49,868 nucleotides of DNA from Octopus sinensis (lineage: Eukaryota). How positions within the stretch are numbered: the stretch's first letter is position 1; each line of letters starts with the position of its first letter. The notes beneath the pieces are model-generated. The model worked only from the letters and a program-made list of their open reading frames with translations. It had not been told where the DNA came from and searched no databases. This document shows positions 1 to 49,868 of the stretch, in pieces. The stretch lies in contig NW_021834329.1 in assembly GCF_006345805.1 (NCBI RefSeq), positions 1 to 49,868 on the forward strand, written 5' to 3'. A program made the position numbers and the translations under genes.

Positions 1-103
1 TATATATATATAGATATATATATATATATATATATTTACATATATATATACACACATCTATATATATATATATTATATATATATATATATATATTATATA
101 TAT

Positions 104-662
104 GGGCGTAGGAGTGGCTGTGAGGTAAGTAGCTTGCTACCACCCACAAGGTTCCGGGTTCAGTCCCACTACGTGGCTTCTTGGGCAAGTGTCTTCTACT
201 ATAGCCTCGGGCCGACCAACGCCTTGTGAGTGGATTTGATAGACGGAAACTGAAAGAAGCCTGTCGGATATATGTATATATGTATATATATATGGGCGTA
301 GGAGTGGCTGTGTGGTAGGTAGCTTGCTAACCAACCACATGGTTCCGGGTTCAGTCCCACTGCATGGCATCTTGGGCAAGTGTCTTCTGCTATAGCCTCG
401 GGCCGACCAATGCCTTGTGAGTGGATTTGGTAGACGGAAACTGAAAGAAGCCTGTCGGATATATGTATACACATATGTATGTGTGTGTATGTTTGTGTGT
501 CTGTGTTTGTCCCCCTAGCATAGCTGTTCGGCAAAAAGAGACATTTAGAATAAATACTGGGCTTACAAAGAATAAGTCCCGGGGTCGAGTTGCTCGACTA
601 AAGGTGGTGCTCCAGCATGGCCGCAGTCAAATGACTGAACACAAGTAAAAGAGAAAGAGAAA
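104..662 (+). mobile_element. Two tandem copies of tRNA-derived SINE family A (5' half plus near-full copy)
   Basis: Head GGCGTAGGAGTGGCTGTGTGGTAAG...GGTTCAGTCCC (Pol III A/B-box-like), internal (TA/TG)n, tail ...GACTGAAACAAGTAAAAGAG; about 20 copies or fragments in the window. Confidence 0.9.
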
Positions 663-668
663 AAGATA

Positions 669-719
<51 letters not shown>

Positions 720-748
720 ATATATATTTATATATATATATATACATG

Positions 749-862
749 GGCGCGGTGGTGGCTGTTTGGTAAGAAGCTCGCTTCCGCACTACATTGTTCC
801 GGGCTCAGTCCCACTGCGAAGAGGATTTAGTAGACGGAAACTGAAAAAGAGCCCGTCGTACC
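749..862 (+). mobile_element. Degenerate SINE family A 5' fragment
   Basis: Diverged head plus GGATTTAGTAGACGGAAACTGAAA segment, with an internal deletion. Confidence 0.75.
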
Positions 863-1409
863 TTTTAGCTAAACTGCCCAAACGTCTTATAAAGCTAGAT
901 TTCTGGTTCTGCCTAAGAAATGCTCTGCCTTCATCAGTGGGATATACACAGATAGTTCATAAATACAATTTTTTTGCTAGTTTATTTCGTCTCTCTGTCT
1001 TCTCTCCTGGTGCTGTATGAACATTTAATGTGGTTTTACAGTCAGGTTTCGGCTGCTATTTCCAGCGTGGTGGTATCTCTTAGATACCCTAAATTATAAT
1101 TTTAATATATATTTATATATATATGCATATATATGCCTATATATATGTATATATATATGCATATATATGCATATATATATGTATATAATATATATATATA
1201 TATATATTATATAATATATATATATATATTACACATATATATGCATATATATGCACACATATATATGCCTATATATATATTATATATATATATATATATA
1301 CAACATATTATGCATATATATGCACACATATATATGCCTATATATATATTATATATACACATATATATGCATATATATGCACACATATATATGCCTATAT
1401 ATATATATA

Positions 1410-1640
1410 TAGATACCTTGGGTATGAGTAAGTATTTTACTTATATCTCACGTATTTATCGCTGAAGAGGGGAAAATTCTTAGAAATTAACCCCGAAATT
1501 GGGACCATACGGTAATAACGGATTTTTTAGAAATTTCCTACCGTTTTGTTTTAGGTTTGTTTCGAGCGCATAAATTTAATGGTTATTGACAATTTTGTCT
1601 TTTTTAGGCATATTTGGCATTAGAATTTTTCTTTTGCCCT
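1410..1640 (+). mobile_element. Penelope-like terminal repeat fragment with hammerhead-like motif (1456-1515)
   Basis: ttatcg CTGAAGA gggg...cccc GAAA ttgggacc ATA cggtaa: stems I and II pair, stem III imperfect; embedded in (TA)n. Confidence 0.5.
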
Positions 1641-1934
1641 TATTTTGTAAATTGTATATATATATATATGGAGAGAGATGCATGTATGTACCTATTATGT
1701 CATACACTTACAATTGTATTATACATACACACTTATTCGCACATCTATAAACGCATATATACATATGTAGTCCTCACAGGGATGTGAGTTCAAGTTTCAT
1801 GGCTGATCAGTAACGATTTTTCTCTGTAATATATTGATAGTTTATCCTGTTCATTCTATTGTATTAGATTTATCATGCGTTTGAGAATAAATTATTTCTG
1901 TATCTTATATATATATTTACGTATATATAAAATA

Positions 1935-2538
1935 CTAGCAATATAGCCCAGCGTCGCTCGGGCTTGTTTTCTTTTCGATCTTTTGGAATTGGAATCTTTG
2001 AAAAGTAAAACTTTTGCATTATGTAGCTTGTTATTCTCTTTAAGTGAACATTTTTCTGGTTGAAATACACCGGAAAACGGTGACACAGCAGTCAAAAAAT
2101 CGTTAAAAATAGGATTTTTCATAGAAAAAAAACACCTTTTTGATGTAAATAATTTTTGGTGTTAACATGGTCCGATTTGAATGTTTTCGTCTACGGAAGG
2201 AAGAGCAAGCCTTCTTCTATCACACTCTCAATTTTGGTCAACTTGCGCTGCAGGGTCTCGGAGGAGATAGTGTTAGTTGAAGGCTACCAAACCTGGCATA
2301 CACAGACAACTTCAGCTTTATATATAACGATAACAAAAAGCACCTTTTTGATGTAAATAATTTTTGGTGTTAACATGGTCCGATTTGAATGTTTTCGTCT
2401 ACGGAAGGAAGAGCAAGCCTTCTTCTATCATACTCTCAATTTTGGTCAACTTCCGCCACAGGGTCTCCGAGGAGATAGTGTTAGTTGAAGGCTACCAAAC
2501 CTGCCACAGACAGACAACTTCAACTTTATATGTATAGA
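1935..2538 (-). mobile_element. Non-autonomous Helitron with internal ~210-bp tandem duplication
   Basis: Minus strand starts A|TCTATACATATAAAGTTGAAGTTGTCTG and ends with hairpin gcccgagcgacgctgggc then CTAG|T; 2125-2325 is repeated at 2335-2535. Confidence 0.85.
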
Positions 2539-2598
2539 TTGTCTGGAAGCACTTTTTACTGTGCAGGGAAGAGAGCACGGAATTACCCATCAAAAGAA

Positions 2599-2766
2599 TT
2601 AGGAGTGGCTGTGTGGTAAGTAGCTTGCTAACCAACCACATGGTTCCGGATTCAGTCCCACTGAGTGGCATCTTGGGCAAGTGTCTTCTGCTATAGCCCC
2701 GGGCCGACCAATGCCTTGTGAGTGAATTTGGTAGACGGAAACTGAAAGAAGCCTGTCGTATATATG

Positions 2767-2801
<35 letters not shown>

Positions 2802-2992
2802 TTGTCCCCCTAGCATTGCTTGACAACCGATGCTGGTGTGTTTACGTCCCCGTCACTTAGAGGTTCGGCAAAAGAGACCGATAGAATAAGTACTGGGCTT
2901 ACAAAGAATAAGTCCCGGGGTCGATTTGCTCGACTAAAGGCGGTGCTCCAGCATGGCCACAGTCAAATGACTGAAACAAGTAAAAGAGTAAA
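2599..2992 (+). mobile_element. SINE family A, near full length
   Basis: Same head, body and AAAAGAGT tail as the other family A copies. Confidence 0.92.
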
Positions 2993-3083
2993 ACCTAGTC
3001 ACAGTCGTTCGATACTGATCCTTGCAGTTAGCCGTTAACTAGAACATAACTAAGATCCAATACGGCGTCCGCCCAGATAATAT

Positions 3084-3487
3084 ATATTTCTTTACTGCCC
3101 ACAAGGGGCTAAACACAGAGGGGACAAACAAGGACAGACAAACAGATTAAGTAGATTACATCAACCCCTGTGCGTAACTGGTACTTAATTTATCGACCCT
3201 GAAAGGATGAAAGGTAAAGCTGACATTGGTGGAATTTGAACTCAGAACATAGCAGCAGACGAAATACCTATTTCTTTACAACCCACAAGGGCTAAACACA
3301 GAGGGGACAAACAAGGACAGGCAAACAGATTAAGTCGATTACATCGACCCAGTGCGTAACTGGTATTTATTTAATCGACCCCGAAAGGATGAAAGGTAAA
3401 GTCGACCTCGGCGGAATTTGAACTCAGAACGTAACGGGAAACGAAATACGGCAACGCATTTTACCCGGTGTGCTAATGTTTCCGCCC
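3084..3487 (-). mobile_element. tRNA-derived SINE family B with tandemly repeated 3' module
   Basis: Reverse complement of ...CTGAGTTCAAATTCCGCCGAGGTCGACTTT.CCTTTCATCCTTTCGGGGTCGAT...AAGTACCAG...CCCCTTGTGGG...AAAGAAATA, present twice. Confidence 0.9.
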
Positions 3488-3549
3488 AGATTATATATCC
3501 CTCCAAACTCACTTCCACACACACACACACACACACACACATATTATTC

Positions 3550-3900
3550 TGCAAAGTGTGTAAACATCACGTGACCATCTACATATGCGCACCTACATGA
3601 ATACGAGTACAGTTGCCGGTGTCACGTGACGGCAGGAAAGAACAGACGGTGATGCATCACGTGTTGAACAATCAGCGTTACATAAAGCACAATGCCACAT
3701 TGTTCCTATTCCGTTGTTAACCAATTTTTACGACGCACCCATAGTGGCAATCCACCCTTTCATCTTGTTTATATATGTGTATTATACAACAATCTGGGTT
3801 CTTTTTAAGTTTGGATGAAAAAAAAAATTATAATGAAGAACTAATAATGTCAACAAATATGGCGGTTTTGCGTGCTTTTTATTGACAAATGGTGCGGATT
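3550..3900. promoter_or_regulatory. Candidate enhancer: clustered E-box, Sox and Fox motifs
   Basis: CACGTG at 3568, 3623 (GTCACGTGAC) and 3658; TGTAAACA near 3559; AACAAT/CACAAT/ATTGTT at 3667-3704; non-repetitive sequence. Confidence 0.35.
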
Positions 3901-3922
3901 TGTACAAAATCTATACATATAA

Positions 3923-3963
<41 letters not shown>

Positions 3964-4189
3964 TATATGTATAAATATATATATATATATGTATGTATAT
4001 ATATATACACATGTGCATATATACATATATAATACGTATATATATATTTATAAGATACACATACATATGGTTATGTGGATATAAATTTCTATATGCATAT
4101 ATAGATGTGTTATATATACATATGTGTATATATCTTATATAGATATACATTTATATGTGTATGTATGCATATATACATGTGTGTATGTG

Positions 4190-4270
<81 letters not shown>

Positions 4271-4635
4271 GTATATATAGGCATATATATATACACATAT
4301 ATATGTGTGTATGTATGTGTATATATGTATATATACATATTTATATATTGCTATAGACACATGCGTATTTGTACTTGTGTGTTTATCTTTGAATATTTAC
4401 GTGTGTGTGTGTGTGTGTGTGTGTTGTTTGTGTCTGTGTGTATCATGTGTTGCTTTATGCAATTTATGTAACATAAAACGGTTGTTGTAAAAAGCGAAAT
4501 GGTTTTTTTTTCCTTTGGTGCATCTTTTCGGTGATTTGGTAGTCTATGCAATGGATGTTAGGAAATGAAAGGATATTCTTCGGCATTTTGGACGACGAAA
4601 TAAGGGAATCCCTGAATGACAGTCAATAATATTTT

Positions 4636-4920
4636 AAGGCTTGCGAGCTGGCAGAATGGTTAGCACACCAGGCGAAATGCTTAGCGGGATTTCGTCCGTC
4701 TTTACGTTCTGAGTTCTAACTCGCTGAGGTCGACTTTGCCTTCTATAAAACATGTACCAGTTGGACTTTGGGATCGATGCAATCGACTTACCCACCCTGC
4801 CCTGAAATTGAAGTCCTATATATACTCTCTTTTACTCTTTTACTTGTTTCAGTCAAGCAATTTTGGGGAAACAAACACACATACAAAGACACACACACAC
4901 AAACATATGTCTGTGTGTAT
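4636..4920. mobile_element. Diverged SINE B (+, 4636-4815) abutting a SINE A 3' fragment (-, 4827-4920)
   Basis: AAGGC..GCGAGCTGGCAGAATGGTTAGCAC head; TACTCTTTTACTTGTTTCAGTCA tail on the opposite strand. Confidence 0.8.
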
Positions 4921-4933
4921 GTAATATGTATAC

Positions 4934-4974
<41 letters not shown>

Positions 4975-4976
<2 letters not shown>

Positions 4977-5140
4977 ACGGGAAGGTTTACGAAATAAACA
5001 AAAGACGAAGGCCGGTGGAGTAACACAAAACAATTGTATTAGTATACCGCTCAGGAATAGAAATATAAAAAGTATTTTACGTTTCGAGCCTACGCTCTTC
5101 GACTGAAAGATACACAGAAAAGAAACAAGGAGAGAAACAA

Positions 5141-5142
<2 letters not shown>
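4975..5142 (-). mobile_element. Penelope-like terminal fragment with degenerate minimal hammerhead (5070-5110)
   Basis: Minus strand tCGAAGA gcgtaggctc GAAAC GTA: the CUGA core is damaged; flanked by (TA)n. Confidence 0.45.
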
Positions 5143-5183
<41 letters not shown>

Positions 5184-5952
5184 TGTATATATATAAATAA
5201 GGTAGATAAATTTACATATATACGTTTTATATATATATGTAATTATATTAATATAAATATATATATACATTTTATATATATAAATACAATTATATTATAT
5301 ATAATACATATATATATAAATATTTTATATATATATAAATATATATATAATTGTAAGTATACAAATATATTAATACATATATATATATGCGTGTAAGTCT
5401 GTATGTAAATATATATATCCATATATAAATATATATGTGTGTTTTCTGTGTGTGTGTGTGTGTGCGTGTGCGTGTGCGTGTGTATATCCATTATGGATGT
5501 ATGCATATATAGCTATGTACATATACGAATGCATATATACGCACTATACACTCCTAATGCATATACATTCTCACACAGACACACATGTGTTTGTATGATG
5601 CACTAGAAAGAGTGTAACCATGCGGGGTGGGGGCGTAAAGGGGGGGGGTCGAGAGGAAATACTTTTGAACAACAAAGAAGAGTTTTAGAGAGAAAGAGAC
5701 AGAATTTTTTTTAAGCAAACAAGGAATAAATAAATAAATAAATAAAAAATTTTTTAGATAAAATAGAATTGATGTAAAAAACCGTGATGTACAGTAAAAA
5801 TATTTTGCAGTTCAAACAGAATTTTATTGGTCTATTTTGCATATTCTTTGAAAGTTCGGGTCTCGTGAGCGGTTCCTCACTTTGCACCGCTGACGCCGAA
5901 TCTGCTGCTGTCGTAATGCTGACGGCAGCATTAATCCCTCAGCAACAGCGAG

Positions 5953-6392
5953 AGCCGTCCAAGAATTTGGACCTGGAGATCTCCATTTCCAGCGATATCG
6001 AGGGCCACCTCCCAGTGGTGTCGGGAGTCAATGAAGAGCCCTCGACAAAAACAAGGCGACCAAAGATTTTTGCTTTTTTCCCAAGGTCTGCGGTCTCCCG
6101 CCCCTAAGCCCTAGACCATCACCTAATCACCCTTACCCATCTTGTTGCTTAATCACAAAAACAACAGTAACAACAACCACAGCAGCAAAAACAGCCGTCC
6201 AAGAATTTGGACCTGGAGATCTCCATTTCCAGCGACTTCGAGGACCACCTCCCAGTGGTGTCGGGCGTCAACCAAGAGCCTTCGACTACAACAAGACGAC
6301 CAAAGTTTTGGAGTTTTTTTCCAAGGTCTGGGGTCTCGCGCCCCTCAGCCCTAGACCCTCACCTAATCACCCTTACCCGTCTTGTTGCTTAA
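5953..6392 (+). repeat. 240-bp-period direct duplication of a GC-richer ~200-bp unit with coding potential
   Basis: AGCCGTCCAAGAATTTGGACCTGGAGATCTCC...CTTGTTGCTTAA at 5953-6152 and 6193-6392, separated by a CAA/CAG-rich linker. Confidence 0.9.
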
Positions 6393-6409
6393 CAACAACA
6401 ACAATAACA

Positions 6410-7272
6410 GCGACGGGCACTCCGTCGGTTGCGCCTATGTGCTGTAGCCGAGCCGATCCGATCAACGGAACCTCCTGTTTGTGAAATGAACGGGACACAC
6501 GTACCCTTAACGTAGATCTTATCGAGGTTCAGTGTGTCACAGAATGTGACAAAGTTGGCCCCTTATGAATTACGCGTACAACTCACTTTTTCCCAGTTGA
6601 GTGGAGTGGAACAATACGAAAAAAACAGGTGCTCCGTCGGTTAAGACGACGACTGTTCCAGTTGATCCGATCAATGGAACAGCTTGCTTGTGAGATTAAC
6701 GTGCAAGTGGCTGGGTATTCCAGAGGCACATAACATTGTGAGTCATCTACCCGTAACCACTGTGCCGCACAGCATCTCTACTGGGGTACATTTCACCTGG
6801 ATGTAAGTACCTCTACGAGGAAATCGAACCCACAACCTTACGATCATGAGTCGTAAACCTTAACGTAGATCTTATGGAGGTTCAGCGTGACACAGAATGT
6901 GACAAGGTTGGCCCCTTATGAGGTACAGTCCGCTTGGCTGTAAGTCGATTCTCAACGCGCCGCCGCCGGAAATCGAACCCACAACCTTATGATCATGAGT
7001 CGTAAACCTTAACGTAGATCTTATGGAGGTTCAGCGTGACACAGAATGTGACAAGGTTGGCCCCTTATGAGTTACGCGTACAACACACTTTTCCCAGTTG
7101 AGTGGACTGGAACAATACGTAAAAATAGGTCCTCCGTCGGTTACGACGACGACTATTCCAGTTGATCCGATGAACGGCCTGTTTGGGAAATGAACGCGAC
7201 ACGCGGTCCTTAACGTAGTTCTGATGGAGGTTCAGTGTGACACAGAATGTGACAAGTTAGCCCCTTATGAAA
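6410..7272 (-). mobile_element. Rearranged tandem fragments of CORE-type SINE family E
   Basis: Repeated AACGTAGATCTTATGGAGGTTCAGCGTGACACAGAATGTGACAAGG..GGCCCC and GTTGATCCGATCAA.GGAAC segments; reverse complement of the element at 26093-26625. Confidence 0.75.
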
Positions 7273-7279
7273 TCTGATA

Positions 7280-7354
7280 ACGGAATATGTTGAATAAAAT
7301 CATAATTAACTGATTCTTTTCTATATTCTTTTACCCAAAATCAGGAACTTTCAA
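7280..7354 (+). mobile_element. Right-end fragment of mariner MITE
   Basis: GGAATATGTTGAATAAAATC...CAGGAACTTTCA matches 8235-8317. Confidence 0.7.
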
Positions 7355-7659
7355 ACAATCTCGCATTTATACATACATGTTGGCTGCCTCCCCCCCGGAT
7401 CGAGTTTGGCCATTGTACGAAGCTTAATCAATGTTGTTATCGTGTAATGCCTGTGCAAGAAGATATTGTTTTTAGTTGGGGAAAGGCTGTGCACTGAGTC
7501 AATCCCACTCACTAAGCAACAGCAGCCATAATCCGAAAAGAAGAACAAGTCAACATCATCGGTAACCACTGAGCCGCAGGTTTTATGTCAGAGTTATGCC
7601 AGTTACCTTAGTTACCTTCTCCTAGAAGGATGCCCTAACAAAGGCTAGGAGTCCTTCAC

Positions 7660-8100
7660 TACATACATACATACATACATACATACATACATTCATACAT
7701 ACATACATACATTCATACATACATACTTACATACACACATAGATACATACATACATACATACATACATACATACATACATACACACACACATAAATACAT
7801 ACACACATACATACACACATACATACTTACATAAATACATACATAGATACACGCATAAATACATACATACATAATTCATACATACATACATACATACATA
7901 CATACATACATACATACATACATACACATACATACATAAATACATAAATACATAAATACATACATACATACATACATACACACATAAATACATACATACA
8001 TACATACATACATACATACATACATACATACATACATAATGCATACATATACATACATACATATATACATGCATACATACATACGTACATACACACATAC
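7660..8100. repeat. (TACA)n microsatellite
   Basis: Long imperfect ATAC tetramer run. Confidence 0.97.
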
Positions 8101-8319
8101 ACAAGGGGTGCTTTAAAGTTTCTGGTTCTAAGGGTATCAAGAAAAATCTGGTTAGAGGCCCAACTGTCCGAGTTCTTTTACAAAGCTTAGAAAAACTGAA
8201 GGACCGCTGCAAGAAGTGTGTGAACCCGAGAGGGGAATATGTTGAATAAAATCGTAATTTACTGATGCTCCTCCATTTTCTTTCACCCAAGATCAGGAAC
8301 CTTTCAACAACCCCTCGTA
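8100..8319 (+). mobile_element. Mariner-derived MITE retaining the transposase C-terminal codons
   Basis: Imperfect TIRs CAAGGGGTGCTTTAAAGTTTCTGG / TCAGGAACCTTTCAACAACCCCTCG-TA; internal LQSLEKLKDRCKKCVNPRGEYVE*, the typical mariner ...RW.KC....GEY.E* ending. Confidence 0.85.
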
Positions 8320-8352
8320 CACCGCCCCTGTCGTTTCATACCTGTCGTACCT

Positions 8353-8768
8353 TACTCTCTCTTTTACTCTTTTACTTGTTTCAGTCATTTGATTGCGGCC
8401 ATGCTGGAGCACCGCCTTTAGTCGAGTAAATCGACCCCAGGACTTATTCTTTGTAAGACTAGTACTTACTCTATCGGTCTCTTTTTCCGAACCGCTAAGT
8501 GACGGGGACGTAAACACACCAGCATCGGTTGTCAAGCAATGCTAGGGGGACAAACACAGACACACAAACTCACACACACACACATATTAATATATACATA
8601 TATACGACGGGCTTCTTTCAGTTTCCGTCTACCAAATCCACTCACAAGGCTTTGGTCTGTCCGAGGCTATAGCAGAAGACACTTTCCCAAGGTGCCACAC
8701 AGTGGGACTGAACCCGGAACCATGTGGTTGGGAAGCAAGCTACTTACCACACAGCCACTCCTGCGCCT
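8353..8768 (-). mobile_element. SINE family A, full length
   Basis: Reverse complement of the family A sequence from GGCGCAGGAG to the AAAAGAGT tail. Confidence 0.93.
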
Positions 8769-8929
8769 ATGTCTTAAAAAAAAAACGCTGACCAGACTGG
8801 ATCCCCTGCTTTTTCAATTCTCATGGGAGGATCAGGTTCCGCTGGTCAGCAAATCCATCGGCTGTCAACACCACCAAATCCGTGGTGGTGGTCACGGGAG
8901 GTCGTGCTTGGTGATAGAAATGATTGTGT

Positions 8930-9581
8930 GGCAAGAAGTGTGATTCCCAAGACCATGGTTCCGGGATCATTCCAACAGCACGGCATCTTGGGCAATTGTC
9001 TTGTAACCAGTGCCTTCTGAAAGAATTTGTCAGACGGACACTGTATGGCCTTTTAGCTCTTATTTCTAGCAATGTAGGGGTCTCTTAATACCCTGGTCAT
9101 ATTTAGCGACAATTAAAATTTTCCTATTTGGTGAAATATTGCAATTATATTAATTATCTATAATTAGGTGCAGGGGTGACCGCGTGGTAAGTAGCTTGCT
9201 TCCAACCACATGGTTCCGGGTTCAGTCCCATTGCGTGTCACCTTGAGCAAATGTTTTCTACTATAGCGTCGGACCGACCGACCAAAGCGTTGTGAGTTGA
9301 TTCGGTAGACGGAAGCTGAAAGAAGTCCATCATTTATTGTATATGTGTGTGTGTGTGTGTATGAGTTTGTCCTCACCCCACTCCACTCCACAATCACTTG
9401 ACAACCGATGCTGGTGTGTTTACGTCGCCGTCACTTAGCGGTTCGGCAAAAGAGAGACCGATAGAATAAGTACTGGGCTTACAAAAAGAATAAGTCCCGG
9501 GGTCGATTTGCTCGACTAAAAGGCGGTGCTCCTGCATGGCTACAGTCAAATGACTGAAACAAGTAAAAGAGTAAAGAGTAA
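8930..9581 (+). mobile_element. Degenerate SINE A head (8930-9045) and SINE A copy (9166-9581)
   Basis: CCATGGTTCCGGG..CAGTCCCA..GGCATCTTGGGCAA motifs; the second copy has the full 3' tail. Confidence 0.85.
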
Positions 9582-9604
9582 ACAGTATGTATATATATCT
9601 ATAT

Positions 9605-10298
9605 GTTAGTTAGTTAGTTAGTTAATTTGGCTCAAAAGCAAATAGCAAGGCCATGTAGGGGGACATGGAGTTAAGTACAAGGTGGTGTTCATGTAAAGAG
9701 TTCAGGCCACTTGAGGTCCAGGGAGGCTTTGAACAAAGCGGTCGTCGGCATCTTCACCATCTCATCTGGCAGCTTGTTCCACGGACCCGCAACCCGGACG
9801 GAGAAAGCTCCACTCCTTCGATTGAGATGAAATCGTCGCAGGTAGAGCTTTTCGGAATGACCCTGCAGCCGACGCTCCGGAGCAGGAGTGAAGAACAGCT
9901 CTTTCGAGAGGTTACACTTCCCGCTTATGATGTTGTGGGCGAGAATGAGATCACCACGGCGGCGGCGTTTTTCAAGAGAATAAAGGTCGAGCGTCCTCAG
10001 CCTTTCTTCGTAGGACAAATTTTTGAGACCATGAACCAGGCGGGTAGCCAGCCTCTGGACTCTTTCGAGGTGCTGTATGTCTTTGAGGAGATAAGGAGAA
10101 GAGGCTTGAATCCCATACTCCAATATGGGTCTCACCAGCGTGACATAGAGTGGCAGGAATATGGCTGCTGTGAGCATTCCGAATGACCGTCGAATCAAAA
10201 ACAGAATTCCGCGCGCTTTGTTGGCATCATGGACGCACTGGGCCGAAGGCGAAAAGGAGGAATCCACCAAGATACCCAGGTCCTTTACCTGATCGGTC

Positions 10299-10301
<3 letters not shown>
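9605..10301 (-). mobile_element. 5'-truncated CR1-clade LINE: ORF2 C-terminus, 3' UTR and (TAAC)n tail
   Basis: KDLGILVD...LVRPILEYG...KDIQHLERVQRLATRLV...LSYEERLRTLDLYSLEKRRRRGDLI...WNKLP...FKASLD are hallmark CR1 ORF2 post-RT motifs. Stop at 9689-9691, TAAC repeats at 9605-9624, inserted in (TA)n. Confidence 0.95.
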
Positions 10302-10341
<40 letters not shown>

Positions 10342-10343
<2 letters not shown>

Positions 10344-10970
10344 GGATTAAGCACATAAATGCGAAACAAGATGGTGAAAATAGTATTCGAAGACCAGAGA
10401 TAGAGTAATATTCTTTATTAAACAGAAGTAAAAATATTACAAAAACTGTTACTCAGAGTTTAAACAGTTTTCTAAGACAGTTTTGTTTAGACAGTTTTTT
10501 CAATAATTATTCAGACTGTTGCTCTAGTAATGAGGCTAAAACACGCAGATTGAAGCTGTTTGGCACAGATTGACATTACACTCTGTTTTAACGTTTTAGG
10601 TCACTTCCGCTATTTACAAGAAGCGACCTAGAAGAACCAAGCGTTTTGGAGGAGAAGCGATTTTTCGCATGTGTGATGAGCTGTGGTGCCAAAAATATAA
10701 CCAAAGAACGAAGATGTACTCAATTTATATATTTTTAAGGATAGAATCTTACAGAATATTATGATGGTCTACTGGTTTCGCGTTTCGCTTGAGAAAGAGA
10801 GAGAATCGAGATTTCTACATCTTCCAGTGAGTTCTTTATCGTTTTCTATTATGGTATTTTAACGGAGACATTTTGATACTCTGACGGAGGAACGGAAATT
10901 ATTAAGTCAAAACACGCCTTACCTGAACGAGGAATATTCGTCAAAGACAGGTAAGTAAAAATTTCTTTCT
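10342..10970. mobile_element. Probable Penelope-like repeat fragments
   Basis: Abuts (TA)n; minus-strand GAAACCAGTA and CTGGAAGATG half-hammerhead-like motifs near 10770-10830; family assignment is tentative. Confidence 0.3.
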
Positions 10971-10973
10971 GTC

Positions 10974-11377
10974 TTACTCTTTTACTCTTTTACTTGTTTC
11001 AGTCATTTGACTGCGGCCATGCTGGAGCACCGCCTTTAATCGAGCAAATCGACCCCGGGACTTATTCTTTTGTAAGCCCAGTACTTATTCTATCGGTCTC
11101 TTTTGCCGAACCGCTAAGTAACGGGGACATAAGCAAACCAGCATCGGTTGTCAAGCAATGCTAGGGGGACAAACACAGACACACAAACACATACACGCAT
11201 ATATATATATATATATATATACGATGGGTTTCTTTCAGTTTCCAGCTACCAAATCCACTCACAAGGCTTTGGTCGGACGGAGGCTATAGTAGAAGACACT
11301 TGCCCAAGGTGCCACGCAGTGGGACTGAACCCGGAACCATGTGGTTGGTAAGCAAGCTACTTACCACACAGCCACTC
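10974..11377 (-). mobile_element. SINE family A
   Basis: Family A body and tail in reverse orientation. Confidence 0.92.
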
Positions 11378-11789
11378 ATTTTTTAAACCTTTTATTTGTT
11401 CAAATTTGTGACAAGGTCTACCACTGAAACCCCCAATAAACAAAGGCAAATGCGTAAAGTTGATTTTTTTTTATTTCCCACAAGGGGACAACATAAGGCA
11501 AATGCATAAAGTACAAGGGGTAAAGACCCCCGTCGGTCATGGATTTAATCCCATAGCAACGGTTGACGTAAATTTGTGTGCGCTGTGTACTCGCTTTGAA
11601 TCGGATGACGAAAATATACTCTGTCCCCTCTTTTGCGGATTTGTACCAGTTGATAAAAAATATCCGCCATTTCTCAAGGAATCGATAATAGAGGCCACAG
11701 TGCAAATTTTAAGGAATTTTATTGGTTTGTTAGACTCTTCGTGTAAATATTTCCAACTCAGTTCGAGATTTCATCACAATAATAATAAT

Positions 11790-11955
11790 AGGCGCAGGAG
11801 TTGCTGTGTGGTAAGTAGCTTGCTAACCAACCACATGGTTCCGGGTTCAGTCCCACTCCGTGGCATCTTGGGCAAGTGTCTTCTGCTATAGCCCCGGGCC
11901 GACCAATGCCTTGTGAGTGGATTTGGTAGACGGAAACTGAAAGAAGCTTGTCGTA

Positions 11956-12000
<45 letters not shown>

Positions 12001-12202
12001 TTGTGTGTGTGTGTTTATCCCCCTAGCATTGCTTGACAACCGATACTGATGTGATTACGTCCCCGTCACCTAGCGGTTCGGCAAAAGAGACCGATAGAAT
12101 AAGTACTGGGCTTACAAAGACTAAGTCCCGGGGTCGATTTACTCGACTAAAGGCGGTGCTCCAGCATGGCCGCAGTCAAATGACTGAAGCAAGTAAAAGA
12201 GT
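11790..12202 (+). mobile_element. SINE family A, full length
   Basis: GGCGCAGGAG head to AAGTAAAAGAG tail. Confidence 0.93.
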
Positions 12203-12228
12203 ATAATAACAATAATATAAACTTGAGA

Positions 12229-12617
12229 GAAGGCAGCGAGCTGGCAGAATCGTTAGCACGCCGGACGAAATAATTAGCGGTATTTCGTCTGCCCTTACGT
12301 TGTCAGTTCAAATTCCGCCTTTCATCCTTTCGGGGTTGATAAATTAAGTACCAGTTACGCACTAGGGTTGATGAAACCGACTTAATCCCTTTGTCTGTCC
12401 TTGTTTTTCCCCTCTATGTTTAGCCCCTTGTGGGTAGTAAAGAAATAGGTATTTCGTCTGTCTTTACGTTCTGAGTTCAAATTCTGCCGAGGTCGACTAT
12501 GCTTTTGCATCCTTTCAGGGTCAATAAATTAAGTACCAGTTGGGTACTGAGGTCGATCTAATCGACTATTCCCCTTCTCCCAAAATTTCGGGCCTTGTGC
12601 CTAGAGTGGAAAAGAAT
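12229..12617 (+). mobile_element. SINE family B with duplicated module
   Basis: AAGGCAGCGAGCTGGCAGAATCGTTAGCACGCC head, two GTTCAAATT modules, GGGCCTTGTGCCTAGAGT.GAAAAG tail. Confidence 0.9.
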
Positions 12618-12624
12618 ATAAATT

Positions 12625-13853
12625 TGAGCGATGTTTCTCTGTCCGTTACGTTTTTATGTTCGTTAACTCCTCCCAGACCGTTGGGAAATTTTAAGGGTCG
12701 GATCTTTTCCTTTTGAACGGCAGACAATCTCTAGTTAACTAAACACTTTAAAACTTCGTATACTGGTAGAATGTGTCAAAATAAAACATCTTTTTCTCTT
12801 GGCTTTCTTGAGAAAATTGTAATTTGTTTATTTAACGTAGTTTAATTTTTCGAATTTTAACCAATCCTATGCTCTCTTTTGAGCTAAAATCATTTGCTGC
12901 GTCTAAAACTGAGACAACATCCTGTAACTAACCCTAAACCTCCCCCCTAACCCTAAATTTTATTTTTTCTTAATTGTTAAATCAATTTAATTGTTACGCG
13001 TGTAAAAAAAACTAAAGCAATGGAATTAAATTAATTTAACGATTAAGACAAAAATTTAGGGTTAGTGTTAGGGGGAGGTTTAGGGTTAGTTACAGGATGT
13101 TGTCTCAGTTTTAGACGCAGTAAATGATTTTAGTTGAATGGAGGTAATTAATTGGTTAATATTGCCGAAATGCTCGGATTTTCAGACGAAATATCTTACA
13201 AACTATACAATTTTCTCAATAAAGCCAAGAGAAAATGATGTTTTATAAACCCATTCTACCAGTATACGAAGTTTAAAAGTGTTTAGTTAACCACAGAATG
13301 TCTTTTTACCTCAACAGACGTCATTGATTGGTTGAAATTGCAGAAATTGAAGGAAAAAAAACAACAAATATCTTACAAACTATAGAATTTTCTCAATAAA
13401 GCCAAGAAAAAATGATGTTTTATAAACACATTCTACCAGTATACGAAGTTTAAAAGTGTTTAGTTAACTAGAAATTGTGTTGACATCTGCCGTTCAAAAG
13501 GAAAAGATCCTAAGGGTTACCTAATTTGGGCCCCACAGCCCCCTATTTTTACTGCATGTTAAACCAAATGCATGGTATTGGCGACCAAATCAGAACAATT
13601 GACTAAATCGAAACAATAATTTCATACCATGAACTCTCAGGGAGTATTGTAAAGAGGTTCAATTTCCGAAGGGATCTTAAATGGGGTCCCACCGATCCCG
13701 CCCTAATTTTACTGCACTTACCTCGCTCCTTCGCTTACTGATTAAGCTATGATCAGCATCAGTGCTTAACACATTTGGAGAAATAAGTTTGGGATTAAAT
13801 TACACAAGAGTAGAGAGCCTGAATGCCGCCCCGAAGGACAGCTTCGAGGCTAG
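12625..13853 (+). mobile_element. Possible non-autonomous Helentron/Helitron-like element hosting the Merlin-like MITE
   Basis: 5' part CTGTCCGTTACG...AACTCCTCCCAGACCGTT; 3' end has a small hairpin ccgaag..cttcg followed by CTAGT. Confidence 0.35.
12700..13510. mobile_element. Merlin-like MITE copy 1 (811 bp)
   Basis: TIR GGATCTTTTCCTTTTGAACGGCAG ... CTGCCGTTCAAAAGGAAAAGATCC; 8-bp TSD TAAGGGTC/TAAGGGTT; nearly palindromic throughout; internal TAACCC/GGGTTA repeats. Confidence 0.85.
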
Positions 13854-14310
13854 TAATAATATAAAAACAGCGGTTTTGGTGGTCACACCACCATTTCTAC
13901 TATGACTTCCTGTCAAATTCGTACACGCTCAGCAAATTCTACTGGTCCTTCACGGAATTTATAGTCGCATCCAGCCATGCCAGTTTCGTTGAATTTTGAA
14001 TTTACAGTCCTTGCCGTCATGACGGTTTACATAAATAATAAACAGTGCATGCTTTAAAGCGGTTGGCGTATATATAACAGAACCGATGTCGTCTGCTAAT
14101 TACTGATATCGGCCGAGATGATTACTATCAGTGCAAATTAGTTACCTGATTACAAAAAAAACAACAAAAAGAACATTGAAATTGGGTTAATATTTCAAAA
14201 TTTCGCTAGACTGTTTGTAACAGGATACGAACCCACGAACGTGGAATTCACAGTATATGATTTTAACTTTAAAAATTCGTTGTTTATTATAGTTTAATTG
14301 ATTAATATGT

Positions 14311-14970
14311 AAGGCGGCGAGCTGGCCGAATCGTTAGCACGCCGGGCGAAATCCTGAGCGGTATTTCGGCTGCTGTTACCATGTGAGTTCAAATTCCGCC
14401 GAGGTCGACTTTGCCTTTCATCCTTTCGGGGTCGATAAATTAAGTACCAGTTAAGCACTGGGGACGATATAATCGACTTAATACCTATATCTGTCCATGT
14501 TTGTCCCCTCTATGTTTAGCCCCTTGTGGGTAATAAAGAAATAGGTATTTCGTCTGAGTTCAAATTCTGCCGAGGTCGACATTGCCTTTCATCCTTTCGG
14601 GGTTGATATAATCGACTTAATCTGTCTATCTGTCCTTATTTGTCCCCTCTGTGTTTAGCCCCTTGTGAGCAGTAAAGAAATAGGTATTTCGTCTATTTTT
14701 ACGTTCTGAGTTCAAATTCCGCGGAGGTCGACTTTGCCTTTCATCCTTTCGGGGTTGTTTAAATAAGTACCAGGTACGCACTGGGGTCGATGTAATCGAC
14801 TTAATCCGATACACTGTCCGTGTTTGTCCCCTCTATGTTTAGCGGAGGTCGACTTTGCCTTTCATCCTTTCGGGGTCGATAAATTAAGTAACAGTTGCGT
14901 ACTGGAGTCGATATAATCGACTGGCCCCCTCCCCCAAAATTCGGGCCTTGTGCCTGGAGTAGAAAAGAAT
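14311..14970 (+). mobile_element. SINE family B with about four tandem internal modules
   Basis: One head followed by repeated GAGGTCGACTTTGCCTTTCATCCTTTCGGGGT...CCCCTCT.TGTTTAGC blocks. Confidence 0.9.
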
Positions 14971-15146
14971 AACAATGTATGTATTCTACTCAACCGCTTG
15001 TCTTTTTTGGGTCGTCTCTCTGCACAAAGTATACGTATTAATATATACAGGGTAACCCAAAAGTAGGTATATATATATATATATAATATATATATATATA
15101 TAATATATATATATTATATATATATATATATTATATATATATATAT

Positions 15147-15450
15147 GTGGAGGCACAATGGCCCAGTGGTTAGGTAGCGGACTCGTGGTCGTAGGATCGC
15201 GGTTTCGATTCCCAAACCGGGCGTTGTGAGTGTTTATTGAGCGAAAACACCTAAAAGCTCCACGAGGCTCCGGCAGGGGATGGTGGCGATCCCTGCTGTA
15301 CTCTTTCGCCACAACTTTCTCTCACTCTTTCTTCTGTTGGCCTGCTCGCTTAGCCAGCGGGGTGACGTCATTCGAAGGCTAAAACAATGCGAAGCGAATT
15401 GTGACCAGCGATGTGTAGAAACATTTGATAGCCTGGTCGGTCACGGTGAC
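15147..15450 (+). mobile_element. tRNA-derived SINE family C
   Basis: Head GGAGGCACAATGGCCCAGTGGTTAGG...GGTTTCGATTCC (A and B boxes); inserted in (TA)n; second copy at 49236-49404. Confidence 0.85.
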
Positions 15451-15475
15451 ATATATATATATATATATATATATA

Positions 15476-15641
15476 CACGACGGGTTTCTTTCAGTTTCCG
15501 TCTACCAATTCCACTTACAAAGCTTTGATGAACCCGGGGCTATAGTAAAAGACACTTGCCCAAAGTTCCACGCAGTGGGACTGAACCCGCAACCGCGTGG
15601 TTCATAAGTAAGCTACTTACCACTCAGCGACACCTGCGCCT
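15476..15641 (-). mobile_element. SINE family A 5' half
   Basis: Diverged reverse-complement head. Confidence 0.85.
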
Positions 15642-16059
15642 ATAAAAAAAAAATATAAAAAACAAAAATGATGAATATGTGAACTTTTTTATTTGAAAGA
15701 AGGGAAAGAAAAAGAGGTAAAAACTGTCCAAAATAATTACTGAATGCAATCACTCGACTTCGGGGATCGAATGGGCCTTGCGCCTCATTTTATAATTTTC
15801 AAATTCTTATTCGTTTTTCTTTTTTCTTTTTCTTCTTTGGTCGATACCTTTTTGTATTTTTATTTCCCCGATTATGTTTTGTATTGTCTTTGTAATGTGT
15901 AACCTCCATCTTTAGCCCCTTGTGGGCAATGAAAATCGATGAGATTGGTGTTACCTTGGCGGAGGTTTGCGCTCTCTGAGGGCCCTTGTTTTAAGCATGA
16001 AATTTCTTTTAACCTGACGAGCCAGCTTAGTGTTTATATCAATTTTAAAATTGTATATA

Positions 16060-16145
16060 CAGTAATCCCGCGATTATCGCGGGTGTTACGTTACAACTGC
16101 ACCCCACCGCGCGATAGTTGAAAACCCGCGAAGTAGAAACAGTAC
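16060..16145. mobile_element. pogo/Tigger-like MITE end
   Basis: TA|CAGTAATCCCGCGATTATCGCGGGTGTTACGTT; inverse match to 18836-18869. Confidence 0.65.
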
Positions 16146-16538
16146 TTTCTTTTTACTTGTTTCAGTCATTTGACTGCGGCCATGCTGGAGCACCACCTTT
16201 TAGTCGGGACTTATTCTTTGTGAGCCCAGTACTTATTCTATCGGTCTCTTTTGCCGAACCGCTAAGTGACGGGGACGTAAACACACCAGCAACGGTTGTC
16301 AAGCAATGCTAGGGGGACAAACACAGACACACAAACATATGCACACACACTTATATATATATATATATATACATATATACGACAGGCTTCTTTCAGTTTC
16401 CGTCTACCAAATCCACTCACAAGGCATTGGTCGGCCCGGGGCTATAACAGAAGACACTTGCCCAAGATGCCACGGAGTGGGACTGAACCCAGAACCATGT
16501 GGTTGGTAAGCAAGCTACTTACCACACAGCCACTCCTG
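16146..16538 (-). mobile_element. SINE family A
   Basis: Family A reverse complement. Confidence 0.92.
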
Positions 16539-16563
16539 TACTGTATATTTAAAAAATTATTTT

Positions 16564-17191
16564 GGATCTTTTCCTTTTGAACGGCACATGTCAACACAAT
16601 TTCTAGGTAACTAAACACTTTTAAACTTCGTATACTGGTAGAATGTGTTTATAAAACATCTTTTTCTCTTGGTTTTATTGAGAAAATTCTATAGTTTGTA
16701 AGATATTTCGTCTGAAAATCCGAGCATTTCGGCAATTTTAACCAATCAATTACCTCCATTCAACTAAAATCATTTGCTGCGTCTAAAACTGAGACAACAT
16801 CCTGTAACTAACCCTAAACCTAACCCTAACCCTAACTTTTTTTCTTAATTGTTAAATTAATTTAATTCCATTGCTTTAGTTTTTTACACGCGTAACAATT
16901 AAATTGATTTAACAATTAAGAAAAAAAATTAGGGTTAGGGTTAGGGGGGAGGTTTAGGGTTAGTTACAGGATGTTGTCTCAGTTTTAGATGCAGTAAATA
17001 ATTTTAGCTCAAAAGAGAGCATAGGATTAGTTAAAATTCGAAAAATTAAACTACGTTAAACAAACAGATTACAATTTTCTCAAGAAAACCAGGAGAAAAA
17101 AATGTTTTATTTTGACACATTCTACCAGTATACGAAGTTTTAAAGTGTTTAGTTAACTAGAAATTGTCTGCCGTTCAAAAGGAAAAGATCC
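16564..17191. mobile_element. Merlin-like MITE copy 2 (628 bp), opposite orientation to copy 1
   Basis: Same GGATCTTTTCCTTTTGAACGGCA TIRs; perfect 8-bp TSD ATTATTTT (16556-16563 / 17192-17199); internal (CCCTAA)n and (TTAGGG)n. Confidence 0.9.
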
Positions 17192-17279
17192 ATTATTTTT
17201 ATAATTTATGTATATATTTATTTTATTATAAAAGCAAAACAACACCACGTAGGAATCGATGTAAGCTTAAATAATAAAC

Positions 17280-17695
17280 CTATTTCTTTACTACCCACAA
17301 GGGCTAAACACAAGAAGGACAAACAAGGACAGACATACGGATTAAGTCGATTATATCGGCCCCAGTGCGTTACTGGTACTTATTTAATCGACCCTGAAAG
17401 GATGAAAGGCAAAGTCGACCTCGGCGGAATTCGAACTCAGAATATACCGGCAGTCGAAATACCTATTTGTTTACTACCCACAAGGGGCTAAACACAGAGA
17501 CGACAAACAAGGACAGACACACGAATTAAGTCGATTATATCGACCCCAGTGCGTAACTGGTACTTGTTTAATCGACCCTGAAAGGATGAAAGGCAAAGTC
17601 GACCTCCGCGGAATTCGAACTCAGGACGTAACGGGAGACGAAATACCGCTAAGCATTTCACCCGGCGTGTTACCTATTGTGCCAGCTCGCCGCCT
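17280..17695 (-). mobile_element. SINE family B with duplicated 3' module
   Basis: Ends GCCAGCTCGCCGCCT (reverse complement of the head); two modules. Confidence 0.9.
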
Positions 17696-17759
17696 AAGTT
17701 ACCAAAATACTGCAAAACTTTTCAACATAATAACCACAATAATATTTGAAAATTTTACA

Positions 17760-18063
17760 AATACGGATTTAAGACAAACCTGAACAAGAAATGCAGTTCT
17801 ATATTTAAGAGATGAGGAATTATGTACATTGTTTACATTTGACGGATATTTCTCCTCGTCTTGTTTGTTGTTAACACAACGTTTCGGCTGATATACTCTC
17901 CAGCCTTCATCAGGTGTCTTGGGGAAATTTCGAACCTGGGTTCTCATTCCTAAGGTATTTTTCGATGTCATTATTATTATTATTATTATGAAGGCTGGTG
18001 GGTATATCAGCTGAAACGTGTTAACAACAAACAAGATGAGAACAAATATCAGTCAAATGTAAA
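17760..18063 (-). mobile_element. Penelope-like inverted terminal repeat
   Basis: Imperfect inverted arms 17832-17910 / 17988-18063 containing a hammerhead motif. Confidence 0.7.
17873..17918 (-). ncRNA. Minimal type I hammerhead ribozyme motif
   Basis: gacac CTGATGA a ggctg-gagagtatat-cagcc GAAAC GTT gtgtt; palindromic minimal stem III as in Penelope-type hammerheads. Confidence 0.7.
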
Positions 18064-18102
18064 TATGTGCTGAAAAGGAAAGTTTTGAAACATATGGCTA
18101 TA

Positions 18103-18869
18103 CGGTAATCCATCGCCATATTGCGATTCACCTATCGCGCACCTCAGTACATCGCGGATTTTTCTTTCTAATATATGTACACTTATATCGCGGACTCCTC
18201 GATATAATTGGGTTTCTGCTGCTGCTATTTATAATTCTTTACTCTTTTTTTCTCTTTTACTTGTTTCAGTCATTCGACTGCGGCCATGTTGGAGCACCAC
18301 CTTTAGTCGAGCAACTCGACCCCGGGACTTATTCTTTTTGTAAGCCCAGTACTTATTCTATCGGTTTCTGTTGCCGAACCGCTAAGTAACGGGGACATAA
18401 ACACACCAGCATCGGTTGTCAAGCAATGCTAGGGGGACAAACACAGACACACAAACACACACACGCATATATATATAATACATATATACGACAGGCTTCT
18501 TTCAGTTTTCGTCTACCAAATCCACTCACAGTGCTTTGGTCGGCCCGAGGCTATAGCAGAAGACACTTGCCCAAGTGGCCACACAGTGGGACTGAACCCG
18601 GAACCTGTGGTTGGTAAGCAAGCTACTTACCACACAGTCACTCCTACACCTATAATATATACGACAGGCTTCTTTCAGTTTCCGTCTACCAAATCCACTC
18701 ACAAGGCTTTGGTCAACCCGAGGCTATAGCAGAAGACACTTGCCCAAGGTGCCACACAGTGGGACTGAACCCGGAACCATGTGGTTGGTAAACAAGCTAC
18801 TTACCATACAGCCAATATTTTTATGGGAGGTTTTGGAACGTAACACACTCGATAGTCGAGGGATTATTA
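18103..18869. mobile_element. pogo/Tigger-like MITE interrupted by SINE A copies
   Basis: TA|CGGTAATCCATCG..ATTGCG left end and CGATAGTCGAGGGATTATTA|TA right end (decayed CAGTAATCCCTCG TIRs, TA target). Confidence 0.6.
18238..18813 (-). mobile_element. SINE family A full copy plus tandem 5' half
   Basis: 18238-18650 and 18659-18813. Confidence 0.9.
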
Positions 18870-19330
18870 TACATTCGGGAAATCCAAGAAGAACTTGTAC
18901 CAAATGCTGGAATTGGAAGTTAAACAGCAGAGCGGGGTTTCACGGTGTAGAGCCAAAAGTCCCAACATTGTCATCAGAATATAGGACCATTTACTGGAAC
19001 AACATCGGTCTTAAAAGACCACAGGTTTTCAATATCTTTCAAAAAAGCTGGAGAGGATTACATAGGGTGGATGTTATCGTCTTCAAAACAGAACTGGATC
19101 TCTCCATGTCATGGGTTCCGGATGAACCTACCTCGTAACAAGAGACTCGGATGAGGGCCCCAACATCAAACTGCCTCATTCACCAAATGCTACACATCGA
19201 AGGAAGTTTTGAAGTGGTCAAATGGTAGCGAAACTAACGCCATTGTCCTCAACATGTCCGAAGCTCCTGAGCTGAACCTAGTGAAAATGAAACGAAGCAG
19301 ACGACACAAAAAGAAAGGCAGACGACACAC
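18870..19330 (+). mobile_element. Decayed CR1-clade LINE 3' end (second subfamily)
   Basis: YIREIQEELVPNAGI then, after a frameshift, ...GLKRPQVFNIF...VFKTELDLSMSWVPDEPTS*, resembling the CR1 ORF2 ending WKILEGLVPN...GP.LFN.LP...FK..LD..L..VPDEP; 3' boundary approximate. Confidence 0.7.
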
Positions 19331-20973
19331 TTATGAAGAATTACAAGGGGCAATAACTGTGTTCAAACTTACTTTATTTTATGTAATCTCCTCTATGTTA
19401 CATAATTCTTTTGATCCATGTCTGATAATGATAAATACAATCAATAATATTATTAATATTCATTTAAATTATAATTATAAATATAATAATAAATATTATC
19501 ATTAATAATAATAATATTGTTATTAGTATTAATAATAATACTATTATCAATGTTATAATTATAATTTTATTTTGTTAATGTTATTTTTCTTTTTTGCACA
19601 TTATCGTCTCTTAGTAACCTCACCAACATTATTATCATTTTTATTATTTTTAATTATCATAATTTTAGCCATTTTCAGTAAAGTTAATGTATGTAATCAT
19701 GATGTGTATTAATTTTATCATTATTATTAAATCATTATTATCATTATTAATATTATACTGAAATAATTTTTGTTTTGTCTCAGTTTTTTTCGATTTTTTC
19801 ATATTAATATCATCATTCATTATTTTGCATTTTTATTTTTTTATTTTGTTGTATATATATTTTTTGATTCGTTCGTTTTTGTTTTTGTTTTTTTTTAATT
19901 AATTTTTTTCTCCAATAGAATTTTCGTTTTCCAATAATTTTTATCAATCATTCAGGTATATTTTTTGCCACGTTTTTTTTTATTCATTTTTCGAATTTTA
20001 TTATGTTTTCACAATCCTCTGTTCTTCGTGTTTTTTTTTTCGTTTCAGGGTAGGGTCAATAGGGGAAATAAATGTTTTTTTTTCTTTTCTCTCTCTCTCC
20101 CTTCCATTCAATATATTTGTTGTTTAAAAAAAGAAAAACTTCACTTTGGGTGCATGTGTAACTTACTCCTGTCGTTACAGTTCTTTCTCTTATTGTTTAA
20201 CAAAGTTCTCGTTGGTAGAGTTATTCTTGTTAGATATAGAACTCGTGAGATTTCCATTTCAGATATATATATTGATATGATGTTACTTTACTCTGCACTA
20301 TTTGAGTTTTCACAAAGCCTTTGTTGTTCCCGTAGCTATATATGAGATATACGTGTGTAACGCTTTACATGTTCGTGTATATAAATGTATGTGTATATAT
20401 AAGCCCATGTATGTATGTATATATATATATATGGATTTGTATGCACAGTATATTTGTATATTCTTGGTGGGGGCGTGTGGGTGTTGGCGGGAGGCAGATA
20501 AGTATATTTTCTAGTATACTTATACACAGATCTTAAATGTAACACAAGTTACTAATACCGTTAGTAGTAGCAGTAGTCGCAGCAGCAGCATGAATTGACT
20601 GTTGTTAGTTATTTGCGTTGTGGTTGCTCTTGCTGTTGTTTACGTCATTGTCACGTGACCGTCCATCTCTGTAATTGCCATTTTCATTGCCATATTTTTG
20701 CTTTTATATTTTCAAGCTGTTTTTTATTTATTTTATTTTTTGATTTTTAGGCTTCGACCAATTCTTTCAAAAATATGTTTCGCCGTGTTCAAATCTTACA
20801 CGAGATTTGATTGGCTACCGTCATCGACATCAACCATCGTATATATGTAATATATACCTGTGTGCATATATTCAAATATACATACATACATATATATATA
20901 TATGTACGTCTATACATATGTATACACACGCACACATATATATATATAATATACCGTTGTGACTGTGTGTATG

Positions 20974-21009
<36 letters not shown>

Positions 21010-21038
21010 ATATATATATTTGTGAGTATGTATATATA

Positions 21039-21077
<39 letters not shown>

Positions 21078-22384
21078 ATTACTGTAATAGGGAGCAGATA
21101 TATAAGTCGATGAAGAGGAGGAAGAGGAGGAAGAGGAGGAAGAGATAAGGAAGGTAGTTTTTTTACACAAGGGAGCAGAATTCCGTCATGCGCGCGTATG
21201 TGTGTGTGTATATATATATATATGTATATATATATACACACACACAGAAGCTCATACACATATATTTGAACGTGTATGTCTACATGTGCGTTTGTATGTG
21301 TACTGGGTGGGTAGTGATGAGAAAAGATGGACACTGTAGAATGAATGAGTAACATGGTTGGCGTGAAAGGTGATGGTGAGAGATCGAACTCTCTCGATAC
21401 TGGCAGGTTATGAATACGATGATAATACTGATGATGATGATGATGATTATAACGATGATGATGACGGCAAACACAATGAGAATGGCTGGATGTTAAACAA
21501 TTTTTAGTAGCAGTAGCAGCCTCAGCAGCAACAGGGTTATTAGTAGCATGAGTAATTTTAGTAATAGTAGTAGTAGTAGCAGCAGTTACTGGTATATCTT
21601 ATATACAGAAATCGCATTTACGCACAAGCACTCGTACAATCCACACACTATATTTTTCAGCGGGTGGATGAGCAAAATGATCGCCGAATATACCAAGACA
21701 CGCAGTAGTTAACTGATATTTTACACTATCAACCGCTAACTTTCACCCCTCTCCCAATTCTTGTAGGAATAATTTACTGGTAATCACACCGTATTCCGTT
21801 ATGCAAGCATTATATACTACCATGTATATGAAATTGGTGACTACTGAAGCAATGTGTTCGTGGAAAGTTAATAGATTAGATACTGAGGAAAAGGCAATAA
21901 TTCCTGAAACATGTATCTACATCCATCACCTGTCGTTTTTTTTTATCTTCGAGCGCATTGCTTACCTAGACGTCGTAATTTTCAATGATGGCTCTAATTT
22001 CTTTATGAAATCTGTAGAGATAAATTTTAAAGTGAAATATTTCTAGAATGAGCGTTAAAAATCAAATTTATATTTGTCGGCATTACAAGTAAGAACGCGA
22101 TTGGGCGCGGGTGAGAATTTTACGATGAAAAATGAAGTGAAATTGAATGGGTTTCAATCAAGTGTTTGTGAAGTGTCAGTTATCTTCAGGGAAAATGTAT
22201 GGTAGAGTTATATAGAGATGCATCATAAGCTGTGTCCACATAACGATTGTACATTAGTATTGTCTATAATATCTGTCGCTGTATAAACACATAGCATGGA
22301 CTTCGTCTCACTCTCTCACACACATACCTACATAAATACATACATATATATATACACCCACCCGCAAGCATACACTTCTCTCTT

Positions 22385-22900
22385 ATATATGTGTGTATGT
22401 ATATATGTATCTATATGTACATATATATATGTATATATGAGTGTGTATATATATGTGCATGCATTCATGTGTAAGTATATATATGTATATATGTTGATAT
22501 GGATGTGTTTTTATATATACGTGTATATATATGTGTGTGTGTGTGAAATTATGTATGTGTGTATATTTATGTATATATATCTGTTATATATGTATATATA
22601 TATATGTATATGTGTGTATATTTATGTATATATGTGTGTATATTTATGTATATATATATGTATGTATATGTGTCTATATTTATGTATATATATATATGTG
22701 TGTGTATATGTATGTATATGTGTCTATATTTATGTATATATATGTGTATATATTTATGTATATGTATATATATATTGTGTGTATATTTATGCATATATAT
22801 GTGTATATATTTATGTATGTATATATATATGTACGTGTGTATGTGTATATATTATGTATATATATATATATGTATATATCTATGTATGTATATATATATA
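22385..22900. repeat. Compound (TA/TG)n low-complexity tract
   Basis: Alternating TA/TG repeats; similar tracts at 1100-1410, 3910-4340, 24160-24550, 34770-35330, 37480-37885 and 45480-45890. Confidence 0.95.
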
Positions 22901-23127
22901 TGTTCATTTCCATTGATGTAAAATATGTTTCCATCACACTCTCTCTGTCTCTCTCTCTCTCTTCCCACTCTCTTTCTCTTGTTGTTTGCTCTTTTATATA
23001 TTCCACTCTATACATAATTATAACGCTGACTTCCGTTTTTTGTTAAACAAAATTTTCTCATTTTCCTTCGCTATACACAAACAAAAACAACTTATCATTC
23101 GACGTTATTATTCTTACAGCCACTAGC

Positions 23128-23154
23128 GGCAGCAGCAGCAGCAGCAGTTGCAGC

Positions 23155-23219
<65 letters not shown>

Positions 23220-23317
23220 CATTACGCTTTTTATTATCCTTATTTAAAAATCATCATAATTTTTGATTTCTCTTTTCATATCTGTTGCTTGGCAACAGTT
23301 AATTCCTAATATTTAGA

Positions 23318-23390
<73 letters not shown>

Positions 23391-23826
23391 GTCGTTATTG
23401 CTCTATTATTATCATCGCAGCTATTCTTGTTAGTTTTATCAATATTGCTTATTATTATCATTATCATAAAATATTGTTACATTTATCATCACTGCTATTA
23501 TTGTTAGTATCATCAATATTATCATTATTATTATTAATATTATTATTATTATTATTATTAGTGTCATAGTATTATTAATATTATTATTATTACTTTTATT
23601 ATTAATATTATTATTACTTTTATTATTAATATTATTATTACTTTTATTATTAATATTATTATTATTACTTTTATTATTAATATTATTATTACTATTATTA
23701 TTGTCACCGTTGTTATTGCTAATCCCGTCAATAGTGCTATTTTCATTATTATTATCATTATTATTATTATTTTTATTATTATTATTATCATCATCTTTAT
23801 TATTATTATCATTTTTATTATCATCA

Positions 23827-23868
<42 letters not shown>

Positions 23869-23880
23869 TATTATTATTCT
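23128..23880. repeat. (CAG)n-(TAG)n and (ATT)n trinucleotide microsatellites
   Basis: TAG run 23155-23219; ATT runs 23320-23390 and 23520-23878; another TAG run at 24857-24937. Confidence 0.95.
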
Positions 23881-24880
23881 CATCATTATCGTAGTCGCTT
23901 CTGTCATAGAAATGTTGTATTTTTGAGAAGTAGTCGTGATGGCGATTGTTATTGCCAACGTAGATATCTCGTATTTTTAAAAAAAAATAATTATCATTTA
24001 ATAATTATTGCTGTTTTTCATTAATATTGATAATAATTATGATCATATTATTAATAATCATGATGATATTTTTCTTTCTTATATTTTGTTTGCAATCTGC
24101 TTGTTATTTATATTATCGTGGTTGTTATTGTCATATATATATGTCACGTCTACACGCACACAGAGATATATATGTGTATATATGTATATATATATATATA
24201 CAGGTATATGTATATATATGTGTATGTATGTATATATATACATGTATATGTTATATATATGTATACATGTATATATGTATATATGTATATATGTATATAT
24301 ATATACATGTATATGTGTATATATGTATATATACATGCATATGTGTATATATGTATATATATATATACATGTATATGTGTGTATATGTATATATACATGC
24401 ATATGTGTATATATCTATATATGTATATACATGTATATGTGTATATAAATGTATATACATGTATATGTGTATATATATGTATACATGTATATGTGTATAT
24501 ATATGTATACATGTATATATGTATATATATGCATCTATATGTATATATATAATCACCATATGACATTATACAAAAATGATCATTATTTTTAATTATGTTG
24601 AGATTGCTGTTAAATTCTTCCAGTTGTTCAAAACCGTACATACATATATATATATATATACATACATATATACACACATATACATCATATCATTGACTTG
24701 ATTGCTTCTTAGTATCATTGTCTATACTTTTATCTCGTCCAGTCTCTCCTCCGTCTTGTCCCCCCTAAATGTTTTAATATAAACCCCCCTCCAAATTGTA
24801 AACTACCCTTGTAAATATCCACCTTCATCGGATGCCTCAGTGGTGGAAAATTTTTTGTAGTAGTAGTAGTAGTAGTACTC

Positions 24881-24937
<57 letters not shown>

Positions 24938-25044
24938 ATTCTGGTGGTTCTGTTAGTGTCAACAACGTTGTTTTTGTCAAATTTTTGTCTCTGTTTCGCT
25001 CGCCGCCATTTTACTGTCGTAGTAAACAATGATAATAGTCGTTT

Positions 25045-25443
25045 CCTTTACGGGCACAAGGCCTGAATTTTTGCTAGGAGGTATGTGTGGTGGTGGTGGG
25101 GGGGGGAGGTCAGTCGTTTTACTTGGACCCCAGTGTTTCACTGGTACTTAATTTATCGAGCCTGGAAGAATGAGTTCAAATTCGACGGAATTTGAACTCA
25201 AAACGTAATGACAGACAAAATACCTATTTCTTTATTGCCCACATGGGGCTAAACATAGAGGAGACAAACGGATTAAGTCGATTACATCGACCCCCAGTGC
25301 ATTACTGGTACTTAATTTATCGACCCCGAAAGGATGAAAGGCAAAGTCGACCTCGGCGGAATTTGAACTCAGAACGTAACGGCAGACGAAATACGGCTAC
25401 ACATTTCGCCCGGCATGCTAACGATTCTAGCAGCTCGCCGCCA
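25045..25443 (-). mobile_element. SINE family B (composite)
   Basis: CGAAAGGATGAAAGGCAAAGTCGACCTCGGCGGAATTTGAACTCAG core, ending CAGCTCGCCGCC. Confidence 0.88.
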
Positions 25444-25445
25444 TA

Positions 25446-25838
25446 TCTTTATATATAAAAGTAAGGTTGTGTGTCTGTCTCCTACGATTTAGATTCCTAA
25501 CTACTCCCACATTTTGCGGTGCAGTTTAACCAAAACCGGGTATCTTATAGTCGTGATTCATATCGAGCCCTTCTGGGTATTAGCGCGCGTCTACGATAAG
25601 TCTACGATTAAAAAAAAAATTATCATCATTTTTTTCCATTTTAATGCATTTTTTTCGCTATTATATAAGGGAAGTAACTCTCTAAAAATGTCTACGATGA
25701 GTCAACGATTTAAAAAAAATTACCATAATTTTTTTTCCATTTTGCATTTTTTTTGCTATTTTTTGGCTATAACTCTCTAAAAATGCTTATATAGTTATTT
25801 CCCTTACAAACCCGAGCAACGCCGGGCGATACTGCTAG
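25446..25838 (+). mobile_element. Non-autonomous Helitron
   Basis: A|TCTTTATATATAAAAG...; subterminal hairpin CCCGAGCAACGCCGGG (25811-25826); ends CTAG|T. Confidence 0.88.
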
Positions 25839-26092
25839 TTAATAATATAATAATAATAGTAGCAGTAGTAATAACAAAATCCTCATTTTTATTTGTTGAA
25901 GCGTACGACGATTGATTGATTGATTGATTGTAGTTTCAGCTCATGAGCTGTGGCCATGCTGGGGCACCGCCATTTGCTGTTGATTATATTTTCGTCGTTC
26001 TAAACCACCATTTTTTTTTCGACTTACAACCAAGCTATTTCGTTCCCGTCGATTTAAAGACAAAAAGAGAAATATATCCACGGCCCTTTTGA

Positions 26093-26625
26093 AGAGTTCG
26101 ATGCCAGGCGACGCGATCAGTCCTTGAGCAAGACCCTTTATTTCACGTTGCTCCACTCCACTCACCTGGCAAAAACGTGTTGTACTTGTAATTCACAAGG
26201 GGCCAGCCTTGGCATATTCTGTGTCACGCTGAATCTCCCCGAGAACTACATTAACGATACACGTGTCTGCGGAGTACTCGGCCACTTGCACGTTAATTTC
26301 ACGAGCAGGCTGTTTCGTTGATCGAATCAATAGCAACCCTCATTATGGTAACCAATATGGAGCCGGGCTAGACCCTTAGAACCACGTTAAGTGTCTATGG
26401 TGTACTCAGCCACTTGCACGTTAATTTCACGAGTAGGCTGTTTCGTTGATCGAATCAACAGCAATCCTCATTGTGGTTACCAATAGGGAGCCGGGCTAGA
26501 CCCTTAAAGCCACGTTAAGGTATGAGTGTCTATGGTGTACTCAGCCACTTGCACGTTAATTTCACGAGCAGGCTGTTTCGTTGATCGAATCAACAGCAAC
26601 TCTCGCCGTCATAACTAACGGAAAG
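26093..26625 (+). mobile_element. CORE-type SINE family E with triplicated 3' segment
   Basis: GAGTTCGATGCC B-box, CCTTGAGCAAGAC.CTTTATTTCACGTTGCTCCA CORE-like block; GCCACTTGCACGTTAATTTCACGAG...GATCGAATCAA repeated three times. Confidence 0.8.
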
Positions 26626-26999
26626 CCGATTTTTGTATGTTCAGTGTAAATGTCACATCAAGAACATAAACAAACGGTCACCAAACTACCCCAAATGCGG
26701 AATTCATTTATAAATACGCCATTTACTCATTTGCTAATAGTTCACTTCGATTCGTTTCCTGTCAAAATTCCATAATTTCTTTCCTCTTCAATTATCTTTC
26801 ATTGTTCAATTTTATCATTTACGATAGCGACACATTTAGCTTTTGAAATGGTTCGCTATTCATCAAAAGAAGCGCAAGCAAGCCAGCTGTCACCCGCGTC
26901 TACATATGGCTTTGTAACTAGTACAATGCTTTCTGTAATTTTTACAGGTGCTTGTGTAGTCGCGAGCACGCTCGGTCAAACGGTATAGTCTTACCGTTA

Positions 27000-27450
27000 G
27001 ACCGAGCGGAACTTTCGCGTTCTTTTCTCACGTGCCTCGCTGCTTTGACCCAACGGCACTTGCTCGCTCTACTCTCACGTGACTCGCTCTTTGACCCAGC
27101 GGCACTTTCACGTTCTACCCTTGTGTGCCTCACTGTTTGATCAAGCAGCGCTCTCACGCGTCTTACTGTTCGGCCCAGGGGTAATTTCACAGTCTATTCT
27201 CACGTACCTCGCAACTTTGACCCAACGGCACTTGCTCGCTCTACTCTCACGTGACTCGCTCTTTGACCCAGCGGCACTTTCACGTTCTACCCTTGTGTGC
27301 CTCACTGTTTGATCTAGCAGCGCTCTCACGCGTCTTACTGTTTGACCCAGGGGTAATTTCACAGTATACTCTCACGTGCCTCGCTGTTTGACTGTGGGGC
27401 ACTTTCATGCTCTGCTCTTCAGTGTCTCACCGTTTGACCCAGCGGCACTT
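27000..27450. repeat. ~46-bp minisatellite array 1 with 172-bp higher-order repeat
   Basis: Unit ~TTTGACCCAGCGGCACTTGCTCGCTCTACTCTCACGTGCCTCACTG; 27029/27201/27373 and 27076/27248 show the 172-bp period. Confidence 0.9.
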
Positions 27451-27680
27451 TGTAAATGACAGCTGGAAGAAGAGAGAGAAAGAGCAGTACTATTACTTGG
27501 CTGGCGTTCATTTCCAGCTGAGCAGCGTGAAATGAAATACTTGCTCAAGGACACAACGTACCATCCGGCTGAAGTATCAAAATCCTCCACATTGTGATCG
27601 CTAGACGAATGCCCAAAGTACTTGGCAACGCATCGCCCGTCCCAGGAATCGAAACCGCGGCATTGTGAAGAAAGCTTGCA
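27450..27680 (-). mobile_element. CORE-type SINE head(s) contiguous with the minisatellite
   Basis: Minus strand ...CGTTGTGTCCTTGAGCAAGTATTTCATTTCACGCTGCTCAGCTGGAAATG; a further GGTTTCGATTCC B-box near 27650. Confidence 0.6.
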
Positions 27681-29094
27681 GCTGCTCGTGGCTATAATGG
27701 AACACATTTTTTCCCACAGAATTCCCACAATCACTTGAATTTAAAACAAAATATTCATTCTGATGTAGTCCCACATTTTTAACAGCTACCGTTTGCCCGA
27801 TTTGAACTCGGAACGGTTTGACGCTGACATAAGAGGGAGATAGTTCCTGAAAGTGTAATGGGGTTAGGAGCGAACCCGGTACTTCGTGGTTGCGAAGTGA
27901 GCTGACTCTGAGCCACTCACTCATATCACGTGACTACACAAAGTGTCACTCCACAAGACCATATATAATCGCAAATGCTGTCCCTGTAACTACTACTACT
28001 GCTGCTGCTAGTGGCCTGTGGTTGCAGTGGCAGGAAAATATAAGCGCGTTGAACAAATTGTCTTTTTAGTATTTGTTTATATCATGGACCCTTAATGTTT
28101 TATGTTCAAATCATAGCAAGGTCTGATTTCCTTCTTGTTCTTCCGGGGTCGACGACATAATCGGCTGTTCCCTTCCATCGTCCCAATCAAATCTCAGATC
28201 TGCTTACGATAAAGCTTATTATTATTATTATTATTAAAGAAATAAACGTCATCGCCATCTTAGAAACAATTATTATCATTAGAAGCTATTATTGTTGTTG
28301 TTTTTGTAATCGATAATAAAACAAGCTGGAGTGTTTCGCTTTCAACTTTATTTTATTTGAAAAGAGGAACTTAACCCGAAATATTACAAGTTTATTATAT
28401 GAAGCACGTAAAGTAAAACAATATCTTTTACATCTGTCTCTCATTCATATCACCTTTTATTGTTTTAATTCCCCACCCCCTCCTGCATTAGCATTTTACA
28501 CGGAATACACACCCATAATAGAAGGCCTAGCTTTAGGAAAATAAAAAGGCTCTTTAGACAATTCTTCGACTTACCAAGTACACTAATTTAAGTATTCCTA
28601 GCTATTCTATTAACTTGGATTATTTCTGTTGTCTATTTAACATTTTGTCATTAATAATATTGGCGTAGTATCCGTCAAAAACGATGGGGTTTGTTTAACC
28701 TTGTAGTAATTATAATTATAATCTCTCTGCTCAAGCCTTGCTCCATTTTCTTGCCTTTTTGTTTTCCCTGCTCATATGACTACTAGCTATCATGCTTACT
28801 GATTGACCGACGAATATTTTTCTCTGCCTCTTTCTTTCCCTGCCGCTCTGTCAGTCTTTTGTCTATCTATTTATCTACTCCACCGTAGCTTTCTGACAGT
28901 CTTTCCTATCTATTTGTATAATCCACCCCATATAACTATCTCTCTCTCTCAACACAGCTACAATCATAGCATTCTCCTTTCACCAATAAAAAAAAACAAA
29001 AAAAAACACGACTTGGCCTTTTATGTATATAGAAAATTATACCTATTTTAAATAATACTGATTTATAATTAACCAAATGATAATGATGATGGTT

Positions 29095-29718
29095 TCTGAT
29101 TTAAGCATAGAGCCAGCAGTTTTGAGGGAAAGGATTAAGACGATCGATCGACCCAAGTTTTTGACTGGTACTTCATTTTGTCAACCCCCAAACGGTTAAA
29201 ACAGTACAGTTGACCTCGATGGGATTTTGAAAAATACCGCAAAGAACCGATATAAATACCACAAGGTATTTCTTAACTTTAGTTACAATGCCTTCAGTGG
29301 GTTTCCGCACAGTTTCTTTTCTCTCCATCTGAGTTCACTTACAAAACTCTGGGGCAGCTGAGGACTTGGTTAATGACGCCGAACGGAATCGAACCCATTT
29401 CCGTGTGATTAACACAGGCAAGCATTTTAACCACTCGACCATGTTGCATTCACAGTCGGCCTAGAGTAGTTACAATACCATATAATATTTGAGGGCGGGC
29501 ATAGTTGATTTTATCAAACTCCCCCAGATAATCGCTGGTATGTATTTAAAAAGACTGCCTGCGTATATGAAATAATGATAACAATTTCTGTTGTTGGTGC
29601 AATACCTAAAACTTGGCAGAAGAGGAAAGTCAATGAGGTCGACCCCAGTACATAACTGGTACTCACTTTATCAACCCTGAAAGGATGAAAAGCAATGCCG
29701 ACCGCGGCGGAATTTGAT
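29095..29718 (-). mobile_element. Old diverged SINE fragments (B-like 29095-29250 and 29585-29718; A-like near 29310-29440)
   Basis: ACTGGTACT...CAACCC.GAAAGGATGAAA...GGCGGAATTTGA remnants. Confidence 0.65.
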
Positions 29719-30365
29719 CCAGCGGCATTTGCTTGCTCTACTTTCATGTGCCTCACTGTTTGACCCATCGGCACTTGCTCGCTCTACTCTCACGTGCCTC
29801 GCTATTTGATCCAGCGGCACTTTCTCGCTCTACTCTCACGTGCCTCGCTATTTGATCCAGCGGCACTTTCTCGCTCAACTCTCACGTACTTCGCTGTTTG
29901 ACCCAGCGGCACTTGCTCGCTCTACTCTCTACTCTCATGTGCCTCACTGTTTGACCGAGCACTTGTTCAACTCCCACGTGCCTCACAGTGTGACCCAGTG
30001 GCACTTGCTCCCTCTACTTTCACGTGCCTCACTGTGTGACCCAGTGGAACTTGCTCCCTCTACTTTCACGTGCCTCGCTGTTTGACCCAGCGGCACTTGC
30101 TCGCTCATCTCTCATGTGCCTCACTGACCGAGCACTTGTTCAACTCTCACGTGCCTCACTGTGTGACCCAATGGCACTTACTCGCTCTACTTTCACGTGC
30201 CTCACAGTGTAACCCAGTGGTACTTGCTCCCTCTACTCTCACGTGCCTCACTGTTTGACCCAGCGGCACTTGCTCCCTCAACTCTCACGCGTCTCACTGT
30301 TTGACCCAGCGGCACTTTCACACTCAATTCTCCAGTGTCTCACCGTTTGACCCAGCGGCACTTTG
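29715..30365. repeat. 46-bp minisatellite array 2 (about 14 units)
   Basis: CACGTG at 29791, 29837, 29975, 30021, 30067, 30148, 30194 and 30240 (46-bp steps, 173-bp higher order); same right flank as array 1. Confidence 0.92.
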
Positions 30366-30439
30366 TATATGACAACTGGAAGAAGTGATAGAAAGAGGAG
30401 TGCCATTACTCGGGTGGCACCAATTCCCAGCTGAGCAGA

Positions 30440-30686
30440 ACTTAAAGACGGACGAAATGTGGCTACGCATTTTGTCCGACGCTCTAACGATTCTGCCAGC
30501 TTTCCGTTTAAAATAATGTACCTATATAACATCGACCCCAGTACACAACTAGTACTTAATTTATCGATCCTGAAAGAATTAAAGACAAAGTCGACCTCGG
30601 CGGAATTTGAACTCAGAACATCAAGGCAGACGAAATGCCGCTAGACTTTTTGCCTGGCGTGCTAACGATTCTGCCAGCTCACCGCT

Positions 30687-30736
<50 letters not shown>

Positions 30737-30949
30737 CCTTTCTATTTAGGCCCAAGGCTGAAATTTGAGGCAGGGAGTAAGTCGATTACATCGACCCCAG
30801 TGCGTAACTGGTACTTATTTCATCAACCCCGAAAGGATGAAAGGCAAAGTCGACCTCGGCGGAATTTGAACTCAGAACGTAATGGCAGACGGACGAAATG
30901 CCAGTAAGCATTTCGTCCGGAGAGCTAACGATTCTGGTAGCTCACCGCC

Positions 30950-30950
<1 letters not shown>
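30440..30950 (-). mobile_element. Stack of SINE family B copies separated by (TAA)n
   Basis: Copies at about 30440-30505, 30530-30687 and 30736-30950. Confidence 0.85.
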
Positions 30951-30997
<47 letters not shown>

Positions 30998-31004
30998 GTA
31001 ATGG

Positions 31005-31340
31005 TGGGGGAGCATCATAGCCATGTGTTGAGAAGGATTCTTTGGGGTTTGAATAATTCACCTCTGGAAACATGGGTGTTTCGTTCAACGTCCTTAAATA
31101 ACCCTTATTCAAGGACCTTTTGAGCGGGATGGGTTACTCGATCTGAAGAAAATTCTAACTGGGCTCCACCTGCAAGGTCATGTGCTGTTTATCTTGATAT
31201 GAGATCACCATGTCGCGCACATATGGTTGTGATGCATGTGCCTGGTGTACCCTTATCAGACGGGTAGTCATGATGGGTATACTGGGCTTCGTATATTTTA
31301 CCCCAGTGTCACTTTGATGGCATGCTCTGCTCGCTCACTC
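31005..31340 (+). mobile_element. Unclassified retroelement-like insert in (AAT)n
   Basis: GC-richer block flanked on both sides by (AAT)n, as expected for (TAA)n-targeting non-LTR elements such as R4/Dong; no ORF evidence. Confidence 0.35.
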
Positions 31341-31624
31341 AATAATAATAATAATGGTAATGTTCTTTATTTAGCCACAAGTGCGATGGGTATTAATGGG
31401 GAAAGGACATGGAGAAACTGCAAAGGGTGTGAAGCTAATTGTAGGGGTTTTTACAAAAGGGAGCCGAATATAAGGGATACCATGGAATGCTACAATGGCA
31501 CAGGTGGAAAAAGGAAAATAGCATCCGGGGTCGCATTTACGGAATCGTAAAAAAAATAGTTATGTGAAAAAAAAATGTAGGAATGACAAAAAAAAAGCAG
31601 CATATATACAAAATGGGAAGTATT

Positions 31625-32015
31625 CTTTTCTACTCTAGGCTCAAGGCCCCAAATTTTGGGGGAGGGGCCCAGTCGATTCGATCGACCCAGTACGCAACTG
31701 GTACTTAATTTTTATCGCCCCCTCCCCTCAAAGGATGAAAGGCAAAGTCGACCTCGGCGGAATTTGAACTCAGAACGTAGCGACGGACGAAATGCCGCTA
31801 AGCATTTTGTTCGGCCTGCTAATAATAATTTCTGTTACAGGTACAAGGCCTGAAATTTTGGGATTGGAGGCTGCTAAGTCGATTACAGTTACCCCCAATG
31901 CGTAACTGGTACTTATTTTGGCGACTTCGGCGGAATTTGAACTCTTAACGTAACGCCGGAAGACAAGCCTTTAAACGTTTTTGAATGCAAACGATTCTTC
32001 CTGCTATCCGCCTTA
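31625..32015 (-). mobile_element. Two SINE family B copies
   Basis: Family B cores at 31690-31820 and 31875-32015. Confidence 0.8.
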
Positions 32016-32533
32016 ATTATAAATAATACTAATAACGTTATAACTAATTATACAAATCATAAGGATTTATTAAATTCTAATTTTCTATGAATGATGTCCC
32101 ATTTTGCTGAGAAACGCATAAATATTCAATAACGCCATTTTGTTACGTCAGAGAAAGCAAATCTATAACCTGGTCGACTCTAGCAGCTCAACGCTGTTGG
32201 AATCAAAATGGCGTTTATAATAAAAAAAAAATGGACTCCCTGAAATATCCTTAAGCATATCTTTAATATATTAAGCTTATCTTTAAAGCACTTAAAACTA
32301 AAATACATAGATACATATAAATGAAATCTCAACAACTGGATTAATATAGAAATTGAAATTTTTCGATACGAAGCCTTGCTAGATTTTCAAGGTTCGTTCT
32401 CGTAGCTAAACTTTATTTCGTTCCGTAGTTTAGGTTGTTTGCAGCACAACGCAATGAATTTGGTTCGTCATGGTGAATGTTGCGACTGTTTCTTTTTTTT
32501 TTTTCAATTTTGCTTCATCATAAGTATTTTTAA

Positions 32534-32736
32534 CCCTTTTAGCATTTAAACAGGCTCATATCTGGCTCATATATTGTACCAGTTTTATATTAAACCTAAC
32601 CAGATTCCGCCTCTTACACCTACCCTACAATGATATTCTAAAAATAAACAATCACATCATCAAAATATCAAGACTTTGAGATAATACATAATTATTTTTT
32701 TTAAATAATTAATAAATTAATCTGAATGCTAAAGGG
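32534..32736. mobile_element. piggyBac-type MITE
   Basis: TTAA|CCCTTTTAGCATTTAAA ... TCTGAATGCTAAAGGG|TTAA. Confidence 0.85.
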
Positions 32737-33100
32737 TTAAATATATTTTTGCAGTTTAGTCGAGAGGACAAGGAGCACCTATAATTCTCTTACAAGGTCT
32801 ACAGAACTGGAGTAGCAATAGGGGGCGACAGGGACCGTTATATCTATATATATATATCTTGCATTATTTTCGGGCAGAATCCCTTTGAAATCTTTCACTT
32901 CCATAGACAGTCTCTCCTAGTTGTATTGCGTACAATATCGTAATCTTATAATTTTTTTAGTTGGGAAGGGCTACATTAATCTCCATAAAATATAATCCCT
33001 TATTTCACAGTGAATTTGGGAAAAGATGGGTGACTGGCAAAAAAAATGGTTAGTGACTGGCCTTACTCTAAGTATGTGCCTGTAGATTGGAGAGCAGGAC

Positions 33101-33456
33101 AGAGGGCTTGTGCATTTGGTGGTCAGGGTTACTCTGGATCTGTTGGGTCCCTCGAACTATCTTAGATGGAGCTTCTTCTCTACTGGGAGAGAGGGCTTGT
33201 GCATTTGGTGGTCAAGGTAACCCTGGATCTGTCGGACCCCTTGAGCTATCTTAGATGGAGTTTCTTTTCTACTGGGAGAGAGGGCTTGTGCATTTGGTGG
33301 TCAGGGTAACCCTGGATCTGTTGGGTCCTTTGAACTATCTTAGATAGATTTACTTCTCTACTGGGAGAGAGGGCTTGTGCATTTGGTGGTCAGGGTAACC
33401 TTGGCTCTATCGGGTCCCTTAAACTATCTTAGATGGAGTTCCTTCTCTACTGGGAG
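33101..33456. repeat. 89-bp tandem repeat x4
   Basis: AGAGGGCTTGTGCATTTGGTGGTCA starts at 33101, 33190, 33279 and 33368. Confidence 0.95.
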
Positions 33457-33657
33457 GACTACATCACTCACCTTATCACATAATTTGCATTCCGTGAATA
33501 CCTTTATCGCATTTCACTGTTATTCCCATCATCTCTTCTCTATCTTTTATGCAAATCCCCGCACAAATTGTTCTCTTGCCTTGAGATTTCCCCCTCATCT
33601 ATGCTCCTGTGGCTAATAAAAAATCATCATCATCATCATCATTACTATTATCAAATA

Positions 33658-33870
33658 TAAGGCGACAAGCTGGCAGAATCGTTAGCACACGCGAGGAAAA
33701 AATATTCGGCGGCATTTCGTCCGTCTTTACGTTCTGGGTTCAAATTCCGCTGGGGTCGACGTCGCCTTTCATCCATTAGGGGTCGATAAATTAAGGACCA
33801 GGGTTCGATGTAATCCACTATCCCGCTCCCTCCCCCCAAATCTCAGGCCTTGTGCCTATAGTAGAACGGA
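33658..33870 (+). mobile_element. SINE family B
   Basis: AAGGCGACAAGCTGGCAGAATCGTTAGC head to GGCCTTGTGCCTATAGTAGAA tail. Confidence 0.85.
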
Positions 33871-34006
33871 TCATTTTTGTGGTAGTGGTGGATCAGATTA
33901 GCGAATCCTGCCCTGGGGCCATGATGATTTTTCTTACAACACAATGCTGTTAGCTCTGAGAGACGAACACCTGGGTGAGGCCAAAACACCCCAATTTTTT
34001 TTTAGA

Positions 34007-34045
<39 letters not shown>

Positions 34046-34259
34046 ACAATCATTCCCGCCTTGTTCTCGACTTAAGCCGTCATAGCTAATAACAGAAACC
34101 ATTATTATTATTATTATTATTATTATTATCCCACACCAGCAAACACCATCATCATCATCATCACCATCATCATCGCGATCATCATCATACTCATCCCTCA
34201 TCATCATCATCATCATCATCATCATCAGAGACTTAAACGTTGTCACGTGACCTTCCACG

Positions 34260-34414
34260 ACGTTTCGTTACGTAAACGTACTTTTCATATTTTATTTCAT
34301 TTTTTTTGTTTTTTTTGGGGAGGTGGTTAATTTTTTTTTTTTTTTTGCAATGTTAATGTTATGCTAATGTCATGTTAATGGCATGTTAATATTATGTCAA
34401 AAAAATACGTCAAA

Positions 34415-34474
<60 letters not shown>

Positions 34475-34631
34475 CCTTATTATTACCCTGTAGTGTTATG
34501 TTATGTTAATATATATATATTGTTACTGTTGTTGTGTTTATTACTCAATTGTTTTGTTTTTTTAATTGTCAATAATTTTGGTGTTTCCATAAGTTCTTTG
34601 TTTTCTAAACAGTATGCTTTTTGCTACCCTG

Positions 34632-34684
<53 letters not shown>

Positions 34685-34766
34685 CTCTCTGACCAACCGT
34701 CCCTCCAGCCCCGCAACAAAAAGAATTCCTGAAGGGCCGGCCCCTACCGTCTCTATAAACCAAATC

Positions 34767-34829
<63 letters not shown>

Positions 34830-35048
34830 ATATATATATGTGTATATATATGTGTGTGTGTATATATATATGTGTATATATGTGTGTGTGTGTGTATATA
34901 TATGTGTATATATATGTATGTATATACATGTCTATATATATGTATGTATATACATATGTGTATATATACATGTGTATATATATGGGTATATATATGTATA
35001 TATATATGTATATATATATATATGTATATATATGTATATGTATATATG

Positions 35049-35079
<31 letters not shown>

Positions 35080-35405
35080 GTATATGTATATATATATGTA
35101 TATATGTGTATATATATATGTATATATGTGTATATATATATATGTATATATGTGTATATATATACATGTATATATGTGTATATATATGTGTGTATATATG
35201 TGTGTATATATATATATGTGTATATGTATATATATATGTGTATATATGTGTATATATATATATATATATTTGTGTGTGTATATATGTATATATATATATT
35301 TGTGTGTGTATATATGTATATATATATATATGTACATTCCTTTAAAGAATGTAACAGGTGGGAGACGAATATATGACCTACACGCTACTCATATAGAGAA
35401 GCCTG

Positions 35406-35445
<40 letters not shown>

Positions 35446-36264
35446 GTATATATAGACAGTGAAAGAGGAATACACTTCTTAGTATATGTAGATGTACGTG
35501 TATATATGTGTGTGAATATGTACACACATGTGTGTGTATAGTGGAGATAGAGAGAGCACTGTCATTTGGCGGAATTGATACCCTGACCAAAGGTTTGAAA
35601 TTTTATTTTTGTTTGTTTCTATTTTGCTGTTGTTACTTTGTTTCTTTGCTTTATTATTATTATTATTATTATTATTGTTATCTCAAGGCTTTTGATGTTG
35701 TCCTCACATCTGCTACTTTCGCTTGCCCTCTCCTCAACTCACGCTTGTTATTGTTACATATTGTGTGTTCAATTAATGTTTTGTTGCTGTTGTTACTGTG
35801 CATAATCGTTTCATTCGTGTTGTTTGTAATATATCTCATATTATGTTGCATTATGTTGTGTTACGCAACTCCCAGTATAAAATGTTTGTTGTAACTTTGT
35901 TAGTGTGTGCCGTTGGATATTCATTTCGTTTTAAACGGTTGCAGTGGAAGCAGTAGTGTCAATGGTAATAATAATAATAGTTGTTCCTCTTCTTCTTGTT
36001 TAATTCTCGTTATTACTTCTGTTTTTGTTGTTGTCAGTGTTACACAAAGTTCCTTCATTTCCAGCGTATCTCAGTTTTCTTCTTATTATCATTACCATCA
36101 TCATACTTGTTTATTTTGAAGTGGAGGAAAATCGGAGAGGGAGTCATGGGAGAAAAAATTGTGTATATGGCGGTGGAGAGAATGGTGGGGGGGAATTCGG
36201 AGAGTTAGGGAGACAATGAGGGCGGCGGGGGTTGTGGGGAAAAATGATTCTTGTATTTCGCCGT
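34260..36264 (-). other. Pax6: Probable Pax6 3' UTR (distal end undefined)
   Basis: Follows the stop codon; A-rich on the minus strand with several AATAAA hexamers (plus-strand TTTATT near 36110, 35650, 35602, 34291); interrupted by (TA/TG)n and (CT)n tracts. Confidence 0.5.
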
Positions 36265-36380
36265 TCACTGTAGGCGTGGCCAGTATTGTGACGTCATGGA
36301 AGTCATGTGATGCGTGCTCATATCTTGTGGACCTCCACCCGGCACCTGTATTGGTACCGATACTCCTGGTGAGATAAGAC
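36265..36380 (-). CDS. Pax6: Pax6 last coding exon (C-terminus of the PST transactivation domain)
   Basis: Minus strand: pyrimidine tract ...tttttttctctctctcAG|GT CTT ATC TCA CCA GGA GTA TCG GTA CCA ATA CAG GTG CCG GGT... = (G)[37 protein letters not shown] with TGA at 36267-36265. Matches the diagnostic Pax6 C-terminus (human [15 protein letters not shown]...SQYWPRLQ). This frame is not in the ORF track. Confidence 0.97.
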
Positions 36381-36751
36381 CTGAGAGAGAGAAAAAAAAA
36401 CGAGAGTTAGTGAGAGTGTCTCAGTGAATGCTTGTAATGTGTGGAGTGTGCGACAGACAGACAGACAGACAGACAGACAAAAAGTGGATGAAGAAAGAGA
36501 GATGGTGGGGTGAAAATAAGTAAAAGACACAGAGGAAGGGTGAGAGAGAAGAATGAAGATTGCGAGTGTATATGAGAGGATGTGTTGAAGTGACGTAGGC
36601 GGGTGAGTGTGATCAATAATCTCGTATTCACATTCATTCATATGTATAGAATAATTCTTAAAGGAGAATACTGTTGACAGTAACCTCGAATTTTCGGCTC
36701 GTTCATCCGTTAAGGACTGTCAATAATATTCTTTTAGATCAGATCAAAGAT

Positions 36752-36789
<38 letters not shown>

Positions 36790-36825
36790 GATATACATAC
36801 AAACATATATATATATATATATATA

Positions 36826-36945
36826 TCTTTACTCTTTTACTTGTTTCAGTCATTTGACTGCGGCCACGCTGGAGCACCGCCTTTAGTCGAGCAAATCGAC
36901 CCCGGAACTTATTCTTGTAAGCCCAGTACTTATTCTATCGGTCTC
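36826..36945 (-). mobile_element. SINE family A 3' fragment (Pax6 last intron)
   Basis: CTTTTACTTGTTTCAGTCATTTGACTGCGGCC...CTATCGGTCTCT. Confidence 0.88.
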
Positions 36946-37030
36946 TCATCCTGATGAGAAAGAGGCATAATATACTCCTTATTTCTTCGCAATTTGGGAA
37001 TATGCAGCCTTCGAAACATATGTCGAAAAT
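36946..37030 (+). ncRNA. Hammerhead motif with extended stem II (Penelope-like fragment to ~37210)
   Basis: CTGATGA at 36951, gaaagaggc...gccttc stem II, GAAAC ATAT GTC (predicted cleavage after 37024), then AATAAA; stem I is weak. Confidence 0.55.
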
Positions 37031-37839
37031 AAAGGAATTTTGTTAATTCGTCGTTCAACTCCATTCTTTCATATATTTATATTTAAAAAAAAAAACATAC
37101 AAATTTCTACACGAAAGCACGTAACTTCAAACGTGTCTTCTCTGATGTGAATTTGCTACCCAGGTATCGGTTAACCGAATTATCCATAACAAGATAATTC
37201 ATTCAACTACTTATATATATATATATATATATATATTCTTGTAGCTAACCATTCATGTTTACATACATATGCGCATATATGTATGCCACCATGCATCGAT
37301 ATATATTATACGCATACATACATATGAATATAGACATTTTGTGCACATAACGCCACACACCCATCCATACGTATACATACATATTTCGTACATGCATACA
37401 CATACTATCAGCCATTTGTGCTCGCATATAAGCAAAAGTACATGGATGTATTCGCACACATGCATTCATCTAAACACATACACATATGTATGTATATATA
37501 TGTGTATGTAAGGAATATGTGTGCATGTATATATATATATGTCTGTATATGTGTGCATGTATGTATGTATGTTTATGCGTGTATGTATGTATGTATGTAT
37601 GTGTGTGTATGTATGTATGCACGTATGTATATTTGTATATATATGTTTATATATATGTACGTATATATATATATGTATGTATATATATATATATACGTAT
37701 GTACATGTATGTATATATGTATATATATATATGTGTATAATATTGATGCAGACATAAGATACACGTATACAAATCTGTATACATACACACACTTCCAAAT
37801 ACACATTACGTTTGCGTACACACAGAAAAACACGCATAT

Positions 37840-37888
<49 letters not shown>

Positions 37889-37889
<1 letters not shown>

Positions 37890-38080
37890 TATAATAAAGG
37901 GTTAATTGCAACAAATTGCTCAAAACCACATACCGAAAATATTAGAAATGGCAGCCAAATTCTGTTTGTTTGTGGAGACTTTTTTATTAGTAGGAGAAAT
38001 GATGATCTATTTGGCTGCCATTTCTAATATTTTCGGTATGTGGTTTTGAGCAACTTGTTGCAATTAACCCTGTATTATAA
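37889..38080. repeat. 72-bp inverted repeat (Penelope-like end) in Pax6 last intron
   Basis: Arms 37889-37960 and 38009-38080 are complementary with about two mismatches. Confidence 0.92.
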
Positions 38081-38209
38081 TTAATATAATCCTTACCAAA
38101 TATGGTCTTTTCCATGCCGATAAAACTACTATGTGAAATTTATTAATTTTATTCAATTAATTATATTTCACCCTTTTTGTATATATATATATATACTTTT
38201 TTACATTTT

Positions 38210-38615
38210 TTTTACTTGTTTCAGTCATTTGACTGCGGCCATGCTGGAGCACCGCCTTTTAATCGAGCAACTCGACTCCGGGACTTATTCTTTGTAAGCC
38301 CAGTACTTATTCTATCGGTCTCTTTTGCAGAACCGCTAAGTGACGGGGACATAAACACACCAGCATCGGTTGTCAAGCAATGCTAGGGGGACAAACACAA
38401 ACATACACGCACACATATATATACACACATATATATATATATATATACATATATACGACGGGCTTCTTTCAGTTTCCATCTGCCAAATCCACTCACAAGG
38501 CATTGGTCGGCCCGAGGCTATAGCAGAAGACACTTGCCCAAGTGCCACGCAGTGGGACTGAACCCGGAACCATGTGGTTGGTAAACAAGCTACTTACCAC
38601 ACAGCCACTCCTGCG

Positions 38616-38617
<2 letters not shown>
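38210..38617 (-). mobile_element. SINE family A, full length (Pax6 last intron)
   Basis: Family A reverse complement. Confidence 0.93.
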
Positions 38618-38669
<52 letters not shown>

Positions 38670-38682
38670 TATATATAGAAGG

Positions 38683-38731
38683 AGCTTCTACAGGACTAGA
38701 ATGTTTCATTCAGAGAAATCTTCAGGAAGCT
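38683..38731 (-). ncRNA. Type I hammerhead ribozyme motif, Pax6 sense strand
   Basis: agcttc CTGAAGA t-ttc-tct-gaa-t GAAAC a-ttctagtcc-t GTA gaagct; 6-bp stem I; lies within inverted repeat 38672-38774. Confidence 0.7.
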
Positions 38732-38845
38732 CTTGAATGAAACAGTTCTAGTCCTGTAGAGCTCCTTCTATATAATAAATTAATTTACTCTGCTATGTAT
38801 TGAGTACCTTATTTACTGTGGTTAACCCCGAATCAACCCGGGACC

Positions 38846-38891
<46 letters not shown>

Positions 38892-38896
38892 TATAT

Positions 38897-38928
<32 letters not shown>

Positions 38929-39054
38929 TAGAGAAGTACATACATACACATCGATGCATTCACCCTGTGCAAAGGCATACGTACACACATAACTATATTC
39001 GATGCATCTACACGAAATACAGAAATCCACCGCCAGTCGTTGAGTGCCAATTAC

Positions 39055-39183
39055 CTGTCGAAGCTCCGTTGGTGGAATGCGAGGTCATGTGCGATTGCAT
39101 CCCTGCGGCTGGATTGCAAGACGACCGCGAGTAGTTACTTAACGTGAGGGGGTCGTAACTTCTGGCCGTTCCTGATACATAAT
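39055..39183 (-). CDS. Pax6: Pax6 penultimate coding exon (PST domain), 129 nt, phase 1-1
   Basis: Acceptor tatatcttgcAG|AT, donor ACAG|GTAATT. Encodes (D)YVSGTARSYDPLTLSNYSRSSCNPAAGMQSHMTSHSTNGAST(G), similar to vertebrate Pax6 GRSYD...MQTHM...TTSTG. Splices in frame onto 36380. Confidence 0.95.
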
Positions 39184-39324
39184 CTGCAAGATATAAATAA
39201 GGAAATTCCAACGGTAAACAGCTTGGTGGGCGAAGAGCACAAAAAGGTTTTTAAAAAATCTGTCTTGAGGACTTCATGCAAAGTAGATATACAGCAAATA
39301 TATTTATATATATATAAAATTAGA

Positions 39325-40030
39325 AATATGAGCATAATGAAATACTCATATCTACATGGCTGAAACAGCTGTAAGATGTAGTTTATATTTATATTTATTT
39401 ATACATATTATATATTATGTGTATGTACCCATTCTTGTATGGGTGTACCTTCTGATATCCATATTTAGATTGTACTTTATAATCTCTGAAGAGGCCTTGG
39501 GATATATTTGTATGTGTCTCATTTATAACCACATATTAACTTATCACACCTGGCTAATATGAGCATAATGAGACACTTATATCTACATGGCTGAAACAGC
39601 TGTAAGATGTAGTTTATATTTATATTTATTTATATTTATTTATACATATTATATAATATGTGTATGTACCCATACTTGTATGGGTGTACCTTCTTGAGAT
39701 TGTACTTTAAATCTCTGAGAAGGCTTGGGAATATTTGTATGGTGTTGTGTACACATATAACCACTATTATTATCACACCTGGCTAATATGAGCATAATGA
39801 GATACTTATATCTACATGGCTGAAACAGCTGTAAGATGTAGTTTATATTTATATTTATATTTATTTATACTATTGTACTTATTGTATCATATTACTCATT
39901 GATGTGCACTGTTTTGTTCTGTACTATTATGTTTGACCTTGATGTTCATATGTAACTGGCTAATAAATTATATGAATGGGTATTATGTGGTAGTTGATTA
40001 TTGATTTAGGTGTATTTCTCCATTTTCTTA
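39325..40030 (+). mobile_element. Tandem ~230-nt hammerhead-containing repeats (Penelope pLTR or non-LTR retrozyme-like)
   Basis: TGAGCATAATGA...TCTACATGGCTGAAACAGCTGTAAGATGTAG occurs three times (GTA triplets ending 39373, 39604, 39833); followed by a T-rich tail with AATAAA. Confidence 0.75.
39482..39608 (+). ncRNA. Type I hammerhead ribozyme motif with ~100-nt stem II
   Basis: atct CTGAAGA ggcc...ggct GAAAC AGCT GTA agat; inner pairings gtgtctcatt/aatgagacac and catatta/taatatg. Confidence 0.72.
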
Positions 40031-40406
40031 TTTTGTATATATATATATATATATAATTTATAAGTAAGGACAAGGAAAAATATTCAAATGCCAAAATATG
40101 CTGAAAATAGACATGACGCCAATAACCATGTAATTTATCACTACAAGCACGCATTTCTAAAAAATCCCGTTATTACCATATCGGACCCGATTTCAGAGTT
40201 AGTTCATTAGAACCTTCCCTTTCGAGTATGTTGGCCATTGATTGATTTTTTTCGAAAAATTTTAACCTACATTAGATGTTAATGATATATATATATATAT
40301 ATATATTTAATCAATATAGGGTGCCAAAAAATTTTGTAGAATTTTTTTGCCACCAGCGGCCTAGTGGGAAAAAATTAAATAGTCATAGACCATTTATAAG
40401 TTCAAC

Positions 40407-40694
40407 ATCACAATCAAGGAACGGCCATAATAGGCCATTCACCCACTAGAAATAACAGCCAAAGCTTCAACCGCAAAATAACATTAATTTCGCAAACCAG
40501 GAGAAAATTAAAAAAACATTTACCCTGTAATTTCTTATACGATGCACCGTTTCATCTATTTTAATGGTAAACTAACCTGATTAAATTAAATCAAGCCAAT
40601 CTTCCATAGGCCTCTAGATTCGTCAGTAAGAAATAGCCAGATCGGAACAGATATTTCTAGTGGGTGAATGGCCTATTATGGCCGTTCCTTGATT

Positions 40695-40699
<5 letters not shown>
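40407..40699. repeat. Perfect 48-bp inverted repeat enclosing the hammerhead (Penelope-like element ~40310-40700)
   Basis: ATCACAATCAAGGAACGGCC...CTAGAAATA at 40407-40454 and its reverse complement at 40652-40699. Confidence 0.92.
40530..40634 (-). ncRNA. Type I hammerhead ribozyme motif with long stem II, Pax6 sense strand
   Basis: atttctta CTGACGA atcta...aagattggcttgatt-taattt-aatcaggttagttt...tagat GAAAC ggtgcatc GTA taagaaat; perfect 8-bp stem I and intact core. Confidence 0.82.
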
Positions 40700-40761
<62 letters not shown>

Positions 40762-40873
40762 AACATACACCATAGGTGTGGTAGAGAGCCCTAATCTTCT
40801 AGAAACTTAAAAGGCGCAATTTACAGCGCAAAATTTCTATACAGCCAAAAGTCCGGCTGTGACTAATTCAACC

Positions 40874-41085
40874 TTTATTCAGGCATAGTGTATCTAGGAC
40901 TACATTATCTAATGTATAGTATAGTAGTAGGTATTTGTGGCTATAATTATTGTTGTTTAACCCCAGGTAAGTCCTGATCCAGGCAGACCTATGATCAAAA
41001 ATGTTCCAGCTGTGACCATCACATCTTTTATTCAGGCATAGTGTATCTAGGACTACTATATCTAATGTATAGTATAGTAGTTAGT
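40874..41085. repeat. ~55-bp direct duplication
   Basis: TTTATTCAGGCATAGTGTATCTAGGACTAC...TCTAATGTATAGTATAGTAG near 40875 and 41027. Confidence 0.85.
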
Positions 41086-41557
41086 ATTAGTTGATGACAT
41101 CAGGTCGCCCAAAATGGTGAATGTATTTTAATCGATACACTAATACAGATATACCTAAAGTCCAGATAGAATACTTCGAAGTCACTTTCAACATTCTTCT
41201 TGAAAAATTATATATACATGTGTGTGGTGTGTGAATATTTGTTAGTGTGTGTTTGTTTGTGTATATTTGTGCGTGTATGTGTATGCCTGTTTGTATGTGT
41301 ATGAATGCGTATCCAACCATGTGTGTGTGTGTGTGTGTGTGTCTGCATGTATGTATGTTTGTGACGGCATATATACACATTTGTGCACCTGTGTATATCT
41401 GGTGTTTATGCATCTATACTTTTATGCATGTTTGCGTGCGTGCATCTGTCTTTGTGCATGCACCCTTCTTTATGTATGTATGTATGTATGCATGTATGTG
41501 TGTGTGTATGTATGTATGTATGTATGTATGTATGTATGTATGTATGTATGTGTATAT

Positions 41558-41720
41558 AGGCGCAGGAGTGGCTGTGTGGTAAGTAGCTTGCTAACCAGCC
41601 ACATGGTTCCGGGTTCAGTCCCACTGCGTGGCATCTTGGGCAAGTGTCTTCTACTATAGCCCCGGGCCGACCAATGCCTTGTGAGTGGATTTGGTAGATG
41701 AAAACTGAAAGAAGCCTGTC

Positions 41721-41764
<44 letters not shown>

Positions 41765-41980
41765 TTGTGTGTCTGTGTTTGTCCCCCTAGCATTGCTTGA
41801 CAACCGATGCTGGTGTGCTTACGTCCCCGTCACTTAATGGTTCGGCAAAAAGGGACCGATAGAATAAGTACTGGGCTTACAAAGAATAAGTCCCGGGGTC
41901 GATTTGCTCGACTAAAGGCGGTGCTCCAGCATGGCCGCAGTCAAATGACTGAAACAAGTAAAAGAGAAAAAGAGAGAAAG
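41558..41980 (+). mobile_element. SINE family A, full length (Pax6 intron)
   Basis: GGCGCAGGAG head to AAAAGAGAAAAAGAG tail. Confidence 0.93.
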
Positions 41981-42457
41981 AGATATGTATGCATGTATGT
42001 TGTGTGTATGTATGTATGTATGTGTGTATGTATGTACGCGTGTAATGTATGTATGTGTGTATGGATGTGTATATGTATGCATGTATGTGTGTGTATGTAT
42101 GTATGTATGCATGTATGTATGCATGTGTGTATGTATGTGTGTATGTATGTATATTTGTGTGTCACGTGCCTGTGTCTGTTCTATATTGCAACTATTTCTT
42201 TCTCAAAAACTCACAGATCCTAGAAATACCAAAGAACCACACGCACTCATGATTCGCACTTTCATATCAAAGACAGCATATATTTAATTTTCGGTACTTT
42301 AAGCTTTAAATGGTTCTATTAGACACGGATTGAAATAATTAACGCACACACAAATATAACGGGAAATATACATAAGTAAATATATAGATGGTAATATATA
42401 TATATATATATACAGAAGCAAATGTATCGATGTTAAATATATAATATATATATATAA

Positions 42458-42742
42458 TCCCGGACCGGGCTGCGTGCTGTGTTCTTGAGCAAGACACTTT
42501 ATTTCACGTTGCTCCAGTTCACTCAGCTGTAGAAATGAGTTGCGACGTCACAGGTGCCAAGCTGTATCGGCCCCTTTGTCTTTCCCTTGGATAACACTGG
42601 TGGCGTGGAGAGGGGAGGCTGGTATGCATGGGCGACTGCTGGCCTTCCATAAAACAACCTTGCCCAGACTTGTGCCTCAGAGGGTAACTCTCTAGGTGCA
42701 AACCCATGGTCACTCATGACCGAAGGGGGTCTTTACCCTTTT
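42458..42742 (+). mobile_element. 5'-truncated CORE-type SINE family D
   Basis: TGTGTTCTTGAGCAAGACACTTTATTTCACGTTGCTCCAGTTCACTCAGCTGTAGAAATG (MIR/CORE-like), 3' tail different from family E; inserted in (TA)n. Confidence 0.75.
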
Positions 42743-42779
42743 ATATATATATATATATATATAAGTAACTGTGTAGATG

Positions 42780-43435
42780 TTAGAAAATATATAAATATAT
42801 ATATATGTTAGAATATATAGGGAAATAAATATACAGATATTGAAATATATATAAATATATAGATGTTACAATGTATATATAAGTATGTAGAAATATATAA
42901 AGATATATATATATATATATATACACATTCACACGTGTTAAAATGTATATATAAATATGTTGAAATACATATATATAAATATATAGATGATAAATGTGTA
43001 TATAAATATGTTGAAATCTATATAAATAAAAAAATATATATATATATATTATCATATATATATATATGTTGAAATACATATATATCAAAAATTATAGATG
43101 ATAAAATGTATATATAAATATGTTGAAATCTATATAAATTATATATATATATATTAAAATGTATATATAAATATGTTGAAATCTATATAAATATATATAT
43201 ATATTAAAATGTATATATAAATATGTTGAAATATATATATATAAATATATAGATGTTAAAATGTATATATAAATATGTTGAAATACATATATATAAATAT
43301 ATAGATGATGAAATGTATATATAAATATGTTGAAATGTATATATATAATATATATATATATATATGTACACACACACACATATATACACACACATGTTAA
43401 AATGTATATATAAATATATAAAGATGTTAAAATAT
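42780..43435. repeat. AT-rich minisatellite
   Basis: Recurrent AAATGTATATATAAATATGTTGAAAT unit. Confidence 0.85.
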
Positions 43436-43747
43436 ATCAATGCAAGTGTAGATATGTATTTGTACATATGCATTCATACTTTCACACACGCTTATGAATA
43501 TGTGTATCTGTGTGTGTGTGTGCGTGTGTGTGTGTGTGTGTACGTGTGTTAGTTTGCGTATGTAGGTTTGTGTATTTATATGTATTCGTGTTTATGTACG
43601 TTTCCTTGTAGCACACATTTAAGCGCTGCGTTTAAATGGAAGGCAAAAAGGAAAAAACACTGTCGCCAATCGATCACGTGATTAAATTTCTCCTACATCA
43701 CTTACATACGCTCACATCAATATATTAATAGACATACACAAACGCCC

Positions 43748-43778
<31 letters not shown>

Positions 43779-44484
43779 CACACACACACCTACACATAGA
43801 CAACTATCTACTCACGTACGGGCGTATACGCACATAATTTCGCTCATATATCTACATATATCTACATATATATATATATACATACTTGCACTCAAAAGTA
43901 CACACTCCTCTCTGTCTCTCTCTCTCTCTCTCTCTCTTATATACTCCAAAACACGGTTAATATAAAGCCCTCCCCACTACCGTTCAAACTACACAGCAGA
44001 CATCAAATCACTTAAAAAGCGTTTAAATATATTTTACAAAGAATGACAAAAATAAATAATTGTTTAAAATGGATTTTAAACAATCGAAATTATCAAATAA
44101 ATTGTAAATATATATTTATTTATATATATATATATATATATTTTGCAGTATATTTATTTAAAAATAGAAATATATTGTGATGCGGTGGTTGGATTACAGA
44201 AGGATTAACTGATGTTGTTTAAACAGTATTCTATTTGAGAGAATACAGATAGGGGAATGAGGTGGTTTATTTGGTTATTTTCGTGTGTTTAAGAGTGTTA
44301 TCTTTTATTTGTAGTCGGGAGTTGTAGTGCAACGGTGGTGTTGGAAAAGTATGAGATGGAAGTGGATAGATCGTGAGGGAAATATACAGGAAAAAAAGAG
44401 GGATATATAGCGAAGAGGGGCTCACCGAGCCTGCAATATCTATATTGTAGTAGTAGTAGTATTGGTATAATTATAATGAACTGT

Positions 44485-44850
44485 TTCAAATTTTGGCAGA
44501 AGGCCAGCAATTCTAGGATTAGTAGGTTAGTCGATTATATCGAAACCAGTATTCTGCTGGTACGTAATTTTATAGACTCCGAAAGAGTGAAACGCAAAGG
44601 TGATCTCGGCAGACTATGAACTGAGAACGTAAAACCGGAAGAAACGACTGCTAAGCTTTACCAGCGTGTAAACGATTCAGCAAATTTACCGCCTAAATAG
44701 TAATAATAATAATAATAATCCTTTTTACTATAAGCGCAAGGCCTGAAATGTGGGGAGAGAGCCGATAGTCGATTACAACGACCTCAGTACACAACTGGTA
44801 CTTTTTATCGACCCCCAAAATATGAATGGCAAAGTCAACCGCGGCGGAAT
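44485..44850 (-). mobile_element. Two old SINE family B copies
   Basis: Diverged AGTCGATTA...CTGGTAC...GCAAAG..GA.CTCGGC cores separated by (TAA)n. Confidence 0.7.
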
Positions 44851-45119
44851 AAATAATAATAATGATAATAGTAATCGTTTATTATTTTGAGGAGGGTTTT
44901 GGTGGAATTAGATATATATGAGCTTTCCACCCTTTGTCCAGGATGGCCAGGATGCGAAAGCAAAGTTTCTCTTGAAAAATTACCGTTCTCAGGGCTGAAG
45001 ATTTATGCTAAAATGTGAGGCCGATTTAGGATGATAATTCTGATTCCTTTAGAATATTGGCAATGTTTAAGAGCTAGCCACTGTTTAAGAGCTTTTTGCT
45101 AAATCTTTTAGGTGGCTAT

Positions 45120-45392
45120 GCGGTAAGTTTAATGTTAGTCTACTATCATAATTCCATTGATATATACGATATTTTAAAGGAAAGGTAAAGTTAGTGTTAG
45201 TCTTCTATTATAATTTCATTGACATCTTGGATGTTTTCTAGGAATATTAAATCTACCCCAGTATATCACTGCTACTTTATTTTCTCAACCCCACAATGAT
45301 GTAAGGTAAAGTTAGTGTTCATCTATTATAATTCCATTGACATCTTGGATGTTTTATAGGAATATTAAATCTACCCCAGTATATCACTGGTA
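45120..45392. repeat. ~120-bp tandem duplication
   Basis: AAGGTAAAGTTAGTGTT...CATTGACATCTTGGATGTTTT.TAGGAATATTAAATCTACCCCAGTATATCACTG twice, plus a partial copy. Confidence 0.85.
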
Positions 45393-46098
45393 TTTTGAGT
45401 ACTCTCTGTTTTGGTATCGTAGAATTATCGTTATCTCGAAGGTGAATCTACTTTTATGCAAATGTTTATATAAGTATGCCTATATACATACAAATATGAA
45501 TATATAATTGCAAATATATATATATGTATTAGCGTAAAACACGTGTATATATTTATACATACACAAAGCTATATATATATACTTACGTATAAATTTACAC
45601 ACACACATAAATATACACGCGTGTGTATTATATATAAATACACATATACAAATATATCTAATATATATATATATTATACAAATATATATGTATATATATA
45701 TTATATATACAACTATATATGTATGTATATATATATATGATATATACAAATATATATATATGTATATATATATATATTATATTATATATACAAATATATA
45801 TGTATGTATATATATACATAATATACATGTATATGCATCTATATGCATTTATATATAATTACATATTCAGCATATATATAAATATACTTATAAGAAAATA
45901 ATAATAATGATAATAAAAATAACATTAATAATATAAAATATATAAAAAAAATAAAATTTAAAATTAAACGATAATACTAATATTAATTAACTAAATAAAT
46001 AAATGATAAATAAATAAATAAATAAATATGAAATACTCAAAATAAGTAAAATAATAATCAATAATAACAATAGAACCACGTGACTGAGAAAATATGAC

Positions 46099-46215
46099 CT
46101 TGCCAAGCACGTGAGGTTTCCAGCATATTTCCAGTATCCTTAGTATCGTACTCAAGGTTCGGTTCCATGTCTGACTTTATTCTGCTAAGCCCTTCTTTGT
46201 ACCATTCCAACATAT
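46099..46215 (-). CDS. Pax6: Candidate Pax6 alternative cassette exon in the PST domain, 117 nt, phase 1-1
   Basis: Acceptor ctatttctccatcttcacactgatttcttcAG|AT, weak donor CAAG|GTCATA. Open in the Pax6 frame: (x)MLEWYKEGLSRIKSDMEPNLEYDTKDTGNMLETSRAWQ(D). Unique-sequence island between AT-rich tracts; same phase as the downstream exon. Confidence 0.7.
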
Positions 46216-46434
46216 CTGAAGAAATCAGTGTGAAGATGGAGAAATAGACAGGTGCGAGGGTGTGATATATTTTGGAAGGGGAGGCGGTAGGGATAATAAT
46301 AATAATAATGATAATAATGTTGTTTGTACTGAAATGTATAGAAACGTTGTCGTTAGAGGCGGCATTTACAGAGATGACGTGTTAGAGGAGGAGGTATTTA
46401 CAGAGATGATGGTTTTAAGTTGCTGTTTATTTAT

Positions 46435-46656
46435 TTATTTACTACCCACAAGGAGCTAAACACAGAGGGGACAAACAAGGACAGACAAACGGATTAAGTC
46501 GATTATATCGACCCCAGTGCGTAACTGGTACTTAATTTATAGAACCCGAAAGGATGACAGGCAAAGTCGACCTCGGCGGAATCTGAACTCAGAACGTATC
46601 GGCAGACGAAATACGGCTACGCATCTCGCCCGGCGTGCTAACGTTTCTGCCAGCTC
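46435..46656 (-). mobile_element. SINE family B
   Basis: Family B reverse complement. Confidence 0.9.
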
Positions 46657-47487
46657 TTATTGTAATCTTTTAGAGATGCTGATGTTATTTTGGGCTGTAT
46701 TTTTTGATAGTAACAATTTTATAAGTGATGGTGTTGTTTGTGGCAGTTACATTGGTGATAAGGATGTCGTTGTTGTATGTACAGGTATTTATAGAGATGA
46801 TGGTTGTGGGCGTGATATTTGTAAAGGTCTATAAAGAAATGGTGTTGCTGGACTTGTTCTTACTGGTGGTGGTAAATATAGAGCTGATAGTGTTGGTGTT
46901 GCATGTTTGCTGTTTAGCTCTGATTTTAGTTTGTTTGTAGGGTTTTCTGTTGAATGTCTTTTGTTTTAAGTTGTTGCTATTTTGATTATGCTCAGATCCA
47001 TATCGATCGAGCAGACCTTATTATCAAGGGTATTTTAACCAAGACTACCTCACTTTTTTTCTATTTTCAAGTAACACAGAAACAAATAACACAACTGGTT
47101 ATTTTCGCAGATGATGGGTTGTAATCTGAACAAAATTTAACTGTTTGCTGAGTAATTAGTTATTTTACTAGTACGACTGGTTTTAATAAGTTAAGATTCA
47201 TTTTGGATAGTGGCTTCTATAGAGATGATGGATATATTCGCTTTGATATTGTCTTTCAGTAGTTGCTGGATCTCATTTTTCATGTTGGGGGAAATGGTAA
47301 AGGATGTCTTGGTATTGAGGATTTATAATACAGTTGTTAGTGGTGTTGATCAGGGTTGGACTTTATTCTCCTAAGAACTTTTACCATTTTAACATATCCG
47401 ACGAAATCAATGTAAAGACAGAAAAATGAGTGTATTCAGGAGTAGAGATGTTTAGGAATGCACGCTGATATTGCATAATCGTTGACT

Positions 47488-47612
47488 TAGCAACGGGGAC
47501 GTAAATACACCAACATCGGTTGTCAAACGATGGTGGGTGACAAGCACAGACACACAAATACATACATACATACTACATGCATACATACATATATACGACG
47601 TGCTTCTTTCAG
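47488..47612 (-). mobile_element. Diverged SINE A internal fragment
   Basis: ACGGGGACGTAAATACACCAACATCGGTTGTCAA...ACGACGTGCTTCTTTCAGT. Confidence 0.75.
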
Positions 47613-47657
<45 letters not shown>

Positions 47658-47789
47658 ATATATATATGTATGTGTATTCAGAGATGATGGCGTAGAAGCA
47701 CACATGCATTACACAGCCATATGCAAATACAGGTACATGCACACATATCCATGAGAGAGTGAGTGTGGGAGATAGAAGACTGATAAAAA

Positions 47790-47820
47790 GGCAGATAGAT
47801 AGATAGATTAATAGACAGAG

Positions 47821-47886
<66 letters not shown>

Positions 47887-48036
47887 GCAAATAGTTAGAT
47901 AGATATATTGATAGAAAGATAGATAGACAGAGAGATAGATAGATAGATAGACAGGTAGGCATATGTATAGGTAGGGATAGATTGATGGATGGATGGATGG
48001 ATGGATAGCTGGATAGGCAGATAGATAGATGGATAG

Positions 48037-48090
<54 letters not shown>

Positions 48091-48272
48091 GCAAATAGTT
48101 AGATAGATATATTGATAGAAAGATAGATAGATTGATAGACAGAGAGATAGATAGATAGATAGACAGGTAGGCATATGTATAGGTAGGGATAGATTGATGG
48201 ATGGATGGATGGATAGCTGGATAGGCAGATAGATAGATGGATAGAGATAGATAGATAGGTAAATAGATAGAT
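47790..48272. repeat. (GATA)n/(GGAT)n microsatellite with higher-order duplication
   Basis: GATA runs with repeated GGCAAATAGTTAGAT and GACAGGTAGGCATATGTATAGG interruptions. Confidence 0.95.
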
Positions 48273-48823
48273 ATGCAAACAGATAGAGTGAGAGAGGTGA
48301 GTGAGTAAGTGGAAGATTGCTAAGTGGAAAGACACAGATAACTAGAAAAATGGGTTTTACACGTTGCTGTTAATTAAAAAGAGCAATTTGTTGGCAACTC
48401 GTGTTTTGACGGCTGAGAGCAACACCGGCAACCACTAAGAGAGAGTTCGGATGAGCAAAACAGTTCTTCTGGCCGCCATATATACATACGCAGAAGTGAA
48501 TATAAATTCACACATACACTTGCGTCAGAAATTAATTAGCACTTCTCAAATTTCTACATTAAATAGGTTAAATCAATTAACCTATGAGCTGTTCAAAACG
48601 TCTTACGCGATGAGAAAACTTAGTATGGTGTGATTTCGGTCCTTGCGAGGCGCTACCTATATCTATTAAACAAAGGAAGATTTGTCTGCATCCGCACTCC
48701 AAGTTGTTGTTGCACTGCTATGTCAACTTCATAAGGCTGTAGACTCTCAAACTGCTCTGCAAACAAAGTTACGTCATCGTTCTGCGCAACAGTGAACTCG
48801 CAACAAAGCAATAGTTCGAGATA

Positions 48824-48842
48824 TGGCCACTAGGTGACAGCA
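48824..48842 (+). promoter_or_regulatory. CTCF-like motif in unique intronic sequence
   Basis: TGGCCACTAGGTGACAGCA versus CTCF core CCAC/GYAGG/ATGGCR. Confidence 0.35.
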
Positions 48843-49162
48843 CATACCTTGAGTGAAGAGCAAATCAAGGGTGCTAATTAATTTCTGACGGTAGTGTATA
48901 TACACCTATGATCATACATATTATTTATGCACACAGGTAGATATAAATATAAGTGAGTGTATACGTTTGCAATAGTTTTTTCTAAATTATTAGTTCGACT
49001 TAAGTGGAATATTTTCTTATACATATAATATACGTACATATCGATATACGCTCGCATATAGACACACGCATATACACACACATGTATAGAGAAGGAGCGA
49101 GCGTGACTAGATAGGTAGATAGATCGATAAGTACATATACACGTGCTTATAAACATGTATGC

Positions 49163-49404
49163 TTACTCTTTTACTCTTTTACTCTTTTACTTGTTTCAGT
49201 CATTTGACTGCGGCCATGCTGGAGCACCGCCTTTAGAGTGGTGAAAGAGTACAGCAGGGATCACCACCTCCTGTCGGAGCCTCGTGGAGCTTTTAGGTGT
49301 TTTTTTCGCTCAATAAACACACACAACGCCCGGTCTGGGAATCGAAACCGCGATCCTCCGACCGCAAGTCCGCTGCCCTAACCACTAGGCCATTGCGCCT
49401 CCAC
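49163..49404 (-). mobile_element. SINE A 3' end (49163-49233) joined to SINE C 5' part (49236-49404)
   Basis: (TACTCTTT)n tail of family A directly adjacent to the reverse complement of the family C head. Confidence 0.85.
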
Positions 49405-49520
49405 TCCATATATATATATATATATATAGTATATATAATAATAAATATTAGGGAATATATCCAAATTTACAGGGAAAAAAAATCAGATTTAGGATTAAAT
49501 CCAATTTTATAGTAAAATAT

Positions 49521-49828
49521 TATAAAATATTATTTGAGACAAAACCACTATTTTGCAAAACAAACAAGGAAAGACTTAATCAATACATAAAATAATAAAT
49601 AGTCAAAAAAACGCCACTACAATCGTTTCTTGTCATTGATCGACAATCTTCAGGTGGACTTCCAATAATTCAGTTACAAATTATGAAGTCATAATTTGTA
49701 ACTGAATTATGGAAGTCCACCTGAAACGATTGTAGTGGCGGTTTTTTTTTTTGATATTTATTAAATTTTATGTATTGATTAAGTCTTTCCTTGTTTTGTT
49801 TTGCAAAATAGTGGTTTTGTCTCAAATA

Positions 49829-49838
<10 letters not shown>
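49521..49838. repeat. Long fold-back inverted repeat (Penelope-like ends) centred on 49687-49688
   Basis: Arms 49521-49686 and 49689-49838, 2-nt spacer; the right arm lacks the hammerhead stem II. Confidence 0.93.
49614..49657 (-). ncRNA. Minimal type I hammerhead ribozyme motif, Pax6 sense strand
   Basis: ccac CTGAAGA ttgtc-gatcaat-gacaa GAAAC gatt GTA gtgg; all core nucleotides intact. Confidence 0.8.

Positions 49839-49868
<30 letters not shown>

Follow-up and report, generated by a model that had tools for sequence, protein, structure and literature searches.

The Pax6 locus of Octopus sinensis (GCF_006345805.1, contig NW_021834329.1, positions 1-49,868 of the forward strand; this whole stretch of 49,868 nucleotides is referred to as the window, with Pax6 on its minus strand) raises the question of what hammerhead ribozymes are doing in the introns of a developmental gene. 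The first-pass annotation of this sequence proposed latent cleavage sites that compete with splicing of the PST exons, and named neutral relics of transposable elements as the alternative. Our analysis shows that each motif ends a copy of a different non-coding repeat family, the three families being high-copy and unrelated to each other. With good probability, the motifs are neutral relics mobilised by Penelope elements, and they are predicted to perform no useful cutting of Pax6 RNA. The gene model on which the question depends is right, in that the exons match the cephalopod proteins against which they were compared:

36265..36380, minus strand: last coding exon of Pax6, ending in ...YWPRLQ and a stop, 97% to protein P0008
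39055..39183, minus strand: 129-nt PST exon of Pax6, 100% to an Octopus protein, 95% to Pax-6 of the pygmy squid
46099..46215, minus strand: 117-nt in-frame cassette exon of Pax6, 100% to P0001/P0007 and 63% to squid P0002

The last coding exon is present in one copy in the genome searched, which rules out a redundant haplotig as the source of the sequence. The boundaries of the 129-nt exon were taken from the printed flanking sequence, and a contig from run X12 (2,271 nt), which may be of RNA origin, covers the exon and none of its flanks. The cassette exon is missing from protein P0008 and has a weak donor (GTCATA); its orthologue is the 120-nt exon 6 of squid Pax6 (PMC3942700). Because it is common to squid, whereas the insertions described below are young, the cassette exon is likely to be older than the hammerhead insertions.

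Using a structure descriptor applied to both strands, we found three type I hammerheads on the minus strand, i.e., the sense strand of Pax6, where they had been placed before and with the same predicted cleavage sites:

38682..38732, minus strand: HH1, type I hammerhead, core CUGAAGA from 38725, H17 at 38689, predicted cleavage 38689/38688
40530..40634, minus strand: HH2, type I hammerhead, core CUGACGA from 40626, H17 at 40538, predicted cleavage 40538/40537
49614..49657, minus strand: HH3, minimal type I hammerhead, core CUGAAGA from 49653, H17 at 49618, predicted cleavage 49618/49617

HH3 is placed within a Pax6 intron by inference, since the upstream exon lies outside this contig. Each of the three motifs has the CUGANGA box, the GAAA box and, as a cleavage site of the UH type, the triplet GUA; in isolation each forms three helices around the core with helix I open. 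Stems I, II and III are 7/3/3 bp in HH1 (with a U-U mismatch at the base of stem II and a stem III that is not palindromic), 8/5/4 bp in HH2 (palindromic stem III, stem II arm of 66 nt) and 4/6/2 bp in HH3 (palindromic stem III). The G10.1-C11.1 closing pair is absent, being replaced by U-U in HH1, A-U in HH2 and U-A in HH3, and the same pairs are found in the respective families; natural exceptions to this pair have been reported (PMC7229834). Three targeted Rfam scans gave no match to a hammerhead covariance model at E <= 10, and no hammerhead model was among the 150 matches listed, out of 338, for the whole window. Chance motifs were ruled out, with 0 matches in 100 dinucleotide shuffles of 36381-49868 and a shuffled background of 0-1 matches per 400 kb. 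The same descriptor scan revealed two plus-strand motifs that had been missed earlier, at 39486-39604 and 1462-1509. The repeat elements identified around the motifs are the following:

38662..38848, no strand assigned: HH1 element, a short palindromic insertion flanked on both sides by (TA)n
39325..39868, plus strand: HH4 element, an incomplete tandem of a 229-bp unit (x 2.4), antisense to Pax6 and in the same intron as HH2
40153..40219, minus strand: hammerhead relic of a fifth family, kin of the plus-strand motif 1462-1509, without the CUGANGA half
40307..40697, minus strand: HH2 element, a solo piece, truncated at the 5' end, of a retrozyme-like tandem unit of 490 bp, between (TA)n tracts
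49428..49834, no strand assigned: HH3 element, a palindromic insertion with (TA)n on either side

The HH1, HH2 and HH3 elements thus all have (TA)n flanks, and they show no mutual BLAST similarity, except for a single AT-rich match of 23 nt to the antisense element; they represent three unrelated repeat families, so the earlier view of independent insertions is borne out. Exact matches to the family motifs number 5,474 (HH1), 1,280 (HH2) and 2,938 (HH3) genome-wide, compared to 0 for the reversed-pattern control in each case. The HH4 family is smaller and more decayed, with 60 exact motif matches; HH4 itself has one descriptor-complete hammerhead (39486-39604, antisense to Pax6), and among 10 further copies the descriptor accepts one. 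The Pax6 copies deviate from the majority sequence of their families at ~2% of columns (7/353, 6/251). The two differences of HH1 from its family are single-base deletions at ~38702 (stem III) and ~38713 (loop II), i.e., both fall within the ribozyme, and the computed self-dimer energy of stem III changes from -12.8 kcal/mol in the family to -3.0 kcal/mol in the Pax6 copy. HH3 has a 1-nt insertion at ~49635, and the stem II arm of HH2 has a private 2-nt deletion at ~40561, absent from all 61 aligned family copies.

The HH2 family forms 490-bp head-to-tail arrays at 98-99% identity, the longest having 6.1 copies at 99%, and every unit contains one type I hammerhead. The Pax6 copy is a solo fragment in which 48 nt are repeated in inverted orientation (arms 40407-40454 and 40652-40699). 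No ORF of at least 250 aa was found in five array stretches (L176-L180), and none of at least 200 aa in 20 HH2-family loci (L258-L277). HH1 and HH3 lie in hairpins. The HH1 hairpin (~38672-38774; MFE -64.2 kcal/mol, z -12.3) is predicted to sequester the ribozyme, and the HH1 element has an extension of ~70 nt at one end only. In the HH3 hairpin (MFE -83.5 kcal/mol, z -16.5), the upstream antisense arm lacks 21 nt at 49723/49722, yet it still pairs with HH3. This deletion removed the opposite-strand hammerhead; since 14 of the 19 best-matching HH3-family loci have a hammerhead on both strands, the sense-only state of HH3 is the result of the deletion. Palindromes were found in 7/30 and 6/20 of the first-listed family copies, and their centres vary from copy to copy.

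The pairable stems I-III described in the first-pass annotation exist for all three motifs in isolation; in native context, predicted folding does not retain them in HH1 and HH3. The cost of the hammerhead fold in context is +46 kcal/mol for HH1, +39 kcal/mol for HH3 and ~+3 kcal/mol for HH2 (range +2.2 to +5.9), the last being similar to that of family copies, and this pattern holds when the nascent 3' length is varied from +5 to +200 nt. The folding models take no account of tertiary contacts, proteins or A-to-I editing; within them, HH1 and HH3 are predicted to be blocked by the upstream antisense arm, which is transcribed first, and HH2 is the only one of the three predicted to be able to fold in native context. 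Heteroduplexes among HH1, HH2 and HH3 are weak (-2.7 to -4.0 kcal/mol), and a heterodimer was ruled out on this ground; by these energies, the hammerheads have no dimer partner in cis.

The assembled Pax6 introns contain three sense and two antisense motifs (binomial p = 1.0); with the antisense motifs counted, there is no strand bias. Local density is above background. The random-sequence background is 9 motifs in 600 kb (~15 per Mb, which extrapolates from these nine matches to ~40,000 hammerheads genome-wide), compared to 4 motifs in 13.5 kb at the locus (Poisson P = 6e-5); after scaling by (TA)n tracts, P = 8e-4, and for 5 motifs in 40 kb of assembled Pax6 intron, P = 0.025. The local excess is real and only partly explained by (TA)n richness, which counts against the relic reading. 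No enrichment was detected near homeoboxes on unplaced scaffolds (2 motifs in 185 kb, one sense and one antisense) or in other Pax introns (1 weak sense match in 81 kb), control regions that yielded too few matches for a genome-wide comparison of sense and antisense in introns. Around 98 of 127 family loci (overlapping ones were dropped), 307 kb contained 10 matches to other families, two of which are HH1-family variants, the remaining eight corresponding to ~26 per Mb.

The literature searched gave no description of these octopus families, which in part resemble Penelope-like elements (PLEs) and retrozymes. The earlier description of minimal type I hammerheads of Penelope type, with palindromic stem III and poor monomer cleavage, is consistent with published data: one metazoan PLE minimal hammerhead that was assayed showed no monomer cleavage (Cervera and de la Pena 2014, PMC4209133). 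Shared with the metazoan PLE hammerheads of that paper are the type I topology, the short palindromic helix III (HH2, HH3), and the thousands of mostly solo copies in several families with close opposite-strand pairs; unlike them, the octopus three are without the G10.1-C11.1 pair that the paper calls highly conserved, HH2 has its long stem II arm, and no in-line RT/GIY-YIG ORF was found for the HH1-HH3 families. PLE architecture, as described by Craig et al. 2021 (PMC8557442), includes 5'-truncated plus inverted copies and a (TA)n bias. The octopus copies have the corresponding insertion traits (variable 5' truncation, an inverted 5'-truncated copy, one-ended extension, a microsatellite target), whereas those examined are non-autonomous and their extension is ~70-80 nt compared to 30-40. 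We compared GIY-YIG loci and two RT+GIY ORFs with the hammerhead family loci. ORFs with RT and GIY-YIG exist in the genome; none is continuous with HH1, HH2 or HH3 copies at the loci examined, and long family copies extend for several kb without a Penelope ORF. PLE fragments are located near some family copies (L002, L055, L060/L061, L178, L257), and HH3-tail and HH5-family sequence adjoin one PLE (L183); these adjacent pieces are neither continuous with the hammerhead element nor recurrent in other copies of the same PLE, and no link to an autonomous Penelope was found at these loci.

The HH2 family resembles animal non-LTR retrozymes (PMC7229834; bioRxiv 10.64898/2026.07.22.740005) in its non-coding head-to-tail arrays with a hammerhead in each unit, and the HH1 family, in having U-U where helix II starts from the core, resembles axolotl HHR_Amex2 (same sources). 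The differences are that the HH2 unit of 490 bp is slightly above the 150-450 bp range (PMC7229834), that the Pax6 HH2 copy is a truncated solo, and that, instead of short tandems, the HH1 and HH3 families consist of non-coding elements of several kb that are rich in microsatellites. Approximately 43% of Xenopus retrozyme copies overlap introns (PMC7229834; bioRxiv 10.64898/2026.07.22.740005); thus, location in an intron is nothing unusual. Efficient cleavage is reported for many hammerheads of invertebrate retrozymes (PMC7229834), which counts against the relic reading.

Under the relic reading, the ribozyme would serve the life cycle of the element, freeing element RNA from precursor transcripts; cleavage would probably occur as a dimer through the palindromic stem III, and mobilisation would be provided in trans by Penelope RT/GIY-YIG proteins. 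In Pax6, HH1 and HH3 would be trapped by their antisense arm, whose transcription precedes that of the ribozyme, and HH2 would be a lone monomer without a partner, so that the Pax6 introns would be spliced out normally. The high-copy families, the (TA)n flanks and the private mutations make the neutral alternative of the first-pass annotation likely. Its other proposal, competition with splicing of the PST exons, finds no support in these results: two motifs are predicted to be sequestered, there is no dimer partner in cis and no strand bias, and, on the gene map, HH2 and HH3 are spanned by inclusion and skipping isoforms alike.

The main exception to be weighed is HH2, whose complete core and well-formed stems make it a candidate for activity, counting against the relic reading. 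It may cleave a minor fraction of nascent Pax6 RNA as a monomer, unselected and tolerated, with slightly lower output. We consider this unlikely: the fold is close to the minimum energy, compensatory changes in stems I and III of a related subfamily (L120) suggest that the HH2-family fold is selected, and an axolotl retrozyme monomer was 22% cleaved in an hour (PMC7229834), whereas the 1,354 nt between HH2 and the next acceptor leave a short kinetic window, the private stem II deletion occurs in none of the 61 aligned family copies, and a partner in cis is missing. It is much less probable that the hammerheads were retained or exapted as kinetic regulators of PST-exon splicing or mRNA output in the manner of CPEB3. 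The CPEB3 ribozyme (PMC10274809) is active with a half-life of 2-3 min, providing an intronic precedent, and both it and the ultraconserved intronic hammerheads of amniotes (PMC6765202) are on the sense strand of an intron of a neural or developmental gene; the three best-formed motifs in the introns of the contig are also all sense, and the local excess is not fully accounted for. However, those ribozymes are conserved across species, whereas the octopus three are young and high-copy, with two predicted to be locked. Host adoption is expected to leave a single-copy ribozyme or selection on it; we found over 1,000 near-identical members per family and mutations within the ribozymes. The balanced strands, the age of the cassette exon compared to the insertions, and the isoforms that both span HH2 and HH3 also argue against such regulation.

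Coleoids are known for heavy A-to-I editing, and the relevant feature could be not the chemistry of the ribozymes but the long intronic dsRNA, which is likely to act as a substrate of ADAR or to modify splicing. The HH1 and HH3 hairpins are very stable, and that of HH1 starts ~280 nt downstream of the donor of the 129-nt exon; conversely, palindromes are common in these families and the hairpins do not pair with exons, and we regard this explanation as very doubtful.

As it stands, the finding that likely relics of non-coding families lie in Pax6 is ordinary, retroelement hammerheads being abundant in the octopus genome. It should be noted that the octopus families include multi-kb non-coding elements and often occur as palindromes that lock themselves; with these, it can be tested cleanly whether sense-strand hammerheads are tolerated in introns only when locked. 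There is a slim chance that HH2, predicted to be unlocked, cuts nascent Pax6 RNA 1.35 kb before the 129-nt exon, setting output or the timing of PST isoforms. If so, the master gene of the cephalopod eye would be under a CPEB3-like control that derives from a transposon and was recruited recently, with the unexplained local excess of hammerheads as its mark. An active and consequential HH2 would be a mobile ribozyme in the process of being recruited into Pax6 control.

Using a type I hammerhead structure descriptor on both strands of the window, we recovered exactly three motifs on the minus strand, which is the sense strand of Pax6, with cores at 38725, 40626 and 49653 and predicted cleavage after 38689, 40538 and 49618. 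These are the three hammerheads, at the same positions, that had been reported by the first-pass annotation. No descriptor match was obtained across 100 shuffles of 36381-49868. The covariance-model check suggested in that annotation was negative, i.e., Rfam scans of the three motifs matched the hammerhead model in none of them; the G10.1-C11.1 pair is missing from all three alike. Two further descriptor motifs, absent from the annotation, lie on the plus strand. The motifs and the Pax6 exons (exon limits in the window were taken from flanking sequence) are as follows.

38682-38732, minus strand: hammerhead motif HH1
40530-40634, minus strand: hammerhead motif HH2
49614-49657, minus strand: hammerhead motif HH3
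39486-39604, plus strand: antisense motif in the same intron as HH2, within a 229-bp partial tandem
1462-1509, plus strand: fifth-family hammerhead (descriptor), outside Pax6
G000:C8955:5175, minus strand: antisense HH1-family motif on the second Pax6-bearing contig, in the Pax6 intron following the paired-domain exon
46215-46099, minus strand: Pax6 117-nt exon, identical in Octopus proteins P0001 and P0007, 63% to squid Pax6 variant P0002
39183-39055, minus strand: Pax6 129-nt exon, fully identical (100%) to an Octopus protein, with 95% identity to the Pax-6 of pygmy squid
36380-36265, minus strand: last Pax6 coding exon, one copy in the assembly

The motif at 39486-39604 belongs to a small, decayed family (60 exact matches; one of ten other copies satisfies the descriptor), which makes it the weakest of the set. 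Relatives of the 1462-1509 motif were seen at ~40153-40219, where the core is lost, and at loci L039 and L183.

The window is an entire contig (C10800) of the 2.72-Gb assembly; the 3' portion of Pax6 lies on its minus strand, and the plus strand of C8955 has the paired-domain exon together with the one after it. The exon upstream of the cassette was found on neither contig, and the intronic position of HH3 is therefore only deduced. The 117-nt exon is skipped in Octopus P0008 and is the orthologue of squid PST cassette exon 6 (PMC3942700). One contig of 2,271 nt in run X12, which we guess to be RNA, aligns solely to the 129-nt exon, consistent with ordinary splicing on either side. Read-through of the donor of this exon (39054-39008, minus strand) gives the open frame NWHSTTGGGFLYFV-stop; its similarity to the C-terminal end of P0001, the predicted Octopus isoform X2, raises the possibility that a Pax6 form which retains this intron, or ends within it, is conserved. 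Divergent Pax6-like paired domains on unplaced scaffolds, L024 (G000:C9061; 72% identity to P0004), L025 (G000:C12762; 61%) and L029 (G000:C8591), are possibly extra paralogues. Elsewhere in the window, long inverted repeats with TTAGGG-like arms (12902-13115 and 16804-16967) gave spurious microRNA-model matches, and an open stretch at 9692-10414 (minus strand), judged by eye, looks like the C-terminal region of a LINE reverse transcriptase.

Each of HH1, HH2 and HH3 is a repeat copy. Exact genome-wide matches to 25-29-nt family motifs numbered 5,474, 1,280 and 2,938, respectively (controls 0), split evenly between strands. The three elements are unrelated to one another and each comes from its own family, in agreement with the independent insertions proposed earlier; all are bordered by (TA)n tracts. 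The HH2 element is solo, truncated at its 5' end, and derives from a 490-bp unit. At other loci this unit is arrayed in tandem at 98-99% identity, each repeat with a single hammerhead, the same layout as that of non-LTR retrozymes (PMC7229834); the family is tandem and non-coding, with a slightly long unit. The HH1 and HH3 elements are short insertions of palindromic form, and the point of inversion differs between family copies; longer copies comprise several kb of non-coding DNA that ends in a hammerhead and has an inverted arm, and no description of these families was found in the literature searched. These multi-kb copies are microsatellite-rich (e.g., L222-L227 and L278-L285). Penelope-like elements (PLEs) are described with the same truncation, inversion, extension at one end and preference for (TA)n (PMC8557442); none of the three motifs qualifies as an autonomous PLE. 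Penelope families are expanded in coleoids (PMC8967140). In this assembly, GIY-YIG matches were found for 147 of the 150 scored among 5,029 candidates, and two RT+GIY-YIG ORFs were confirmed. Because no such ORF was found to be continuous with any of the three families, "Penelope-derived" is based on architecture and literature (bioRxiv 10.64898/2026.07.22.740005) rather than on an identified parent element. A Penelope-type element at L183 (G000:C1:207473001-207481000), in which a 479-aa upstream ORF overlaps a 781-aa RT+GIY-YIG ORF, has many near-identical copies and no descriptor hammerhead inside.

For both HH1 and HH3, transcription of Pax6 produces the antisense arm before the ribozyme, with which it is predicted to pair. 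The predicted hairpin energies, which exclude tertiary contacts, proteins and editing, are -64.2 kcal/mol for HH1 and -83.5 kcal/mol for HH3; forcing the hammerhead fold would cost +46 and +39 kcal/mol (38-46 kcal/mol across all nascent lengths tried). The palindromic insertion at C8955:5175 is predicted to be locked too. Compared to its family, HH1 has two single-base deletions (possible assembly errors, as for all such indels here), one of which shortens stem III and changes the predicted self-dimer from -12.8 to -3.0 kcal/mol. HH2 is left uncovered by the 48-nt inverted repeat of its element, with a predicted penalty of just 2-6 kcal/mol, similar in family copies; its stem III is strongly self-complementary (-17.5 kcal/mol, predicted), its stem II arm has a private 2-nt deletion, and, as a lone copy, it has no partner in cis. 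The view that PLE hammerheads often cleave poorly unless dimerised agrees with a metazoan PLE minimal hammerhead tested in PMC4209133 (no monomer cleavage, low dimer cleavage); many invertebrate retrozyme hammerheads are good cleavers (PMC7229834).

Random chromosomal samples contained 9 descriptor matches in 600 kb (15 per Mb, interval 7-28), and a few of these probably arose by chance; 185 kb around homeoboxes on unplaced scaffolds had 2, and other Pax introns had 1 weak match in 81 kb. The Pax6 introns here contain 4 motifs in 13.5 kb, a stretch chosen post hoc (Poisson P = 6e-5), and ~12 (0.6-135) equally dense stretches are expected genome-wide. A core-less hammerhead relic (~40153-40219) also lies in this region. 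(TA)n tracts occur at 1.8-2.1 per kb compared to 0.67 in the background, ~2.7-3 times as many; scaling for them gives P = 8e-4 for the Pax6 introns of the window and P = 0.025 when the full 40 kb of Pax6 intron in the assembly is taken, so a residual excess persists. The strand bias raised in the first-pass annotation is absent (3 sense and 2 antisense motifs in assembled Pax6 introns, p = 1.0). Because antisense and broken copies are included, we read the excess as an insertion-prone locus rather than a selected cluster. In the HH3 family, 14 of the 19 best-matching loci, picked by similarity to a palindromic query and including two that overlap, carry the motif on both strands; the Pax6 copy is sense-only because its other arm lost 21 nt. 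Among first-listed copies, an antisense copy lies within 200 nt upstream in 7/30 (HH3), 6/20 (HH1) and 1/20 (HH2).

Relative to column majorities, from sets leaning partly towards close copies, the Pax6 copies differ at 7 of 353 nt (HH2), 6 of 251 nt (HH3) and 2 of 61 columns (HH1), and a core of 13 nt would be expected by default to be intact at ~2% divergence. Since the cassette exon is common to squid, its alternative splicing likely long predates the hammerhead insertions. Competition with PST-exon splicing, as proposed earlier, is not borne out: HH1 and HH3 are predicted to be locked, and, whether the cassette is included or skipped, the transcript must be spliced over the sites of HH2 and HH3, so that the main effect of cleavage would be to reduce output rather than to select an isoform. 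None of the three motifs qualifies as a host-adopted intronic ribozyme such as that of CPEB3 (PMC10274809, PMC6765202). The literature searched, which includes few subscription papers, yielded no article dealing with hammerheads in octopus or in Pax6. If active, HH1, HH2 and HH3 would work like PLE/retrozyme type I hammerheads. The high-copy families, ~2% divergence and two predicted-locked motifs favor the other reading offered at first pass, neutral transposable element relics; the motifs are real additions to the known PLE/retrozyme kind of hammerhead and are likely neutral.

Follow-up and report, generated by a model that had tools for sequence, protein, structure and literature searches.

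The closest described counterpart of the exon reported here comes from squid. Yoshida, Yura & Ogura (2014, Sci Rep 4:4256; PMC3942700) described five Pax-6 splice forms in the pygmy squid Idiosepius paradoxus, two of which bear a 120-nt exon 6 that encodes 40 residues within the PST domain. The same insert was found in Loligo bleekeri, and RT-PCR and qPCR on eyeballs, optic lobes and embryos established that inclusion of exon 6 is alternative (PMC3942700). The insert was called squid-specific in that study, which examined no octopod, and, as the initial annotation of the present locus also supposed, it was proposed to tune transactivation (PMC3942700). Two lengths are attached to the squid forms: the text and Figure 1 legend of the paper give 499 aa for the 'authentic' form; the database 'authentic variant' (P0101) has 459 aa, and the 499-aa database entry is 'variant form3' (P0004), the one with the exon 6 insert.

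Vertebrate Pax6(5a) provides a second point of comparison. Its 14-aa exon 5a is likewise a lineage-specific, in-frame cassette that gives rise to a second Pax6 isoform; however, exon 5a lies in the paired domain and alters DNA recognition (PMC3942700), whereas the octopus exon described below belongs to the activation region, shows no sequence relationship to exon 5a and has an independent origin.

Here we examine a window of 49,868 nt that constitutes one whole contig (C10800) of the 2.72-Gb, 13,516-contig Octopus sinensis assembly. On the minus strand of the window, a Pax6 gene is represented by its two terminal coding exons and, upstream of these, by a 117-nt exon that is probably an alternative cassette (Table 1). 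Taken as a whole, it is very probable that this segment is a real Pax6 exon orthologous to squid exon 6, is likely skipped in some transcripts, and is predicted to alter transactivation or partner binding by the PST region when included.

Table 1. Features of the Pax6 locus in the window.
Feature	Position	Strand	Description and basis
Decayed partial copy of the exon's 5' border	47359..47427	minus	last ~30 nt of intron and first ~43 nt of exon
3' splice site of upstream intron	46216..46255	minus	pyrimidine-rich tract, AG at 46217-46216; match of the X3 contig ends here
Pax6 exon (probable cassette)	46215..46099	minus	117 nt, phase 1-1, coding; spliced CDS identical to RefSeq, RNA contig, squid orthology
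5' splice site GTCATA	46093..46098	minus	weak; junction 46099->39183 required to reproduce P0002
Next constitutive exon	39055..39183	minus	129 nt, phase 1-1, DYVSGTARSYD...NGASTG; equivalent of squid exon 7
Last coding exon	36265..36380	minus	ends ...SQYWPRLQ; stop TGA at 36267-36265
Probable 3' UTR	34300..36264	minus	14 runs contain half or more of the words sampled from 34300-36400

Extent of the Pax6 gene in the window

The two terminal coding exons align along their length with Pax6 proteins from molluscs, a brachiopod, a nemertean, an annelid, a scorpion and two fishes, and the alignments with mollusc, annelid, arthropod and vertebrate proteins place the conserved C-terminal PST tail of Pax6 within them. 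A run search with the last exon and 2 kb beyond it returned 24 runs from three coded organisms, all of them contigs with a guessed RNA label. The 14 runs from which the 3' UTR is drawn are small contig sets whose RNA label is guessed in the same way; they include run X3, which contains spliced RNA (see below).

The paired-domain exons lie on a separate contig, C8955 (positions 2964-3335 and 7773-7988), and are 97-100% identical to the Octopus vulgaris protein P0108. Residues 249-361 of P0108, comprising the C-terminal half of the homeodomain, the linker and the SSYSCMLP exon, were not found in the assembly, and a scan of C8955 over the initial 30,000 of its 30,093 nt did not recover them either; similarly, a query for the upstream exon (MAESYRDL..SSYSCMLP) gave no match in the O. 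sinensis genome assembly. Pax6 is thus fragmented in this assembly, with only its 3' portion in the window, and we infer the link between the paired domain and homeodomain and the exons of the window from orthologous proteins.

Several further observations concern splice forms elsewhere in this gene. Reading past the donor at 39055 (39054-39008, minus strand), the frame stays open through ..G NWHSTTGGGFLYFV before reaching a stop; isoform X2 of Octopus bimaculoides (P0001) ends in NWHSMAGGGFLYFM, near-identical to the O. sinensis NWHSTTGGGFLYFV, which points to a retained-intron or alternative 3' end form predicted in O. bimaculoides. In alignment A3, O. vulgaris P0108 has the same gap as squid 'variant form1', which arises by skipping of exon 4; the gap may reflect either a splice form that is conserved or an incomplete annotation. 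The orthologue of squid exon 3 (the insert of P0099) gave no match at E<1 in contig C8955 or in the window.

Repeats and other open frames

Positions 46426-46500 are occupied by a very high-copy repeat. In each of the four runs whose cover was examined, hundreds to thousands of contigs match it at 85-99% likeness, and their depths add up to as much as ~8e5. This is probably a SINE-like element that recurs through the window, where it is seen as open reading frames such as ..GWLASYLPHSHS... A 241-codon open frame at 9692-10414 (minus strand) reads ..LVRPILEYG..LERVQRLATRLV..YEERL..L.SLEKRRRRGDLI.. and gave no match in Pfam; we take it to resemble the C-terminal part of a non-LTR retrotransposon ORF2. 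Microsatellites are present in the 3' region and the introns, comprising (AT/GT)n over ~560 nt at 34770-35331, (TA)n over ~620 nt at 42742-43365, and ~120 copies of (AGAT)n at 47793-48273.

Gene models that contain the exon

A protein search with the cassette peptide plus its flanks yielded one cluster of three octopus models. Splicing 46213..46099 to 39183..39055 and 36380..36265 reproduces XP_029656791.1 (P0002) letter for letter; this O. sinensis 'paired box protein Pax-6-like' of 119 aa is the model on this very contig, and it starts at the ATG of the exon (46213) because the contig lacks the upstream exons. The remaining two models are from O. bimaculoides: XP_014777067.1, Pax-6 isoform X1 (171 aa; P0003), and XP_014777068.1, an 'uncharacterized' isoform X2 (148 aa; P0001). 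Both contain the identical 39 residues internally, between ...NASSYSCMLP and DYVSGTARSYD. All three RefSeq models use the same exon with the same borders as 46215..46099, but they are automatic and partial, and none labels the exon as alternative or ties it to the squid exon.

The 117-nt segment is a genuine, spliced Pax6 coding exon that is already annotated in public gene models. The initial annotation had called it hidden, which does not hold, since these borders are already in use in RefSeq models from two Octopus species, including the model on this contig. Its other structural statements stand. Its anatomy (46099..46215, 117 nt, phase 1-1, AG acceptor, weak GTCATA donor) is correct to the base; the assignment to an in-frame exon of the C-terminal (PST) region of Pax6 agrees with the internal position of the segment in P0001 and P0003 and with the identity of the spliced coding sequence to P0002; the junction 46099->39183 is needed to reproduce XP_029656791.1 exactly; and the peptide was rightly described as 39 acidic and aromatic residues, given the composition reported below.

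Splice signals and coding content

The intron upstream of the cassette exon terminates in ...ctgatttcttcAG at 46217-46216, and 15 of the 20 bases that precede the AG acceptor are pyrimidines. The donor reads caaG|GTCATA, an AAG|GTCATA context that departs from the consensus at +3 (C), +5 (T) and +6 (A). Weak donors of this type are typical of regulated cassette exons. The first two bases of the exon, AT, complete a codon and a single G is left over at its end, giving the same 1-1 phase as the exon at 39183. Its peptide, (D)MLEWYKEGLSRIKSDMEPNLEYDTKDTGNMLETSRAWQ, has 39 residues: 9 acidic, 5 basic and 4 aromatic (2 W, 2 Y), with S, T and P together contributing just 7. The stop-to-stop frame across the exon spans 107 codons (46058..46381 including the stop, also delimited as 46061..46381); counted from the first ATG (46213), it has 51 codons and falls below the usual 60-aa cut.

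Comparable stretches are common in this intron. The 10,685 nt lying upstream of 39183 (GC 32%) contain 143 AG..GT stretches of 60-300 nt whose length is a multiple of 3 and which are open in phase 1, so the bare sequence features of the cassette exon do not rise above chance. It is the homology and the RNA evidence that set it apart from these stretches.

RNA evidence for splicing

Cover of 46066-46500 was examined in four runs from four studies (X1, X3, X4 and X20). In X3, one contig (174 nt, depth 20.7) agrees with every base of 46099-46216 (0 mismatches). The two ends of this contig (29 and 27 nt) differ from the flanking genome and depth in the adjoining intron is zero; accordingly, the exon is spliced at exactly the 46215/46099 borders. 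A final G in the upstream exon, which the split GAT codon demands, would account for the extra matched base at 46216. Only one of the four runs has a contig on the exon; X1, X4 and X20 have none and are uninformative either way.

The X3 contig also bears on whether the segment might be an alternative first coding exon transcribed from an internal promoter. P0002 does begin at the M of MLEWYK, encoded by the ATG at 46213, and no upstream Pax6 exon is present on the contig. However, the contig is a fragment, and Pax6 residues 249-361 were not recovered from the assembly; the AG acceptor of the exon is a normal one, and the X3 contig extends 27-28 nt upstream of 46215 with sequence other than that of the genomic flank. 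Furthermore, the segment is internal in O. bimaculoides and in squid. An origin from an internal promoter is accordingly extremely improbable, and we treat the segment as an internal exon.

Correspondence with squid exon 6

Idiosepius P0004 (GenBank 'variant form3', 499 aa) carries a 40-aa insert, DMLEWYKEGLTRLKSDSELSAEQESGDLLGNLMESSRAWQ, at the junction occupied by the octopus cassette. Octopus and squid inserts are identical at 25/39 positions (33 positives) with one 1-codon in-frame indel, and the flanking exons of octopus and P0004 are identical at 125/132 positions. The first 10 residues (DMLEWYKEGL) and the last 5 (SRAWQ) are invariant between the two inserts, whereas the acidic middle has diverged. 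That P0004 contains exon 6 is borne out by the published primers: 'insertion target f, exon 6' encodes LMESSR, a stretch within the P0004 insert, and the exon-5 and exon-7 primers translate to NASSYSCM and GTARSYD, respectively (PMC3942700). The squid and octopus exons belong to the same gene, occupy the same NASSYSCMLP/DYVSGTARSYD junction, are in frame and are of near-equal size, namely 120 nt (40 aa) in squid versus 117 nt (39 aa) in octopus. On this comparison of sequence and position, we assign the octopus exon as the orthologue of squid Pax-6 exon 6.

The initial annotation had pointed to a pygmy squid splice variant with a PST-domain exon of ~40 aa and suggested that this might be the counterpart; the shared junction, the 25/39 identity and the exon-6 primer inside the insert support that suggestion. 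It had also named a tBLASTn comparison with squid Pax6 as a check, and tblastn of P0004 on the window indeed gives a match at 46240-46091 with an E value of 4e-11. Its remark that it recognised no vertebrate Pax6 counterpart of the peptide likewise agrees with our alignments, in which the two vertebrate Pax6 proteins and the non-cephalopod models have none.

The insert is rare among the proteins compared. It is absent from 12 of the 14 cephalopod proteins in one alignment, the 12 including the Idiosepius authentic form, Doryteuthis, Euprymna, Argonauta, O. vulgaris and six run-derived proteins, and from 9 of the 11 proteins in a second alignment, namely O. vulgaris and eight non-cephalopods. 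A search with residues 379-418 of P0004 recovered only P0004 itself among 3 candidates of 274-874 aa.

The squid comparison also addresses the proposal that the exon is splicing noise or a gene-prediction artefact that has no role at the protein level. The 143 chance AG..GT open stretches in the same intron, the weak donor, and a peptide that contains no known domain are all compatible with such a proposal. Yet the frame and both peptide ends are kept between octopus and pygmy squid, with 25/39 identical residues and an indel that preserves the frame; squid transcripts with the exon are regulated by stage and tissue (PMC3942700); and the exon is present in a spliced X3 contig at depth 20.7. 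We therefore regard noise or artefact as very improbable.

Inclusion and probable skipping in octopus

Inclusion of the exon in octopus is documented by the spliced X3 contig and the three RefSeq models. Evidence for skipping comes from two octopod models, O. vulgaris P0108 (458 aa) and Argonauta hians P0098, which join SSYSCMLP|DYVSG directly and so lack the insert, and from the size of the 174-nt contig. Both of these octopod proteins are gene predictions; the C-terminus of P0108 is identical to the exons of the window.

The 174 nt of the X3 contig equal 28 nt of upstream exon, the 117 nt of the cassette and 29 nt of downstream exon, which is the size of the inclusion branch of a bubble in a 31-mer graph. 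This arithmetic depends on shared borders: AT opens both the cassette and the next exon, and G closes both the upstream exon and the cassette. The word length of 31 is the value that we take, from the tool text, to have been used for the run assemblies. We regard the bubble size of the contig as indirect evidence for a skip path, and hence for the skip form, in X3 itself.

Alternatively, the exon could be constitutive in octopus, the octopod models that lack the insert being annotation omissions. Consistent with this, the exon is included in the model on this contig and in the two O. bimaculoides RefSeq isoforms, with no skip model on record for O. bimaculoides; moreover, the skip junction is not directly seen in RNA, the upstream exon being absent from the window and not found in the assembly. 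Set against it are the O. vulgaris and Argonauta models that join SSYSCMLP to DYVSG, the termination of the X3 contig 28 and 29 nt past the exon, where a second path would branch, the weak donor, and the alternative use of the orthologous squid exon (PMC3942700). Constitutive inclusion is thus improbable. Regulated skipping of the cassette exon in octopus, to which the models that lack the exon, the weak donor, the shape of the X3 contig and the behaviour of the squid orthologue all point, is likely.

Origin of the exon

A 231-nt region containing the exon matches only itself in the genome and is thus single-copy. Within the same intron, 1.2 kb upstream, a decayed partial copy of its 5' border is identical at 56/73 positions (77%) by blastn, with an E value of 2e-10 within the window. 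In the copy, CGG stands where the CAG acceptor would be, and TAA interrupts the frame; with the acceptor lost and a stop present, the copy is not coding. A degenerate 28-nt pattern, with 2 mismatches allowed, occurs only in the exon and in this local copy across the 2.7-Gb genome, which identifies 47359-47427 as a decayed local duplicate rather than a member of a transposon family.

Exonisation of a dispersed repeat or transposon was considered as a source of the exon and ruled out, since the 231-nt region matches itself alone and the 28-nt pattern occurs in two places.

Judging from its presence in both octopus and squid, the exon probably predates the octopod–decapod split. An origin of that age favours a functional exon over noise.

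Predicted structure and role

Within the activation region, the insert comes immediately after the invariant SSYSCM(L/I)P motif, and its acidic and aromatic composition stands out within an otherwise S/T/P-rich, disordered stretch. AlphaFold modelling of P0003 with the 14-row alignment A3 gave a low-confidence structure (mean pLDDT 40.9) with only two helices of at least 4 residues, at 50-67 and 79-97 of P0003, which lie over the conserved ends of the exon. The only residues at pLDDT 50-70, 16 in number, fall between positions 55 and 89 of P0003 and hence within the exon. The model thus offers a weak hint that the insert may form two helices. Pfam returned no family for P0003 or for the 38-aa peptide. 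In the ESM Atlas the best feature score was 0.85, below the 0.9 bar; the leads were disordered parts of other transcription factors, and the structure matches were short bacterial helices.

Splicing would decide whether 39 acidic and aromatic residues are inserted into the C-terminal PST region. Possibly, the inserted segment could act as a short structured acidic module that changes the activation strength of Pax6 or its choice of partners, leaving DNA binding untouched. An effect of the insert on transactivation or partner binding is entirely inferred, the best-supported mechanism being the one proposed for squid.

As a more speculative account, which we hold only tentatively and consider rather unlikely, the exon may trace to a single event in the coleoid ancestor, ahead of the divergence of octopus and squid, in which a local duplication of intron DNA gave rise to it and left the decayed copy as a relic; it may encode a two-helix acidic and aromatic module, with invariant DMLEWYKEGL and SRAWQ ends, that serves in Pax6 as a splice-controlled switch for activation or partner docking.

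Significance

The exon itself is known already: it is contained in public gene models, and an exon of its kind has been published for squid (PMC3942700). In the literature searched, including PMC5333810 and PMC11191162, we found no printed description of the octopus exon, although subscription articles or others outside that search may hold one. What the present comparison adds is modest: the octopus exon has an intact frame and unchanged peptide ends, so that exon 6, formerly described as squid-specific, is present in octopods as well. Apart from this presence in octopods, the result is confirmatory.

Among the few molecular leads on the parallel evolution of the camera eye in cephalopods and vertebrates is the diversity of Pax6 isoforms. 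For work of this kind, the octopus exon provides a precise target, comprising the junctions into 46215 and 46099->39183 and a 39-aa peptide with two conserved blocks, in an animal for which embryos and gene-expression tools are available. Were the account of a splice-controlled switch true, cephalopods would have in this exon an analogue of vertebrate Pax6(5a) that works through the activation domain and not through DNA binding.
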